Below are positions 1 through 64,000 of a DNA stretch of 64,000 nt, one piece after another; the first letter of the stretch is position 1; the number at the start of each line of letters is the position of its first letter. This stretch comes from Acutalibacteraceae bacterium (GTDB taxonomy: Bacteria; Bacillota; Clostridia; Oscillospirales; Acutalibacteraceae). The notes under the pieces are model-generated. The model worked only from the letters and a program-made list of their open reading frames with translations. It ran no database searches and was not told the DNA's origin. The position numbers and the translations under genes are program-made. The DNA lies in contig JAZSLR010000074.1 in assembly GCA_045535475.1 (NCBI GenBank), positions 3,989 through 67,988 on the forward strand, in the 5' to 3' direction.

Positions 1-789
1 ATTATTCGGGCCTACATTGTAGCTGACTTTGCCGCCGCTGTAGTTTGTCAGGTAATCAACCTCTTTCTGGGTGAGGCTGATTGTAACTCCGCCTGCCTTG
101 TCGATAAAATCGGTAACGCCGTTGAAATCAACAACAACGAAACGCTGAATATCAAGGTCAAAAAGCTGGTTGACTGTATTGACTGCAAGTCCGACGCCAT
201 CAAACGAATAAGCGGCGTTGATTCTGTTCCATCCCCTGCCCTCGATGGGTACAAGCGAGTCACGGAGAACGGAAATCATCTTTATTGCGCCAGTTTTTTT
301 GTTATAGGACACAACAATCATTGCGTCGCTTCTGCCTCTTTCACGGGTAACGTCTCTTGAATCCGTTCCCATAACAAGAATATTTTCGATGTTGGGGTCT
401 TTCTTCGGGACTTTATATATCGGGGTTTTGCCGTAAACACTCTTTACATTTTCGTTTCTGCCGAATGATGCGTTTCTGTCAAGTCCGTCATCTATCGCAG
501 AGCCGTTTCCGCCTTGGTTTACACTGTTGGCAAGAGTTTGAGGTTCGGTGAAGTCTCTGCCGAGATCCTCTTCCCTGAGAGTAACATCCTTCCACTCTTC
601 GGGCTGAGGGTCGGTTTCGGGCACAACGTATTCATCCGTTCTTTCAACAATATCAACCTCTTCATAAGCGTTGTTATTATAGCTGATGATAAGAGGAAGA
701 GCCACACCCGCAATTGTACCGATTACAAGAACAAACGGAATAAGCAGAAGTAATGCCAATATTCTTTTTTTCTTTGATTTCTTTTCCAT
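1..789 (-). CDS. LCP (LytR-CpsA-Psr) family cell-wall glycopolymer ligase, runs off the left edge
   Basis: Not in the ORF track. Manual translation from ATG 789 gives MEKKSKKKRILALLLL (TM anchor), then NILVMGTDSRD...GRSDAMIVVS...ISVLRDSLV...RINAAY...VVVDFNG, which are LCP motifs. Confidence 0.9.
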   Translation of the reverse strand, partial: MEKKSKKKRILALLLLIPFVLVIGTIAGVALPLIISYNNNAYEEVDIVERTDEYVVPETDPQPEEWKDVTLREEDLGRDFTEPQTLANSVNQGGNGSAIDDGLDRNASFGRNENVKSVYGKTPIYKVPKKDPNIENILVMGTDSRDVTRERGRSDAMIVVSYNKKTGAIKMISVLRDSLVPIEGRGWNRINAAYSFDGVGLAVNTVNQLFDLDIQRFVVVDFNGVTDFIDKAGGVTISLTQKEVDYLTNYSGGKVSYNVGPNN

Positions 790-869
790 AAAAGCACCCG
801 TTTCGTTATAACTTTTATATATACTATGTATTTTATCATAATCTTTTAAAAAATACAATATAACAACGT

Positions 870-902
870 AAAAATGCCCACGGCGGATACCGCGGGCATT
901 TT
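870..902 (-). terminator. Rho-independent terminator after the beta-helix gene
   Basis: AAAATGCCC...GGGCATTTT hairpin with flanking A/T tracts. Confidence 0.7.
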
Positions 903-903
903 A

Positions 904-2526
904 TCAATCAAAAATAACGTATATTTCGTGCCAGAGTGTTTCGAGGATATTACGGATTGTGCGGATGAGTTTTTCGATAAAGTTTTCGCCTTTGTATTCC
1001 GTATCTGTACCCGTACCGCCGTAACAGCCGATGTTATTGCTCTGAATCGGGTTGCCGTAAAAATCCTTTTCAATTCCATCAACCGCAGCACCTGCGCCGA
1101 TAAGCGGCGAGTCTTTCGAAAGCATAAAACTGTTGACATCCGAATAATCCGTGCCGCTGAAACCGGGCACTGTATTCATTGCGTTGAGGTCAACAAGCGG
1201 AGTCATAACATTGTAATAGCAGTTATTTTCAAAGACATTTCCTCTTGACGGGTCAAGGTCATAGGCAAATGTTGCACCGTTCATGGGAACAATAATATTG
1301 TTTGCGATATATGAATTAAAGAGATTCTTGAACTGGAATTCACCGCAGTTGACAATGGTGTTGTTATAGAAGCTGAAATCGTGCTCGCCCTGCGCACCGA
1401 CTGCGGTTGTTGTGCGTCCGCCGTTATCGTTGACGGAAAGACAGTAGCGCACGGTGTTACCGTGATGGCCGCTGTGATTGGGGCAGTTGCACATAAAGCG
1501 TACATTATCGTGGGAGTAGATATACTGATAAGTGCAGTTGTGGGTGTAAGAATCGAAATCAACCGCCATACCGTCGCCGATATTCTTCTGCCCTGCTATT
1601 TCGCAATACTGAATGGTGCTGTTTCTGCTTCCCCAGAACCACATTGCGGCGGTAAAATATTCAACGTCGCCGTTTTCCAAAAGTTCCGCGCCGCCCTGGC
1701 AGCAATTGATTGAGCGACAATGGGTAACAAGCGCGCCGTCACAAATACCGACAACAACAGCCTCGGCATCCATCTCGTGGAAATAGCATTTTTCTATAAG
1801 CAGACCTTCGTTATAGATGGGGTCGATATCCTTTTCTTCGCACCAGGGTGTCTGACTGTCATTCCACGAACCCCAGATCATAAATCCGTTTCCGCAGTTA
1901 TAGACTTCGCAGTTGCTGATTGTGAGGTCATTGACGGCATATCTCGACTTTGCGGGCAGACCCTTGACTATAACCGCTGCTCTTGCGGCTGCCGCGCCGT
2001 TTGAAAAATTGTCACGGCTGTGGACTTTATAGTTCTGCATATCCTCGAAATAAACATTATCAATGACAATGCCCTCGGAGGTCTGATTATATGTATCAAT
2101 CCAGATACCGCCGCCGTTGGGTGCTTTGATATGAAGATCGGATACGGTCACATAGGAACAGTCGAAAAGCCTTAACACTTCTGTTTTGTCGTTGGTGTAA
2201 AGAATTGCCCTTTCACCTTCACCATAAGACGAAACGACTATGGGATTATCCTTTGTTCCGTTGCAGGTAAGGGTTGCGGCGCATTCGTATTCGCCGCCGT
2301 TTTTGAACAGAAAATGTGTTCCGGGTTTAATATCAAGATTTTTGAGCCCTGCAAGAGTTTTTACGGGGCTGTCAATCTCCGTTCCGCTGTTTGCATCGTC
2401 ACCGTTAACGGAATCGATATAATAATAGTTTCTGTCGGCTTGAGATGCATAAGAGAAAAATCCAACACTTCCCAAAATAACCGAAAATACCACGATGAAA
2501 CATAAAATTCTGATTGCTTTTTTCAT
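904..2526 (-). CDS. Secreted right-handed parallel beta-helix (pectin lyase fold) protein
   Basis: Signal peptide; YYIDSVNGDDANSG..SP.KTL start motif; Asn/Cys-rich beta-helix repeats (DGMAVDFD, NTVRYCLS, FYNNTIV, NNII); LSKDSPLIGAG...DFYGN motif. Confidence 0.8.
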   Translation of the reverse strand: MKKAIRILCFIVVFSVILGSVGFFSYASQADRNYYYIDSVNGDDANSGTEIDSPVKTLAGLKNLDIKPGTHFLFKNGGEYECAATLTCNGTKDNPIVVSSYGEGERAILYTNDKTEVLRLFDCSYVTVSDLHIKAPNGGGIWIDTYNQTSEGIVIDNVYFEDMQNYKVHSRDNFSNGAAAARAAVIVKGLPAKSRYAVNDLTISNCEVYNCGNGFMIWGSWNDSQTPWCEEKDIDPIYNEGLLIEKCYFHEMDAEAVVVGICDGALVTHCRSINCCQGGAELLENGDVEYFTAAMWFWGSRNSTIQYCEIAGQKNIGDGMAVDFDSYTHNCTYQYIYSHDNVRFMCNCPNHSGHHGNTVRYCLSVNDNGGRTTTAVGAQGEHDFSFYNNTIVNCGEFQFKNLFNSYIANNIIVPMNGATFAYDLDPSRGNVFENNCYYNVMTPLVDLNAMNTVPGFSGTDYSDVNSFMLSKDSPLIGAGAAVDGIEKDFYGNPIQSNNIGCYGGTGTDTEYKGENFIEKLIRTIRNILETLWHEIYVIFD

Positions 2527-2643
2527 TGATATTTCTCCTTGTTTTTATTCTTACCCGTTAATTATAAACAACATTTACAGTAAACGCAATACGCAACAAG
2601 AAAAAATATACCCGACAATGTCTTGCACATTAACCTCCCGTTT

Positions 2644-3345
2644 TCAGATTTTTGTATGATATCCGTGTGCCGCCATATTGTTTGTCGGGTATGGTGTTAG
2701 TTTAACATCATCGGGTGCCATTGCCGCCCCCATATTGTTGGGGTCTTTAATGCCGTAATCCTGAATTCTGCCTATCATAATCTTCTCAATTCTTGCCTTG
2801 GCTTCGCTTTGGGTTACCACCGCCGCACCTGCCGCTGTTGCGGTCCATTGCGCGGTAGGAGTGCGCTGACCGCCGTATTCAAGAGGCATTCTGAACTGCT
2901 TTTCTGCTGAACAGAAATGCGACGAAGTTGACGCAACGGCGGTTTCGGCTATCCTGCTGTCAACACATACAGCCGCAGCTGCAAGCGAAAGAGACATTGT
3001 TGAACACGCACCATAAAGACCCGCAAACGGAATACCCAGTTCACGTATGCCGAAGGTTGTGCCCATACATTGGTTAAGCAAATCGCCGGCAAAAATGACA
3101 TCCGCATCCTGCGGCGTTATTCCTGCTTTGGCGATTGCGCGCGAAACTGCATCTCTGTGGATAACGCTTTCCGCCTTTTCCCACGATTTTTCTCCTGCCA
3201 TTGCATCTTCATAGATGTAGTCGAATTCTCGTCCGAGAGGACCTTCCCCTTCTTTTTTGCCGACAACCGCCGCATATCCCGATATTCCCGGTGCAGACGG
3301 CAGCGACAAAGTATATTTTCCCTGCCTTACGGGCACAAACATCAC
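2644..3345 (-). pseudogene. spoVAD: Stage V sporulation protein AD, 5' fragment (homology ends at about residue 211; 22-aa unrelated tail)
   Basis: VVGKKEGEGPLG, SWEKAES, AGDLLNQC, GLYGACST, SSHFCSAEKQFRMPLEYGGQR, NNMGAAMAP, then divergence; full SpoVAD is about 335-340 aa. Confidence 0.9.
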
Positions 3346-3367
3346 CTCAATTAAAACAATTCACTCA

Positions 3368-3396
3368 TATTATCTTCAAAAAATTACAGATTATTC
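3368..3396 (-). promoter_or_regulatory. Putative forespore (SigG/SigF-type) promoter of spoVAD
   Basis: Minus strand GAATA-N17-GATAATA, close to the SigG consensus GHATR-N17/18-CATAMTA. Confidence 0.5.
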
Positions 3397-3400
3397 CCAT

Positions 3401-3433
3401 AAAAAAGTGTGTGCCCCAAATAGAGGCACACAC
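3401..3433 (-). terminator. Terminator of the MFS gene
   Basis: GTGTGTGCC/GGCACACAC stem followed by a U-tract on the minus strand. Confidence 0.7.
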
Positions 3434-3439
3434 CGAAAA

Positions 3440-4687
3440 TCAGTTTTTATTCTGCTTTTTAAAATATTTCATTGCAACCAAAAGCACGCAGACACCGAGA
3501 ATCGGGAAAACTGCAGTAACAAGCATACCCGCCTTAAGTCCGACCTGCTCTGCGGCGAGGCTGAATTTTGCGCCGATATCGGCGGCGAAAGCGCTTGCTG
3601 CAACCTTGTCAACAACAATTCCGAGAAGCTGAGGAGCAACCGATGCACCAAGGTCACCGCTCGCCGCCATAAGCGCATATGCGGCAACTCCGAGACCGGG
3701 AAGATTTTCTTCCATCATAATAAGCGAACCCGGCCAGAGCATCGACGTGAAAAGTCCCGTAAAGATGCACGCAAGGAAAACAAGGATTGCGTTCGATGAA
3801 AGACCAGCAACAACATAACATACCGCCGCGCCAATCATACCGCCGAGAAGAACTCTCATTATGTTTTTGCCGAATTTTGCGTAGCTGATTCTTGCAATGC
3901 CGAGAAGAATCGCAAACATCGCCATTCCGAGGATATCGCCGAGGGCTTTATCAACGTGAAGGGCATTCTCCATAAATGTTGAAACCCAGCTTGACATTGA
4001 ATTTTCTGCACAGCTTCCGAAGAAAATCGCACCGACGCAGATTGCAAGCGCAAAAGCTCTTCTGCCCGTGCCCTTTGTTCCCTCGGAACTGTGAGTAACA
4101 TCCATATCGGGCATCGGCGAAAGCATAAACATAACCGATGCGATAATCGGCAGAAATGCCCAGAAAAGGGTGAGATACATCCAATTCTGTGTTCCGAAAA
4201 ATCTGAGGAATAAGGTGCTGACAACAACAACCGTGAACACGCCGAAGGCATAGAGCGAATGAAGAAGGCTCATATCCTTCTGCGGATTATCGGACGGAAT
4301 TGCCGCGATAACGGGGCTGAGAAGCACTTCCGAAAGACCTGCCGAAACCGAGAAAAGCACCGTTCCGATAAGCAGACCTATATATGTATTCTGCGGAAAA
4401 AGAGTCGGCGACAATGCGTAGACAAGCAGACCCGCAGAGGTAATCAGCGGCATAACCCTGACCACCTTTTTGACGTTGAAATATTTGGTGAACACAGTGA
4501 AAATGAGGTCAATTGCAAGCTGAGTGCAAAAATTTGTCAGCACGAGAGTGCCGAGAAGGGTGTACGAAATTCCGTACATATCCTGCAGCGTTGCAAAAAG
4601 CAGCGGTGGCAAACTGAAAATTGACGACATTGTGAAATATGCCGTGTAGCACGCAAGCTTGGTGCGTTTGAAATTCTTTTCTTTCAT
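3440..4687 (-). CDS. MFS transporter
   Basis: About 12 hydrophobic segments; start reassigned to ATG 4687 (MKEKNFKR) behind an AAGGAG RBS. Confidence 0.85.
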   Translation of the reverse strand: MKEKNFKRTKLACYTAYFTMSSIFSLPPLLFATLQDMYGISYTLLGTLVLTNFCTQLAIDLIFTVFTKYFNVKKVVRVMPLITSAGLLVYALSPTLFPQNTYIGLLIGTVLFSVSAGLSEVLLSPVIAAIPSDNPQKDMSLLHSLYAFGVFTVVVVSTLFLRFFGTQNWMYLTLFWAFLPIIASVMFMLSPMPDMDVTHSSEGTKGTGRRAFALAICVGAIFFGSCAENSMSSWVSTFMENALHVDKALGDILGMAMFAILLGIARISYAKFGKNIMRVLLGGMIGAAVCYVVAGLSSNAILVFLACIFTGLFTSMLWPGSLIMMEENLPGLGVAAYALMAASGDLGASVAPQLLGIVVDKVAASAFAADIGAKFSLAAEQVGLKAGMLVTAVFPILGVCVLLVAMKYFKKQNKN

Positions 4688-4775
4688 ACCGTTTCTCCTT
4701 GATTGGGATATTAACGGTATTATATATTTATTCTTGCGGTTTTGCAAGGGAAAACAAAACTTTTCTTGAAAATAT

Positions 4776-4802
4776 AAAAACGGCTGCCGAAACAGCCGTT
4801 TT
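4776..4802 (-). terminator. Terminator of the ECF sigma/anti-sigma pair
   Basis: AAAAACGGCTG-CCGAAA-CAGCCGTTTT hairpin. Confidence 0.7.
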
Positions 4803-4808
4803 ATGAGT

Positions 4809-5696
4809 TTATTCGTTTGTTTCAATTGGTGATAAGGCGGTTGAGGTTATTTCTTCGGGTATTGTAGTTGTTATTTCTGTTACAATTTCAGTTTCACCGT
4901 ATTTGGAATTGATTTCAGCTTCCATTTGTTCGATATCTATCCAGTCTTCTGTTAGAGGTGTGTGTTCACCGCTTGCTACAGCTTCTTCAAAATCCGATTC
5001 ATAGACAAACGGGTATTCGCCGCTCAAGTAATATTCGTTTATTATTTCATCGTCAAATGTATAGATTATATCAGGGTTATACAATTCAAACATTTCTTGG
5101 TTTATATAATCTTTAGGATTCATTGACAGAGGCGGACTGTTTGGATCATAAATAACCTTTGCAGCTTCAAGATTAGCTCTCTCAAAATCTTCCTTGGAGA
5201 TATTGAAATGTTGAACAAACAGTTTGACAACCATCTCGTTTGTTTCATTAGGATCTTTTGCATATATTTCTTCTTCCCAATCTTTCAATTCATTTTCATC
5301 TACCAGCAAAGAAAGTTGATATGAAATATTATAATAACATTGGCGATATTTTTCTTGAACAATTTCACCACCGCCTACATCATTTTCTGTTGTATTCTCG
5401 ATTTTTTGTGGGGACTGAACAGAGGTTATCTCAACAGCTTTTAAAGACTCTTTTTCGCTTTGCTCTGTAGCGCTGTGTACGGGTATGTCATTGGTATCGT
5501 TGTGATTCTTGTACGCAAAAGCAGCTGTTACCGCAATTATCAGCACGCATATCGCCACGGCAAAACTTTTGAAATTCAGAGAAAAATGAGTCGCTTCCTG
5601 AACTTCGTTTTCTTTGCATATGTTTATTATCTCTGCTTTCTTCTCTTCTGTAAGCTTTATCTTATTTCCGTTTTCGCAAAACTTATTGAAATCCAT
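4809..5696 (-). CDS. Single-pass membrane protein, probable anti-sigma factor
   Basis: Short N-terminal cytoplasmic part, one TM helix, acidic extracellular domain; immediately downstream of an ECF sigma. Confidence 0.6.
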   Translation of the reverse strand: MDFNKFCENGNKIKLTEEKKAEIINICKENEVQEATHFSLNFKSFAVAICVLIIAVTAAFAYKNHNDTNDIPVHSATEQSEKESLKAVEITSVQSPQKIENTTENDVGGGEIVQEKYRQCYYNISYQLSLLVDENELKDWEEEIYAKDPNETNEMVVKLFVQHFNISKEDFERANLEAAKVIYDPNSPPLSMNPKDYINQEMFELYNPDIIYTFDDEIINEYYLSGEYPFVYESDFEEAVASGEHTPLTEDWIDIEQMEAEINSKYGETEIVTEITTTIPEEITSTALSPIETNE

Positions 5697-5701
5697 TCCT
5701 A

Positions 5702-6181
5702 TCACTCCCCTCTGTAAACCTTTTCAAGAAGCTTTCTGCCCTTCTGCAATCTCATCTTGACTGCCGACGGCGTTTTGCCTATCATTTCGGCGATTTCGTT
5801 AACCTTATATCCGTCTATGTAATGCAGAATAATCACTATCGAATATTTCTCGGGAAGAGAAACCAGAGCTTCAAGCACGGAAGACGCATCTTCGCTGACC
5901 GCATTTGCCGTTACGCTTTCCAAATCCGCATCGGAATATCTGTTTTTTCTTTTAAGCACATTACGGCTGTTGTTGGTTGCAACTTTTATAAGCCAGGCTT
6001 TTTCGTGCTGACTGTTTTCGAACTGCGGAGCTTTCTGAATATACTTCAAAAAAGTTTCCTGAACCGCATCCTGAGCATCGGCTTCGTTTTTCAGAATCAC
6101 AATGCACACTCTGAAAATCATATCCGCATATTCTTCAACCGCTTTTTCAATATCATTTTTCAACGGGATATCTTTCTGCAT
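5702..6181 (-). CDS. ECF-type RNA polymerase sigma-70 factor
   Basis: DAQDAVQETFLK, KAWLIKVATN (region 2); LHYIDGYKVNEIAEMIG...VKMRLQKGRKLL (region 4). Confidence 0.93.
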   Translation of the reverse strand: MQKDIPLKNDIEKAVEEYADMIFRVCIVILKNEADAQDAVQETFLKYIQKAPQFENSQHEKAWLIKVATNNSRNVLKRKNRYSDADLESVTANAVSEDASSVLEALVSLPEKYSIVIILHYIDGYKVNEIAEMIGKTPSAVKMRLQKGRKLLEKVYRGE

Positions 6182-6274
6182 TTCCGCACCCCCTCATTAA
6201 TAATACAATTCAGAAAGCGGTTTGGTCAATTTATTTTTAAAAATAACAAAAACCGCCCGAAGGCGGTTCGAAAG

Positions 6275-6715
6275 TCATCTCAAAAATATATAATACACAA
6301 CGCCGTAAATTACTGCAGCAAGCGTGCCGTAAACCAATACAGGGCCCGCTATTCTGAACATCTGCGCGCCCGTACCGAGGATTCTGCCCTCGCTCTGAAA
6401 TTCCATCGCAGGCGATACAATCGAATTGGCAAATCCCGTTATGGGTACAATTGTGCCCGCACCCGCATAGATGGCAATGTCATCAAAAACTCCGAGTGCC
6501 GTCAGAATCGCGGCAATCACAATCAGCGTTACGGGTATCATCAGCTTCACTTCATCCGCATCAAGACCGAGTTTTTCATAAATCATACCGAAGCCCTCAC
6601 CCAGCGCACAAATGAATCCGCCGATGATAAATGCAAAAATTCCGTTTTTGACTTTATTTGTCGGCGGCGATGCTTTTTTCGCCATTCTGCCGTATTCTCC
6701 GCCTGTTATCGCCAT
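6275..6715 (-). CDS. spoVAC: Stage V sporulation protein AC
   Basis: AFIIGGFICALG, AGAGTIVPITGFANSIVSPAMEF..EG.ILG.GAQMF.IAGPV. Confidence 0.92.
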   Translation of the reverse strand: MAITGGEYGRMAKKASPPTNKVKNGIFAFIIGGFICALGEGFGMIYEKLGLDADEVKLMIPVTLIVIAAILTALGVFDDIAIYAGAGTIVPITGFANSIVSPAMEFQSEGRILGTGAQMFRIAGPVLVYGTLAAVIYGVVYYIFLR

Positions 6716-6740
6716 AAAATCACTCCTTAATATTCGGTTT

Positions 6741-6769
6741 TATCGTTTCCGAAAAACGTAATTTTATTC
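6741..6769 (-). promoter_or_regulatory. Putative SigF/SigG-type promoter of spoVAC
   Basis: Minus strand GAATA-N14-GGAAACGATA upstream of the AAGGAG RBS. Confidence 0.4.
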
Positions 6770-6784
6770 ACGCACAATGAAGTG

Positions 6785-6813
6785 TTGACATATTTTGAAA
6801 AAAATTATAAAAT
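6785..6813 (+). promoter_or_regulatory. SigA promoter of iolA
   Basis: TTGACA-N17-TAAAAT. Confidence 0.7.
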
Positions 6814-6848
6814 AACTTGATAATTAAAAATTGACAGGAGTGTTTTTT

Positions 6849-8366
6849 ATGGCAGTTAAAAAACTTCAGTATTTCGCAGGCGGCAAATGGCTTGATTCGT
6901 CTTGCGAAAAATATATGGATGTCTATAATCCCAGCACGGGCGAAGTTATCGCACAGACTCCCTGCTGCACAAAGGACGAGGTAAACGAGGCTATCGCTTA
7001 CGCTAAAGAAGCGTTCAAGACTTGGTCAAACACACCCGTTATGAAGAGAGTTCAGGTTGTTTTCAAATTCCGTGAACTTCTCGAGGAGCATATGGACGAG
7101 CTTACCGAAATCTGTGCAAGAGAGCACGGCAAGGTATGGAGCGAAGCAAAGGGCGATATTCTCAAAGTTAAAGAACCCGTTGAGCTTGCCTGCTCGGCGC
7201 CCTCGCTTCTTATGGGCGAAAGTATGAGAGATACTTCAACCGGCTACGATACAACACTTTACAGAGAACCCGTCGGCGTTTTCGCAGGCATCGTTCCCTT
7301 TAACTTTCCCGGTATGATTCCTATGGGTTGGATGTCACCCCTCTGCATCGTCTGCGGTAACACAATCGTTCTCAAAGCGGCATCAATGACTCCGATGACC
7401 TGTATGAGACTTGCAGAGCTCTGGCAGGAAGCAGGTCTTCCCGACGGCGTTATCAACATCGTCACCTGCTCAAGAAACGAAGCTGAAATCTTTATGGACC
7501 ACCCCGACGTAAAGGGTATCACCTTTGTCGGTTCAACAAGCGTTGGTCTTCACATTTATTCAAGAGCTGCCGCAAGCGGCAAGAGAGTTCAGGCTCTCTG
7601 CGAAGCAAAGAACCACGGTCTTGTTCTCGAGGATGCTGCTCTTGAAAGAAGCGCAAGAGGCATCATCAATTCCTCATTCGGCTGTGCGGGTGAACGCTGT
7701 ATGGCTCTCCCCGTTATCGTCGCTCAGGAAAGCATCGCCGATGAGCTTGTGGGATATCTTGTGAAATTCGCAAAAGAGCTTAAGCTCGGCCCTGCATACG
7801 ATAAGGAATCCACCCTCGGCCCCGTTGTTACCGAAGCTCACAGACAGTCCATCCTCAAGTGGATTGAAAAAGGCATCGAAGAGGGCGCAGAGCTTGTTCT
7901 CGACGGCAGAAATCCCGTTGTGCCCGGCTACGAAAACGGCTTCTACGTCGGCCCCACAATCTTTGACCATGTTACCGAAGATATGACCGTCGGTCAGAGA
8001 GAAATCTTCGGACCCGTTCTCTGCATCAAGAGAGTTAAAGATTTCGAAGAAGGTCTTGCGGTTATGAACGCAAACCCCTTCGCAAACGGCTCGGTTATCT
8101 TCACTCAGAGCGGCTACTATGCACGTGAATTCGCAAAGAGAACAGACGGCGGTATGGTCGGTGTTAATGTTGGTATCCCCGTACCCGTCGGCGTATTCCC
8201 CTTCACAGGTCACAAGCAGTCATTCTTCGGCGACCTTCACTGCCTCGGCAAGGACGGATTCCGCTTCTACACAGAAACAAAGGCGGTCACCACGCGCTGG
8301 TTTGACGAAGAAGAAATGAAAGCAAAGACCGTTGACACCTGGGACGGCTCAGTCGGCGGCGAATAA
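6849..8366 (+). CDS. iolA: CoA-acylating (methyl)malonate-semialdehyde dehydrogenase
   Basis: ALDH fold: PFNFP, FVGST, AKNH, FGCAGERCMA, EIFGPV, GMVGVNVGIPVP..FPFTG.K.SFFGD; ATG 6849 behind AGGAG. Confidence 0.9.
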   Translation: MAVKKLQYFAGGKWLDSSCEKYMDVYNPSTGEVIAQTPCCTKDEVNEAIAYAKEAFKTWSNTPVMKRVQVVFKFRELLEEHMDELTEICAREHGKVWSEAKGDILKVKEPVELACSAPSLLMGESMRDTSTGYDTTLYREPVGVFAGIVPFNFPGMIPMGWMSPLCIVCGNTIVLKAASMTPMTCMRLAELWQEAGLPDGVINIVTCSRNEAEIFMDHPDVKGITFVGSTSVGLHIYSRAAASGKRVQALCEAKNHGLVLEDAALERSARGIINSSFGCAGERCMALPVIVAQESIADELVGYLVKFAKELKLGPAYDKESTLGPVVTEAHRQSILKWIEKGIEEGAELVLDGRNPVVPGYENGFYVGPTIFDHVTEDMTVGQREIFGPVLCIKRVKDFEEGLAVMNANPFANGSVIFTQSGYYAREFAKRTDGGMVGVNVGIPVPVGVFPFTGHKQSFFGDLHCLGKDGFRFYTETKAVTTRWFDEEEMKAKTVDTWDGSVGGE

Positions 8367-8375
8367 TAACAAATC

Positions 8376-8404
8376 AAGCGGCTTGAAAAACAAGCCGCTT
8401 TTTT
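8376..8404. terminator. Terminator between the convergent iolA and bofA genes
   Basis: AAGCGGCTTG-AAAAA-CAAGCCGCTT followed by a T-tract. Confidence 0.75.
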
Positions 8405-8660
8405 ATGTTTTCATTATAAAATTCAGCACAAGAGTGCCTATCACTCCGGGCAGACCGAGCACTATGTAAGAAATAACCGTATACCAGTTGACGGCAATCG
8501 TGACTCCCGTTATCATTCCCGTCAGATTTACGGCAAAAAGCGCAGCAATTCCCTGCACGGCAGAAAGAAAAAAGCTTGTTGCGCCCTTTTCGCTTTTCAC
8601 TACCCACCACGCAACGCAGACGGCGCAGATAACCGCCGCCACGATAAAGAGCGCATTCAT
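8403..8660 (-). CDS. bofA: Pro-sigmaK processing inhibitor BofA family protein
   Basis: Small 3-TM protein with G..ALFAVN...I.VN.YTV...LGLPG; follows yaaL as in Bacillus; AAGGAGG RBS. Confidence 0.8.
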   Translation of the reverse strand: MNALFIVAAVICAVCVAWWVVKSEKGATSFFLSAVQGIAALFAVNLTGMITGVTIAVNWYTVISYIVLGLPGVIGTLVLNFIMKT

Positions 8661-8941
8661 CAGATTACCTCCTTGCCGAATACCGATATTTCGGCGCACT
8701 CAATCCCCTTTTCCTTTGCCTGCTTGATAAGATAGCGGTAAAGCGCTTTGAGTGACTGTATTTCATAAATTATCGAATCGAGAAGGTCTTCGTTGCATTC
8801 GTTTTCGAAACGGCTGTATGCGCTCTGAAGGCGCTGTGACGTTTCGCGAATCTGCTCAAGAGTGACATCGCGCACGGGCGTAACGGGCTTTCTTATCTTC
8901 TCATAATAAAAAATCTTTGCATTATTAAAATATTTTTCCAT
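8660..8941 (-). CDS. YaaL / DUF2508 family sporulation protein
   Basis: AYSRFE...DLLDSIIYEIQSL..LYRYLIKQAKE motif; ATG 8941 behind GGAGG; coupled to bofA. Confidence 0.8.
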   Translation of the reverse strand: MEKYFNNAKIFYYEKIRKPVTPVRDVTLEQIRETSQRLQSAYSRFENECNEDLLDSIIYEIQSLKALYRYLIKQAKEKGIECAEISVFGKEVI

Positions 8942-8963
8942 AATTTTTCGTCCTCCGATAAAT

Positions 8964-8992
8964 ATTCTATGGAAATTGTTGGACAAATATGA
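8964..8992 (-). promoter_or_regulatory. Putative SigE (mother-cell) promoter of yaaL-bofA
   Basis: Minus strand TCATATT-N14-CATAGAAT, matching the SigE consensus. Confidence 0.65.
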
Positions 8993-9040
8993 TAGAATAA
9001 TACAGATAATATCATTTAATTCCGTTTTGGAGGTTAAATT

Positions 9041-9997
9041 ATGAATTTGTATCCCATAAAACTGCTCCCCTACGTTTCCGAAACCATCTGGGGCGGCAGA
9101 AAACTGATTGAAGAATACGGCGTTGAAACCGAAAAAAGCAATGCCGCCGAAGGCTGGATGCTCTCGTGCCACGATGCAGGCGCAAGCACCGTTGCAAACG
9201 GCTCATTTGCAGGCAAATCATTTGCCGATGTTGTAAAAGAAAATCCCTCACTCTGCGGCAAAAACGCAGAGAATTTTGAGGATTTCCCCATTCTCATCAA
9301 ATTCATCGATGCAATGGATAATCTTTCCGTGCAGGTGCATCCCACAAAAGAATACTGCGAGCTGACGGGCAAGGGTCAGAGCAAGACCGAATGCTGGTAT
9401 ATCATCGACTGCGAAGAGGATGCAGGTCTTATTCTCGGCTTCAAGGATAAGATTTCTCCCGAGGAATTCAAGGCTGCAATCGCAAACAACACTCTCACGG
9501 ATTATGTTGAAACCGTTAAGGTAAAGAAGGGCGATTTCTTCTTTATTGATTCGGGTACGCTTCACGCAATCTGCAAGGGCATTCTTCTTGCCGAGGTACA
9601 GGAAAGCTCAAACACTACTTACAGAATTTATGACTACAACCGTGTCGGTGCCGATGGCAAACCTCGTGAGCTTCACGTTGAGGACGGCGCGGCTGTTACT
9701 AAACTCGAAAAATATTCACAGCCTGATTTCTCGAATCCCGCTCTTGATACGGATGAACGCAGACTGCTTGCAGACTGCCCCCTCTTCAAGGTGTGGAAGC
9801 TTGATATCGACGATGAAATCGGCGGCAGCGCCGGCGAGGATTCTTTTGTTTCGCTTCTTATTATGGACGGCGAAGGCACTCTTGAATCCTGCGGCGAAAC
9901 TCTTTCGCTCAAAAAGGGCGACAGCATATTCATCCCTGCAAATGCAGGCGATTACAAGCTCTCGGGCAAACTTGAAATAATAGAAACAAGAATTTAA
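9041..9997 (+). CDS. manA: Mannose-6-phosphate isomerase, class I
   Basis: IWGG, FPILIKFIDA..LSVQVHP, KTECWY, GTLHAI, EVQESSNTTYRIYDY, RELH. Confidence 0.92.
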   Translation: MNLYPIKLLPYVSETIWGGRKLIEEYGVETEKSNAAEGWMLSCHDAGASTVANGSFAGKSFADVVKENPSLCGKNAENFEDFPILIKFIDAMDNLSVQVHPTKEYCELTGKGQSKTECWYIIDCEEDAGLILGFKDKISPEEFKAAIANNTLTDYVETVKVKKGDFFFIDSGTLHAICKGILLAEVQESSNTTYRIYDYNRVGADGKPRELHVEDGAAVTKLEKYSQPDFSNPALDTDERRLLADCPLFKVWKLDIDDEIGGSAGEDSFVSLLIMDGEGTLESCGETLSLKKGDSIFIPANAGDYKLSGKLEIIETRI

Positions 9998-10006
9998 GGA
10001 TACAAA

Positions 10007-11923
10007 ATGGCAGTTGTCAGTGTACAGAATTTAAAAGTTGATTTCGGCGGCAAGGTGCTGTTTGAAAATGTTTCGTTTGACGTCAATCCCGGTGAATTCG
10101 TTGGACTCATCGGCGCAAACGGAACCGGTAAAACCACGCTTTTTAAGGTTATAACGGGCGAGGTTGAGCCCACCGAGGGCGGAGCGTTTGTCGGCAGAAA
10201 TGTTAAGGTCGGCTATCTTGAACAGCACGCTTGCCACGGCTCTGTGAGAACGGTTTATGACGAGGCACTCAGCGTTTTCGAGCCGCTTATGCAGATGGAG
10301 GCGGAGCTTGAGGACATCGCCGCCGCAATAGATAATCACGAGGGCGACCGTGATGAGCTTATTGAAAGACAGACCCATCTCAATGAGGTTTTTCAGGAGA
10401 AAGATGGACTTACCTTCAGAAGCCGCACGCGCTCGGCTCTCATCGGTCTCGGCTTCAACGAAAATGATTTTTACCTTTCGTGCGATAAGCTCAGCGGCGG
10501 TCAGCGCTCAAAGCTGAGTATGTGCAAGCTCCTTCTGAGCGGTTCGGATCTGCTTCTGCTCGACGAGCCGACAAACCACCTTGACATCGCAGGCACGGAA
10601 TGGCTTGAAAACTATCTTTCCACCTTCAGAGGAACAATAATCGTCATTTCCCACGACCGTTATTTTCTCGACAGAATAACCACCAAAACCGTTGAGCTTT
10701 CCCACGGTAAATGTCATTGCTCAAAAGGTAATTATACAGAATATCTGAAACTCAAAGAGGAACGTCTTGAAAGCGAACGCAGGGCATATGAAAATCAGCT
10801 TGCGGAAATCAAACGCATTGAGGGAATCATTGAGCAGCAGCGTTCTTTTGCAAGAGAACGCAATTTTATAACCGCCGAAAGCAAACGCAAGATGCTTGAA
10901 AAAAAGAAGGCGGAGCTTGTTGTTCCCGACCCTCCTCTTTCAAAAATGAGAATGAAATTCACTCCCGTATGCGAAACGGGCAACGATGTGCTGAATGTCA
11001 GCGGACTTTCGAAATCCTTCGGTCTGAAAAGACTTTTTGCGAATGCGGATATGGAAGTTTTCAAGGATGAGCGTGTTTTTGTGCTGGGTACAAACGGATG
11101 CGGTAAAACAACGCTTCTTCGCATTCTCACAAAGCAGCAATCCGCCGATGAAGGTACATTCAGCTTCGGCTCAAACGTTAAAATCGGCTATTTCGACCAG
11201 AGCCTTGAAAGTCTGAGAGGCGGAAAAACCGTTATTGATGAAATATGGGACGAGCACCGTCTGTTTACCGAAACAACCGTACGCAGCTATCTTGCCCTCT
11301 TCCTTTTCAGAGGCGACGATGTTTTCAAGAATGTCGATAACCTCAGCGGCGGCGAAAAAGCGAAGCTCTGCCTTCTGAAGCTGATGCTTTCGGGCGCAAA
11401 CGTGCTCCTTCTCGACGAGCCGACCAACCATCTTGACATTCCGTCAAGAGAAGTGCTTGAAGCTGCTCTCGAGGACTTTGACGGCACGATAATCGCAGTT
11501 TCGCACGACAGATATTTTATCAACAAGCTTTCAACCAAGATTTACAGAATGACCGAAAACGGCTTTGAAAAGTTTGACGGCGACTATAACGCTTACGCGG
11601 GAATTGCTCTTGCACAGGCCAAAGAAAAGCCGAAAAAAGCCGAAAACAAGGTCAATTTATATAAGCTGCGCAAAGAACGTGACAGCGAAATGAACCGCCT
11701 CAAAGGTAAAATAAAACGTACCGAAGAGGAAATCGACCGACTCGACGGCGAGATTACTGAAATCAACGGTATTCTTTCATCTCCCGAATCGGCGGCAGAC
11801 TACGAAAAAATAATCGAACTCACTCGAAAACTCGAAGAGCTTACAGAAACCCAACTCGGAATTATGGACGAGTGGGAACAAATGAATTCAAGACTCACCG
11901 AGCTTGAAGAAACGGAGGTTTAA
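10007..11923 (+). CDS. ABC-F family ATP-binding protein (ribosome-associated)
   Basis: Two ABC cassettes (GANGTGKTT and GTNGCGKTT; LSGG; LLLDEPTNHLD; SHDRYF), no TM segments, C-terminal coiled coil. Confidence 0.92.
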   Translation: MAVVSVQNLKVDFGGKVLFENVSFDVNPGEFVGLIGANGTGKTTLFKVITGEVEPTEGGAFVGRNVKVGYLEQHACHGSVRTVYDEALSVFEPLMQMEAELEDIAAAIDNHEGDRDELIERQTHLNEVFQEKDGLTFRSRTRSALIGLGFNENDFYLSCDKLSGGQRSKLSMCKLLLSGSDLLLLDEPTNHLDIAGTEWLENYLSTFRGTIIVISHDRYFLDRITTKTVELSHGKCHCSKGNYTEYLKLKEERLESERRAYENQLAEIKRIEGIIEQQRSFARERNFITAESKRKMLEKKKAELVVPDPPLSKMRMKFTPVCETGNDVLNVSGLSKSFGLKRLFANADMEVFKDERVFVLGTNGCGKTTLLRILTKQQSADEGTFSFGSNVKIGYFDQSLESLRGGKTVIDEIWDEHRLFTETTVRSYLALFLFRGDDVFKNVDNLSGGEKAKLCLLKLMLSGANVLLLDEPTNHLDIPSREVLEAALEDFDGTIIAVSHDRYFINKLSTKIYRMTENGFEKFDGDYNAYAGIALAQAKEKPKKAENKVNLYKLRKERDSEMNRLKGKIKRTEEEIDRLDGEITEINGILSSPESAADYEKIIELTRKLEELTETQLGIMDEWEQMNSRLTELEETEV

Positions 11924-11925
11924 CC

Positions 11926-14106
11926 GTGACACACGAACAGATTTTCAAAAATGCAAAATGGATTGAATGCAGCGGCAGCGATGCCCCGATTTTCAGAAAG
12001 ACATTCAATGCGGTCAAGGGCGAAAAAGCGGAAATCATCATCTGCGGACTCGGATTTTTCAAGCTTTTCATCAACGGCAAAAAGGTAAGCGATGATTTGC
12101 TTGTGCCCAATGCAACCTGCTACAGCGAGCGCGACCTTCACAAGCTTGTTTTCCCTCTTGATGATGAGTTTTCATTCAGAATCTACGCTATGAAATATGA
12201 TGTTACCGATTACCTCTGCGACGGAGAAAACACTCTTGCGGTTATGCTCGGAAACGGATATTACAACCAGAATGTGCGTATGGCAGAGGGTGATGTTGTT
12301 TTCGGCACACCGAAGCTTTGTTTTATCCTTGAAAAGGACAGCGGAAACGTTATCAGTGACGAATCAACTCTCTCCCACAAAGGTTTCATTACATTCAACA
12401 ATCTCTATCACGGCGAAAAACACGACTACACTCTTTATCCCGATGATTTTATGCTCAATTCATTCATCGGTGAAGGATTTTCGGCAAGTACGGTTATTCC
12501 CGCACCAGAAAGTGAATTCTATATTCAGTTCTCGCCTGCCGACAAGGTAATCAGAACATTAACACCCGTTCTTTTAAAGGATGAGGGTGAAACAAAGCTT
12601 TACGATGCAGGTGAAAACACCGTCGGCTATGCGGTATTCAAGTGCAAAGAAAAGGGCAAAACGATAAAAGTCAATTACGCAGAAGAAATTTATGACGAAA
12701 GGCATTATTTCGGCATTCATTTTGATGAAGGATATCAGGAGGAGCAGTTTATCACAGACGGCACAGACCATGAATATATCCCTCACTTCACCTGGCACGG
12801 ATTCAGATATTTCAGAGTCACCGCCGATGTTGAACCGATAAGAATTGACGTTGTTCACTCCGACTGCCCCGTAACATCATCATTTGAAAGCGACAACGAA
12901 AACCTCAACTGGCTTTACGATGCATATATCAGAACTCAGCTTGCAAATATGCATTGCGGCGTTCCCTCGGACTGCCCTCACAGAGAAAGACTCGGCTACA
13001 CCGGCGACGGTATGCTTTGCGCCGAAACCGCAATGATGCTTCTCGATTCCCGTGAATTCTACCGCAAGTGGCTGTATGATGTTTCCGACAGCCAGTGCAA
13101 AAAAACCGGTCATGTCCCCCACACCGCACCTCTTATGGGAGGCGGCGGCGGTCCTGCCGGCTGGGGCGGTGCAATGATTGAGGTTCCGTATAAATTCTAT
13201 AAAATGTACGGTGACAAAGCTCTTCTCGAAGAATTTTTCCCGAAGATGATGAAATTCCTCGATTATCTTGAAAGCCGCAGTGAAAACGGTCTTGTGTGGC
13301 GTGAAGAAGATGACGGCTGGTGCCTGGGCGATTGGTGTTCACCTGCACCTATGGGCCTTCCCGAGACATTCGTAAACACCGCTCTTTACATCAGATTTAT
13401 GAACCAGATGATTGAAGTCGGTGAAATTCTCGGAAAATCCAATGAAACCGAACATCTCAAAGAGCGAATCGAAAGAAGCTCACACTCACTTAAAATCGCA
13501 TATTATAATCCCTGGAATCACCATTATTGCGGCAACACTCAAGGTGCATCCGCTCTCGCTTTCAGCGCAGGTCTTGCCGATGAAGACAGTAAGAACCGAC
13601 TGATTGGCAAATATAAGCACCTCGGAATGTTTGATACGGGCATTTTTGCCACCGAAGCTCTCATCGGTTATCTTTTTGAAGTCGGTGAAAATCAGCTTGC
13701 CTTTGAGCTGCTTGCAAATGACAAAGAAGTTTCCTTCGGCAATATGAAAAAAAGCGGCGCAACAACTATTTGGGAAAACTGGAACGGTCAGGATTCGAGA
13801 AACCATCCGATGTTCGGCGCAGTTACAAAATATATCTTTATGTATCTTCTCGGCATCCGTCAGTCAAAAGGAAACGTTGCATATAAGGATGTTGTTATCT
13901 CTCCCTGCTTTGTTGACGGTATGAACGAAGCAAAAGGTCACATCTCAACCGAGAGCGGCGTTATCCGTGTTGAATATAAAAAAGACGGCAAAAAAGCCGT
14001 TGTGAAAGCATATGTCGAAGATGGAATCAACGCTGTTTTTGAATACGGCAACGAAAAAATTCCGTTCAGCGGTGAAAGAGAATTCGAAATTGATTTAGGA
14101 GAATAA
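11926..14106 (+). CDS. Glycoside hydrolase family 78 (alpha-L-rhamnosidase-like)
   Basis: FTWHGFRY, VPSDCPHRERLGYTGD, LGDW, GATTIWENW, SRNHPMFG. Confidence 0.9.
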   Translation: MTHEQIFKNAKWIECSGSDAPIFRKTFNAVKGEKAEIIICGLGFFKLFINGKKVSDDLLVPNATCYSERDLHKLVFPLDDEFSFRIYAMKYDVTDYLCDGENTLAVMLGNGYYNQNVRMAEGDVVFGTPKLCFILEKDSGNVISDESTLSHKGFITFNNLYHGEKHDYTLYPDDFMLNSFIGEGFSASTVIPAPESEFYIQFSPADKVIRTLTPVLLKDEGETKLYDAGENTVGYAVFKCKEKGKTIKVNYAEEIYDERHYFGIHFDEGYQEEQFITDGTDHEYIPHFTWHGFRYFRVTADVEPIRIDVVHSDCPVTSSFESDNENLNWLYDAYIRTQLANMHCGVPSDCPHRERLGYTGDGMLCAETAMMLLDSREFYRKWLYDVSDSQCKKTGHVPHTAPLMGGGGGPAGWGGAMIEVPYKFYKMYGDKALLEEFFPKMMKFLDYLESRSENGLVWREEDDGWCLGDWCSPAPMGLPETFVNTALYIRFMNQMIEVGEILGKSNETEHLKERIERSSHSLKIAYYNPWNHHYCGNTQGASALAFSAGLADEDSKNRLIGKYKHLGMFDTGIFATEALIGYLFEVGENQLAFELLANDKEVSFGNMKKSGATTIWENWNGQDSRNHPMFGAVTKYIFMYLLGIRQSKGNVAYKDVVISPCFVDGMNEAKGHISTESGVIRVEYKKDGKKAVVKAYVEDGINAVFEYGNEKIPFSGEREFEIDLGE

Positions 14107-14108
14107 TT

Positions 14109-14672
14109 ATGGTTACAGTTAAAAATTACGAGCCCAAATATTTTGAGGATGTGCGTCAGGTGTGCATAAACACAGGCCCCGATTCCGCTGCAACAGACCC
14201 GAATATGAGAGATTTCATTCTCTTCACCTTCTGCGACTATTACTGCGAGCAGGAGCCTGAAAATGCTTTTGTGCTCGTTGACGAAAACGATGTTGCCCAG
14301 GGTTATGTTTTTGGTGCAAGGGATTTCAAAACATATATCAAAAATATGAAGCCCTATCTTGCAAAGGTCAAGAAGACCGGCAGAAGAAATTATATGGATG
14401 CAATCGCCGAAATTCTCGGTCACGCCGTTTATTCCTTCAGATATCCCGCACATCTCCACATTGATATCAACGAGCCTTTCAGAGGCAACGGTAACGGCTC
14501 AAAAATGATAACTACCCTCACCGACCATATGAAGAATGATATGGGAGTCAAATCCATTATGCTAATCGTCGGCTCAAGTAACACAAGAGGAATCAATTTC
14601 TACAAAAAAAACGGCTTCAAAATCATCCGCGCATTCAAGAATACCGGCACTGTTATGGCAAAGGAGCTTTAA
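14109..14672 (+). CDS. GNAT family N-acetyltransferase
   Basis: YPAHLHIDI..FRGNGNG; N.RGINFYKKNGF. Confidence 0.85.
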   Translation: MVTVKNYEPKYFEDVRQVCINTGPDSAATDPNMRDFILFTFCDYYCEQEPENAFVLVDENDVAQGYVFGARDFKTYIKNMKPYLAKVKKTGRRNYMDAIAEILGHAVYSFRYPAHLHIDINEPFRGNGNGSKMITTLTDHMKNDMGVKSIMLIVGSSNTRGINFYKKNGFKIIRAFKNTGTVMAKEL

Positions 14673-14675
14673 TCT

Positions 14676-15647
14676 ATGCGTTACGGAGTTATAGGAACGG
14701 GCTGGATTGCAAAATCATTCATTGACGGTGCAAGAATGCTCTGTGACGCGGAGTTTTCTGCCGTGTATTCAAGAACAAGCGAAAGCGGAAGCAAGTTTGC
14801 ATCGGAGAACAGCATTCCCGAGGTTTTTACGGATATAAACGAATTTGCAAACGGCGATTTTGACGCTGTATATATTGCAAGTCCGAACCGCCTGCATTTT
14901 GAGCAGTCAAAGCTGATGCTTGAAAGCGGAAAGCACGTCATCTGTGAAAAGCCGATAACCGTTGAACCCGAGGAGCTTTCTCAATTGCAGATCCTCGCAA
15001 AGAAAAACGGACTTATTTACATTGAAGCGATAATGTATATGTTTAACCCCGCAAGGGAGCTTTTAAAGGATGCGATTACAAAGATCGGCAGAATAACAAG
15101 CGTTCACTTCGATTTTTCTCAGCTTTCATCAAAATATCCTGCCTATCTTGCGGGCAGTCTGCCCAACATTTTCAACCCCGCCCTTGCAACGGGCTGTCTT
15201 ATGGATCTGGGAATTTACTGTGTATATCCCACCCTTGATTTATTCGGTCTGCCCGAAAAAATAACCGCCTGCGCCCACTTTATGGAAAGCGGCGCTGACG
15301 GAAGCGGAAATGCGGCGTTTCTCTACCCCGACAAGCTCGTTAATCTCACTTATTCAAAGCTCGGTCAGGACAGACTCGGTTCGCAGATTTTCGGCGACGA
15401 GGGCACAATCACCGTTGAATCAATCTCAAAGCTCACAAATATGAAACTGATTGATAATAAGGGCAACACAACCGAAATCATCGGCGATGTGTTAAAAGAA
15501 AAGCTTATGGGATATGAAGCGGAGGCTTTCGAACGATTCATCAAAAATTCCGATGACCCGTATTATCAGACGGTCTGCGAAAGAGGCTTGCAGGTCAGCA
15601 AAGCAATGAAAGATATCAGAGATTTGAGCGGAATAAAGTTCGGATAA
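14676..15647 (+). CDS. Gfo/Idh/MocA family oxidoreductase
   Basis: GVIGTGWIA, VYIASPN..H, HVICEKP, G.LMDLGIY. Confidence 0.9.
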   Translation: MRYGVIGTGWIAKSFIDGARMLCDAEFSAVYSRTSESGSKFASENSIPEVFTDINEFANGDFDAVYIASPNRLHFEQSKLMLESGKHVICEKPITVEPEELSQLQILAKKNGLIYIEAIMYMFNPARELLKDAITKIGRITSVHFDFSQLSSKYPAYLAGSLPNIFNPALATGCLMDLGIYCVYPTLDLFGLPEKITACAHFMESGADGSGNAAFLYPDKLVNLTYSKLGQDRLGSQIFGDEGTITVESISKLTNMKLIDNKGNTTEIIGDVLKEKLMGYEAEAFERFIKNSDDPYYQTVCERGLQVSKAMKDIRDLSGIKFG

Positions 15648-15654
15648 ATAACAA

Positions 15655-15691
15655 AACCGACTGCGGCAATCAAGCTGCAGTCGGTAATTTT
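15655..15691. terminator. Terminator between convergent genes
   Basis: ACCGACTGC...GCAGTCGGT stem. Confidence 0.7.
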
Positions 15692-16452
15692 TATGCCTTA
15701 ACGGTTTCTTTTTCTTCCGCCTTTTCTTCCTTCTCTTCGGGAGGAATTTCAACGGGCTGAAGTGAAACAATGAGGTTGGTTATTGAAGATGCAAGGTAGG
15801 TTGCGGCGCTGACGAAGATTCCCCAGCTCGGTCCGCACTGAATTGCTTCCGCAAGGGTGCTTGCCTGAATCATACCCGAAAAATCATAGAAACAGAAAGC
15901 ACTTGCAAGCATACAAAGGCTTGCAAAAAGATTCGTCAAAAACAGACCCTTGCTGTTGAACTTCTTGAAGTTGAGCAGAAGGAATCCGAGGCTCACAAGC
16001 AGCGAAAGAGCTGCAACAAGCACAAATACGATTGAAAGCATAAATCTGAGGGATGCATCGCCGATTACGGCAGAGCCGGCTGCTTTGAAAATACCGAGGA
16101 TATCAAAATTAAGAAGATTAAGAACCATTGTTACGGCATTGATTGTTATCTTTTCATCGCAGAACGGAATTGAAACCGCCATTGTGCCTAAAGGAAGAAG
16201 AAATGAGAAAAGAGGAAGTACGCTGATGGGGATTCTTGCGATTCTCAGCTTTGTGCCGACAAATGAATACTTGAACTTTCTCATAGTTTCGTGAAGCTTT
16301 GCAAAAGCCGCTTCCGCTTCAATCGAATCCTGCTCAAGTCTGTTTTCCCAATCATAGTTAGCGATGTTAACACCGCAATCGGGGCACTCTGCCTTGACAT
16401 TCCATATATGAAGTTTACGGTTACACTTAGGACACTTTGCCATAAGATTCAC
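15691..16452 (-). CDS. Hypothetical membrane protein with N-terminal zinc ribbon
   Basis: CPKC-x12-CPDC followed by about 4-5 hydrophobic helices and a charged tail. Confidence 0.75.
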   Translation of the reverse strand: MNLMAKCPKCNRKLHIWNVKAECPDCGVNIANYDWENRLEQDSIEAEAAFAKLHETMRKFKYSFVGTKLRIARIPISVLPLFSFLLPLGTMAVSIPFCDEKITINAVTMVLNLLNFDILGIFKAAGSAVIGDASLRFMLSIVFVLVAALSLLVSLGFLLLNFKKFNSKGLFLTNLFASLCMLASAFCFYDFSGMIQASTLAEAIQCGPSWGIFVSAATYLASSITNLIVSLQPVEIPPEEKEEKAEEKETVKA

Positions 16453-16508
16453 ACCTTCTCTTACATTAATATTTTCATTCTATATGCAAACGCTGTTTGT
16501 GTCAACAA

Positions 16509-17198
16509 TTATTTTTGACCGTAATATGCATTTGAGCCGTGTTTTCTGTAATAGTGCTTCTTGAGAATATGCTCGTTTGCAGGCTCGGCATCAAGGGTTC
16601 TGCTCAGATATGACATCTTTGCAACCTCTTCAAGAATTGCCGAATTCTTTGCGGCGTCACAGCCGTCCTTGCCCCAAGTGAAGGGTCCGTGAGAGCGGAC
16701 AAGCACTGCGGGCACGGCATTGTAATCAATCTCTCTTGTTCCGAAGCATTCGGCAATAACCTTGCCCGTATTAAGCTCATATTCACCTTCGATTTCTTCC
16801 TTCGTGAGATCTCTTGTGCAGGGAACGCTGCCGAAAGCAAAATCGGCGTGAGTAGTGCCGTAGCAGGGGATGTCGCTTGCCGCCTGAGCAAATGAAACGG
16901 CGAAAGTTGAGTGAGTATGGGCAACGCCGCCGATTTCCGGAAATCTGCGATAAAGCTCAAGATGAGTGGGTGTATCGGACGAGGGATTAAGCTTGCCTTC
17001 AACCTTTTCACCGTCAAGATTCATAACAACCATATCCTCGGGTTTCATCGTTTCATAGCTGACACCCGAAGGCTTTATCACAACAAGACCCGTTTCTTTA
17101 TCAATTTCCGAAACATTTCCCCAGGTGAAAAGCACAAGCTTATATTCAACGAGTTTAAGGTTTGCCTCATACACTTTTTGTTTAAGGTTTTCAAGCAT
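16509..17198 (-). CDS. araD: L-ribulose-5-phosphate 4-epimerase
   Basis: [49 protein letters not shown]. Confidence 0.93.
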
Positions 17199-17200
17199 TT

Positions 17201-17758
17201 TTATTCACCTGCAAATAATGAAGTTACAACGGTAGCATAGACGTGCGACGGGTCTTTAAGGAAATTGTGCTTGATTTTTTCAGCCTGCTCGAGGTCGGCG
17301 GCATAGACCGTAAGCTCCATAAGAATATCATCTTTATGAACTACTCTGAATGTGACGTTGCAGCCGCCTTCCGTCTTTTTGATTTCAACAGTATTTTCTC
17401 TCTCTCTCTTTTCGAGAAGCTGAAGATAAATCACGTCCGCAAGAGCAGTTTCCTTAACCGACCTCGGAAGCTCCTTTGAAAGCTCGTTAACCGAAAGCGC
17501 ACCCTTCGGAGTGAGATACACAAATCCGTCGGCTTCCGAAAGATTGCCGTTATCAAGAAGCTCATCAAAAGCCTGAATAACTTCAAAATAGTTTGCAAGT
17601 CCGTGAAGCTGCAGAGCCTCGGTAATCATACTGCTCTTGATCGGGTCGTTAAGCTTGCTGATAACAAAGGTTATAAGAATTTTTATCTGTGTTGTGTTGC
17701 GAAGTCCGCCGGGCTCAACTCCGTCGGTAAAAGCATTGAAATCATTATCCATTGACAT
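17201..17758 (-). CDS. DUF4364 family protein (winged-helix-like)
   Basis: GGLR..QIKILI, L.NYFE, LTPKG..., [21 protein letters not shown]. Confidence 0.7.
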
Positions 17759-19157
17759 TTGCATTCTCCCTGCGTTCGGCAAGCTCTTTGATAATTTTAT
17801 CTTTCTTCTTGCCGGTGTAATCATTGAAGAACATCGGAATTGCGCAAAGCACAAGGCTTATTGCAGGAATAATTGTTATCATTATAAACATACCCCTGAG
17901 AGTTTCGTCGGGCTGAGCCTGAGCAAGCTCAATTGTTACACCGAAATCATTCTTTGCTTTGATGGGTTCAACATAATTGTAAGCATCAAGCACAAAGCTT
18001 GTGATAAGAGTTGAAATGCCTGCCGTAAGCTTGCTGATGAAGGTCTGCGATGCAAAGCAAGCGCCCTCTGAACGTCTGCCGGTTTTCCATTCGAGATAGT
18101 CAACGCTGTCGCCGACCATTGCGTAGGTTATAACGTTGAAAATTCCCAGAGGAAGACCAACAACTGCGAGAACAACAAGAAGTGCGTAGAAATTGCTGTA
18201 GCCCATAAAATAGAGCACCATATGAATAGCCGCTCCGAAAAGAGCAGAGCCGATATAAATCTGCTTTAACGAAAGCTTTTTGCGAAGCATAGGCATTACC
18301 AGCATAGCAATCATCATACCCGCACCGATTGCAACCGTCATAACAACCTGAACCGAGCCGTGAGGAACGATGCCCGAATCCTGAATGAGGTATGTTGCAA
18401 TATATGAACCGGAGGTCTGTGCCATAAGCATCGCCGAGCCGAGAATGCTTGCAGCAATAAGAAGAAGCAGGGGTTTATTCTGGGTGTAAGCCGAAATAAC
18501 CTCTTTCACGCTCACCTTATCCTTAGGAGGCTGTTCAACCTTCTCCTTTGTGCCGAAGAAAGCAAGAAGAGAAATCATAGAGCCTGTAATGCCGAAAATA
18601 AGACCGCCCACAAAATATCCCTTTGTGATGCCGAGAGATGATGTGCGGAGCACGGGAATAAGAACCGTGGGAAGAATTCCGCCGATGGTGCTGCCTATTC
18701 TCGCAATTGAAAGGAACTTGTTACGTTCGTTTTCAAGAGGAGTAACAACAGCGCTCAGACCCCAGAACGGAACGTCCTGAATTGTGAAGCAAATACCCCA
18801 GATTATGTAAGTGATTGCGGCATAAGCAAGCTTTGCGCCATAGCTCTGAAAAGCAGGAACAGTAAAAAGTGCTATGGTTGAAGCCATAATAAGGAAGGGT
18901 GAAAAAAGAAGATAGGGGCGAAGCTTGCCGAACTTGGTTTTTGTTCTGTCAGCAATCATACCCATTATGGGATCATTGGCAGCGTCAAAAATTCTTGCAC
19001 CGAAGATAATCCATCCTGCGTGCGTTGCCTGAATTCCCGCCGCATCCGTATAGAAAATCAGCAGATAGGTTGACATCAGGGTATATATCATACTTCTGCC
19101 AAAGGCTGACGTTGCAAACGAAGCTATTTCGCTCGTTTTGAGATATTTCTTTTCCAT
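17745..19157 (-). CDS. GPH family glycoside-pentoside-hexuronide:cation symporter
   Basis: RIFDAANDPIMG.IADRTKTKFGKLRPYL; D.VDYLEWKTGRRSEG. Confidence 0.9.
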   Translation of the reverse strand: MEKKYLKTSEIASFATSAFGRSMIYTLMSTYLLIFYTDAAGIQATHAGWIIFGARIFDAANDPIMGMIADRTKTKFGKLRPYLLFSPFLIMASTIALFTVPAFQSYGAKLAYAAITYIIWGICFTIQDVPFWGLSAVVTPLENERNKFLSIARIGSTIGGILPTVLIPVLRTSSLGITKGYFVGGLIFGITGSMISLLAFFGTKEKVEQPPKDKVSVKEVISAYTQNKPLLLLIAASILGSAMLMAQTSGSYIATYLIQDSGIVPHGSVQVVMTVAIGAGMMIAMLVMPMLRKKLSLKQIYIGSALFGAAIHMVLYFMGYSNFYALLVVLAVVGLPLGIFNVITYAMVGDSVDYLEWKTGRRSEGACFASQTFISKLTAGISTLITSFVLDAYNYVEPIKAKNDFGVTIELAQAQPDETLRGMFIMITIIPAISLVLCAIPMFFNDYTGKKKDKIIKELAERRENANVNG

Positions 19158-19687
19158 TATTTGTTTCTCCTTCTGCCTTTTATGTCTTTTCTTTTGTTTC
19201 TGTTAGGATACATCGGCTGACCGTATCTGCCTCTGTTCAGAAGCTCGGGAGTAACAAAGCGTTCTTTCGTCGCCCATACGCCGCAGACATTTGACCAGCC
19301 TTCACAGTATGCTCTGTAATATGTAACATTCTTTTCCTTACGCATTTTAACGAAATAGGGAAGATTGCACCAGATGACCGACGGAATCGCTATGACAAAC
19401 AGAAAAAGAGGTCCGAGAATCATCGACTGCACGGTGTGGCCGTATTCGTGAATCTTCGTGTCATTAAGACGGTCGCCCTCACGGTTTTTGTTGATAAAAA
19501 TAAACATTCCGAGCGAAACTCCGCCGAAATTCTTTTTGTCAATGTAAGTAATCAGCGCATTGTGATACCATTCGCTCTCGGCTCCTTTTGATTTATAAAC
19601 CGCGAGCATAACAAGCCCCATAATATTTTGAACAATCGCATAAGTGAAATGCCAGAAGTAAAACAGAACGGATTTTATAATTTTCAT
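19157..19687 (-). CDS. Hypothetical membrane-associated protein with HExxH motif
   Basis: GGVSLG.FIF, HEYGH..QS.ILGP, YY...CE.W; start reassigned to ATG 19687. Confidence 0.7.
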   Translation of the reverse strand: MKIIKSVLFYFWHFTYAIVQNIMGLVMLAVYKSKGAESEWYHNALITYIDKKNFGGVSLGMFIFINKNREGDRLNDTKIHEYGHTVQSMILGPLFLFVIAIPSVIWCNLPYFVKMRKEKNVTYYRAYCEGWSNVCGVWATKERFVTPELLNRGRYGQPMYPNRNKRKDIKGRRRNK

Positions 19688-19781
19688 ATAATCACCCACT
19701 ATAATCATAATTACATATATGATATCATAATTTTAAAGCTTTTTCAAGATTATATATGATATATTATAATCTTTATTATTG

Positions 19782-19810
19782 TTGACAATGGTGAAACATT
19801 GTGATATACT
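19782..19810 (+). promoter_or_regulatory. SigA promoter of the ileS leader
   Basis: TTGACA-N17-TATACT with TG extended -10. Confidence 0.8.
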
Positions 19811-19839
19811 GACAAAATGAAAATAAATATTTTGACCGT

Positions 19840-20073
19840 AAAGATTATGACGGAGACAGTAGCTTTTGCTTTCAGCAAGCCAAGTGAGGCGGAGACAGTG
19901 CGAACCCGCCCTTGCCGCAAACGTGAATATCACTCCCGAATCGCAAACCGAAAAATAATTTTTGAGTAGGCTTTGACGGATTCCCGCCGTTACCGGGAGC
20001 ATAAAGATCGGGTTATGTGGGTTTTGTTTCTGAATTGTACCTTGTCCCGTTCGGGTCAGGGTTTTTATTTTTT
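19840..20073 (+). ncRNA. T-box riboswitch leader (Ile, AUC specifier) with atypical antiterminator
   Basis: Upstream of ileS; Stem I motifs; GAAU-AUC-ACUCC specifier at 19929-19931; GAA/AGUA S-turn; CCGUUA at 19987-19992; terminator hairpin plus U-tract at about 20039-20073. Confidence 0.8.
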
Positions 20074-20111
20074 TGTTAAAGAATTTTCAAAATAAATCGG
20101 AGGAATGCAAA

Positions 20112-23100
20112 ATGTACGAAAAGGTTTCGTCAAATTTTGATTTCGTGACCAGAGAAAAGGCTGTGCTTGATTTCTGGAAAGAAAATCAGATTTTTGAAAA
20201 GAGCATTGAAGATCGTAAGGGCTGCCCGACATACACATTCTATGACGGCCCCCCTACCGCTAACGGCAAGCCGCATATCGGTCACGTTCTTACCCGCGTT
20301 ATCAAGGATATGATTCCCAGATACAGAACAATGAAAGGCTATATGGTTCCCAGAAAAGCAGGTTGGGACACCCACGGTCTTCCCGTTGAGCTTGAAATCG
20401 AAAAAGAGCTCGGTATCAACGGCAAGGAGCAGATTGAAAATTACGGCCTCGAACCCTTCATCGGCAGATGTAAGGAAAGCGTTTGGAAATATAAGGGTAT
20501 GTGGGAAGATTTCTCTGGCACCGTCGGTTTCTGGGCGGATATGGATGACCCCTACGTTACCTATCACAACAGCTACATCGAATCCATCTGGTGGTCACTC
20601 AAGGAAATCTGGAACAAGGGTCTTCTTTACAAAGGCTTCAAAATTGTTCCCTATTGCCCCAGATGCGGTACTCCCCTTTCATCTCACGAAGTTGCTCAGG
20701 GATATAAGGCAGTCAAGGAGCGCTCGGCAGTAGTCAGATTCAAGGTTATCGGCGAAGATGCCTATTTCCTTGCCTGGACAACAACTCCCTGGACTCTCCC
20801 TTCAAACTGCGCACTCTGCGTAAACCCCGAAGAAACCTACTGCAAAGTCAAGGCTGCTGACGGTTACACATATTATATGGCAAAGGCTCTGCTTGACAAT
20901 GTTCTCGGTTCACTCGGCGACAAAGAAAACGGCGTTGCAGCTTACGAAATCCTTGAAACCTATGTCGGCACAGACCTTGAATACAAAGAATACGAGCCTC
21001 TCTTCGCTTGTGCAGGAGAAATTGCAAATAAGCAGAACAAAAAAGCTCACTTTGTTACAGTTGACAATTATGTAACTATGAGTGACGGTACGGGTATCGT
21101 TCACATCGCACCCGCATTCGGTGAAGACGACGCAAAGGTCGGCAGAAGCTATGACCTTCCCTTCGTTCAGTTTGTTGACGGCAAGGGTAATATGACCGAA
21201 GAAACACCCTATGCCGGTATGTTCGTCAAGGATGCAGACCCCAAAATTCTCGTTGACCTCGACAGCGAAGGCAAGCTCTTCTCAGCTCCCAAGTTTGAGC
21301 ACGATTATCCCTTCTGCTGGAGATGCGACACTCCGCTTATCTACTACGCAAGAGAATCCTGGTTCATCAAGATGACAGCCGTTAAGGATAATCTTGTTAA
21401 GAATAACAACACCGTAAACTGGATTCCCGAGAGCATCGGTAAGGGCAGATTCGGCGACTGGCTTGAAAACATTCAGGACTGGGGCATCAGCCGTAACCGT
21501 TACTGGGGCACTCCCCTCAACATCTGGGAATGCGAATGCGGCCACAGACATTCAATCGGCTCAATTGAAGAGCTCAAGTCAATGAGCAGCAACTGCCCCG
21601 ATGATATCGAGCTTCACCGTCCTTTCATCGACGATGTAACAATCAAGTGTGAAAAGTGCGGCGGTGAAATGAAGAGAGTTCCCGAGGTTATCGACTGCTG
21701 GTACGATTCAGGCGCAATGCCCTTCGCACAGCATCACTATCCGTTTGAGAACAAAGACCTCTTTGAGCAGCAGTTCCCCGCAGAGTTCATCTCCGAGGCT
21801 GTTGACCAGACAAGAGGCTGGTTCTATTCACTTATGGCTATCTCGACCCTTCTCTTTGACAAGTCCCCTTATAAGAACGTTATCGTTCTCGGTCTTGTTC
21901 AGGACGAAAACGGTCAGAAGATGTCAAAGTCAAAGGGCAATGCGGTTGACCCGTTCGATGCACTCGCAAAGCACGGCGCAGACGCAATCCGCTGGTATTT
22001 CTATACAAACTCAGCACCCTGGCTTCCCAACAGATTCCACGACAACGCTGTTGTTGAAGGCAAGAGAAAGTTTATGGGTACTCTCTGGAACACCTACGCT
22101 TTCTATGTTCTTTATGCCAACATTGATAAGTTCAATCCCGCAGAGCACGCTCTTGAATACGATAAGCTTTCTGTTATGGATAAGTGGCTTCTCTCAAAGC
22201 TCAACACCCTTATCAACACCGTTGACAATTATCTCGATAATTACGCTATCCCCGAGGCTGCAAAGGCTCTTCAGAGCTTCGTTGACGATATGAGTAACTG
22301 GTATGTCCGCCGCGGCAGAGAGCGTTTCTGGGCACAGGGACTCGAGCAGGATAAGATTAATGCTTATATGACTCTTTACACCGCTCTTGTTACCGTTGTC
22401 AAGCTCGCTGCACCTATGATTCCCTTTATGGCAGAGGATATTTACCGCAACCTCGTTTGCAACGTTGATAAGGATGCTCCCATCAGCGTTCACCTTTGCG
22501 ATTATCCCGTATCGGATGAAAAACTCATCGACAAGGACCTTGAAGCTTCGATGGATGAAGTTCTCAACATCGTTGTTCTCGGCCGTGCGGCAAGAAACAC
22601 TGCAAACATCAAGAACAGACAGCCTCTCGGCAAAATCTTTGTTACCGCCGCAAAGGCGCTCGACAAGGAATGCTGTGAAATCATTGAGGACGAGCTCAAC
22701 GTTAAGGAGCTTGAATTCGTTACCGATTCATCGGGTTATGTTTCATACAGCTTCAAGCCCCAGCTCAAAACTCTCGGTCCCAAGTACGGCAAGCTTCTCG
22801 GCGCAATCAGAGAAAAGCTCGCTTCGCTTGACGGCTCAGCCGCAAAGAAAGAGCTTGACGAGAAGGGCACAATCACCTTCACCGCAGGCGACACCGAAAT
22901 CGCACTTGCTGTTGAAGACCTTCTCATTGAAACCGTTCAGAAGGAAGGCTATCACGCAGAAAGCGGCAACGGCGTTACCGTTGTTCTCGATACAGTTCTT
23001 ACCGATGAGCTTATCGAAGAAGGCTTCGTAAGAGAGCTTATCTCGAAGATTCAGACTATGCGTAAGGATGCAGGCTTTGAGGTTATGGACACAATAAAGA

Positions 23101-23267
23101 TTTACGTCAGCGGCAACGAAAAAATTGAAGCAATCTTCGCTTCAAACGCAGACGAAATCAAGCACGATGTTCTCGCTACCGATATCATCGCATCCGTCGG
23201 CGGTTCATACACCAAGGATTGGGATATCAACGGCGAAAAAGTAACTCTCGGCGTTGAGAAAAACTAA
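20112..23267 (+). CDS. ileS: Isoleucine--tRNA ligase, type 2
   Basis: FYDGPPTANGKPHIGH, GWDTHGLPVE, WTTTPWTLP, DWGISRNRYWGTP, DQTRGWFY, KMSKS; about 1050 aa with an IleRS2-type C-terminus. Confidence 0.96.
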   Translation: MYEKVSSNFDFVTREKAVLDFWKENQIFEKSIEDRKGCPTYTFYDGPPTANGKPHIGHVLTRVIKDMIPRYRTMKGYMVPRKAGWDTHGLPVELEIEKELGINGKEQIENYGLEPFIGRCKESVWKYKGMWEDFSGTVGFWADMDDPYVTYHNSYIESIWWSLKEIWNKGLLYKGFKIVPYCPRCGTPLSSHEVAQGYKAVKERSAVVRFKVIGEDAYFLAWTTTPWTLPSNCALCVNPEETYCKVKAADGYTYYMAKALLDNVLGSLGDKENGVAAYEILETYVGTDLEYKEYEPLFACAGEIANKQNKKAHFVTVDNYVTMSDGTGIVHIAPAFGEDDAKVGRSYDLPFVQFVDGKGNMTEETPYAGMFVKDADPKILVDLDSEGKLFSAPKFEHDYPFCWRCDTPLIYYARESWFIKMTAVKDNLVKNNNTVNWIPESIGKGRFGDWLENIQDWGISRNRYWGTPLNIWECECGHRHSIGSIEELKSMSSNCPDDIELHRPFIDDVTIKCEKCGGEMKRVPEVIDCWYDSGAMPFAQHHYPFENKDLFEQQFPAEFISEAVDQTRGWFYSLMAISTLLFDKSPYKNVIVLGLVQDENGQKMSKSKGNAVDPFDALAKHGADAIRWYFYTNSAPWLPNRFHDNAVVEGKRKFMGTLWNTYAFYVLYANIDKFNPAEHALEYDKLSVMDKWLLSKLNTLINTVDNYLDNYAIPEAAKALQSFVDDMSNWYVRRGRERFWAQGLEQDKINAYMTLYTALVTVVKLAAPMIPFMAEDIYRNLVCNVDKDAPISVHLCDYPVSDEKLIDKDLEASMDEVLNIVVLGRAARNTANIKNRQPLGKIFVTAAKALDKECCEIIEDELNVKELEFVTDSSGYVSYSFKPQLKTLGPKYGKLLGAIREKLASLDGSAAKKELDEKGTITFTAGDTEIALAVEDLLIETVQKEGYHAESGNGVTVVLDTVLTDELIEEGFVRELISKIQTMRKDAGFEVMDTIKIYVSGNEKIEAIFASNADEIKHDVLATDIIASVGGSYTKDWDINGEKVTLGVEKN

Positions 23268-23280
23268 AATGATATGATTT

Positions 23281-23311
23281 AACCCCGGATGTCCAATGAA
23301 CATCGGGGGTT
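23281..23311. terminator. Hairpin/terminator after ileS (member of a repeat pair)
   Basis: AACCCCGGATGTCCAATGAACATCGGGGGTT followed by a T-tract. Confidence 0.7.
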
Positions 23312-23321
23312 TTGTCATATA

Positions 23322-23993
23322 TCAGTTTTTTTCGGGCTGAAACTGTTTTGTATAATTCAGCATAAATATGATTATGTATGCCACCCACATAGGTATGCTT
23401 TCTATTCCTCCGCTCTTGCCGAAGATAAGGAGAAGAATGATCATCAAAACAAGCGTTGCAGCAAGAACGATAAGCAAAATAAGGTGCTTCGTACTTTTCT
23501 GCATTGTCTTATAAAGCAGAAACGCTATGATTGCCGCCGCAAAAAATGCCGCAAATAGAAGCGCTGTTGACCAATGTGCTGCCATCTGAAGAGGCTTGCC
23601 GTCCTCAGGCTCAACCGAGGGAATGTTTACACAGGCGAAAATGCAGATAAAGCCGAGATATGTACAAACATTTCCGAATTTTGCAAGCTTCTCATTTTTA
23701 AATGAATTAAGTTTATAAAGATACTGCAAATTAAGATAAAGCGATACTCCCGAAAAAACTGCCCACCAAACAAAGAGTCTCGGGTGAGTTTTGCCGATAA
23801 CACTTGCTGTTTTGGCAAGATCCGGGTTATCGATAAATCCGTAAACCGTGAAGAAAATAAAGCCTGCAATCAGCCACGCCATACAGAAATTTCTGTTGTC
23901 GGTCAAAACATCAATAAAATTCAGAAAACCCTGTTTGATTGTCGGTTTTTGAGCAAGCTCTGCCTGTTTTTTAAGCTTGGATGCCTTAGACAT
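23322..23993 (-). CDS. Hypothetical multi-pass membrane protein
   Basis: About 6 TM helices; AAGGAG RBS. Confidence 0.75.
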   Translation of the reverse strand: MSKASKLKKQAELAQKPTIKQGFLNFIDVLTDNRNFCMAWLIAGFIFFTVYGFIDNPDLAKTASVIGKTHPRLFVWWAVFSGVSLYLNLQYLYKLNSFKNEKLAKFGNVCTYLGFICIFACVNIPSVEPEDGKPLQMAAHWSTALLFAAFFAAAIIAFLLYKTMQKSTKHLILLIVLAATLVLMIILLLIFGKSGGIESIPMWVAYIIIFMLNYTKQFQPEKN

Positions 23994-24065
23994 AAAAACT
24001 CTCCTTTGAAATATTATACTTATATATTACAATCTTTGACGACAAATTTCAAGTATGACATAAAA

Positions 24066-24096
24066 AATTCCCGGTGTTCAATGAACATCGGGAATT
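24066..24096 (-). terminator. Hairpin/terminator after the metallophosphoesterase gene (member of a repeat pair)
   Basis: AATTCCCGGTGTTCAATGAACATCGGGAATT. Confidence 0.7.
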
Positions 24097-24106
24097 ACCG
24101 TTATAA

Positions 24107-25819
24107 TTAGAATATCATTTTGAAGAGCACTGAAAGAACTGTTGAAAGCATCTTTGCAATGTTGTTGAAGAAGCCGTAGATACTGTCCATAACGTTCTGA
24201 ACATTGCCTTCAAAGGTGTAAGTGCCGTAGCCTTCAATTGTGCCGTTGTTGTCGTCAACGCCGTCGTCATCAACGATGAATGCGTGAACGAGGGGTGAAA
24301 CAACCGCAAGAAGGAAAAATTCCATCGGAGTGACGCCGCCGAAAATCTGTGTGCCGAGCTTTGTCAGGTCTGTAATAACAGAATCTGTGCCGAGGTCGGC
24401 GAGGATTGAGTTTGCCGCTGCAAGGAAAACTTCGTCGGTAACGGTTGCAAGGTCATCCTTAAGAAGAAGAGCAACGAGGCGGAGGAAAATTGTGATTTCG
24501 GTTGATTCGAAATGGAAATTCTCCGAGCCTTCATAGTGTGCCGCAACAAGCTCTGTTGCAACCTGCCAGCCTGTTTCGTATTCACTGTCGGGAATGTCGA
24601 GGTTATATTCCTTTGCAAGCTCCTGAATACCGCCTTCACCGTAGAGAGGCTGCTCAAGAATCTTGCGGAGTCCGCCGACTGCGGTGTTTACAAGGTTGTA
24701 GAAAATTTCGCCCTCTGCAATGCCTATCTGCTCCATTTTGAGTGAGCGTGTAAGTCTCCACTGAATGCCTGCCTTAAGGAAGCCCTTTGCATAGTCGTTA
24801 AGACCTGATTTCATAAGGTCGAGCTGTTCCTGAGAATAGCCCTTGATTGTCGCGGAAAGTGCGTCTGTGTCAAGTGTATCAACAGTCTGTGCTGCGTATT
24901 TGATTTCCTTTTCGGTAAGTTCAAAGGTTCTGTACTGAAGAGGATACATAGTGAGCGAAGTTGTTGCAAAATCATAGATTTTGTTGCCTGCGGGGCTTGT
25001 ATATGAAGTTGCATCGCTGCAGTGCTCGTGGCCTGTGAAAACAAGCTTGATGCCCCAGTCAGCAAAGAGAGTTGCGGTTGAATAGTGGAATTTAACGATG
25101 AAATCGTGGCTGAGAAGTCTCTGGAGAGGAAGATGGTCGAGGAGGTTGTGATGCATCATAAGGATGGGATATCTGCCGTCCTTCTTTGCCTGCTGAGCCT
25201 GCTGACGGACCCAATCCAACTTTTCTGCTGTCATACCGTCCTCTGTTGATGCGTCATAGTCACAGCTGTCAAGAGAAATGAGTCTGTATTTTTCGCCGAG
25301 GTTTGCAGTATATGAGCAGTTATCCTCAACTGTTGTGAGAGCTTCGGCATAACCGAAATCGTGATAGATTTCCTTGAACTTTTCGTATGTTGTTTCGCAG
25401 TTGAGACCTGCATCGTGGTTGCCTATTGTAACATAAATCTGCTTGCCTGTCTTTTCTTCGAAAGCCTTGAATTTTGCAGCAACGTCGAGATGTTCCTGAG
25501 TGATGACCTTTCCGTTATCAGCAATATCGCCGGGAATCAGAACAAAGTCAACATCGTCGTTTTCAGCGCACTGATTGAGAAATTCATCAATGATAAATCC
25601 GCTTTCGTTTTCCATTGCGGCACGGCGGTTAGCGTACCAATAAATTTCGTCGTCAATTTCGCCGCTTGCTGTAAGTTCTTCTTCGGGCACATTGTAGTGA
25701 AGATCGGAAGCAACCGCAAACTTGAGGTCAGGTTCGTTATCGGCGGCAACGCCAACCGAAACGCAAGAAACAATCATAAGAACAGAAAGTAAAATGCTGA
25801 TTATCTTTTTCATATTCAT
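24107..25819 (-). CDS. Secreted calcineurin-like metallophosphoesterase
   Basis: Signal peptide; SDLH, GDIAD, GNHD, MMHH, FTGHEH motifs. Confidence 0.88.
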   Translation of the reverse strand: MNMKKIISILLSVLMIVSCVSVGVAADNEPDLKFAVASDLHYNVPEEELTASGEIDDEIYWYANRRAAMENESGFIIDEFLNQCAENDDVDFVLIPGDIADNGKVITQEHLDVAAKFKAFEEKTGKQIYVTIGNHDAGLNCETTYEKFKEIYHDFGYAEALTTVEDNCSYTANLGEKYRLISLDSCDYDASTEDGMTAEKLDWVRQQAQQAKKDGRYPILMMHHNLLDHLPLQRLLSHDFIVKFHYSTATLFADWGIKLVFTGHEHCSDATSYTSPAGNKIYDFATTSLTMYPLQYRTFELTEKEIKYAAQTVDTLDTDALSATIKGYSQEQLDLMKSGLNDYAKGFLKAGIQWRLTRSLKMEQIGIAEGEIFYNLVNTAVGGLRKILEQPLYGEGGIQELAKEYNLDIPDSEYETGWQVATELVAAHYEGSENFHFESTEITIFLRLVALLLKDDLATVTDEVFLAAANSILADLGTDSVITDLTKLGTQIFGGVTPMEFFLLAVVSPLVHAFIVDDDGVDDNNGTIEGYGTYTFEGNVQNVMDSIYGFFNNIAKMLSTVLSVLFKMIF

Positions 25820-25826
25820 TCCTCCG

Positions 25827-27182
25827 TTAAATTTTCATAATTCCGAGCGCATCAAGCACGGATGAGATAAGAATAAGAACGATGCATACGGGTGCGATGT
25901 ATTTGATAACAACAGTGAAAATAGTCTTTGCCTTGAACGGACCCGTAAGCTCAATTTCTTCAATGATAGCCTTGGGTTTGAGCACATAGCCGACAAAGAT
26001 GCAGGTAAGAAGTGCAACGATGGGCATAAGAATGCTGTTGCTCAGGAAGTCGGACATATCAAGGAAGGTCATTCCGCCAAGGCTGATGTTGCTCCATACA
26101 CCGAAGCCGAGCGATGAGGGAAGTCCGAGAAGAATACTGAAAACAAGAACGAGGATGCAGGTCTTGTTTCTGCTCCAGCCGATTTTATCCTTGACTATCG
26201 AAACAACGGTTTCCATAAGTGAAATCGAAGATGTGAGTGCCGCAAAAAGAACAAGAAGGAAGAATACCGCGCCAATGATTGCTCCGCCCTTCATACTTTC
26301 GAAAACCTTGGGAAGAGTAATAAACATAAGGCCGGGGCCTTTGCCGAGTGCCGCTTCATCACCGCCCGAGAAAGCGAAAACAGCAGGAACAATCATAAGA
26401 CCTGCAAAGAAAGCAATGCCGGTATCAAAAATTTCAATCTGTCTGACGGACGATTCAAGATTGACGTCCTTCTTCATATATGAACCGTAGGTAATCATAA
26501 TACCCATTGCAAGCGACATTGAATAGAAAAGCTGACCCATAGCCGCAAGCACGGTTGTTGCCGAGAATTTGCTGAAATCGGGTTTCACGTAATAGATAAG
26601 TCCGTCAATTGCGCCGGGCATAAACAAAACATAAACCGCAACGAAAACAGTCAGCACAACAAGAACGGGCATCATAACCTTGCTGACCTTCTCAATACCC
26701 TTTTCAACGCCGAGAAGAACAACAAGTGCGGTCAGACCGATGAACAGAAGAAACCATCCGATTGGTTCAAACGGCTTTGCGATAAAGCTTTCAAAATAGC
26801 CGTCTGCCGCCGCTTCGGTCATTCCTCCGCTGACGAAAACGGTGAGATACTTCGTTACCCATCCGCCGATAACGGAATAATAAGGCAGGATAATAACGGG
26901 AATTATCGACGCAATAATGCCGATGAATGAATATTTTTTGTTAAGCGTACGGAATGCTCCGATTGCGCTCTGACCCGTCTTTCTGCCGAGTGCAATTTCG
27001 GCACACATAAGTGCAAAGCCAAATGTAACGGCAAGAACAATGTAAACAAGAAGGAAAATACCTCCGCCGTATTTTGCCGCAAGATAAGGGAAGCGCCAGA
27101 TATTACCCAGACCGACCGCCGAGCCTGCCGCCGCAAGCACGAAGCCGATTTTACCGGTAAAACTGCTTCTTTTTTCAGACAT
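25827..27182 (-). CDS. Sodium-dependent transporter, NSS family
   Basis: AGSAVGLGNIWRFPY...GGG.FL; GVEKGIEK; GQLFYSMS..MG.MITYGSY; GPGL.FITLP. Confidence 0.93.
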   Translation of the reverse strand: MSEKRSSFTGKIGFVLAAAGSAVGLGNIWRFPYLAAKYGGGIFLLVYIVLAVTFGFALMCAEIALGRKTGQSAIGAFRTLNKKYSFIGIIASIIPVIILPYYSVIGGWVTKYLTVFVSGGMTEAAADGYFESFIAKPFEPIGWFLLFIGLTALVVLLGVEKGIEKVSKVMMPVLVVLTVFVAVYVLFMPGAIDGLIYYVKPDFSKFSATTVLAAMGQLFYSMSLAMGIMITYGSYMKKDVNLESSVRQIEIFDTGIAFFAGLMIVPAVFAFSGGDEAALGKGPGLMFITLPKVFESMKGGAIIGAVFFLLVLFAALTSSISLMETVVSIVKDKIGWSRNKTCILVLVFSILLGLPSSLGFGVWSNISLGGMTFLDMSDFLSNSILMPIVALLTCIFVGYVLKPKAIIEEIELTGPFKAKTIFTVVIKYIAPVCIVLILISSVLDALGIMKI

Positions 27183-27330
27183 AGAATACCGTCCTCTCAA
27201 AAATAATAATTAATTATCTCATAAATTATAAAATATTACAAGAAAAACGCACAATTTTTTTAAAAAATAATTGTTTCTATTGATATAAATACGGCAACGT
27301 GATAAAATTCAAGAAAAAGGGGGCAATAAA

Positions 27331-28116
27331 ATGAAACTGAAGGATATGCTTTGCTCAACAGACGAAAAGCCGCTTGAAAATCTCGTACACAACGGCGGAT
27401 ATACCGCAATTTTCAGAAGAATCGGCGTTGTGGGCGACAGCCTTTCGTCAGGCGAATTCGAAAGTGTGGATAAAAACGGCAACAAAGGTTACCACGACTA
27501 TTTTGAACATTCCTGGGGTCAACACCTTGCCCGTATGTGCGGCAGCGAATGCATCAACCTTTCGAGAGGCGGAATGACCGCTAAAGAATACTGCGAAAGC
27601 TTTGCCGACAATATGAGATTCTGGAGTCCGTCACTCGCCTGCAGCTGCTACATCATCGCACTCGGCGTTAACGATATCCACAATATGGGCCAGGAAATCG
27701 GCTCTGTTGCCGACATAAAAGATGACTGCACGCAAAACGCAAAAACCTTTGTGGGATATTATGCTCAGATTATTCAAAGGCTTAAGGAAATTCAGCCGAG
27801 AGCAAAATTTTTCCTTATGACTATGCCCAAAGAGGAAAGCAGACGCGAACAGGAAAAATCAAAGGCACACAGAAAAGCACTTTACGAAATTGCAGAATAT
27901 TTTGATAACACCTATGTTCTTGACCTCTACGAAAATGCGCCCGTTTATGATGACGAATTCAAAAAGAATTTCTTTATGGGCGGTCATATGAATCCGATGG
28001 GCTATGTATTTACGGCACATATGGTTGCATCGTATATTGACTATATCATCCGCCACAATCCGGATGATTTCAAAGAGGTCGGATTTATCGGAACAAATTT
28101 GGAATATAACGGATAA
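27331..28116 (+). CDS. SGNH/GDSL hydrolase
   Basis: GDSLS, RGG, LGVND, GHMN..GY. Confidence 0.85.
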   Translation: MKLKDMLCSTDEKPLENLVHNGGYTAIFRRIGVVGDSLSSGEFESVDKNGNKGYHDYFEHSWGQHLARMCGSECINLSRGGMTAKEYCESFADNMRFWSPSLACSCYIIALGVNDIHNMGQEIGSVADIKDDCTQNAKTFVGYYAQIIQRLKEIQPRAKFFLMTMPKEESRREQEKSKAHRKALYEIAEYFDNTYVLDLYENAPVYDDEFKKNFFMGGHMNPMGYVFTAHMVASYIDYIIRHNPDDFKEVGFIGTNLEYNG

Positions 28117-28130
28117 CTTTATCGGCAATC

Positions 28131-28157
28131 AAAAAGCACCCCGCAGGGTGCTTTTTT
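28131..28157. terminator. Bidirectional terminator
   Basis: AAAAAGCACCC-CGCA-GGGTGCTTTTT. Confidence 0.8.
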
Positions 28158-28165
28158 GTTTATAT

Positions 28166-29305
28166 TTACTTTCTTACCGTTGCGCCGTTTTCAAACACAA
28201 CAACATAATCGCCGGGTTCGGAATCCGTTCTCACAGGATAATCCGTTGAGATAATGTTTGCGCCGCTTGCAAACGCATCTTCACGGTGTTTTTTGTTTAT
28301 CCGACCGAATTCATCCGAACGTGTACGAACCATAATTTTCTTTTCGTCAATAACCTCTTCCTTGATTTCAAGAAGCTCGTCGGGTTTGTTGCAAAGGATG
28401 AACGATGTGCAATCACGGTCGATATCCTTTTCCCTGAGCATCGGGAACATTGCCTGGGTTTTTATTGATTCATCAACAGCTATATATTTCTCTGTAACGC
28501 TGCCCTCGTGAAGAAGAACAACAACCTTTCCGAGCATATCTTTGACTTTGCACCAATCATCCGCAGCACGCATTTCGCCGAACGACTCATAATCTCTGAG
28601 CATATCCGCAGGGGTAAAAAGCTTTTCGCCGAGTCCATCTCTGAGCACCTCATCAAGAGCAAGTGCATAGTCGAGATTGAAATATTTCATATCCTTAAGA
28701 GGAAGAAAAGCTTTTTTCGGCTCAATGATAATTGTTATGGGAAGATGGTCGGGATTATTATCCGACCACATGGTAATTTCCTTAAGTGCAAGCCAAAAAT
28801 CATAGCAAGAGGTTGACATTTCAAAATAAGGATTGTGCATACAGGTGAAGGAAATATCGCCGTCACGGTTAAAGGTTTCAATATCAATTTCAAGGCTGCG
28901 AATTCCGCAATTTAGCTGCTGAGTCAGAGTTTCGCTTTCAAACTCGATTTTTTTCGGATTGTAAATTCCGAACGTAAGGTCTGAAAGAGTGCCGTGGAGT
29001 TTTTTAGTTTCATCGATAGCAGCGGTCTGGTAGCTGTTATGAGTGGCAAGAAAGCTCATTTCGTTAAACTTTATGCCTGCCTCAAGCTCGGCATCAAGGT
29101 CGCCTGCAAAAAACGAGCTTTCGTCAACGGGTGCAATCTCCCCCTTTGCGTAAGCCTGCTCAAGTTCACCGATGCGTTTCACCTGCATTGCGACATCCTC
29201 TTCAAGTCTGTCAAGGCTTGCAGGGAACACCGAAATGAAGGCAATAATAACCGAAAAAAGTGCAATCACAAATCGGATAACACGGTTTAAAACGTTCGAA
29301 ATCAT
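28166..29305 (-). CDS. Phosphoinositide-specific phospholipase C-like phosphodiesterase (PI-PLC fold)
   Basis: THNSY, QL..GIRSLEIDI, WSD.NPDHLPI.I.IEPK, VRTRSD, SGANIISTDYP; N-terminal hydrophobic anchor. Confidence 0.8.
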   Translation of the reverse strand: MISNVLNRVIRFVIALFSVIIAFISVFPASLDRLEEDVAMQVKRIGELEQAYAKGEIAPVDESSFFAGDLDAELEAGIKFNEMSFLATHNSYQTAAIDETKKLHGTLSDLTFGIYNPKKIEFESETLTQQLNCGIRSLEIDIETFNRDGDISFTCMHNPYFEMSTSCYDFWLALKEITMWSDNNPDHLPITIIIEPKKAFLPLKDMKYFNLDYALALDEVLRDGLGEKLFTPADMLRDYESFGEMRAADDWCKVKDMLGKVVVLLHEGSVTEKYIAVDESIKTQAMFPMLREKDIDRDCTSFILCNKPDELLEIKEEVIDEKKIMVRTRSDEFGRINKKHREDAFASGANIISTDYPVRTDSEPGDYVVVFENGATVRK

Positions 29306-29328
29306 TTTTCTCTCTCCAGATTATATTC

Positions 29329-30966
29329 TTACAGCTTCTCGGCATATGCAAGAGCTTCGTCGATGTTGGGCAGGAAGTTTTCCTCGCCGAGTTCATCGTA
29401 AAAGCCTGCTTTTTTCATAACCGAAAGAGGCTGTTCATTTGTGTGTGAAAGAATGAGTGTGAAGTTATTCTTCTTGCAGTAGTTGTAGATTGCATAAAGA
29501 GATTCCATTGCCGTTGCATCAAGTGACGGAACGTTTCTCATTCTGAGGATAACGGTTTTTACACCGTCTTTAACGGGTACGGAACTGAATTTTTCGCTCG
29601 ATGCGAAGAACATCGGTCCTTCAAATTCAACAACCTCCGTGTGGTCGGGAATAATCTTCATTCTTTCGCTGTCTGCGGATATATCTTCGCCGTGTGAAGT
29701 CCAGGTTCTGACCTTCGCAACGTCAGCCATTCTCTTCATAAAGAGCACAACTGAAATCAGCATACCGACCTCGATTGCAACTACGAGGTCAAAAACAACA
29801 GTCAGCACAAATGTTACAACAAGAACGAGTATATCGCTCTTGGGAGCGGTTTTGCAAATCTTCACGAACTTACGCCATTCGCACATATTATAGGCGACCA
29901 TAAAGAGGATTGCGGCGATAACGGGCATAGGAATCCAGGCGGCATAGGGCATAAGAACAACGAGAATAAGAAGCAGGACAGCAGCGTGAACAATGCCCGA
30001 AATCGGTGTGCGTCCGCCGTTTTTGACGTTTGCAGCGGTTCTTGCAATTGCACCCGTTGCGGGAATGCCGCCGAAAAGTCCTGAGCAGATATTACCGACA
30101 CCCTGGGCAATAAGCTCTGTGTTGGAATTATGTTTATCGTTAATCATTCCGTCCGAAACGACGCAGGAAAGAAGGGATTCGATGCCTGCAAGAATTGCAA
30201 TCGTGAACGCGCTCGGAACAAGCTGTTTTATTGTGTTGAAATTAAATGCGGGAAGTGAGAATGAAGGCAGGTCGCGTGAAATTGTATAAAGGTCGCCGAC
30301 TGTATTTACTTCCATATCAAGTGCCTTTACCATCACCACGCCCACAACAACCGCAATCAGCGAACCGGGAATTTTTTTGCTGATTTTCGGCCACACAATA
30401 AGCACAGCCATTGCAACCGCACCCACAACAAGCGCCTGCCAATTGAATGTTGCAATTGACTTTGCAACCGCCTCCAGCTTTTCAACGGTTTCAACCGCGT
30501 GCGTGCCCTCGGGGAATGTAAGACCGAGAAAATCCTTGATCTGACCGATAACTATTGTCAGCGCGATACCCGAGGTGAAGCCTGTTGTTATCGTTGACGG
30601 AATGTATTTGATGAGCGAACCGAATTTAAAGATACCCATTATAATAAGTATAAGACCTGCCATAATGGTTGCAATAACGAGTCCGCTTGTTCCGAATTGA
30701 GCGACAATGCCCGCAACAATTGTTGCGAATGCCGCCGTCGGACCCGAAATATTCACGTTACTGCCGCCGAGGAAGGCAATAACAAAACCTGCGATAATGG
30801 CGGTGTAAAGACCTTTTTCGGGTGACACGCCCGATGCAATTGCAAGCGCAATCGAAAGCGGAAGAGCAATGATTGCAACGATGACACCCGCAATCAGGTC
30901 GTTTGCGAATTTTTTGCCGCTGTAACCTTTAAGCGACGAAAAAAGTTTCGGCTGAAATATGTTCAT
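29329..30966 (-). CDS. SulP family inorganic anion transporter with STAS domain
   Basis: DLIAGVIVAIIALPLSIA, ISGPT, ESLLS, ELIAQG..N, PATGAIART; STAS GPMFF...ILRMRNVP.LDAT. Confidence 0.93.
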   Translation of the reverse strand: MNIFQPKLFSSLKGYSGKKFANDLIAGVIVAIIALPLSIALAIASGVSPEKGLYTAIIAGFVIAFLGGSNVNISGPTAAFATIVAGIVAQFGTSGLVIATIMAGLILIIMGIFKFGSLIKYIPSTITTGFTSGIALTIVIGQIKDFLGLTFPEGTHAVETVEKLEAVAKSIATFNWQALVVGAVAMAVLIVWPKISKKIPGSLIAVVVGVVMVKALDMEVNTVGDLYTISRDLPSFSLPAFNFNTIKQLVPSAFTIAILAGIESLLSCVVSDGMINDKHNSNTELIAQGVGNICSGLFGGIPATGAIARTAANVKNGGRTPISGIVHAAVLLLILVVLMPYAAWIPMPVIAAILFMVAYNMCEWRKFVKICKTAPKSDILVLVVTFVLTVVFDLVVAIEVGMLISVVLFMKRMADVAKVRTWTSHGEDISADSERMKIIPDHTEVVEFEGPMFFASSEKFSSVPVKDGVKTVILRMRNVPSLDATAMESLYAIYNYCKKNNFTLILSHTNEQPLSVMKKAGFYDELGEENFLPNIDEALAYAEKL

Positions 30967-31143
30967 AGCAAAACCTCTTATATAAAAGAATCCGGCACAA
31001 ACACAGCTTGTACCGGATTTTTATTATACGCTTTTTTCATTGATTTGCAATGATTTTCACCAAGATTTTTGAGCATTTCCTCAATTTCGGAAGATGTCAC
31101 AATCAAAGCATTTTTTCATTGCGGTTTGGTGGGCAGTTTTTTG

Positions 31144-31725
31144 TTAAGAAAGCTCACCTTGAGCCCAATCAACAATCGCTTTAATTGTCAGATATGCGTA
31201 ATAAGGAGACAACACAACCGATGCAATCGGAGCTAATACACCGTAGGTAAAGGTAAACGACCCAAGCAATTGCATTTCAGCCAGAAACATTTCAAATTCT
31301 TTCTTGCGTTTCTCTTTTTCTTCCTGTTTCTTTTCTTCTTCCGTTCTCGTGTCAAGAACAGTTATCTGAATTTCATCACTTGCAATAACCTGATTATATG
31401 AAATCAAGCTCATTTTAACTGTAATTGTACCGTGAGAAACGGCAGTTATCCTTATTCCGTCCTCCTTAATAAAACCAAGGCTTTCGTATTTTCCGTTTGT
31501 TCCGCCCCCGCTTATATCCCAATCAAATGAACAGGATCGATAGTCACCTTTGTCAAAATCCAAATACAGCTCTACGGATTCACCCGGAAGAATTACCGTT
31601 TTAAAACCTTCCTTCAGCTTTATTTCGCAATACGGCGTAACCCTTTCATCCGCAAATGCAGTCATCGGAATAACCGCAAGAACCATAACGAAACACATAA
31701 AAATTGATAAGACTTTCCTTTTCAT
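31144..31725 (-). CDS. Hypothetical exported protein
   Basis: Signal peptide MKRKVLSIFMCFVMVLAVIPMTAFA, beta-rich region, charged linker, hydrophobic C-terminal segment. Confidence 0.65.
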   Translation of the reverse strand: MKRKVLSIFMCFVMVLAVIPMTAFADERVTPYCEIKLKEGFKTVILPGESVELYLDFDKGDYRSCSFDWDISGGGTNGKYESLGFIKEDGIRITAVSHGTITVKMSLISYNQVIASDEIQITVLDTRTEEEKKQEEKEKRKKEFEMFLAEMQLLGSFTFTYGVLAPIASVVLSPYYAYLTIKAIVDWAQGELS

Positions 31726-31880
31726 AATAAGTCCCCCTAAAATATTTTTTGGTAAAATTTTCATTTACCGATTATATTGTAGAAAAACAAATTCTAATAT
31801 TCAAGAAGGTAAAGCATTAAGACTTCTCTAAAATTTTATTAAGAAATTATAAAAATAACGGGTGCAAAAGCACCCGTTAA

Positions 31881-33044
31881 TCACATCTGTTCTAAAATAT
31901 ACTGTTTAACATCCTCGAGCTTGCTTTTTTTCCACTCGCCCGTTTCCGCCTTTTCGGCAAGCGGGCAAAGAATGAAGAAATCAAGCGTTTCACCCGGCAC
32001 TCTGCCCGTCCTGAGCGGCTCGGCAAAATGCTCCGCCCATTCTTCTTCTGTTGCATCCTTGAAGCGTGCGGGGTTAAGATAGGTCATCTGACGCTTTGTT
32101 GCAGCAATGTGCATCTTTGCCGAAAGCGGTGAAAGAAGATTGAATTCCTCCTCTTGCACATCAACAAAGATTCTCGGCAGCTCCGCTTTTACAACGTGTT
32201 CGGGTCCTCTGAGAATTTCAAGACCCATCGGCTCCCACGAAAATTCAGTTTCGGTAAAATTCAGTTTCACAAGCAGACCGAACTCCGTATTGAACTGCGA
32301 ACGCTGATAATCCGTATCAAAAATAAAATTGCCGAGTGAGTAGAATATTATCTTATCCCCTACCGTTTCATAATTCATCGGCACGTGCGGATGATGACCG
32401 ATAACGATATCCGCACCCATTTCGAGATACAAGCGGTAACGCTCTCTTGTGTAGGGCGACGGAAGCGGAGTGAATTCCTCGCCTGCGTGAGCAACAACCA
32501 CACACCAGCGGCAGGTCTTTTTGATTTCGTTTATGGTATTCTGAATCTCGTCAAGGTCGCTCCAGCTGTAGCATCCTGCCTTGTTTTCATCCGCTTTTCT
32601 GCACGCACGCTGATATCCGACGCCAAACATACCGATTCCGCCCGCTTCACCAAGAATAACGGGCTTTCTTGCCTCGTGAATATCCATTCCCGCGCCGATA
32701 GTCTTAACACCGTTTTCGGCGGCGATTTCAAGAGTTGCCCTGATGCCGTATTCACCTGCATCCATAATATGATTGTTGCAGATGTTCCAGATGTCGGCAT
32801 TCATTTTTCTGAGAACCTTTACGGCTTCAGGGTCGATGGTATGAAGAAGCTGCTGAACGCCGTCCTTGGTCGTGTTCTGCTCAACAGGCGCAACGGGACC
32901 CTCAACATTAGCAATAACGTGGTCGGCACTGCGAAGAAATTCAAGCACTTCGTCCGAAATAAGCGCGCTGTCATCCCATTTGCCGTACATATATCTGTCA
33001 AAACCGATATCACCGGTAAAAACCAGGGTTGATTTGTCTTTCAT
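31881..33044 (-). CDS. CapA/PgsA family metallophosphatase
   Basis: FTGDI, ANVEGP, NNHIMDAG, H.GEE, GAD.VIGHHPHV, YSLGNFIFD. Confidence 0.88.
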   Translation of the reverse strand: MKDKSTLVFTGDIGFDRYMYGKWDDSALISDEVLEFLRSADHVIANVEGPVAPVEQNTTKDGVQQLLHTIDPEAVKVLRKMNADIWNICNNHIMDAGEYGIRATLEIAAENGVKTIGAGMDIHEARKPVILGEAGGIGMFGVGYQRACRKADENKAGCYSWSDLDEIQNTINEIKKTCRWCVVVAHAGEEFTPLPSPYTRERYRLYLEMGADIVIGHHPHVPMNYETVGDKIIFYSLGNFIFDTDYQRSQFNTEFGLLVKLNFTETEFSWEPMGLEILRGPEHVVKAELPRIFVDVQEEEFNLLSPLSAKMHIAATKRQMTYLNPARFKDATEEEWAEHFAEPLRTGRVPGETLDFFILCPLAEKAETGEWKKSKLEDVKQYILEQM

Positions 33045-33157
33045 TGTGTTTTCCTTTCAGAAATTAAGGATAATATCATAATATCACAGCAATATAAAAA
33101 GAGCAACAAAAATTTGAGATGCCACAATTTCTCATAAAGATAATTAAATCTTTCGAC

Positions 33158-33272
33158 TTGCGCCCGAAGGGATTCGATTCGCGCCGCTGCGGCGGCTTGG
33201 TCGCTCGCGGTCACAACAGTCCACCGGACTGTTGCTCTGTGCCGCTCGTCCTTCGAATCCCTTCGGATGCAA
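33158..33272. repeat. 115-bp palindromic element with tRNA-derived terminal inverted repeats
   Basis: Ends 33158-33177 and 33253-33272 are 18/20 inverted; 33161-33177 is identical to tRNA 33322-33338; internal hairpin CAACAGTCC-ACC-GGACTGTTG. Confidence 0.8.
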
Positions 33273-33280
33273 TTCTTCCA

Positions 33281-33316
33281 AAGAAAAAAAGACGGTTTCC
33301 ACCGTCTTTTTTTCTT
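33281..33316 (-). terminator. Terminator immediately after tRNA-Arg
   Basis: AAGAAAAAAAGACGG-TTTCCA-CCGTCTTTTTTTCTT. Confidence 0.8.
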
Positions 33317-33393
33317 TGGCCCGCCCGAAGGGATTCGAACCCCCGTTCTTCAGAATCGGAATCTGCTGCGTTATCCTGCTGCGCCACGGGCGG
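33317..33393 (-). tRNA. tRNA-Arg(CCG)
   Basis: Minus strand CCGCCCG acceptor stem; anticodon loop TT-CCG-AT; GGTTCGAATCC T-arm; encoded CCA; 77 nt. Confidence 0.93.
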
Positions 33394-33440
33394 AAATATA
33401 TCTTGCAAGGGTCGGTGTTGAGTCGACCCTTGCGTTTTTA

Positions 33441-34460
33441 TTATTTAATCTTTTCAATAACCTCACCCGAAGTGGGTTTGATTTTATCAATAAATTCCTG
33501 AACGGCTTCTGCAGAAGGCATAGCCGCCGAGCAGCTGTGAGCCGAAACAAGCATTGATGCGGATGCAGTTGCGAATTCAAGCGCATCGGGAATGCTCTTG
33601 CCGTTAAGGAGAGAATAGATGAACGCCGAGGCATAGCCGTCGCCGCCGCCGAAACCTTTAAGCATCTTTACGGGGAAGGGCTTTACCTTATAAGCCGAGC
33701 CGTCGTTGAGATAGGCAACGGAGCCTTCCTTGCCGTGCTTGATAATAACAATCTTGTTGCCGTAGGAGAACCAGCGAGCTGCGGATTCTTCGTCGCTTGC
33801 GCATACACCTTCAACAGCTTCGGTGAGGTCAAATTCTTCTCTTGAACCGAGAACGATGTCACTGTTCTTTGCGGCGATTGAATAATAGAGCGAAATTTCG
33901 TCCTTATTCTTCCAGGTATAGCTTCTGTAGTCGATATCAAAGATAACAACAACGCCGTTTTTCTTTGCAAGGAAAAGAGTCTTGAGAGCTGCTTCTCTTG
34001 AAGGGCTTGCGCAGAGAGCCGTACCCGAAATAACAACAGCCTTTGCGCTCTTTATATATTCCTCGTCAACGTCGTCAACGCAAACCTGAAGGTCTGCAAC
34101 GCCTTCACGGTACATAAGAATACTGCTCTGGGTGGGGCTGAGAATTTCGGTGAAGGTCAGACCGAGATTCTCGCCGTTTTCGCATCTGAAAACGTGTGAA
34201 ACATCGATGCCGTCGTTCTTGAAATAATTCTCGACATAATCGCCGAACTGGTCATCGGATACTCTTGCAATAAAGCCGCACTTTGCGCCGAGTCTTGCAA
34301 GACCGACAGCGATATTTGCAGGTGAGCCGCCGACATACTTATTGAAATTGCTGCTTTTGGAAAGCGGCATATTCATATCGGTGGGGTTGAAGTCGATTGC
34401 AATTCGTCCGATGGGGATTACATCAAGAGGCTTTGTTTTATCAAATTCAATATAGCTCAT
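33441..34460 (-). CDS. iolC: 5-dehydro-2-deoxygluconokinase
   Basis: IGRIAIDFNP, KYVGGSPANIAVG, FDIDYR..W, KGFGGGDGYAS (IolC-type PfkB kinase). Confidence 0.9.
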   Translation of the reverse strand: MSYIEFDKTKPLDVIPIGRIAIDFNPTDMNMPLSKSSNFNKYVGGSPANIAVGLARLGAKCGFIARVSDDQFGDYVENYFKNDGIDVSHVFRCENGENLGLTFTEILSPTQSSILMYREGVADLQVCVDDVDEEYIKSAKAVVISGTALCASPSREAALKTLFLAKKNGVVVIFDIDYRSYTWKNKDEISLYYSIAAKNSDIVLGSREEFDLTEAVEGVCASDEESAARWFSYGNKIVIIKHGKEGSVAYLNDGSAYKVKPFPVKMLKGFGGGDGYASAFIYSLLNGKSIPDALEFATASASMLVSAHSCSAAMPSAEAVQEFIDKIKPTSGEVIEKIK

Positions 34461-34481
34461 TTATATTCATCCTTTCGTGCA

Positions 34482-35327
34482 TTATGCTCTGTTTGCACAG
34501 CCGAATATTTCTATATGCTTCATTGCGTTTTTATATGCACCGTCAACCTCTGCAGTCTGTAAATCGTAGTAGCCTTTAATTTCTGCATTATCATAAGCCT
34601 CTCTTACGCTCTGCTCAACCGAATCAAAGGTTGCGGTTGCAATATTTATCTTATTTATTCCGAGTGAGATGCACTTTCTGAAATCATCGGGCAGAATACC
34701 CGTTCCGCCGTGAAGAACAAGCGGTACTTTGACAAGCGATGCCGTCTGTTCAAGAATATCAAAGCGGAGCTTCGGAGCCTGCTTATAGTTTCCGTGTGCG
34801 TTGCCGATTGCAACGGCAAGTGCATCAACCTTTGTTTTTTCATAAAATTCAAGTGCCTGAGCAGGAGATGTGCAGTTGATTGCGATATCCTCACTGCCGT
34901 CTTCACTTCCGCCGACACAGCCGATTTCGCCTTCACAGTCTGCGCCGTATTCAGCCGCAAGCTTTTTCACCTCTGCGGTTATGCGTGCGTTTTCTTCAAA
35001 CGGAAGATGCGAGCCGTCAAACATAACGCTCGTGAATCCGATGTCAAGCGCTTGCTTGATTTTTTCGGTTGTCTTGCCGTGATCAAAATGAACCGCAACG
35101 GGCACCGAGGCATTCTTTGCCGCGGCAACCATAAGAGGTCCGATAATTCCGAGCGGCGAATGGTTGAGCCTTACCTCCGCAATCTGAAGAATTGCGGGGC
35201 TTTTTGTTTCTTCAATCGCTTTCAGAACACCGAGTACCATTTCCATATTCGCAACGCTGAAGCTTCCGACGGCATATCTGCCTTCTCTTGCTTTTGAAAG
35301 AAGGGTTGACATATTAACCAATGGCAT
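34482..35327 (-). CDS. Class II fructose-bisphosphate aldolase family protein (IolJ-like by context)
   Basis: VHFDHG, SVMFDGS, EGEIG, AIGNAHG, VLHGGTG, KINI; directly upstream of iolC. Confidence 0.85.
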   Translation of the reverse strand: MPLVNMSTLLSKAREGRYAVGSFSVANMEMVLGVLKAIEETKSPAILQIAEVRLNHSPLGIIGPLMVAAAKNASVPVAVHFDHGKTTEKIKQALDIGFTSVMFDGSHLPFEENARITAEVKKLAAEYGADCEGEIGCVGGSEDGSEDIAINCTSPAQALEFYEKTKVDALAVAIGNAHGNYKQAPKLRFDILEQTASLVKVPLVLHGGTGILPDDFRKCISLGINKINIATATFDSVEQSVREAYDNAEIKGYYDLQTAEVDGAYKNAMKHIEIFGCANRA

Positions 35328-36465
35328 CTGTTTTTTCTCCCTTCATATAAATTGCAGCACATACCGCGCTTGTCAGAGGCAGGGTAAGAAGCATACCCAT
35401 ACTGCCTGCGAGCGCCTGAAGAATTTCGGCAACTATCATTTCTTTGTTGACGACCTGCTCAATGCTTGCGTTATACGCAACAAGAAGAAGCACGCTTGTC
35501 AGCGAGCTGCCGATATAAGCAAGAACAAGGGTGTTTGCCATTGTTCCCATCATATCTCTGCCGATGGTAAAGCCCGATTTCATAAGTTCCTTGGGCAGGA
35601 TATCGGGAGATTTTATTCTCAGCTCATATAGTGACGATGAAATGGACATCGAAACGTCCATAACCGCACCGACCGCACCGACAATAATCATCGCAAAAAT
35701 AATTGCCTTTAGGTTTATGGGATTATCGGGGTAAAGCTGGATGAGATAGACCGACTCTTCCTCCAGCAGACCCGTCATATTCAGAAATTTATCCGTAATA
35801 AGCACAATCAGTCCCGAGCAAAGCACGCCGCATACGCAGCCGATACCTGCACAGAGAGATTTGACGTTGAAGCCGCTGATTATGCAAAGAGTCATCACCG
35901 TTATGAACACACAGACGGCGATTGACCAAAAATAAATGTTGTGTCCGTTAAGAATGGCAGGGATAAGCACAACAAAAACGGAAAGGCAGGTAAATCCGAG
36001 GGAGATTACTGTTTTAAGTCCCTGCATTCTTGAAAATACAATCACGAGAATACAGAAAATCACGAGCAACCACAAAAGCGGAGTTATACGCACAAAGTCG
36101 CCGAAATAATACTGCATTTCGCCGTCCTGTGTATAGCCTTCAACAAGGATTGTATCGCCTTGCTCAACCTGCTTGGGGCTGAAAGCATATGCTTTGTCAA
36201 TCTCCTGCACAACGTCGAGAGTCTTTCCCCTCATAGAAGTGTTAAGCGCCTGCGCCCTGAAGCTGACCGTAACAAATTCGTTTTCGCCGCTGACATTCTG
36301 AACACTAACGTCGGTAACGCGTATAACCCTGCACTTTATCGTTTCGCCTTCCATAGTGCCTTTGAAAATCGTGCCGTCACCGACTATGCCAAGGTAGGCG
36401 AGAAAAATAAGCAAAGCCGAAACGAAAACAGCAATTATCTGATAAACCGCCTGCTTATTTTTCAT
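35314..36465 (-). CDS. YibE/F family membrane protein
   Basis: GAVMDVSMSISS..E, SG..IGRDMMGTM.NTL.LAY.G motif. Confidence 0.88.
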   Translation of the reverse strand: MKNKQAVYQIIAVFVSALLIFLAYLGIVGDGTIFKGTMEGETIKCRVIRVTDVSVQNVSGENEFVTVSFRAQALNTSMRGKTLDVVQEIDKAYAFSPKQVEQGDTILVEGYTQDGEMQYYFGDFVRITPLLWLLVIFCILVIVFSRMQGLKTVISLGFTCLSVFVVLIPAILNGHNIYFWSIAVCVFITVMTLCIISGFNVKSLCAGIGCVCGVLCSGLIVLITDKFLNMTGLLEEESVYLIQLYPDNPINLKAIIFAMIIVGAVGAVMDVSMSISSSLYELRIKSPDILPKELMKSGFTIGRDMMGTMANTLVLAYIGSSLTSVLLLVAYNASIEQVVNKEMIVAEILQALAGSMGMLLTLPLTSAVCAAIYMKGEKTDAIG

Positions 36466-36486
36466 TATGCCACCTCTTTTTTGAAA

Positions 36487-38076
36487 TTATTTTGAAACCT
36501 TTTCTTTTCTTGCTTCGATTTCAGCAACCATCTGTGCCTGTTTCTTCTCTGTGATTGTGTAGAAGAGCATAGGAATTGCGCAGGCAAACATACTGATAAC
36601 ACCTGAAAGAACAAGCATATTCCAAAGAGTGTTTGCGCCTTCTGCGGAAATATAACCGGTTTCGGAGTTGATGCCTGCAGCAGAGAAGGAGATAACGCCG
36701 ATAAATGCGCCTACTGCCATACCGATCTTGTTGATAAGAGTCTGCATTGCAAAGCAGATGCCTTCGCCTCTCTCGCCTGTTTTCCATTCAAGATAGTCAA
36801 CTGTATCACCGATCATTGCATAGGTCATAATGTTGTTGACACCCTGGGGAATGCCGAGAAGAACAAGACCGATTGCCGCAACAACGAGCTTCCACGGTGC
36901 ATCATAGCCTACGAAGTACATTACTGCCATAACTACGCCGCCGAAAAGGTGAACTGCGATATATGCCCACTTCTTTGTGAACTTCTTTGAAAGCCAGGGA
37001 ACAAGAATCGATGCAACAAGTCCGCCGGGAACAACAAGAAGAGTGATAAGGCTGTACATACCTTCATTCTGAAGAACATACTTTGCAAAGTAAAGGCCAC
37101 CTGTGTAGGTATAAACAGTTCTTGCACCGCCGAGAATACCGGAAAGAACAATGAGAAGAAGCTCTTTATTCTTAAAGAGGAGCTGAAGATTATGTACGAA
37201 TGAAGGTGCTTCGCCTTCTGCGGTGAAACGCTCTTTTGTGTTTTTGAAGCCGTAGAAGAACATAGGAACAGCTGCGATAACGAGAACAACAGCGCAGATG
37301 AAATATGTCATCTTAAGAGTATCTGCATTCGCAAGCTCCTGACCTTTAATAACGGTTCCGACGAAGGTCTGTGCAGCTTCTTCAGCGGTGATACCCTGAT
37401 TGAGAACCATCTTTGCAATAGCATCAGCCTTGTCAACCATAATTCGGGCAAGGTCATCAGCTGTATACTTGAACTTTGAGGTTACGCCGTTTGTGATGAT
37501 AGGAACAAAAACTGTAACGATACCTGCACCGAGTGTGCATACAAGTCTTGTTACGGTAAGGATATTTCCTCTGACTACGGTGTCGTTGGTCATACAGGTT
37601 GAAAGTCCCCAGTAAGGTACATCGGCAACGGTATAAACAACACACCATACAACATAGATTGCCGAAATGATAACGAATGATGAAAGTGCCTTTGATTCAA
37701 AGAAAGGAAGGAAGCAGGCAACAGTCATTATTGCGATGGGAATTGCCATCCACTTGAGATAGGGACGGCATTTGCCCCACTTTGTACGTGTCTTGTCAAC
37801 AATCGAACCCATAATGGGGTCGTTGAATGCGTCAAAAACGCGGGTGCCGAGCATAAGATATGCAACTGCCATTGAACCGCTGATAGCGCCGATTTTTACA
37901 CCCTCTGCACCGAAAAGAAGAGCATCGGTGAGGAAGATTGTGAGGTATGAGCCGATGATGGTGCAGATAAAGTTCTGACCGAAGCCGGCTACGCTGTAGG
38001 CAATAGCCTCTTTGGGCTGTACGCCCTTGCCCGGAGTTGTTCCGAACAGCTTGTGGAAGAATCCGTCGAGTTTCAT
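36487..38076 (-). CDS. GPH family sugar:cation symporter
   Basis: RVFDAFNDPIMG.IVDKTRTKWGKCRPY; DTVDYLEWKTGERGEG; start reassigned to ATG 38076. Confidence 0.9.
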   Translation of the reverse strand: MKLDGFFHKLFGTTPGKGVQPKEAIAYSVAGFGQNFICTIIGSYLTIFLTDALLFGAEGVKIGAISGSMAVAYLMLGTRVFDAFNDPIMGSIVDKTRTKWGKCRPYLKWMAIPIAIMTVACFLPFFESKALSSFVIISAIYVVWCVVYTVADVPYWGLSTCMTNDTVVRGNILTVTRLVCTLGAGIVTVFVPIITNGVTSKFKYTADDLARIMVDKADAIAKMVLNQGITAEEAAQTFVGTVIKGQELANADTLKMTYFICAVVLVIAAVPMFFYGFKNTKERFTAEGEAPSFVHNLQLLFKNKELLLIVLSGILGGARTVYTYTGGLYFAKYVLQNEGMYSLITLLVVPGGLVASILVPWLSKKFTKKWAYIAVHLFGGVVMAVMYFVGYDAPWKLVVAAIGLVLLGIPQGVNNIMTYAMIGDTVDYLEWKTGERGEGICFAMQTLINKIGMAVGAFIGVISFSAAGINSETGYISAEGANTLWNMLVLSGVISMFACAIPMLFYTITEKKQAQMVAEIEARKEKVSK

Positions 38077-38098
38077 TTTTCTGGTTTTCCTTTCATCT

Positions 38099-38827
38099 TT
38101 AGAATAATGATTTATAAAATTCAAGCGTTTTGAATCTTTTACCCGTCTGTGCAAGCAAAAACTTTTCACAGACATCGGCAAAACGCTTTTCATCCTCAGC
38201 AGGCAGAGAAAAAGAATAGATTTTCTCTATCGGGTTTGCGCAGACGTGGCGCATCGCCGCAAGCACGGTCGGATTTATCCTCTCCCCCGCACCGCAGCCT
38301 TTGCAGTAAATACATCCGTCTGCAACATTAAAATAAATTTCGCCCGAAGGCTCATTGCCGCATTTGGAACAACCTGTCAGATCGGGCATAAATCCCGAAA
38401 ACATCATAAATTTAAGCTCCGTTACGGCTTTTAAAAAATTGTTTGAACGCCTTTGCTTTTCAAGCAGATGCATAGAATTGAGAATCACTCTGAGATAATT
38501 CTTAGCCGGCTCCATTTCGGGCACAAGCTCTGCCGCAAGAGCGCAGAAATACTGCGAAAGCGCAAGCTTTTCTATATCCTCGCGCAGTCCGAAAAAAACT
38601 TCCTTTGCAACAGCATCGTCGATTATGTAGCTGTCCCTGCTTTTGTAGACCGAAAAATCTCCGTAGCAGAAAGACTGCGTTGCGCCGTGCATACGGCTGT
38701 TTATTTTTTTTGCTCTGTTTGCAAAAGCTCTGATAACTCCGTATTCCGAAGTGAGCAGAGTAACAAGGCGGTCACTTTCCCCCGTGTCCGTTACCCTGAG
38801 CACCAGAGCGTCGGTATTCATTCTCAT
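38099..38827 (-). CDS. recO: DNA repair protein RecO
   Basis: ALVLR..DTGESDRLVTLLT..YG; C..CG...GC.YC..C zinc motif; position after era. Confidence 0.92.
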   Translation of the reverse strand: MRMNTDALVLRVTDTGESDRLVTLLTSEYGVIRAFANRAKKINSRMHGATQSFCYGDFSVYKSRDSYIIDDAVAKEVFFGLREDIEKLALSQYFCALAAELVPEMEPAKNYLRVILNSMHLLEKQRRSNNFLKAVTELKFMMFSGFMPDLTGCSKCGNEPSGEIYFNVADGCIYCKGCGAGERINPTVLAAMRHVCANPIEKIYSFSLPAEDEKRFADVCEKFLLAQTGKRFKTLEFYKSLF

Positions 38828-38933
38828 TCTGTTTTGCTCCCGAAGTAACGTTTGAAACGCAGTTACGGAATTCAAGATAATCCGCAACCGCACCGGTTTT
38901 TGAAAATCTGCGCCACGCCTGTTCTTTTTCCAT
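38772..38933 (-). CDS. YqzL-like small protein (53 aa, missed by the ORF track)
   Basis: MEKEQAWRRFSKTGAVADYLEFR...; W..F..TG....YL motif; GGGAG RBS; between era and recO as in Bacillus. Confidence 0.75.
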   Translation of the reverse strand: MEKEQAWRRFSKTGAVADYLEFRNCVSNVTSGAKQNENEYRRSGAQGNGHGGK

Positions 38934-39088
38934 ATTCACCATCTCCCGTTAATAAGTTAACCTTTTTTGACGGGATTAAAAGCGGGAAAAATATGAAAAG
39001 TTCAGAGTGCAGAGTTATGGGTCGCTTCGCTCCGGATTATATATCGCTCCGCAAAAAATTCATACGGCGCATTTATCACAATCAGACA

Positions 39089-39979
39089 TCAATCCAAGCC
39101 GAAATTGTGAATCAATCCTTCGCGGTTACGCCAGCCTTCCTTGACCTTTACCCAGCACTGAAGGTTGATTTTGCATTGGAAGAAGTTCTCCATATCGGCT
39201 CTGGCTCTTGTTGAAATCTTTTTGAGCATATCGCCCTTTTTGCCGATGATGATGCCCTTGTGGCTTTCTCTTTCGCAATAAATGGTTGCTTCAACATCCA
39301 TAATGTTGCTGCCGTCCGAGCGTTCACGCATTTTTTCGATGCTGACGGCAACGCCGTGGGGCACTTCCTTGTCAAGAAGAAGCAGCATTTTTTCTCTGAT
39401 AATTTCTCCTGCAAGCACTCTTTCGGGCTGGTCGGTGAGAGTATCGTCGGGGAAGAAGTGAACCGATTCATAAGTCAGCTTGTTAAGCTCATCTATGATA
39501 AGGTCAACGTTCTCATTTTTGAGAGCGCTGACGGGAACAACCGCTTCAAAATCAAATTCGTTTGTAAATTTAACGATTTTTTCCATAATCGCTTCTTTTT
39601 GCTTGACGGTATCAATTTTATTGATTGCAAGAACAACGGGTGCTTTCTCCGCTTTAAGACGCTTGAGAAGCTCAAGCTCCGCCTCACGGATATCGCCCTC
39701 GGGCTCGGTTACGAAAAGGCAGGCATCAACGCCGTTTATTCCTTCGCCGACCGCTTTAATCATCTTTTCGCCGAGCTTGGTTTTGGGTCGGTGATAACCC
39801 GGAGTGTCGGTAAATACAAGCTGGGTTTCGCCTTCGGTCAGAACGCCCATAATTCTTGTTCTCGTCGTCTGCGGTTTCTGGGTAACGATTGCTACCTTTT
39901 GACCGAGCATTCTGTTAAGAAGCGAGGATTTGCCGACGTTGGGGCATCCGACAATTGCAACAAATGCGGTTTTTGTCAT
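39089..39979 (-). CDS. era: GTPase Era
   Basis: G.PNVGKSSL, KPQTTR, DTPG, NKID, EIIREK, KH domain KGIIIGKKG. Confidence 0.96.
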   Translation of the reverse strand: MTKTAFVAIVGCPNVGKSSLLNRMLGQKVAIVTQKPQTTRTRIMGVLTEGETQLVFTDTPGYHRPKTKLGEKMIKAVGEGINGVDACLFVTEPEGDIREAELELLKRLKAEKAPVVLAINKIDTVKQKEAIMEKIVKFTNEFDFEAVVPVSALKNENVDLIIDELNKLTYESVHFFPDDTLTDQPERVLAGEIIREKMLLLLDKEVPHGVAVSIEKMRERSDGSNIMDVEATIYCERESHKGIIIGKKGDMLKKISTRARADMENFFQCKINLQCWVKVKEGWRNREGLIHNFGLD

Positions 39980-39989
39980 ATATAACTCC

Positions 39990-40481
39990 TTATTTGATAT
40001 GATTTCTGAAAAAATTCTTTATTCCGTACGGTCCTGCAAAAACAAATATCACGCTTGCAATAAAGCTGATGATAAATCCGATTAAGACAGGGATGTTTTC
40101 TTTATAGTATTCAAACATTTTTGCAAATGCTTCGGGTTGATAAAGGATTGAGATTCCGACTGCAACGGCACCGATTGCCGCAATAAGTACTGCACCAGCC
40201 GCCGCATCCTTTGAGATTTTTGCAAGCGGATTGAGTTCTTTTGTTTCAAGGTCAACCGCCTTTTCGACTGCGGTATTGACCGCTTCGAGCGCCAGAACCA
40301 TTCCGCAAACAGCAAACAGCAGAGCAAACTCGGTTCTGCTGACTTCAAAAAAATCGTGAATCGTCAGGAATCCGAACATATATGCCGTAAAGCACAGATG
40401 AATGCGCATATTGCGCTCGTGCGCTATGCAGTATGTAATTCCTCTGAAAGCATATACGAAGCTTTTAAGCAGATTTTTCAT
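39990..40481 (-). CDS. dgkA: Diacylglycerol/undecaprenol kinase family protein
   Basis: SF.YAF.GI, ERNMRIH, EAVNTAVE..VDL, AK.SKD.AAGAVL. Confidence 0.88.
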   Translation of the reverse strand: MKNLLKSFVYAFRGITYCIAHERNMRIHLCFTAYMFGFLTIHDFFEVSRTEFALLFAVCGMVLALEAVNTAVEKAVDLETKELNPLAKISKDAAAGAVLIAAIGAVAVGISILYQPEAFAKMFEYYKENIPVLIGFIISFIASVIFVFAGPYGIKNFFRNHIK

Positions 40482-40990
40482 ACATTTTCATCATCCATAT
40501 AATAACTTGAATTTCGTTTGAGACCGAGCTTTGTGAGAACCGTTTCTTCTTTTTCACGCATTCTCACGCTCTCCATTCCGCCGTTAACGTGGTCATATCC
40601 GAGCAGGTGAAGCATTGAGTGAACGGTAAGAAAACCGATTTCACGCTGAAGGGTATGACCGTATCTGTCTGCCTGGTCGATGGCGTGAGGAATCGAAATA
40701 ACGATATCGCCGAGCATCTTTGCACCTGTATCGTGGTTGATGTCGTAAACACCGTTTTCGCCCAGCGGGAAAGACAGAACATCGGTTGCTCTGTCGATAT
40801 TTCTGAACTGTTTGTTGAGTTTATGGATTTCTTCGTCATCAACAAAAGTAACGCTTACCTCTGCCGCACCGTCAAACTCCTCCTGAACAAGAACAGCCGT
40901 GCAGCAACGGCGCACGAGCATTCTGACACCGGTGGGAATACGGATTTCGCTCTGGTCGTTTGAAATAGCAACCTTAACCTTTCCTGTCAT
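40478..40990 (-). CDS. ybeY: rRNA maturation RNase YbeY
   Basis: TDVLSFP, LGDIVIS, HSMLHLLGYDH. Confidence 0.95.
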   Translation of the reverse strand: MTGKVKVAISNDQSEIRIPTGVRMLVRRCCTAVLVQEEFDGAAEVSVTFVDDEEIHKLNKQFRNIDRATDVLSFPLGENGVYDINHDTGAKMLGDIVISIPHAIDQADRYGHTLQREIGFLTVHSMLHLLGYDHVNGGMESVRMREKEETVLTKLGLKRNSSYYMDDENV

Positions 40991-41951
40991 TTCTTTTACG
41001 CTCCTCTTCCTGCTTTTCGTAAGCCTTTATGATATCCTGCACCAGTCTGTGGCGCACAACGTCCTTTTCGCTGAATCTTACTGTACCGATATCCTCAACA
41101 TTCTTGAGAATTCTGACCGCTTCTTTAAGTCCCGAGCGCTTGCCGTCGGGAAGGTCAATCTGTGTTACGTCGCCGGTAACAACCATTTTTGAATTGAAAC
41201 CAAGACGGGTAAGGAACATTTTCATCTGCTCCGCCGTGGTATTCTGTGCTTCGTCAAGAATGATGAAGCTGTCGTCAAGAGTACGTCCTCTCATATAAGC
41301 AAGGGGGGCAACTTCGATATCGCCCCTCTCCTGATGCTTCTGAAAATTCTCTGCGCCGAGCATATCAAAAAGTGCATCATAAAGAGGTCTTAAATACGGG
41401 TCAACCTTCGACTGCAGGTCACCGGGGAGAAAGCCGAGCTTTTCGCCCGCTTCAACTGCAGGCCTTGTCAGCACAATGCGGTTGATTTCCTTTGCTCTGA
41501 AAGCCGTGACAGCCATTGCAACGGCAAGGTAGGTTTTACCCGTACCCGCAGGGCCGATGCCGAAGGTGATTGTGTTGTTACGGATTGTTTCGATATATTT
41601 TTTCTGACCGAGGGTCTTGGGCTTTACGGGCTTACCCTTTGAGGTTATGCACACGCAGTCCGCCGCCATATGAACAAGCTTATCTTCGTTGCCGTCATTG
41701 ACAAGAGAAAGAACATAGCGAACATTCTGGTCGCTCAGCGATTCACCTCTGTTGATGAGGGTCAGAAGTCCGTTGATTGCACGAACGCCCTTCTGCACAT
41801 TCTCAGCTTCTCCCGTAACCTTAAGCTCCGAGCCACGGCTGATAACCGACACGCCGAATTCCTTTTCGATAAGCTTCACATTTTCATCAAAGCTTCCGAA
41901 AAGGCTTACCGCCTGCTCCATTCTGTCAACATTGATAATTTGCTCAAACAT
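40974..41951 (-). CDS. PhoH family ATPase
   Basis: GPAGTGKT, RPAVEAGEKLGFLPGD, AYMRGRTL, DEAQN, GD.TQIDLP; start reassigned to ATG 41951. Confidence 0.93.
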   Translation of the reverse strand: MFEQIINVDRMEQAVSLFGSFDENVKLIEKEFGVSVISRGSELKVTGEAENVQKGVRAINGLLTLINRGESLSDQNVRYVLSLVNDGNEDKLVHMAADCVCITSKGKPVKPKTLGQKKYIETIRNNTITFGIGPAGTGKTYLAVAMAVTAFRAKEINRIVLTRPAVEAGEKLGFLPGDLQSKVDPYLRPLYDALFDMLGAENFQKHQERGDIEVAPLAYMRGRTLDDSFIILDEAQNTTAEQMKMFLTRLGFNSKMVVTGDVTQIDLPDGKRSGLKEAVRILKNVEDIGTVRFSEKDVVRHRLVQDIIKAYEKQEEERKRNDRKG

Positions 41952-42113
41952 AGATTCACCCCATCGGCTCATAACAATACAGTTTAGTATAACACAATAC
42001 TTTATAAAAGTCACTATAATAATTAAATAATTTTTAAAAATGTAAGGTTGATATTATTCTGCCGATGTGATATACTATTTGTGTATTTCAACAAATGAAA
42101 GGATGTTTTTATT

Positions 42114-42314
42114 ATGACAGAAATCACAAAAGATATGAAAATCGGCGATATCCTCGACGCTAACCGCGAGGTTGCTCCCTTCTTCCTTGAGATGGGTATG
42201 CACTGCCTCGGCTGCCCCTCGGCAAGAAACGAAAGCGTTGCTCAGGCTTGTATGGTTCACGGCGTCAATGCTGACGAACTCATCGCAAAAATCAACGCAT
42301 TCCTTGCAAAATAA
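42114..42314 (+). CDS. DUF1858 domain protein
   Basis: ITKDM.IGDIL...GMHCLGCP...ES...AC.VHG. Confidence 0.85.
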   Translation: MTEITKDMKIGDILDANREVAPFFLEMGMHCLGCPSARNESVAQACMVHGVNADELIAKINAFLAK

Positions 42315-43009
42315 TGATTAACCTCAGCGAAAGAATGCTAATGGCGGCAAGGATGGTCAGAAGCGGCAATGCCGTTGCCGATATCGGCACAGACCACGCC
42401 TATCTGCCCGCTTATCTGATTCTCCGCGGCATTTCTCCGAAGGCTCTTGCGTGCGATGTGCGCAAGGGTCCGCTTGAGAATGCAAAAAAGACAGTTGAAG
42501 CTTATTCAATTGAAGAAAAAACCACACTCAGGCTTTCGGACGGATTCGACGAAATCGAACCGTTTGAGGCCGATGATTTTATTATGTGCGGAATGGGCGG
42601 CACTCTTATGGAACAGCTTGTTTCACGCACATACTGGCTTAAGGATAAAAGAAAAAGAATCATCGTTCAGCCGCAGTCGCACGCCGAGGATATCAGAAGA
42701 TTTTTTGTTGAAAACGGGTTTGAGATTCTCTATGAGGATGCGTGCATTGACTCGGGCAAGCTTTACTGCGCAATGGCGGCTGAATACACGGGCAAAACCG
42801 AAGAAAAAAGCGTTTCATACATATATTCGGGTGAGCTTCCGAAATGCAGAAAAAAAGAAGCAAAAATGTTTCTTGAAAGCATCAATTCACGCCTGAAAAA
42901 GAAGCTTGAAGCCGAAAAAATCCACGGCACTCCGCAAAATGCGGAATATCTTGAAAAAGTAACAAATGAACTGGAGGAAACAATCAATGGAATGCAGACC
43001 GACAGTTAA
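42314..43009 (+). CDS. trmK: tRNA (adenine(22)-N1)-methyltransferase
   Basis: ADIGTDHAYLP, GPLENA, LSDG, GMGG.L, QP. Confidence 0.9.
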   Translation: MINLSERMLMAARMVRSGNAVADIGTDHAYLPAYLILRGISPKALACDVRKGPLENAKKTVEAYSIEEKTTLRLSDGFDEIEPFEADDFIMCGMGGTLMEQLVSRTYWLKDKRKRIIVQPQSHAEDIRRFFVENGFEILYEDACIDSGKLYCAMAAEYTGKTEEKSVSYIYSGELPKCRKKEAKMFLESINSRLKKKLEAEKIHGTPQNAEYLEKVTNELEETINGMQTDS

Positions 43010-43748
43010 AAATATATATGATTTTATCGACTCAATCGCACCGTTTGAGAAACAATGCGAATGGGATAACAGCGGACTTCTTATCGGGAATCCCTGCCGT
43101 GAAATTTCAAAAATCGGCGTTGTGCTCGACATCACCTCAGATGCAGTAAAATATGCGGCGGAAAGAGGAATTGAGCTGATAGTCAGCCACCATCCCGTCA
43201 TCTTCAGACCCGTCAAAAGCTTTCTTGACGGCGATGTTTCATATATGCTCGCCGCAAACGGCATCTCGGCAATCTGTGCGCACACCTCGCTCGACTGCGC
43301 AAGCGGCGGAGTTAACGATGTGCTTGCGGAAACACTCGGATTCAAAAATCCCATACCTCTTGCCGAGTCGGGCGAAGCTGCAATGATAAGAAAGGTCGTT
43401 ATCGACGAAACCGAAGCCGATGCTCTCGCAATGCTCATTGCGGACAGACTTTCAACCGGCGTTCAGCTTGCAGACTGCGGCAAAACGATTGATACCGTTG
43501 CGCTCTGCGGCGGTGCGGGCGGCGATTTTATTCACACAGTTGCCGAAAACGGCTGCGACGCTTATATAACAGGCGAAGCAAAGCACCACGAATTCCTTGC
43601 TGCATATGAGCTGGGCGTTACTCTCATTGCGGCAGGTCATTTTGAAACGGAAAACCCCGTTGTTGCCGTGCTCGCAAACCGAATCAAAGAAAACTTCGAC
43701 TGCGAAGTTGAAATCATCCCGCAGAAATCTCCCGTGGAATATTTTTAA
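42987..43748 (+). CDS. Nif3-like dinuclear metal centre hexameric protein
   Basis: WDNSGL, SHHPVIF, HTSLD..GGVND, GGAG, TGE..HH, GHFETE. Confidence 0.92.
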   Translation: MECRPTVKNIYDFIDSIAPFEKQCEWDNSGLLIGNPCREISKIGVVLDITSDAVKYAAERGIELIVSHHPVIFRPVKSFLDGDVSYMLAANGISAICAHTSLDCASGGVNDVLAETLGFKNPIPLAESGEAAMIRKVVIDETEADALAMLIADRLSTGVQLADCGKTIDTVALCGGAGGDFIHTVAENGCDAYITGEAKHHEFLAAYELGVTLIAAGHFETENPVVAVLANRIKENFDCEVEIIPQKSPVEYF

Positions 43749-43762
43749 TGAGGAAATAAACT

Positions 43763-45517
43763 ATGCCCCTTGACGGAATTACCATAAATTTATTAAAACA
43801 AGAGCTTTCGCAATTCATCGTCGGAAGCCGAATAGAAAAAATACACCAGCCATCAAAAGACGAGCTGGTGTTTCATCTGCGTTCAAGAGAAGGTGCATAC
43901 CGTCTGCTTGTGTCGGCATCGGCTAACAGTCCGAGGCTTCACCTTACGGCAAGAGCGCCTGAAAATCCTGCAACTCCGCCTATGCTCTGTATGCTGTTCA
44001 GAAAGCATCTGACAGGCGCAACGATAACAAACATTCGTCAGCTCGGACTCGACCGTGTTGTTTTTATCGACCTTTCGGGCACTAACGAAATCGGTGATGC
44101 GGTAACTTTCACCCTTTGCGTGGAAATTATGGCGAAACACAGCAACATCATCCTTGTCAATTCCGACGGAACAATAGTAGATGCTGTAAAGCGAGTTGAC
44201 TTTACACAGTCGTCCGTAAGGCAGATTCTGCCAACCTTCAGATATGAGCTTCCGCCACGTCAGAACAAACTGAATCTGACCGAAACGGATGTTGATTTTG
44301 CCGTTTCATCAATAAAAAACTGTGTCGGAAAGCGTCTTTCGGGCGCAATTCTTGAAACTCTCGAAGGCGTTTCTCCCTTGATAAGCCGAGAAATTGCATC
44401 ATTTTCGTGCGGCGGCGACATCGGCACAGCGGAAATGAACGAAATAAACGAGCAAAGACTTTCTAAAAAGCTTTCCGAAGTCAAAGAAACTTTGCTTTCG
44501 GGCAAGGCATCACCGACAATGCTGATGCGCGAGAATGTAAAACCTTATGACTTTACATTCACTGATATCACGCAGTACGGATTCACCGTAACGGCAAGAC
44601 CTTTTGAGAGCTTTTCGGAGCTTCTTGACGACTTTTATTATGAAAAAGACCGCTTTGAGAGAACGCGTCAGCGCAGTCAATCGCTTCTGAAATTGCTCAA
44701 CAATGCCGCTGCAAGAGCTGCAAGAAAACTGCAGAGCAGGCAGGCAGAGCTTGAAGCTTGTGCAGACCGTGACACCCTGCGTATAAATGCGGAGTTGATT
44801 CTCGCAAATCAGTACAGACTCGAAAAAGGCTCTCTTTTCTACGACCTTGAAAATTTTTACAACAATAATGAACCCATCCGCATTTCCGCCGACCCCGCAC
44901 TTTCACCTGCGGCAAATGCACAAAAATATTTCAAGGAATACCGCAAGGCAAAGGTTGCCGAAAGTATGCTCGGTGAATTGATTGAGCAGAGCGAGCAGGA
45001 ACTTGCGTATCTTGAATCGGTTATTGACTCCGTCAACCGTGCAGACGGTTACACGGAGCTTGCTGAAATCCGCAACGAGCTTTATGAGCAGGGATATCTC
45101 AAGCGTGCAAAGAATGATAAAACAAAAAAGGCAAAACCGATGCCGCCGATGGAATATGTTTCCGATGACGGTTACACAATCCTTGTCGGCAGAAACAATG
45201 TTCAGAATGACCTGCTGACATTCAAGACTGCCGCAAAGGATGATTCGTGGTTTCACACCCAGAAAATCCCCGGCTCACACGTTGTTGTTATCGGCAACGG
45301 CGATATAATCCCCGAGCTTACCTGCCGTCAGGCGGCGATACTTGCCGCATACCACAGCGGCGGACGAGAATCATCGCAGGTTGCGGTTGATTATACGGAA
45401 GTCCGTATGCTCAAAAAGCCGACCGGCGCAAAACCGGGCAAGGTTATTTACCACACATATAACACAATGTGGGTAACTCCCGACAGAGAGCTTTGTGAAA
45501 GACTTAAGAAAAAATAG
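43763..45517 (+). CDS. rqcH: Ribosome quality control factor RqcH (NFACT/FbpA family)
   Basis: MPLDG, KIHQP, M.FRKHL, EIM.KHSNIIL, NAQKYFK.Y.K, VGRNN.QND.LT, WFH....PGSHV, KKP.GAKPG.V.Y. Confidence 0.92.
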   Translation: MPLDGITINLLKQELSQFIVGSRIEKIHQPSKDELVFHLRSREGAYRLLVSASANSPRLHLTARAPENPATPPMLCMLFRKHLTGATITNIRQLGLDRVVFIDLSGTNEIGDAVTFTLCVEIMAKHSNIILVNSDGTIVDAVKRVDFTQSSVRQILPTFRYELPPRQNKLNLTETDVDFAVSSIKNCVGKRLSGAILETLEGVSPLISREIASFSCGGDIGTAEMNEINEQRLSKKLSEVKETLLSGKASPTMLMRENVKPYDFTFTDITQYGFTVTARPFESFSELLDDFYYEKDRFERTRQRSQSLLKLLNNAAARAARKLQSRQAELEACADRDTLRINAELILANQYRLEKGSLFYDLENFYNNNEPIRISADPALSPAANAQKYFKEYRKAKVAESMLGELIEQSEQELAYLESVIDSVNRADGYTELAEIRNELYEQGYLKRAKNDKTKKAKPMPPMEYVSDDGYTILVGRNNVQNDLLTFKTAAKDDSWFHTQKIPGSHVVVIGNGDIIPELTCRQAAILAAYHSGGRESSQVAVDYTEVRMLKKPTGAKPGKVIYHTYNTMWVTPDRELCERLKKK

Positions 45518-45521
45518 TGAC

Positions 45522-45557
45522 AAAAAAACCGCCGACTTTAAAAGTCAGCGGTTTTTG
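45522..45557. terminator. Bidirectional terminator
   Basis: AAAAAACCGCCGAC-TTTAAAA-GTCAGCGGTTTTT. Confidence 0.75.
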
Positions 45558-45559
45558 TT

Positions 45560-45793
45560 TTACTGAATATCGTCTGTGCCGGTTTCGACAAGGCTTTCGG
45601 TGTCCCTGAAAAGAAGTGACACGCACCAGACACCTGCAAGGGCAATAACCGTGTAGACAATTCTGCTGAGAATTGCGCCCTGACCGCCGAAAATCCAAGC
45701 AACAAGGTCAAACTGAAACAGACCGATGCTGCCCCAGTTAAGAGCACCGACGATTACGAGGGCAAGTGAAATTTTATCAAGTATTCGTTTCAA
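45560..45793 (-). CDS. DUF378 (YuzA-like) small membrane protein
   Basis: LVIVGALNWG.IGLF.FDLV..IFG...SRIVY; TTG start behind AAGGAG. Confidence 0.88.
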   Translation of the reverse strand: MKRILDKISLALVIVGALNWGSIGLFQFDLVAWIFGGQGAILSRIVYTVIALAGVWCVSLLFRDTESLVETGTDDIQ

Positions 45794-45816
45794 CTCCTTA
45801 ATGACTTTCTCGAAGT

Positions 45817-45845
45817 TATTATGAGTTAAAAAGGATGCTTTATTC
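45817..45845 (-). promoter_or_regulatory. Putative SigG promoter of the DUF378 gene
   Basis: Minus strand GAATA-N17-CATAATA. Confidence 0.6.
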
Positions 45846-45864
45846 TTTGTTTTATTGGGAATTT

Positions 45865-46416
45865 TTAGAATTCAAAATCAACGTCACTGTCTTTTAAAAG
45901 CGGCGCATTTTTGTCTTTTTCTGAAAGAACGGGGTCTGTTACGCCCCATTCAACGCCGATTTCAGCATCGTCAAAGCGTATGCTTCTGTCGTTTTCCGGC
46001 GAATAAAAATCATCAACCTTATATGCGATTTCAACATCATCCGTCAAAGTAACAAAGCCGTGAAGACAGCCTTTGGGAATAAAAAGCATTTTTTTGTTTT
46101 CTGCACTCAGCTCAACCGCAACCCATTTCATATAAGTGGGCGAGCCTCTACGGATATCGACCGCAACATCGAGGATTGCACCCTTTATGCAAGAAACGAG
46201 CTTTGCCTGCGCCATAGGATTTTTCTGGCAGTGCAGACCTCTGAGCGTTCCTTTTTTTGCAGAAAAAGAACGGTTATCCTGAACAAAGTCGGCTTTTATG
46301 CCGACTTTTTCAAAATCTTTTTTTGAATATGTTTCACAAAACCAGCCGCGGTTATCACCGAAAACCTGAGGCTCGGCTTCAAAAACACCGCTGATTGCGG
46401 TTTCATTCAGTTTCAT
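45865..46416 (-). CDS. rfbC: dTDP-4-dehydrorhamnose 3,5-epimerase
   Basis: [40 protein letters not shown]; start reassigned to ATG 46416. Confidence 0.93.
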
Positions 46417-47350
46417 TTTTTGCCTCCGTGCCCCAGCAGGGTCTTTCGCCCGGCTTATCTGCGGAATAAAGTATCTTGCCCTCAGCAACAGACCTGAGAT
46501 GCTGACCGTAGGACGATTTGCCGTATTTTTCAGCCGAACGAAGCAAAGCATCTCTGCTTATCCAGCGCATATTGTATGCAATCTCTTCAGGTGCGGAAAT
46601 CTTGATTCCCTGAAGTTTTTCAACTGTTCTGATGAAGTTTGCCGCATCCATAAGATTTTCAACAGTACCCGTATCAAGCCAGGCAAAGCCTCTGCCCATA
46701 AGCCTGATATCAAGGTCACCGTTCTGGAGATACATCTGGTTGATATCGGTTATTTCAAGCTCGCCGCGTTTTGAAGGCTTGAGCGACTTTGCATATTCAA
46801 CAACACGGTTATCATAGAAATAAAGACCCGTTACCGCATAATTTGATTTGGGAACTTCCGGCTTTTCTTCAATGGAAACGGGAACTCCGTTTTCGTCGAA
46901 TTCAACAACACCGAATGCTTGCGGATTGTCAACATAATAGCCGAAAATGGTTGCTCGGTTTTTGTTTTTTGCCGCCTGCCTGAGCATATGTCCCAGACCA
47001 TTGCCGTAGAAAATATTATCGCCGAGAATCATCGCAACATCATCGTCGCCGATAAATTCTTCACCAATGATGAATGCCTGAGCAAGGCCGTCGGGGCTTT
47101 GCTGAACCGCATATGAAAGATTAAGACCGAACTGCCTTCCGTTGCCGAGAAGCTCACGGAATTTCGGAGTATCCGTCGGGGTTGAAATGATAAGAATTTC
47201 TCTTATACCTGCAAGCATAAGCGTTGACAGGGGATAATATATCATAGGTTTGTCATAAACGGGCAGAAGCTGCTTACTTGTTACCATAGTCAGAGGATAA
47301 AGCCTCGTGCCTGAACCGCCCGCAAGAATGATACCTTTCAATTGATTCAC
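46403..47350 (-). CDS. rfbA: Glucose-1-phosphate thymidylyltransferase
   Basis: [57 protein letters not shown]. Confidence 0.95.
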
Positions 47351-47491
47351 TCCGTTTCAAATGAAGATGTATTTGCCGCAACATCTTTAGAATATAATAT
47401 CACCTTTTGTAGAAATTGTCAACAAACAAAGCCGTGCAAAGACATCCGTTTATGAAAAATGTTATAAAGATAAAATAATTCAAAATAACAG

Positions 47492-47520
47492 TTTACATTT
47501 AAAAATAAATATGATATAAT
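47492..47520 (+). promoter_or_regulatory. SigA promoter of uvrBA
   Basis: TTTACA-N17-TATAAT with TG extended -10. Confidence 0.75.
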
Positions 47521-47525
47521 TGAAT

Positions 47526-47537
47526 GAACATTTGTTC
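47526..47537. promoter_or_regulatory. LexA (SOS) box
   Basis: GAAC-ATTT-GTTC, the Firmicutes GAAC-N4-GTTC core, overlapping the predicted transcription start of uvrB. Confidence 0.8.
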
Positions 47538-47560
47538 ATAGCTTTGACGGGAGAAAATTT

Positions 47561-49519
47561 ATGGATAAATTTAAGCTGCATTCAAAATTCAAGCCCACCG
47601 GCGACCAGCCGCAGGCGATAGCTCAGCTTGTTGACGGAATCAACAAGGGATACGGCGAGCAGACTCTTCTGGGCGTTACCGGCTCGGGTAAGACTTTCAC
47701 GATGGCAAATATCATCGAGAAGGTCAACCGCCCCACGCTTATTCTCGCTCACAACAAAACCCTTGCCGCCCAGCTCTGCTCGGAATTCCGTGAATTTTTT
47801 CCTGAAAATGCCGTTGAATATTTTGTATCATACTATGATTATTATCAGCCCGAAGCATATATTCCCACAACCGATACTTACATTGAAAAAGATTCCGCCG
47901 TCAACGATGAAATCGATAAGCTCCGCCATTCCGCCACATCCGCACTTTCGGAAAGACGTGATGTAATCATCGTTGCCAGTGTTTCGTGCATATATACTCT
48001 CGGCGACCCTATCGACTACCGCAGTATGGTTATTTCCCTGCGCACGGGAATGGAGAAAAGCCGTGATGAACTGATAGAAAAGCTGGTTTCAATTCAGTAC
48101 GAAAGAAACGATATTGATTTCAGTCGTAACAAATTCCGTGTCAGGGGAGATGTTGTTGAAATCTTCCCCGTTTATTCAAACGAAAACGGAATAAGAGTTG
48201 AATTTTTCGGCGATGAAATTGACAGAATAAGCGAAATAAACGCCCTTACCGGTCAAGTCAAAAGCGTGCTTTCGCACGCAGCAATTTATCCCGCATCCCA
48301 CTATGTTATCGCGCCCGAAAAGATGGAGCGCTCGATAACTCAGATTTACGGCGAAATGCTTGACAGAGTCAAGTTTTTCGAAGAAAACGGCAAGCTTCTT
48401 GAAGCACAGAGAATCCGTCAGCGCACCGAATATGACATAGAAATGCTGCGTGAAACGGGATTCTGCAAGGGCATTGAAAACTATTCGAGAATTATGTCGG
48501 GCAGGCCTGCGGGTTCATCCCCTTTCACGCTTCTCAACTATTTTCCCGACGACTATCTTCTTTTTGTTGACGAATCCCACGTTACTCTGCCGCAGGTAAG
48601 AGCGATGTACGGCGGTGACAGAGCAAGAAAAGAAAGCCTGATTGAATTCGGATTCCGTCTGCCGTCGGCTTACGATAACAGGCCTCTGACTTTCGATGAA
48701 TTCTATGAAAGAACGGGACAGAAGGTTTTTGTCAGCGCAACTCCCGGTGAATTTGAAAAAGAGAAAAGCGCACATATCGCGGAGCAGGTTATCAGACCGA
48801 CAGGTCTGCTTGACCCCGAAATTTCCGTCAGACCTACCGAAGGTCAGATTGACGACCTTGTTTCGGAAATTAATTCAAGAACCGCAAAGGGCGAGCGTGT
48901 GCTCGTTACAACACTCACAAAGCGTATGGCGGAGGATTTGACGGATTACCTTGAAAATCTTGATATCAAAGTCCGCTATATGCACCACGATATAGACACA
49001 ATTGAGCGAATGGAAATCATCCGCGGTCTGCGTCTCGGCGATTTTGACGTTCTTATCGGCATCAACCTTCTGCGAGAGGGCCTTGACATCCCCGAAGTGT
49101 CGCTTGTTGCAATACTTGATGCGGATAAAGAAGGCTTCCTGCGTTCCGAAACGTCGCTGATTCAGACCATCGGCAGAGCGGCACGTAACGCCGAAGGCAC
49201 GGTTATAATGTATGCGGATAATGTTACTCCGTCAATGGAAAGAGCGATAACCGAAACCGTGCGCCGCCGTGAAAAACAGATGAAATATAACGAAGAGCAC
49301 GGCATCACGCCGAAAACAATCGTCAAGGATGTTCACGAAATAATTGAAATATCCGCCAAGGGCGACGAAGAAAAAGCAATCTCGAAGATGAGCCGCAAAG
49401 AGCGTGAAGCGATGATTCTCAAGCTTACCGCAGAAATGAAGGCGGCAGCAAAAATTCTTGAATTTGAGCACGCTGCATTTCTTCGCGACCGTATCGAAAA
49501 ACTCAGACGAGGTAAATAA
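47561..49519 (+). CDS. uvrB: Excinuclease ABC subunit B
   Basis: [57 protein letters not shown]. Confidence 0.97.
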
Positions 49520-49522
49520 CTG

Positions 49523-52348
49523 ATGGCTGTAAAAAATTTAACTGTTAAGGGTGCGAAAGAGCACAACCTTAAAAACGTTGATATAACAATTCCCCGTGAC
49601 AAGCTCGTTGTTTTCACGGGTCTTTCGGGTTCGGGCAAATCCTCTCTCGCCTTTGACACAATCTATGCCGAGGGTCAGAGAAGATATGTTGAATCCCATT
49701 CGTCATACGCAAGGCAGTTCCTCGGTCAAATGGAAAAGCCCAATGTCGAAAGCATTGAGGGTCTCTCCCCCGCCATTTCAATCGACCAGAAAACAACCTC
49801 AAAGTATCCCCGTTCAACCGTCGGCACGGTCACGGAGATTTATGACAATCTGCGTCTGCTTTATGCAAGAATCGGCATACCCCATTGCCCCGAATGCGGC
49901 AGAGAAATCAGCAAGCAGACGGTTGATGATATAACTATGCAGGTGCTTTCGCTTGAAGAGGGCACGAAAATTCAGGTTATGGCACCCATAGCAAGAGGCA
50001 AGAAGGGCGAATATGTAAAAGAGCTTGACTCAATCCGCAAGAGCGGTTTTGCAAGAGTGCGTATAGACGGAATAACCTATGATTTATCCGAAGAAATCAA
50101 ACTTGAAAAGAATATAAAACACAACATCGAGGTCATTGTTGACCGCCTTGTCATCAAAGACGGAATCCGTTCAAGACTTGCCGATTCAAACGAAACGGCA
50201 ACAAATCTTACCGACGGACTGCTTCTGATTGATGTTATCGGCGGCGAAGAGATGCTTTATTCACTCAATTACGCCTGCCCCGAACACGGAGTGAGCATCG
50301 AAGAGCTCGAGCCACGCTCATTTTCATTCAACAATCCGTTCGGCGCCTGCCCGAATTGCTCGGGTCTGAGCGTGCTTATGAAGGTTGACCCGAAAATGGT
50401 TGTGCCCGACGAAAATCTTTCCATCCGTGACGGTGCAATCAAGGCAGGCGGCTGGTCAGCAAGCGATGGCGGCACAATTGCACAGATGTACTACGAGGGA
50501 ATCGCAAACGCCTATGATTTTTCGCTCGACACTCCGTTCAAGGATTTGCCGAAAAAGGCGAAGGATATTGTTTTCTACGGCACGGGCGGCAAAAAAATAA
50601 AGCTTGAACGCAGGAGTGAGTACGGAAGCGGCACATATATGACCGATTTTGAAGGCGTTATCAACAACCTCGAACGCCGTTACAGAGAAACCACAAGCGA
50701 GTGGTCAAGAAACGAAATTGAAGGTTATATGTCAACCGTGAAGTGCCCCGAATGCGGCGGTGCAAGGCTTCGCAAGGAGTCCCTCGGCGTTACCGTCGGC
50801 GGCATCAACATTGATGAGTTTGTCAATAAATCAATCGACGAAGAAATAGAATTCCTCGACAGTCTGAATCTCAGCGAAAGAGATAAAATGATTGCGGGGC
50901 AGATCATAAAAGAAATAAGAAGCAGACTGAACTTCCTTTCAAGCGTCGGTCTGAATTATCTCACCCTTGCCCGCTCATCCGCTACTCTTTCGGGCGGCGA
51001 AGCGCAGAGAATCCGCCTTGCAACGCAAATCGGCTCATCACTTATGGGTGTTCTTTATATACTCGACGAGCCGAGCATAGGGCTGCACCAGCGTGACAAT
51101 TCAAAGCTTCTCAAAACTCTTCAGGAGCTTCGCGACCTCGGCAACACGCTTATCGTTGTTGAGCACGATGAAGAAACAATGCGGTCTGCGGACTATATTG
51201 TTGACGTCGGACCGGGCGCAGGTATTCACGGTGGTGAAATCGTCTGTTGCGGTGATATAAACGACATCATCAATTGCAAAAAATCAATAACAGGTCAGTA
51301 CCTCAGCGGCAAGAAATATATTCCTTTACCCGAAAAGCGCAGAGAGGGCAACGGCAAATCACTTGTTGTTTACGGTGCAAAAGAAAACAATCTTAAAAAC
51401 ATTGATGTTGAATTTCCTCTCGGAAAATTCATCAGTGTTACGGGTGTTTCAGGCTCCGGCAAATCCTCGCTTATCAACGAAATTCTCAACAAATATCTTG
51501 CAACCGAGCTGAATAACGCAAAGAAAAAGCCCGGCGCCCACGACAGAATCACGGGCGCAGAGCATCTTGATAAGGTTATAAATATTGACCAATCCCCCAT
51601 CGGACGCACTCCACGTTCGAATCCCGCAACCTATACGGGCGTTTTCAACGATATCCGCGAGCTTTTCGCCTCAACCGTTGATTCAAAGAAAAAAGGCTAC
51701 AAATCGAGCAGATTTTCATTCAACGTCAAGGGCGGCAGATGCGAAGCCTGCCAGGGCGACGGTATAGTCAAAATCGAGATGCACTTTATGAGCGATATCT
51801 ATGTGCCGTGCGAAGTCTGCGGCGGCAAACGCTATAACAGAGAAACGCTCGAGGTAAAATATAAGGGCAAAACTATCCACGATGTGCTTGAAATGACGGT
51901 TGAAGAGGGTATGAACTTCTTTGAAAGCATCCCGAAAATCCACCGTAAAATCAAGACTCTTTATGATGTAGGTCTGGGATATATCAAAATCGGTCAGCCT
52001 GCAACAACCCTTTCGGGCGGCGAAGCACAGAGAGTGAAGCTTGCAACCGAGCTTTCCAAGATTTCAACGGGCAGAACGGTTTATATTCTTGACGAGCCGA
52101 CAACGGGACTTCACACAGCCGATGTTCACAGACTGATTGATGTGCTTCAGAAGTTTGTCGACAAGGGCAACACGGTTATCGTTATCGAGCATAATCTTGA
52201 CGTTATAAAAGTATCCGACCACATAATCGACCTCGGTCCGGAGGGCGGCAACGGCGGCGGAAAAATCGTCGCTCAGGGCACACCCGAAGAGGTTGCGAAA
52301 TGCAAAAAATCATATACGGGTATGTATCTGAAAGAAGTTTTGAAATAA
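49523..52348 (+). CDS. uvrA: Excinuclease ABC subunit A
   Basis: [20 protein letters not shown], zinc fingers, two ABC cassettes, LSGGEAQR. Confidence 0.96.
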
Positions 52349-52440
52349 AAAGTCTTTTTTAATGAACAGTAATACAGCTTGCGACGGATAAAGCGGAAAT
52401 TAAACATTGTTTTAAGCTTTAATAATTGCCTGACGGCAAT

Positions 52441-52484
52441 CACCTCATCCGTCGCTATGCGACACCTTCCCCTCAAGGGGAAGG
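52441..52484 (+). repeat. REP-like double-hairpin repeat, left copy
   Basis: CACCTCATCC-GTCGC.TAT.GCGAC-A-CCTTCCCC.TCAA.GGGGAAGG. Confidence 0.85.
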
Positions 52485-52505
52485 CTTAACATAAGGACTG
52501 ATTTT

Positions 52506-52883
52506 ATGAATACAGCACACAACAAAAAATTAACCCGCAATTCACAGACGTTACGAAAAAATATGACCAAAGAAGAAAGACACCTATGGTATGATTTTCT
52601 CAAAGAAATTCCGGTCACATTTCATCGTCAGAAAGTGATTGACAATTATATTGTTGACTTTTATTGTGCAAGTGCAAAGCTTGTTATTGAGCTTGACGGA
52701 ACACAGCATTATCTTGACAAAGGAAAATCAAAAGATAAAATAAGAGACACTTTTTTATCGTCAAAAGGACTTACCGTTTTGAGATATTCAAACGATGATG
52801 TTAATAATGAATTTGAAAGTGTATGCCAAGATATATTCAACAACCTTGTTCAAAAATGCGTTATCCCCTCACCTTCTCCTTGA
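52506..52883 (+). CDS. DUF559 / Vsr-like endonuclease domain protein
   Basis: LRKNMT.EE..LW, F.RQ..I..YIVDFYC...KLVIELDG.QH, D..RD..L...G..VLRY.N. Confidence 0.9.
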   Translation: MNTAHNKKLTRNSQTLRKNMTKEERHLWYDFLKEIPVTFHRQKVIDNYIVDFYCASAKLVIELDGTQHYLDKGKSKDKIRDTFLSSKGLTVLRYSNDDVNNEFESVCQDIFNNLVQKCVIPSPSP

Positions 52884-52916
52884 GGAGAAGGTGTCACCGC
52901 AGTGACGGATGAGGTG
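52872..52916 (-). repeat. REP-like double-hairpin repeat, right (inverted) copy
   Basis: Reverse complement CACCTCATCC-GTCAC.TGCG.GTGAC-A-CCTTCTCC.TCAA.GGAGAAGG; overlaps the DUF559 stop codon. Confidence 0.85.
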
Positions 52917-52936
52917 TGCAAAAGGAGAAATTATAT

Positions 52937-53497
52937 ATGAATATTTATAAATCTTGTCCTCAATTTGAGAATGAGCGTTTTTTACTGCGCTATGTTTCAG
53001 AAAATGATTGTTCGGACTTATTAAAGGTTTATTCCGACGTGGATTCTGTACCGTTTTTCAACAGCGACAACTGCGGCGGAGATGATTTTTATTACACAAG
53101 CGAAGAAAGAATGCTTGAAGCAATTAAATATTGGTTTTTTGAATATGAGAGAAAAGGATTTGTTCGTTGGTCAATCATTGATAAGACTTCCAATGAAGCA
53201 ATCGGCACAATCGAACTTTTCCACAGGAAAGCTAAAGATTATTTCACAAAATGCGGCTTGTTGAGATTGGATTTGAGAAGCGATTATGAAAGTAAAGATA
53301 AGATTATAAATATTTTATCGCCAATTCTTGCTCCAACTTTCAAGCTGTTTCATTGCAATAAAATTGCAACAAAAGCAATACCCGAAGCAAAAGAAAGAAT
53401 CTCCGCTTTAAGCAAACTCGGTTTTGCTCTGTCAGATGAAAAATTAATCGGACATGACGAAACGGAATACTCATCATATTTTGTACTTCACAAATAA
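52937..53497 (+). CDS. GNAT family N-acetyltransferase (RimJ/RimL-like)
   Basis: FENERFLLR, RWSIIDK...IGTIELF, LRLDLRSDYE; AT-rich; ATG 52937 behind AAGGAG. Confidence 0.75.
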   Translation: MNIYKSCPQFENERFLLRYVSENDCSDLLKVYSDVDSVPFFNSDNCGGDDFYYTSEERMLEAIKYWFFEYERKGFVRWSIIDKTSNEAIGTIELFHRKAKDYFTKCGLLRLDLRSDYESKDKIINILSPILAPTFKLFHCNKIATKAIPEAKERISALSKLGFALSDEKLIGHDETEYSSYFVLHK

Positions 53498-53513
53498 TTT
53501 GTAGGGCATATAC

Positions 53514-53545
53514 AAAAAGACCACAGTCGATTGACTGTGGTCTTT
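53514..53545. terminator. Terminator of the rplU-prp-rpmA operon, probably bidirectional
   Basis: AAAGACCACAGTC-GATT-GACTGTGGTCTTT. Confidence 0.8.
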
Positions 53546-53559
53546 ATCATTTTCAGTAA

Positions 53560-53844
53560 TTACTGCTCAACAGCGTAAACGCTTACCTTCTTGCGGTCCT
53601 TACCCATACGCTCAAACTTAACTGTTCCGTCGATGAGTGCGAAGAGAGTGTCATCTGAACCTCTGCCGACGTTGTTGCCGGGATGGATGTGAGTACCTCT
53701 CTGCTTTACAAGGATGTTACCTGCAAGAACAAACTGACCGTCAGCCCTCTTAGCGCCGAGTCTCTTTGACTCTGAATCACGGCCGTTACGGGTTGAACCC
53801 ATACCTTTCTTATGAGCGAAAAGCTGTACATTTATCTTAAGCAT
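53560..53844 (-). CDS. rpmA: 50S ribosomal protein L27 with Prp-cleaved N-terminal extension
   Basis: MLKINVQLF|[19 protein letters not shown]. Confidence 0.97.
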
Positions 53845-54161
53845 TACTTTACACCTCCGTAGATTATTTTGATGTTTTCGGGATATTGCTTTGAAAGCTC
53901 CGTTAAATGAAGCTCCAGACCTCTGAGCACCGTTTCCGTCTGCTCATCCGGCTGACTGAGGGTTACGCGCATCACTCCGTCCTGCGCATCGGCATCGGCA
54001 TTTGCACCGATGATTTCGGTTATTGTGTTCGCTGCCATAAAAGCCGCCGAAGAAACCGCCGCACACACAACGTCGCTGCCGCTTTCGGCAAACATCGCGT
54101 GACCTTTTATTTCAAAGCCTGTGAGTTGTTTGTTACCGATTAAGAATTTAACCCTAATCAT
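53844..54161 (-). CDS. prp: Ribosomal-processing cysteine protease Prp
   Basis: GHA.....[15 protein letters not shown]; between rplU and rpmA. Confidence 0.92.
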
Positions 54162-54172
54162 TTGAGAAATTC

Positions 54173-54484
54173 TTATGCGTTGATAGCAGAGATTTCAACC
54201 TTAGTGTAAGGCTGTCTGTGGCCCATCTTTCTCTTTGAGTTCTTCTTGGGCTTGTAGGTCATAACGGTGATTTTCTTTGCCTTGCCGTTCTTGACAATCT
54301 TTGCTGAAACGCTTGCACCTGCTACATAGGGTGCGCCAACGGTGATACCGTCGTCGGTTCCAACTGCGATAACCTTGTCAAAGGTGTACTCGCTTGCTTC
54401 TTCTGCGCCAAGCTTTTCGATGAAAATTACATCGCCGGCTTCAACCTTATACTGCTTGCCGCCTGTTTCGATAATTGCGTACAT
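54173..54484 (-). CDS. rplU: 50S ribosomal protein L21
   Basis: [14 protein letters not shown]...GHRQPYT. Confidence 0.97.
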
Positions 54485-54504
54485 CGGATTTTCATTCCTT
54501 TTCT

Positions 54505-54600
54505 TTAAGACTCGCTATTCTGTAACTCTTATAAGTGGGTTACCGGAGGCACAGATTAAATCTGTTTTTGGGCATAAGTCACCCGCCCCGAATATGCGGC
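54505..54600 (-). ncRNA. Probable ribosomal protein L21 leader
   Basis: Structured 5' UTR ending ...ATAGCGAGTCT just before the rplU RBS; boundaries approximate. Confidence 0.45.
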
Positions 54601-54658
54601 ATATGAGATTATATCACAACATTCAACCGATGTCAAATGTTTTTTTGAGAATTTTCGA

Positions 54659-54898
54659 TTATTTCTGTTCTCCGTCATAAGGAGTATAATTTGCCTGCTG
54701 ATAATCGGTATTTTCAGGCTCTTCGGGAATAATCAGAGCGGCAATAAGATAAATGATTATCGGGCAGCCGAGAACAAAAAGTGAGAGAAGAACATAGATA
54801 ATTCTGAGTATGGTTGCATCAATATTGAAATATTTTGCAAATCCGCCAAGTACGCCGAGGAGTTTTTTGTCTGTTTTGCTTCTGTAAATCTTTTTCAT
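54659..54898 (-). CDS. PspC domain protein
   Basis: KKIYRS..DK.L.GV.GG.A.YF.ID.TI.RI...Y....IIPEEP. Confidence 0.9.
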   Translation of the reverse strand: MKKIYRSKTDKKLLGVLGGFAKYFNIDATILRIIYVLLSLFVLGCPIIIYLIAALIIPEEPENTDYQQANYTPYDGEQK

Positions 54899-54918
54899 AT
54901 CTTTCTATCCTTTCTTTA

Positions 54919-55767
54919 TTATTTATTCTGAATTTTCGCAGCAGTAAGAGTATTTCTCATCAGCATTGCGATTGTCATAGGTCCGACGCCGCCGGGCACA
55001 GGAGTTATCATCGATGACTTATCCTTGACTTCATCAAAATCAACGTCGCCGCAGAGCTTGCCGTTTTCATCTCTGTCCATACCGACGTCGAGAACGATTG
55101 CGCCTTCCTTGACCATATCTGCTTTAACAAACTTTGCAATGCCGACAGCCGCAACAAGAATATCCGCCTGCTTTGTTATTTCGGCAAGGTTCTGAGTTTT
55201 AGAGTGGCAGATTGTGACTGTTGCGTTTCTTGCAAGCATAAGCATTGCCATAGGCTTGCCGACGATATCGCTTCTGCCGATGATAACGCAGTGCTTGCCC
55301 GTGGGGTCAATGCCTTCGTATTCAAGCATCTTGACCATACCCATCGGCGTGCAGGGCACAAGCTCGCCGTTTCCGATGCAGAGTCTGCCGACATTCTCGG
55401 GATGGAAGCAGTCAACATCCTTTTCGGGAAGAATTCTTTCAAGAACAAGATTCTTGTTGATATGTTTGGGAACGGGAAGCTGGCATAAGATGCCGTTGAC
55501 GGATTTATCCGCATTCAGCTTGTCGATAAGCTCAAGAAGCTCCTCGGTTGTTGTTTCCTCGGGAAGAGCATATTCAAGCGAACGCATACCCGTTCTTTCG
55601 CACGCCGCTTTTTTGTTGTTAACGTAAATTCTTGAAGCAGGGTCGTTTCCGACAATGATAACCGCAAGGGTCGGGAGAATTCCGTTAGCCTTGAGTGCCT
55701 CAACCTGTTCCGAAATTTTTTCGAGATTAAATTCTCTTATTGCTTTGCCGTCAATTATTTTGTACAT
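54919..55767 (-). CDS. folD: Methylenetetrahydrofolate dehydrogenase/cyclohydrolase
   Basis: IIDGK, Y..NK, GILCQLP, KDVD, PCTP.G, GRS.IVGKP, TPVPGGVGPMT; start reassigned to ATG 55767. Confidence 0.95.
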   Translation of the reverse strand: MYKIIDGKAIREFNLEKISEQVEALKANGILPTLAVIIVGNDPASRIYVNNKKAACERTGMRSLEYALPEETTTEELLELIDKLNADKSVNGILCQLPVPKHINKNLVLERILPEKDVDCFHPENVGRLCIGNGELVPCTPMGMVKMLEYEGIDPTGKHCVIIGRSDIVGKPMAMLMLARNATVTICHSKTQNLAEITKQADILVAAVGIAKFVKADMVKEGAIVLDVGMDRDENGKLCGDVDFDEVKDKSSMITPVPGGVGPMTIAMLMRNTLTAAKIQNK

Positions 55768-56764
55768 CGGGCTCTGCCTCCTCATTTTCAACGGTTTCTG
55801 TTTCTTCAACTGTTTCCATTGGATTTTTCTTTGCCTCGGCTTCTGCTTTGAGCTGCTCTTCAAGGAAGAAATCAACTCCGTCGATGGGCTTGGGATTCTT
55901 TATATATTTACGCAGAAGAACTATCAGCAGAACGGTGCAGACTACGACAAGCGCCGCCGAAACCGCCTGCGAAACTCTGATTGTTGTGCCTGCGATATAA
56001 AGGCTGTCAGTACGCAGACCCTCAACGATTGTTCTTTCAAGTCCGTACCATATTCCGTAACACAGAGCAATCTGTCCGCTGAATTTTCTTGCTTTACGGC
56101 AGATAATGTAAAGCACAAAAAATCCAAGAAGGCACCAGATTGATTCGTAAAGGAAAGTCGGGTGAACGGGAAGCATCGGGTCAACTGCAAAGCCTTTTGA
56201 AGCGTAAAGCTCCTGGTTTCTCATAACATCCGCAGCAACCTTTTCGCTCCACATACCCCAGGGAAGGTCGGTATTGACACCGAAGGCTTCCTGATTTGTG
56301 AAGTTGCCCCATCTGCCGATACCCTGACCGATGAGAAGGCTCATAGTCGCCATATCAAGCAAATTGAAATAATTCATCTTTCTGACTTTGCAAACAAAGT
56401 ATGCCGCAACAAGTCCACCGATGATACCGCCGTAAATAGCGAGTCCGCCTTCCCAGATTTGCGGTATTTCGGAAAGATGTGTGCCATAATAATCCCATTT
56501 TGAAAACACATAATAAAGCCTTGCACCGATAATTGCGGCGATTGTGCCGTAGATAAGAACATCGACCATCTTGTCAAGGCTCATCTTCCATTTGTAAGCC
56601 ATTCTGCCGCCGAAAAGCACGGCAAGCAGAAAGCCGAAAGCGATAATCGCTCCGTAAAATTTGATTTCAATGTCAATTCCGAATATCGAAAAATCGGCAA
56701 GCACGCTCGGCACGCTGAAGCCGCGTTTGATAGCCGTGAAATAAACAACTGTATAGTCCGACAT
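55751..56764 (-). CDS. lgt: Prolipoprotein diacylglyceryl transferase
   Basis: GARLYYV, WEGGLAIYGG, GQ.IGRWGNF.NQE.FG, HPTFLYES, E.LRTD. Confidence 0.95.
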   Translation of the reverse strand: MSDYTVVYFTAIKRGFSVPSVLADFSIFGIDIEIKFYGAIIAFGFLLAVLFGGRMAYKWKMSLDKMVDVLIYGTIAAIIGARLYYVFSKWDYYGTHLSEIPQIWEGGLAIYGGIIGGLVAAYFVCKVRKMNYFNLLDMATMSLLIGQGIGRWGNFTNQEAFGVNTDLPWGMWSEKVAADVMRNQELYASKGFAVDPMLPVHPTFLYESIWCLLGFFVLYIICRKARKFSGQIALCYGIWYGLERTIVEGLRTDSLYIAGTTIRVSQAVSAALVVVCTVLLIVLLRKYIKNPKPIDGVDFFLEEQLKAEAEAKKNPMETVEETETVENEEAEPDVQNN

Positions 56765-56782
56765 TTTTTAATTCCTCTTTTC

Positions 56783-58051
56783 TCAGATGGGACTTATAAC
56801 AGAAAGAGCGCTGAATTCTTCCTTAAGAACATTCAGTCTTTCCTGTGCCTTTTCGATTGTAAGATTTTTGCAGGCTTCAAGCTCTGCAAACGGCTCATAA
56901 TCGTTGAAATAAAGATTCATCATCATATTGGCTATATCGTCGATATCGTTATAGCACATTACATAGCGTCCGTAGAACTTGCGTTTTGCTCTTTCAAAAG
57001 CGACGGGATCAATTCCGTCCGTCTGCGCCTTTCTGATTTCCGCCTTGATGATATCCGCGGTCTTTTCAGGGTCGGCACTTGTTCCGCCCAACATAACGCA
57101 CGAGAAACCGAATCCATTGAACATCTCCGAGCCGAAGCCCATATCAATCAGCTCTTCGTCAAGCAGACGCTTGAACAGAGGCGATGATTTTCCGCAAAGT
57201 GCTTCAAGCACGATTTCGGATGCAATTTCGTCCTCAAGGCTGAGAAGAGGATTGTCAAGCTCTTCCTTGAAGCCGAGAAGGAACTGCTTCTGCGCAACGG
57301 AAAGATGTTCTTCGATGAAGCACTGAACGGGTTTTCCGCTCTCCTTTTCGAACTTTCTCTCGACGGGTTTTGCATCGGCTTTCTTTATGCATCTGTCAAC
57401 GATATCAAAAACCTCCTGCGGTTCAATTGCACCGACAACGCAAAGCACCATATTTGCGGGATTATAGAAATTCTTATAAAGTCTGTAAAGCAGGTCGGCA
57501 TCAATTTTTGCAATTGATTCCTGAGTGCCTGCAATGTCAATTCTTACGGGATGAACGCTGTAAAGCGCACGAAGAAGGTTAAACATAACCTGCCAGTCGG
57601 GCAAATCCTGATACATACGGATTTCCTGACCGATAATGCCCTGCTCCTTTTCAACGGTCTGCTGAGTGAAATAGGGGTTCTGAACAAAGTCAAGAAGAAT
57701 TTCGAGAGATTCGCCGATATTCTCCGAGCCTTTGAAAAGATATGCTGTTTTTTCAAAACTCGTGTAAGCATTTGCGCTTGCACCCGTTTTCGCAAAACGC
57801 TCAAAAGCGTTTAAATCTTCGCTCTCAAAAAGCTTGTGCTCAAGGAAATGAGCCGTACCCTCGGGAATCATCTCAAACTCGCCGTTTTCATTCTTCACCG
57901 CGGTGTCAATCGAGCCGTACTTTACGCCGAAAACCGCATATGCGGATGAATAGCCCGCCTTGGGCATAACCCTTATTTCAAGACCCGATTCGTGACGGGC
58001 GCAGAAAACGCTCTCGCCGAGCTTTTCGTTTGTTATCTGCTTAATCTGCAT
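56783..58051 (-). CDS. M16 family peptidase, YmfH-like (active-site subunit)
   Basis: G.AHFLEHKLFE, NAYTSF, EKEQGIIGQEI.MY.D, HP...DIAGT. Confidence 0.9.
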   Translation of the reverse strand: MQIKQITNEKLGESVFCARHESGLEIRVMPKAGYSSAYAVFGVKYGSIDTAVKNENGEFEMIPEGTAHFLEHKLFESEDLNAFERFAKTGASANAYTSFEKTAYLFKGSENIGESLEILLDFVQNPYFTQQTVEKEQGIIGQEIRMYQDLPDWQVMFNLLRALYSVHPVRIDIAGTQESIAKIDADLLYRLYKNFYNPANMVLCVVGAIEPQEVFDIVDRCIKKADAKPVERKFEKESGKPVQCFIEEHLSVAQKQFLLGFKEELDNPLLSLEDEIASEIVLEALCGKSSPLFKRLLDEELIDMGFGSEMFNGFGFSCVMLGGTSADPEKTADIIKAEIRKAQTDGIDPVAFERAKRKFYGRYVMCYNDIDDIANMMMNLYFNDYEPFAELEACKNLTIEKAQERLNVLKEEFSALSVISPI

Positions 58052-59318
58052 TCTCTTCACCCTCCCCCGATTCAGCCGAAAGCATAAATATCGTGTCTAT
58101 TGAAAGTTTCTTTGCCGCTTCGCAAACCTGCTCCATAGTAACTTTTTCGATTTCTTCATTAAGACTTTCGGTGGTTAAAATTTCATCCTCGAGCACCTGA
58201 GACGCATACCACGCACAGATTCCCTCGGGAGTTGTAAAGGTGTGTCTTTCTTTAAGTGAACGCTTTGAAGAATCAAGCACCTCGGGGTCGGTTTTGCCGT
58301 TCCTCAAATCCGAAAGCTGAGCAAGAATTTCGGCAGAAACCTTCTTTTCCTTATCGGTATCAATTCCGCCCTCAACGAGCACAAGTCCCTTGCTTGCAAT
58401 CAGTCTTGACCAGCAGTAATAGGCAAGGCTGAGCTTTTCGCGCACGTTCATAAAGAGCTTGGAATAGGTGCCCATTCCGAATATATCATTCATAACCGTA
58501 ACCGCCGCAAGGTTATCTCGGCTGTTGCTCATTCCCGACCTGAAGCCGATAACAAGCTTGCCCTGATTGACGGGGAATTTCTCCTCAAATCTGTTGAAGT
58601 GACCGCCTCTCCTGTGGAAAACGGTTTCGGGCTTCACGGGATTTCTTTCGATTTTCTCAAATTTCTTCGCAAAAATATCCGCAACCTCGTCCGCACTGCT
58701 GCTGCCGACAACGGTAATCTGGAAAATCGCAGTTGAAAGAAGATTTTTCCACGCAGAATAAACATCCGCCATTTTCACTTTTTCGATTTCTTCGATTGTA
58801 CCGTATTTATCTTTACCGTATGCTTCGTTTGCGCACATATAGCTTATGCAGCGGTTGAAAGCATAGGTTCGTTTGTCGTTAAGTTCTTCTTCAATGCGCT
58901 GGATAAGAAGCCTTTTTTCCGCAGCAAGATTCTCTGCGCCGAAACTGCTGCTTTTGCAGTTGGGAGAGAAAATCATACTTGCAAGAAGCTTTGCACACTG
59001 CTCTGCGATGCTTTCATCGGTAAGAGCAAAACGGTCATCAAGAAAAGTCAGCGAAAGAGTAAGCACCTGCGCTTCGCCCGACTTCGAAACCGATGCGGAA
59101 AGGCTTGCACCGTAAAGCTCATCGAGCTTGCCGTTGAGAAGCGAAAAATCGGGATATTCCCTGCATGAACGCTTCAGAAGAAATATCAGCAGCGAATTTG
59201 CCGCCATTTTATCATCCATAGGTAATGCCATAGATACCGAAATGCGTCCGGTTTTGAATCTGTCCGTCTGTTCGGAAACAAGACGCACACCGTCGGCTAT
59301 CATTCTGACAAGTGGCAT
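58041..59318 (-). CDS. M16 family peptidase-like protein, YmfF-like (no HxxEH)
   Basis: TDRFKT, L.ELYGA, QGKLVIGF, SKLF.NVREK.SLAYY. Confidence 0.88.
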   Translation of the reverse strand: MPLVRMIADGVRLVSEQTDRFKTGRISVSMALPMDDKMAANSLLIFLLKRSCREYPDFSLLNGKLDELYGASLSASVSKSGEAQVLTLSLTFLDDRFALTDESIAEQCAKLLASMIFSPNCKSSSFGAENLAAEKRLLIQRIEEELNDKRTYAFNRCISYMCANEAYGKDKYGTIEEIEKVKMADVYSAWKNLLSTAIFQITVVGSSSADEVADIFAKKFEKIERNPVKPETVFHRRGGHFNRFEEKFPVNQGKLVIGFRSGMSNSRDNLAAVTVMNDIFGMGTYSKLFMNVREKLSLAYYCWSRLIASKGLVLVEGGIDTDKEKKVSAEILAQLSDLRNGKTDPEVLDSSKRSLKERHTFTTPEGICAWYASQVLEDEILTTESLNEEIEKVTMEQVCEAAKKLSIDTIFMLSAESGEGEENAD

Positions 59319-59332
59319 TGTAACACTTCCTT

Positions 59333-60631
59333 TTATAAATCGTTTGCAATTATCTGTTCATAGGTTTCTCTTTTGACAACAACTCTTGCCTCGCCGTCCT
59401 TTACCATAACAACGGCGGGTCTGGGAATACGGTTATAGTTTGATGCCATTGAGTAGTTATATGCACCGGTTGAAAGAACTGCGAGAGTATCCCCCGCCTT
59501 GACCGGCTGAAGCTTTGTGTTTTCCTGAATAAGGTCGCCGCTTTCACAGCATTTGCCCGCAACGGTAACAGTTTCCGTTCTGTCCTCTTCGGCTCTGTCG
59601 GCGCAGACTATTTCGTAATCCGAGCGGTAAAGAGCATATCTCGGATTATCTGTCATACCGCCGTCAACGGAAACATAGGTTCTCACATCGGGGATAGTCT
59701 TGACATTACCGACTGTGTAGAGTGTCACGCCCGCAACGCCGACTATCGAACGGCCCGGTTCAATAAGAATAAACGGAGTTTTGATTCCGAGCTCGCGCGA
59801 GAATGTGGTGACAACCGCCGCAACATTCTTCATATATTCGCCGTAAGGCTGATGGCTGTCGCTCTTGAGATATTTGATTCCGAAGCCACCGCCGAGATTA
59901 AGTTCATCAAGCTCTTTGCCGGTTTCGATTTTGATATCCCTGTAGAATTCAAGCATAATCTTTGCCGCAAGCTCAAACGGGTCAACATCGAAAATTTGCG
60001 AGCCGATATGGCAATGCAGACCTCTGAGATTAACGTTATCCATAGCAATCGCAGTCTTGACCGCATTCATTGCTTCGCCCGTTTCAAGGGCAAAACCGAA
60101 CTTTGAATCTATCTGACCCGTCTTGATAAAATCGTGAGTATGAGCATCAACGCCGGGCTTGATTCTGAGCATAATTCCCGCAACCTTGCCAAGCTCTTTT
60201 GCGATTGAATCGAGCATTTTAAGCTCCGTCAGATTGTCAACAATAATTCTGCCTACTCCGTTCTCAACAGCCGCCGTAAGCTCCTGACGGGTTTTATTGT
60301 TGCCGTGGAAAACAATTTTATCTGCGGGGAATCCGACGGAAAGAGCAGTGTAAAGCTCGCCGCCCGAAACAACGTCAATGCCGATATTTTCCTGCATACA
60401 GATGCGGTACATTTCCTTGCAGCTGAATGCCTTGCTTGCATAAACAACCATTCCGTTGCCGTTATAGTATTTGTTGACAGAAAGAATAAACTCTCTTATT
60501 TTCTGTCTTATTTTGCTTTCGCTGTAAACATACAGAGGCGTGCCGAAACGCTCGGCAAGATCAAGTGCATCCGCGCCTTCAATTGTCAGATGCCCTTTTC
60601 CGTTTGTTGAAACACACTTTGTTACAAGCAT
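59333..60631 (-). CDS. lysA: Diaminopimelate decarboxylase
   Basis: GTPLYV, YASKA, FHGNNK, HIGSQ, LGGGFG, EPGRSIV, GKCCESGD, GAYNYSMASNYN. Confidence 0.95.
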   Translation of the reverse strand: MLVTKCVSTNGKGHLTIEGADALDLAERFGTPLYVYSESKIRQKIREFILSVNKYYNGNGMVVYASKAFSCKEMYRICMQENIGIDVVSGGELYTALSVGFPADKIVFHGNNKTRQELTAAVENGVGRIIVDNLTELKMLDSIAKELGKVAGIMLRIKPGVDAHTHDFIKTGQIDSKFGFALETGEAMNAVKTAIAMDNVNLRGLHCHIGSQIFDVDPFELAAKIMLEFYRDIKIETGKELDELNLGGGFGIKYLKSDSHQPYGEYMKNVAAVVTTFSRELGIKTPFILIEPGRSIVGVAGVTLYTVGNVKTIPDVRTYVSVDGGMTDNPRYALYRSDYEIVCADRAEEDRTETVTVAGKCCESGDLIQENTKLQPVKAGDTLAVLSTGAYNYSMASNYNRIPRPAVVMVKDGEARVVVKRETYEQIIANDL

Positions 60632-60633
60632 TT

Positions 60634-61221
60634 TTATTCCCCCTTCGAAGCGCTGATGATTTCAGCCTTCACTTCTTCAACACCCGTTCCCTTAACCGAA
60701 GAGAACTCAATTCTTTTTATTTCAGGATAATCCGCAAGCTCTTCAAGAAGTGCCTCTCTGCGTTTTTCCGTTTCTGTTTTGTTAAGCTTATCGCACTTAG
60801 TCAAAGCAATAACAAACGGAATTCCGCTCTCACGCAGGAAGTTGAGCATCGTCATATCATCCGCCGACGGTGCGTGGCGCATATCAATAAGCTGGATGAC
60901 AAGCTTGATGTTTCTGCCCGACTGAAAATAGCCTTCCATAAGCTCCGCCCAACGCTTTTTCTCGCTCTGCTCACGCTTCGCATAGCCGTAGCCGGGCAGG
61001 TCAACGAAGTAAACACCGTCGCCCTTAAAGAAATTGACTGTAATCGTCTTTCCGGGCACCGAGCTTACTCTCGCAAGGTTTTTACGGTTGAAAACTTTAT
61101 TTATAAGCGATGATTTGCCAACATTCGAGCGTCCCGAAAAAACAATTTCCGTTTCTTTTGAAGGCGGAAGCTGCTTCGATATGCCATAAGCGGCGGTAAA
61201 TTCTATTTTATCAAATCTCAT
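60634..61221 (-). CDS. engB: Ribosome biogenesis GTPase YihA/YsxC
   Basis: GRSNVGKSSLIN, PGKT, VDLPGYGYA, D.RH, TK.DK. Confidence 0.95.
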   Translation of the reverse strand: MRFDKIEFTAAYGISKQLPPSKETEIVFSGRSNVGKSSLINKVFNRKNLARVSSVPGKTITVNFFKGDGVYFVDLPGYGYAKREQSEKKRWAELMEGYFQSGRNIKLVIQLIDMRHAPSADDMTMLNFLRESGIPFVIALTKCDKLNKTETEKRREALLEELADYPEIKRIEFSSVKGTGVEEVKAEIISASKGE

Positions 61222-61232
61222 TTTAAAAATCC

Positions 61233-63644
61233 TTACTGTGTTATTGTAGCGCGCGAGCTTTTGCTCACATTCATGGGCTGAACCGATGTTTCACCGTTCT
61301 TTGCAGGCTTTTCGAGAGCGATATCCCACACTGCCTCAACCGTCTTGACCGGTTCAAACGCAACAGCCTCTTTAACTACAGGGTCAACCTCATCAAGATC
61401 GGAAATGTTGTCATAAGGAATAACAACAGTCTTTATTCCCGCTCTGTAAGCCGCCATAGACTTTTCTTTAAGTCCGCCGATGGGAAGCACCCTGCCTCTG
61501 AGAGTAATTTCACCCGTCATAGCAACATCCTTGCGCACCTTGATTCCCGAAAGTGCGGATACAAGCGAGGTTGCAATCGTAACGCCCGCAGAAGGCCCGT
61601 CCTTGGGAGTTGCGCCTTCGGGCACGTGAATATGAATATCGTTTTCTTTATAGAACTCTCCGTTTATCGCAAGAGAATCTGCTTTTGAACGGATATAGCT
61701 GACCGCCGCCTTCGCACTCTCCTGCATAACGTCGCCGAGTGAACCCGTCAATTCAAGTTTGCCCGTACCCTTAAGCACGGCGGTTTCAATCTCAAGCATA
61801 TCGCCGCCGACACTTGTCCACGCAAGGCCGTTGACAACACCGACTTCATTTTCTCGCACGATTGAATCGTTTTTATATTTTCTTGTGCCGAGATATTCTT
61901 CAACATTTTCGGGTTTTACCGAAATTTTTTCGGCACTGCCCTCAACTATCGCCATTGCAGACTTTCTGCAGACAGCCGCAATGCGCTGTTCAAGGTTTCT
62001 CACGCCCGCTTCACGGGTATAGCCCTCAATAATAAGTCTGAGCGCCTTGTCGGTTATTCTGAGCTGCTTCGAAGTCAGTCCGTGCTGCTTTATCTGCTTG
62101 GGAATAAGATGTTTCTTTGCAATATTGAACTTTTCTTCTGCCGTGTAGCTGCCAAGCTCAATAATTTCCATTCTGTCGCGCAGAGGGTCAGGGATATTCG
62201 ATTCAACATTCGCCGTTGTGATAAATAGAACCTTGCTCAGGTCAAACGGAAGCTCAATATAGTGGTCTCTGAATGATGAATTCTGCTCGGGGTCGAGCAC
62301 TTCGAGAAGCGCCGAGGTCGGGTCGCCCTTATAGTCGGATGAAAGCTTATCCACTTCATCAAGCAGAATAAGCGGATTGCTTGTGCCCGCCTGCTGCATA
62401 GCATTTATGATTCTGCCCGGCATTGAGCCGATATATGTTTTTCTGTGACCTCTGATTTCCGCCTCGTCCTTGACACCGCCAAGCGAAATTCTTACGTATT
62501 CTCTGCCCGTTGCGGACGCAATCGAGCGTGCAACCGAGGTTTTGCCGACTCCCGGAGGACCTGCAAGGCAGATAATCTGACCTTTGATATCGGGGGCAAG
62601 CACACGCACGGCAAGATATTCGAGAATTCTCTTTTTGATTTTGTCAAGTCCGTAATGGTCACGTTCAAGAATCTTTCTTGATTTTTCAATATCCGTATTT
62701 TCATCGGAAAATTTATTCCACGGAAGCGAAAGGCAGGTTTCGATATAGTTTCTGCTGACTGCCGCTTCGGGTGACTGCGGAGAATATTTTTCGAGTCTGT
62801 CGCATTCCTTGAAAAGCTTTTCCTTGAGTTCATCGGGCGCTTTCATAAAGAAAATCGTTTCTCTGAATCTGTCAAGCTCCTCTTCCTGCGAAACTCCGCC
62901 GCCAAGCTCCTGAGAAATAACCTTCATCTGCTCGCGCAGATAATATTCACGCTGATTCTTATCAATAGCCTCCTGCACCTTGTCGCCGATATCGGCTTCG
63001 ATTGCAAGAAGATTGCTTTCATTCGTAAGAAGCACGCAAAGCTCTTCGAGTCTTCTTATCGGATTGATAACGGAAAGAATGCTCTGCCTGTCCTCATATT
63101 CAAGCATAATGTTGCCTGCAATATAGTCCGCAAGCTCGCCTGCTTTTGTTTTCTGAAGAACACTTGTAACAAGGTCCGCAGGCATCTGAGGCGCGCAGTC
63201 CGAATAATCTGCAAAGATATCCTTCGTATGTCTGATAAGCGCCTTTTCATAGTCAATGTTATCTTTTCTGACCGCAGGCTCTTCAATCGGGAATATCATC
63301 GCTTTAAGATGATTTCCTTTTTCGTTTTCAAAACCCTGAACAAGCCTTGCTCTGTAAAGACCTTCAACCGCAACACGGACATTACCGCTCTTGCCGGGAA
63401 GCTTGAGCACCTGCTTCACGCTCGCAACAACACCGATTTCGTAAAGGTCGTTATAATCGGGGTCGTCAACGCTGATGTCTTTTTGAGTAACAAGGAAAAT
63501 TTCCTGGTCCGTATCCATAGCTTTTTTGAGGGCATTTATTGATTTTTCTCTGCCCACATCAAAGTGAATAAACATATCGGGAAAAACAACCAGACCGCGC
63601 AAAGCCACGGTCGGCATTACCCTTATCTTTTCTTCTTTCATCAT
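61233..63644 (-). CDS. lon: Endopeptidase La
   Basis: [52 protein letters not shown]. Confidence 0.96.
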
Positions 63645-63851
63645 ATAAAAACTCCTTCTCACCGCACCATCCGCTTGCGGCTGAAACGACTGTAATTTTA
63701 AAAATATACTTTCTTAGCATAATATTATATATTATAAATGTAAATCCGTCAACACCGCCGTATGAACAAAAATAATGTGAAATGAAAAATATCCGTGAAC
63801 AAACAAAGAGCCGCCGCAAATCGCGACAGCTCCCGTTAAACCGAAGTTTAC

Positions 63852-64000
63852 TTATTTCATACCGTTTTCATAGGCCTCGATCATCTTCTTAACCATCTGA
63901 CCGCCTACGCTGCCTGCTTCCTTGGAAGTGAGGTCGCCGTTATAACCCTGCTTAAGGTTAACGCCTACTTCTCTTGCAGCCTCCATCTTGAACTGTTCAA
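63852..64000 (-). CDS. Alpha/beta-type small acid-soluble spore protein, 5' end off the right edge
   Basis: Manual translation ...EQFKMEAAREVGVNLKQGYNGDLTSKEAGSVGGQMVKKMIEAYENGMK-stop; hairpin at about 63808-63832 downstream. Confidence 0.92.
   Translation of the reverse strand, partial: EQFKMEAAREVGVNLKQGYNGDLTSKEAGSVGGQMVKKMIEAYENGMK

Follow-up and report, generated by a model that had tools for sequence, protein, structure and literature searches.

The 64,000-nucleotide stretch of DNA analysed here (the window) comes from an Acutalibacteraceae genome, G000, and carries on its reverse strand the 5′ part of spoVAD, of which window positions 2704-3321 match positions 1-206 of the 329-position SpoVAD Pfam profile in a profile search (Table 1). 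With the likely start at the GTG at 3336, the stump comprises 207 codons plus the CC at 2715-2714, i.e. the first two bases of Pro208, and past the cut its frame reads 23 unrelated codons up to a stop at 2644; the conserved stump described in the initial annotation was thus recovered, its length being corrected from ~211 codons. The ribosome-binding site (RBS) and the forespore-type promoter that it had placed before the gene were both found, the promoter motif recurring at 29 of 35 split genes and at 15 of the 26 intact ones, versus 3 of 912 background windows. As also claimed there, the 3′ third of spoVAD and spoVAE lie outside the window: the former was detected on contig C74 of the same genome (profile positions 201-328, last 131 codons) and the latter on contig C10. 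The genome also has spoVAC, sigG-like, SASP, spoIVA and spoIIID genes.

When joined at the CC, the two halves yield an in-frame SpoVAD of 338 amino acids with no gaps, matching the intact SpoVAD of G004 at 310 of 338 positions (92%) and that of G076 at 304 of 338. Neither a full-length spoVAD nor a joined site was found in G000 (86% complete), in which one left arm and one right arm are present. Simple deletion was rejected by the 3′ half on C74, a second intact copy by the finding of none in G000, and misassembly because the identical left junction occurs in 38 genomes. The split thus leaves a conserved sporulation gene in two pieces with an in-frame join, as in intervening elements of the skin/gin type.

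Table 1. Features at and around the spoVAD junction in the window
Feature	Position	Strand	Basis or remark
Left end of element interior	1..2713	.	continues C8 start, C14, C151, C30, C126, C74
LCP (LytR-CpsA-Psr) polysaccharide ligase, 5′ part, cargo	1..789	-	homologue inside 6/8 complete elements
Secreted beta-helix protein, cargo, first gene after attL	904..2526	-	homologue inside 5/8 complete elements
Element arm of attL; inverted repeat of attR arm C74:2011-2033	2691..2713	-	junction alignment
Predicted -10 hexamer TAAACT; pairs with attR TTGACA (17 bp apart) in circle only	2699..2704	-	
Crossover core CC, Pro208 bases 1 and 2; partner G000:C74:2034-2035	2714..2715	-	junction alignment
5′ part of spoVAD, codons 1-207	2716..3336	-	Pfam match; purifying selection
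RBS GAGGTG of spoVAD	3343..3348	-	conserved in relatives
Predicted sigma-G-type spoVAD promoter, GAATA-N17-GATAATA	3368..3396	-	motif shared with relatives
MFS transporter, outside element here, inside in G116	3443..4687	-	gene traffic across attL
spoVAC, intact; three genes between spoVAC and spoVAD	6275..6715	-	Pfam

Distribution of the split and selection on both halves

SpoVAD was present in 100 of the 132 genomes of the genus, namely intact only in 58, split at this same codon in 41, and in G004 as an intact gene together with a 3′ half on a contig that shares coordinates with one of G073 and is probably mis-binned. The other 32 genomes had no SpoVAD match although several are 96-100% complete, a possible sporulation loss in part of the genus. 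Outside it, a family survey identified the same split boundary in 7 of 107 other genera with SpoVAD, and a recombinase-alignment scan returned 79 loci, some of which repeat genomes of the genus set, with about 18 having the spoVAD 3′ half at this boundary; the loci include records labelled Christensenella, Lachnospiraceae, Gallimonas and Ruminococcus, the closest being Acutalibacteraceae. In public sequencing runs, the best word share was 0.19 and none reached half of the G000 query words; contigs from four of the runs represented distant relatives, some spanning attL and some unsplit, the latter indistinguishable from naturally intact species, and neither an excised circle nor a rejoined gene nor a re-integration was seen.

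In eight genomes a single contig carries both halves, each time in direct orientation and at distances of 8.4, 53.9, 60.6, 62.2, 64.0, 67.2, 80.6 and 101.2 kb, and direct repeats were also found in G262, L259 and L260, outside these eight pairs. The initial annotation had proposed one end of a large gene-intervening element or an inversion; with 0 of 8 same-contig pairs in opposite orientation the inversion was rejected, and the first option stands as one end of a serine-recombinase element.

Both spoVAD halves are under purifying selection. The 39 5′ parts (over their last 195 codons) and the 40 3′ parts are all free of stop codons, and the residues conserved in intact genes were retained in 2606 of 2629 cells (5′) and 1515 of 1520 cells (3′). 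The median dN/dS of the split halves was 0.109 (5′) and 0.120 (3′) versus 0.108 and 0.152 for intact genes at a dS of ~1.25, as determined on pairs with a dS of 0.1-1.5 after nine intact loci with a motif mismatch had been dropped. Decay was rejected accordingly, and a split gene so old and so constrained must therefore give protein.

Ends, recombinase and cargo of the intervening element

The element ends have the form of serine-integrase att sites, with arms that mirror each other, attP-like, about a CC core that shows no variation at any of the 38 left or 37 right junctions; the direct orientation, short core and inverted-repeat arms are those of skin/gin-type elements. Departures from arm symmetry are conserved as well, namely TTGACA (37/37 attR), the 17-bp distance and TAnA(C/A)T, of which T, A and the last T each occur in 38 of 38 attL. 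The excised circle is therefore predicted to create a sigma-A-like promoter that is present only there, which would face the cargo in G000 and the recombinase operon in G079, G095 and G143; in these three, it should oppose re-integration since it would lead into DUF6870, the small gene upstream of the recombinase. Tn4451 is likewise said to form a promoter at its circle junction (reportedly Lyras & Rood, 2000), which here is predicted.

The element of G000 measures ~79 kb plus one gap across C8-C14-C151-C30-C126-C74, a chain composed of two exact overlaps (141 and 88 nt), two strain-variant ones (89% and 92%) and one link by synteny with G001/G031 only. Overlaps at 89-92% identity (C14/C151, C126/C74, C53 and C114) point to a strain mixture across the element. 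Contig C30 carries DUF6870 (G000:C30:189-428) and an intact large serine recombinase (G000:C30:522-2189; resolvase, recombinase, zinc-ribbon and DUF4368 domains). In all eight complete elements the recombinase lies between the halves; in G000, overlapping contigs and synteny place it inside the element. The initial annotation had regarded the adjoining DNA as ordinary and free of an integrase; its beta-helix and LCP genes are cargo of the element, and the recombinase sits tens of kb inside. Members of the recombinase clade share 60-78% identity, with the next best at 37%, and were found in 34 of the 41 split genomes plus G004 but in 0 of 58 intact-only and 0 of 32 SpoVAD-less genomes, related genomes not being independent in these counts; 7 of the 41 split genomes, one of them 96% complete, had no match. 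All 34 copies examined have an open frame and Y(I/V)RLS, with a dN/dS of 0.14. It is the sole gene in all eight complete elements at 45% identity or more, and DUF6870 is detectable in 8 of 8. G000 has three other serine recombinases; only that of C30 has counterparts in complete elements, and the C65 one is ~33% identical. Between the recombinase promoter and start, a conserved leader (G000:C30:429-521 and relatives) could pair with the RBS.

Most large elements contain a capsule/exopolysaccharide locus, LCP ligases, GH98, a sugar kinase and surface proteins. No virion, packaging or lysis families and no relaxase or type IV secretion families were detected in Pfam scans of 61, 21 and 52 proteins (55 of 87 cluster representatives scanned), PHROGs searches of 22 proteins returned integrase, Rep, Ig-domain and accessory matches only, and the six ORFs of the 8.4-kb G100 element include no relaxase; among the scanned proteins, a prophage was thus rejected, and the genes that mark an ICE or a Tn4451-type IME were not found. 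Further cargo was noted in individual elements: a Rep3 initiator with a choline (lic-type) cluster in G000 (C151:41466-48105), Rep3 being rejected as a core feature since none of the eight complete elements has it; in G001, G031, G102, G116 and G143, genes for radical-SAM, PqqD and ABC-transporter proteins next to very large surface proteins and tiny ORFs, a set that looks like a peptide-modification cluster inside the capsule region; and aspS-like, gatA and gatB genes inside the excisable segment of G116 (L077:16266-19561 and following), where the aspS-like protein shares 86-96% identity with counterparts in four further genomes and 42% with a second G116 copy.

Upstream of the intact spoVAD of G092, 37 of 49 ORFs match element genes in element order without a recombinase, and such matches were also found in G066 (11/33) and G126 (6/46), so that the cargo is for the most part resident DNA crossing attL, chiefly the capsule locus; G155, G061, G004 and G065 had none, and no att-arm remnant was seen upstream of intact spoVAD in seven genomes. 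A truncated recombinase with DUF6870 lies directly upstream of an intact spoVAD in L258 (1398-3939), possibly a stranded element. Split and intact genes are intermingled in a tree of 81 spoVAD sequences, with intact ones (G029, G076, G113 and the G092 group) nested with strong support. The recombinase and spoVAD trees of 31 genomes, compared without G015 and G115 (multiple halves) and G127 (no 5′ part), had 1 shared split and 97 conflicting pairs (Mantel r 0.10, 200 of 2000 permutations), and the trees of the two spoVAD halves largely agree (5 shared splits, 3 local conflicts). The recombinase/spoVAD conflict rejects a strictly vertical, domesticated element and thus implies repeated gain, loss or exchange.

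A candidate excision factor and its promoter

The DUF6870 gene upstream of the recombinase encodes ~80 residues from a probable start after a conserved RBS. Directly upstream of it, the pattern G(A/C)ATA-N17/18-nAnAHT(A/C), which was partly fitted to the DUF6870 alignment afterwards (last base C allowed), was found in 26 of 32 cases versus 3 of 912 background windows. A matrix derived from intact spoVAD and SASP promoters only placed 25 of 29 DUF6870 promoters among its best 5%. With a sigma-E matrix, 20 of 29 also reached that class, at lower positions, and the DUF6870 promoters lack the CATA -10 that all nine sigma-E controls have. The spoVAD promoters themselves fell into the top 5% in 32 of 38 cases by the SASP-type matrix versus 5 of 38 by the spoIVA/spoIIID-type one, the sigma-factor assignments being based on control promoters and on consensus sequences. 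With its SASP-type promoter, spoVAD differs from the usual mother-cell-gene targets. Among the recombinase-scan loci, the forespore-type motif precedes DUF6870 in 10 of 18 close versus 1 of 29 distant elements; in G079, DUF6870 begins ~45 bp past attL, within reach of the spoVAD promoter. The recombinase has a sigma-A motif, TTG(A/C)A-N16-18-TA(T/C)AAT, in 28 of 34 cases. Just before DUF6870 in G000 stands a 324-aa tyrosine-integrase-like ORF (G000:C151:50646-51617) with ~13 related loci, found in 2 of 8 complete elements.

The predicted DUF6870-recombinase complex scored 0.75 versus 0.00 for the best of three controls, a mark attained by 116 of 157 solved pairs, as against 2 of 215 mismatched ones; the runs share at least 93% of contacts, with a partner pLDDT of at least 80. 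The DUF6870 strand 57-64 is predicted to lie on the recombinase strand 528-535 with contacts at 381-414 and 496-550, that is, to bind by beta-strand addition at the DBD2/coiled-coil junction, a mode also predicted for known recombination directionality factors (RDFs) in the account consulted (PMC12286644). No solved homologue of DUF6870 was found. These models, together with the promoter motifs, make DUF6870 a candidate RDF predicted to be under sporulation control. Against this stand the DUF4368-bearing recombinases, which are mostly multi-target and TndX-like (PMC10083194), and the Tn4451 enzyme, described as working without an RDF (PMC5704250).

Proposed cycle in the forespore and comparison with known systems

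Given the split, the att sites, the direct orientation, the cognate recombinase, the in-frame join and the selection on both halves, we are very confident that spoVAD is rejoined by recombination. SpoVAD is reported to act in the spore cytoplasm (PMC9186386), and spoVAD to be under sigma-G in C. difficile and B. subtilis (PMC3789822, PMC5629000); therefore the rejoining should occur in the forespore, a location we consider likely. The reading we favour, with moderate confidence, is that a ~80-kb element comprising the recombinase, DUF6870 as excision factor and the capsule locus leaves in the forespore, rebuilds spoVAD and then re-inserts. The recombinase would be made at all times from its own sigma-A promoter and DUF6870 from one of sigma-G type that resembles the spoVAD promoter, by which excision would be limited to the late forespore. 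The circle would be retained in the non-dividing spore, and after the loss of the forespore sigma factor, the recombinase by itself would favour attP x attB and restore the integrated state with its capsule genes. The capsule locus and, in G116, the aspS-like, gatA and gatB genes make this a cargo of value to the cell, and we hold routine re-integration to be somewhat more probable than not. Failed cycles would leave intact-spoVAD lineages, and occasional transfer would carry the element between species. The seven split genomes with no recombinase match, the sigma-E matrix scores of the DUF6870 promoters and the circle promoter directed at DUF6870 in G079, G095 and G143 weigh against this reading.

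The strongest competitor, itself unlikely, keeps excision in the forespore but dispenses with restoration: cured lineages would arise, and the element would be kept by vegetative growth, by a second, unrecombined spore chromosome and by re-invasion. The intact genes nested among split ones, the discordant recombinase and spoVAD trees and the whole cargo upstream of the intact G092 gene without a recombinase fit this; yet the element is still in 41 of 100 genomes, no relaxase, conjugation or virion family was detected in scanned element proteins (most clusters), and the capsule locus would vanish from cured spores each cycle. Excision in the mother cell under sigma-E, with spoVAD expressed there in this lineage, would agree with the sigma-E matrix scores of DUF6870 promoters and with the described elements, almost all of which lie in mother-cell genes as far as the account consulted goes (PMC6957869), but the spoVAD promoters are SASP-type (32 versus 5 of 38) and SpoVAD is needed in the spore cytoplasm (PMC9186386), which makes it very improbable.

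We hold two further explanations to be slightly less probable still. The halves might be made as separate polypeptides and then assemble, with no recombination at all: all 37 attR have an in-frame TTG five codons before the Pro, with a weak GGTG upstream, and selection on both halves would be accounted for. Against this, a terminator-like hairpin with a T-run stands immediately 5′ of attR in 28 of 40 cases with no promoter before it, so that the 3′ half is apparently shut off from transcription; the att arms and recombinase are conserved over a dS of 1.25; and the unrelated tail after the 5′ part varies from 8 to 40 residues among relatives. Alternatively, excision might be unregulated or stress-triggered, good spores being made by an already-excised subpopulation, as would suit the sigma-A motif of the recombinase and the yin element of C. 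botulinum, reported as excised at all time points (PMC10747680); the forespore-type DUF6870 motif, specific to the spoVAD-targeting clade (10/18 versus 1/29), argues otherwise.

The spoVAD element thus appears to be a sporulation gene-intervening element that differs from the described mother-cell cases by its forespore target. According to the accounts consulted, those rearrangements are tolerated since the mother cell, where they take place, is doomed to die (PMC6957869, PMC4191935); excision controlled by the forespore must solve inheritance, and so tests the reversibility of developmental excision in a heritable chromosome. To the most far-reaching version we give about even chances: a reversible germ-line rearrangement in which sigma-G turns on DUF6870, a circle of up to 100 kb with the capsule locus on it leaves the chromosome, persists through dormancy and re-integrates on outgrowth, slips shuffle and exchange capsule loci among gut Clostridia, and DUF4368-type recombinases have DUF6870 as their RDF family. 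If so, common gut Clostridia would keep their capsule locus in circular form in the spore, capsules could be exchanged by this route, and DUF6870 would gain a function; the recombinase-RDF-att set is defined and assayable in E. coli.

No published account of a split spoVAD or of DUF6870 came up in literature searches, though further targets may be listed elsewhere; spoVAD is named only as cargo in the five of nine ImmeDB supplements searched (PMC6907783), the Durrant supplements contain no SpoVAD term, and the parts of the gin account consulted make no mention of spoVA (PMC5595907). Among the nearest known systems is the C. difficile skin element in sigK, for which a constitutive sigma-A recombinase, CD1231, and a sigma-E-controlled RDF, CD1234, are reported (PMC5025042). 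Both are serine-recombinase elements in a sporulation gene; skin pairs a sigma-A recombinase with a small factor (~72 aa) under a sporulation-specific promoter (PMC5025042), as is predicted for the spoVAD element; here, in contrast, the target is the forespore gene spoVAD, DUF6870 has a sigma-G-type rather than a sigma-E motif, the cargo is a capsule locus and no phage genes were found among scanned proteins. By analogy, the control layout would mirror that of skin with the compartment swapped. Tn4451/Tn4453 (TnpX) shares the DUF4368-type large serine recombinase clade and the 2-bp core, but Tn4451 is described as low-specificity, RDF-independent and relaxase-bearing (PMC5704250), whereas the present element is single-site, with a candidate RDF and no relaxase among scanned proteins. 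In SP-beta in spsM, vfbin, vrin and yin, att-site excision likewise restores a spore gene (PMC4191935, PMC6957869, PMC10747680), those elements being prophage-derived according to these accounts; since SP-beta excision was reported to be confined to the mother cell, that element need not re-integrate (PMC4191935). The gin element in gerE of B. cereus ATCC 10987 (28.6 kb, three recombinases) is likewise a non-phage island that splits a sporulation gene and brings a recombinase and a small factor (PMC5595907); unlike it, the spoVAD elements have one recombinase, span 3-101 kb, interrupt a forespore rather than a mother-cell gene and occur in many genera.

Follow-up and report, generated by a model that had tools for sequence, protein, structure and literature searches.

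What connects a small nuclease-like gene to the structured repeats that enclose it? The question is raised by a locus in a 64,000-nucleotide stretch of DNA from an Acutalibacteraceae bacterium (hereafter, the window), whose genome (G000; 2.57 Mb, 86% complete) carries a DUF559 gene framed by two inverted repeats downstream of uvrA. A preliminary description of this DNA had proposed a minimal element of ~475 bp in which the nuclease spreads its own palindromes. Here, the parts of the locus, the predicted fold of the repeats, their linkage to DUF559 genes and the variation of the insertion sites are considered in turn.

The DUF559 unit downstream of uvrA

The gene order is uvrA, the DUF559 unit, a GNAT acetyltransferase gene and then rpmA on the other strand. 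The DUF559 open reading frame (52506-52883, plus strand; 125 aa) is the sole one between a left repeat (52441-52484; plus strand, that is, with the C-rich strand on plus) and an inverted right repeat (52872-52916; minus strand, with the G-rich strand on plus). The left repeat is built of a 10-nt leader, a GTCGC.TAT.GCGAC hairpin, a single A and a second hairpin, CCTTCCCC.TCAA.GGGGAAGG. The right repeat differs from it by one compensatory G-C to A-T swap in each hairpin, and blastn between the repeat copies of this genome gives an E-value of 1.5e-5. In Rfam, no family came near its gathering score for the window repeat. The last residues of the protein and its TGA stop codon (52881-52883) are encoded by the right repeat, the stop being located in the repeat's loop. 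A likely ribosome-binding site, AAGGA, is predicted from the sequence between the left repeat and the start codon (52493-52497, plus strand), and the spacer is kept in G093, G055, G146 and G096. An accessory hairpin, ATTGCC.TGAC.GGCAAT (52425-52440, without strand), abuts the left repeat and is a recurring repeat-adjacent element, as it is present with another loop before the left repeat of an 87%-identical gene at a different locus (G096), and also after a repeat in G093.

The preliminary description was accurate regarding the inverted two-hairpin repeats around a single AT-rich gene, the compensatory stem swaps, the stop codon supplied by the right repeat and the extra hairpin at the left end. 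Indeed, GC content is 33% over the DUF559 gene vs 46-49% in uvrA; the GNAT gene is equally AT-rich. It had located the unit between uvrA and rpmA, which needs correction: the GNAT gene (52937-53497, plus strand; Pfam Acetyltransf_3) follows, so that the site is uvrA-GNAT, with GNAT as context and no fixed part of the unit. Upstream of the accessory hairpin, 12 of 15 letters match an inverted-repeat end by eye (52381-52395, minus strand). This possible decayed remnant of an outer repeat weakly suggests a former left doublet; doublets are found upstream of close homologs in G096, G069 and G063.

The protein matches Pfam DUF559 (PF04480) over the whole domain (E-value 4e-32; 110.7 bits vs a cut-off of 20.6). 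It scores 74.5 against the YcjD equivalog, whose cut-off is 218, and is therefore a member of the DUF559 family and not a YcjD ortholog. It consists of a single domain, without a separate DNA-binding domain, and a Pfam scan of it returned neither a GIY-YIG nor a Y1 HUH domain. No variation was seen at the putative catalytic residues D51, E62, D64, H68 and D77 among 13 sequences of four phyla, and the window protein retains all of them. An AlphaFold model was obtained from a 9-sequence alignment (pLDDT 76), a single-sequence model (pLDDT 45) being set aside. Its best Foldseek matches are the catalytic domain of I-Bth0305I (3r3p; TM 0.63 by query, 30% identity) and NGO0050 of N. gonorrhoeae (3hrl), with Vsr further down. 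In the first of these alignments, D51 corresponds to D196 and D77 to D222 of I-Bth0305I, H68 being one column off H213. Together, the modelled fold and the conserved, aligned catalytic residues make it likely that the window protein is a putative active nuclease with a Vsr fold. The EDxHD homing endonucleases, represented by I-Bth0305I (PMC3239194), and Vsr are accordingly similar to it in being its best structural match, with an aligned catalytic Asp/His/Asp. In contrast to them, the window protein has no N-terminal NUMOD domain, lies in no intron or intein, has no adjacent partner methyltransferase and is flanked by dispersed repeats.

A predicted third strand in the repeats

The G-rich strand of each repeat reads as a pyrimidine (Y) arm, a loop, a purine arm, a hairpin and then a G/A/T tract. 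In the right repeat, these correspond to the Y arm (52872-52879), the loop (52880-52883), the purine arm GGAGAAGG (52884-52891), the hairpin loop (52892-52906) and the predicted third strand GGATGAGG (52907-52914). On the minus strand, the left repeat presents a Y arm, a loop, the purine arm GGGGAAGG, a 14-nt loop with the hairpin and the predicted third strand GGATGAGG. Following an antiparallel G-G/A-A/T-A rule, the tract agrees with the purine arm in 8/8 triads in the right copy and 7/8 in the left one. By these rules, the repeat is predicted to fit a purine-motif intrastrand triplex of the BoxC/PIT/TM class with a hairpin inserted in loop 2, and the 10-nt leader would be the third strand of that triplex, more than a conserved tag. 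The preliminary description had argued for a selected structure in part from the invariance of leader and loop, and had missed the fit to a purine-motif DNA triplex of this known class. The supposedly invariant TCAA loop is found in 98 of 114 unique copies across the family, the remainder being TCGA (11), TTAA (3) and TCCA (2).

BoxC/PIT/TM repeats have been known since the 1990s. As described for BoxC/PIT/TMECO (PMC4666352), the repeats studied here present the class II order of Y arm, loop, R arm, loop and third strand, with G-G-C, A-A-T and T-A-T triads, and they are intergenic, multicopy and often arranged in inverted pairs. Both window repeats also have the stem of the class II triplex motif (6-15, with at most one mismatch). 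They differ from BoxC/PIT/TMECO in their stem sequence and in loop 2, which is 14-15 nt long here (with a hairpin of 13-40 nt across the family), outside the 1-6 nt of the ITxF definition, so that an ITxF search would miss them. A 3-nt loop on an almost identical stem is found beside the DUF559 gene of a further genome in the phylum (L128). The triplex was found by CD and NMR in TMECO oligonucleotides and was absent in duplex DNA, with no protection in vivo (Holder et al., 2015; PMC4666352). No partner enzyme is identified in the available text of that study, from which the words "nuclease" and "ycj" are absent; according to its authors, no mobility gene is located near the motifs, and the mechanism and origin of these are left unanswered. 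The study also states that purine-motif triplexes cannot form in RNA and, therefore, the selected object is probably single-stranded DNA.

For the family as a whole, only geometry was used to place the third strand in 532 units of 149 loci, resulting in 339 unique arm/third-strand pairs, many of which are wrong-strand or chance units. Seven of seven matches were obtained in 69 of the 339 pairs, compared to 11.7 in shuffled sets (maximum of 21 in 1000). Strict mirror (34) and direct-repeat (14) pairing also exceeded their shuffles and were rejected for a poorer fit than the purine-motif rule (69). When only G positions were used to set the register, A was faced by A or T in 48/52 positions, and by T in 16/52. 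The 13 arm types each match their own third strand, the G positions doing so by construction, and full matches among non-cognate combinations amount to 0/156. At the sequence level, the predicted third strand and the purine arm thus co-vary across the 13 arm types.

Linkage of DUF559 genes to repeat types

Homologs of the window protein are present in 58 of the 132 genomes of the genus, with 88 matches, of which the best 77 were examined, leaving out the 11 weakest or partial ones. Linkage was counted as a motif within about 300 bp, excluding loci with less than 250 bp of flank. A triplex motif is found near 67 of the 71 genus loci so retained, on both sides in 35 of them. From GTDB we obtained 80 further close homologs, mostly from Clostridia and at least one of which (L161) duplicates a genus locus; among the 68 having full flanks, 63 are accompanied by the motif (41 on both sides). 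All six distant loci (E. coli, Synechocystis, Deinococcus, Sinorhizobium, Azospirillum and Photobacterium) present it as well. In contrast, equal windows taken 1 kb away contain the motif in 0/25 and 3/57 cases (3/82), weak or fused Pfam matches to DUF559 in 1/24, and the Y1 transposase loci of four genomes in 0/10. The specific pairing of DUF559 with the repeats that the preliminary description anticipated is therefore upheld, and no RAYT/Y1 transposase that could rival the nuclease shares the repeat in those ten loci. Against this specificity, one of three small GIY-YIG loci carries the motif; strong DUF559 matches at the phylum level carry it in 3/5 only. A small GIY-YIG gene near a triplex-type repeat (L297, contig C4 of G101) belongs to a repeat-rich genome where no DUF559 was found. 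A full-length frame is missing, due to a frameshift or stop, in four of the 77 best genus genes (L061 in G146, L088 in G098, L103 in G139 and L119 in G129), the repeats being kept.

The E. coli homolog, located between sapF and fabI, is ycjD (PMC12817139). Its reading frame ends in a degenerate repeat copy, which gives it a stop codon and, as in the window protein, a terminal SPSP; a TTA-loop motif similar to TM type A lies about 200 bp downstream. Together with triplex-type repeats (L121), ycjD fills the slot that, in other phylogroups of E. coli, is taken by the efflux operon eefRABCD (PMC12817139), and these repeats may bear on the repeated loss of eefRABCD. At a BREX locus (PglX methyltransferase) of a Synechocystis plasmid (L122), gene pieces lie on either side of a DUF559 gene with triplex-type repeats.

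The repeat type follows the phylogeny of the nuclease. In a tree of 73 genus proteins, from which four broken ORFs were left out, the 21 nucleases flanked by the window's repeat type all form one clade (21/21; support 100/99), and the six repeat labels require 9 changes vs 44.9 when shuffled. An eight-member clade labelled "none" carries a further, sixth repeat type. Two or three nucleases coexist in 16 genomes, mostly from different clades and with different repeats, and the match therefore tracks the enzyme and not the host. The window's genome itself has a second DUF559 gene (C104:5882-6545), about 50% identical to the first and with a different repeat type of the same architecture, present in about 10 copies in the genome. 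This second gene is inserted among L-fucose utilisation-like genes.

The full pattern of the window-type repeat has 294 matches in 50 of the 132 genus genomes (reversed control, 0), where it occurs in 1-26 copies per genome, intergenic and with many doublets. In the window's genome, one further solo copy of this type is present (C66), and a structure-based detector made 15 calls in 2.57 Mb, 13 of which are true repeats by inspection. The repeats lie at the 3' ends of genes, a T run sometimes terminating the free copies; no promoter excess was found. Five or more copies are present in 13 of the 22 genomes with the window's nuclease clade vs 5 of the 110 others, noting that these counts include the flanking copies and that related genomes are not independent. 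Against a nuclease-driven spread, the repeat is nevertheless present in 28 of the 110 genomes lacking this clade. G005 (26 copies, 89% complete) and G101 (18 copies, 95% complete) also speak against it, with many repeats and no DUF559 match, as does G022, whose 10 copies are found with a nuclease of another clade only.

Several arrangements of the repeats were also observed. The aroB gene of G063 (L053) ends inside a repeat, and single copies appear within longer reading frames on C94 of G003 (L045) and C200 of G015 (L044). Tandem repeats with a 453-bp period are present in G041 (C18:329048-329997), and composite, BIME-like arrays mix the repeats with other palindromic families on C16 of G005 (L315) and C24 of G116 (L311 and L321). 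An apparent bias towards mixed-type doublets (29/37 in a hand count of listed rows) was dropped after a scripted locus sample gave 8/18, for an expected fraction of 0.47.

Locus variation and competing explanations

Homologs with 66-87% identity are found after uvrA (G000, G093, G055, G146 and G041), between aroB and aroA (G063, G124, G145 and G126) and after a leucine-rich-repeat gene (G096 and G069); in G000, the aroB-aroA junction is empty, with overlapping genes. The GNAT gene is present in 9/132 genus genomes, always after uvrA, with or without repeat and nuclease. In these nine genomes, the uvrA junction is empty in two, has a solo right repeat in three (G085, G063 and G068) and displays the full arrangement in four. 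The solo repeat of G068 has TGAAA (5 nt) on both sides, in A-rich DNA. In G134 (L272), the uvrA stop is followed by a 34-nt scar in which the left leader and half-hairpin run directly into the right half-hairpin and leader, with loss of the nuclease and of both long hairpins. Full alleles do not cluster on the uvrA tree (4 changes for 4 genomes), a weak tree in which 4 of 28 branches are starred. Gain and loss of the unit at uvrA both occur, and the G134 scar and the solo repeats show that loss explains part of its patchy distribution.

The gap between uvrA and rpmA (window 52349-53559; L031-L036 and L237-L274) is a variable cargo slot across the genus, containing nothing, a 105-bp palindromic insert (G024), lipoprotein-like genes, GNAT or a small gene. 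The ends of the unit, which the preliminary description expected to read from empty uvrA-rpmA sites, are therefore not definable with such varied cargo. Contig 28 of a public run (X5; matching window 52434-52922 and 53513-53632) carries the element at 98% identity, followed in the place of GNAT by some 0.8 kb of different sequence and then by a further repeat copy ahead of the rpmA terminator.

The idea of a ~475-bp minimal transposon with defined inverted ends, moved as a unit by the DUF559 protein, agrees with the order of repeat, gene and inverted repeat kept in G000, G055, G146, G063, G124 and G041, and with the left end and accessory hairpin common to G000 and G096 at different loci. Nevertheless, the nearest flanking repeats display all four orientations (13, 11, 8 and 2 of 34) at varying distances, an intact right repeat is missing from G096 and G069, and doublets occur in others. 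Identity reaches 81% at most in 24 within-genome nuclease pairs, with no near-identical copies. The comparison of empty and filled alleles revealed no shared ends and no clear target duplication, and the aroB-aroA junctions of G063 and G126 differ at the same site, without a clear duplication. The varied orientations, the differing junctions and the absence of near-identical copies therefore speak against a fixed-end transposon or membership in an IS family, and this original proposal, largely refuted, now appears very improbable.

Our observations establish the gene-repeat linkage, the clade match, the triplex sequence rules, the relocation of the gene and the absence of fixed ends. From these we infer in vivo folding, together with binding, cleavage and a cleavage-driven spread, in the explanation that we favor and judge somewhat more probable than not: DUF559 would recognise the folded form of its cognate repeat and nick next to it, with host recombination then spreading the repeats and, now and then, the gene. 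The repeat would fold as a purine-motif triplex with an extra hairpin on transiently single-stranded DNA, the DUF559 enzyme would recognise the fold of its cognate repeat and nick adjacent DNA, and host repair would copy repeats, sometimes with the gene, to gene junctions. To our knowledge, a hydrolytic nuclease has no strand-joining chemistry, unlike the strand transfer of HUH enzymes, and the spread would therefore need host repair.

Alternatively, DUF559 could be a domesticated enzyme that reads its cognate fold in order to clear fork-blocking triplexes, restrict incoming ssDNA or regulate itself via its flanks, while the repeats multiply otherwise. About one gene per repeat type in each genome, with no recent duplicates, and the existence of repeat-rich genomes devoid of DUF559 would be in line with such a role, as would two published observations: SsnA modulates transformation and does not transpose (PMC11893778), and TM motifs stop polymerase in vitro (PMC4666352). 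We regard it as rather unlikely, given that the gene occupies at least three loci within the 66-87% identity clade, that its presence at uvrA is unclustered on the weakly resolved uvrA tree (4 changes, 4 genomes) and that high repeat counts are enriched in nuclease carriers. Less likely still, DUF559 would be a passenger caught in variable slots, with the repeats spread by another factor or acting as RNA hairpins at gene ends. The clade-specific match even within one genome, a linkage reaching E. coli, cyanobacteria, Deinococcus and Alphaproteobacteria, and the nearly empty controls are difficult to reconcile with a passenger, and T opposite A in 16/52 positions fits a purine motif on the G-rich strand, impossible in RNA according to Holder et al. 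(PMC4666352). In favor of a passenger, the uvrA-rpmA gap takes many kinds of cargo, repeats lie at gene 3' ends with free copies that can end in a T run, and the X5 contig has the element, other cargo and then a further repeat copy.

Under the favored explanation, in which the nuclease nicks beside its cognate repeat, the locus would by analogy work like Ssn/NTS and RAYT/REP, its nuclease fold being a third one and a triplex taking the place of the plain hairpin. Ssn, the closest functional precedent and one that the preliminary description had missed, is likewise encoded by a small gene for a single-domain nuclease, with clade-specific structured repeats of its own (Chenal et al., 2025; PMC11893778) on one side in 71% and on both in 42% of cases, vs 94% and 49% for DUF559 in the genus. 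In contrast, Ssn has a GIY-YIG fold (cd10448) with a single hairpin, instead of a Vsr/DUF559 fold with hairpin and third strand, and its site-specific cleavage has been demonstrated, whereas that of DUF559 is a prediction; "Vsr" occurs 0 times in the available text of that study. RAYT/REP (TnpA-REP) systems with their REPs, REPINs and BIMEs (e.g. PMC3733652 and PMC11893778) also have roughly one enzyme gene per repeat type and inverted flanking repeats, with further free copies dispersed near gene ends, singly or as doublets. Unlike them, DUF559 has no HUH/Y1 domain, and its repeat lacks a constant GTAG or CGTC tag at the end, the leader being followed by variable bases (CCGTC, CAGTC, CACCG and CCACC).

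DUF559 likely represents the partner that has been missing for the BoxC-type repeats, themselves unexplained. More tentatively, and in our estimation somewhat short of probable, standalone DUF559/YcjD proteins in general could be triplex-reading nucleases with their own triad code in each clade, which mobilise BoxC/PIT/TM repeats from gut Clostridia to E. coli as a third system beside RAYT/REP and Ssn/NTS. In the text consulted, two Geobacter genome papers (PMC2996986 and PMC2700814) mention no endonuclease beside their repeats, and our literature search, with subscription literature mostly and supplements entirely outside its scope, found no paper linking DUF559 to these repeats. If DUF559 is the cognate nuclease, the question of the BoxC/PIT/TM mechanism becomes directly testable with ycjD of E. 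coli K-12 and at least 13 natural arm/third-strand codes. It would also provide a function for DUF559, covariation evidence that selection acts on a DNA triplex in bacteria and, perhaps, new tools in the form of structure-specific ssDNA nucleases.

Regarding additional sequence data, metagenome-contig joints that skip the gene were rejected, as they have 21-23 letters per side only and are probably doublets from other loci. One public run (X1) contains a close strain with the same arrangement. Its contig 1 is otherwise about 97% identical and has eight substitutions clustered within a 34-nt stretch that borders the right repeat on its inner side (window 52838-52871), where the variant resembles G093, which suggests a local mosaic patch in sequence. 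Finally, the G000 assembly contains two copies of a segment that spans the end (3') of a glycoside hydrolase-like gene and the region downstream of it (C134:14500 and C78:1-161), which may represent a paralog or contamination.
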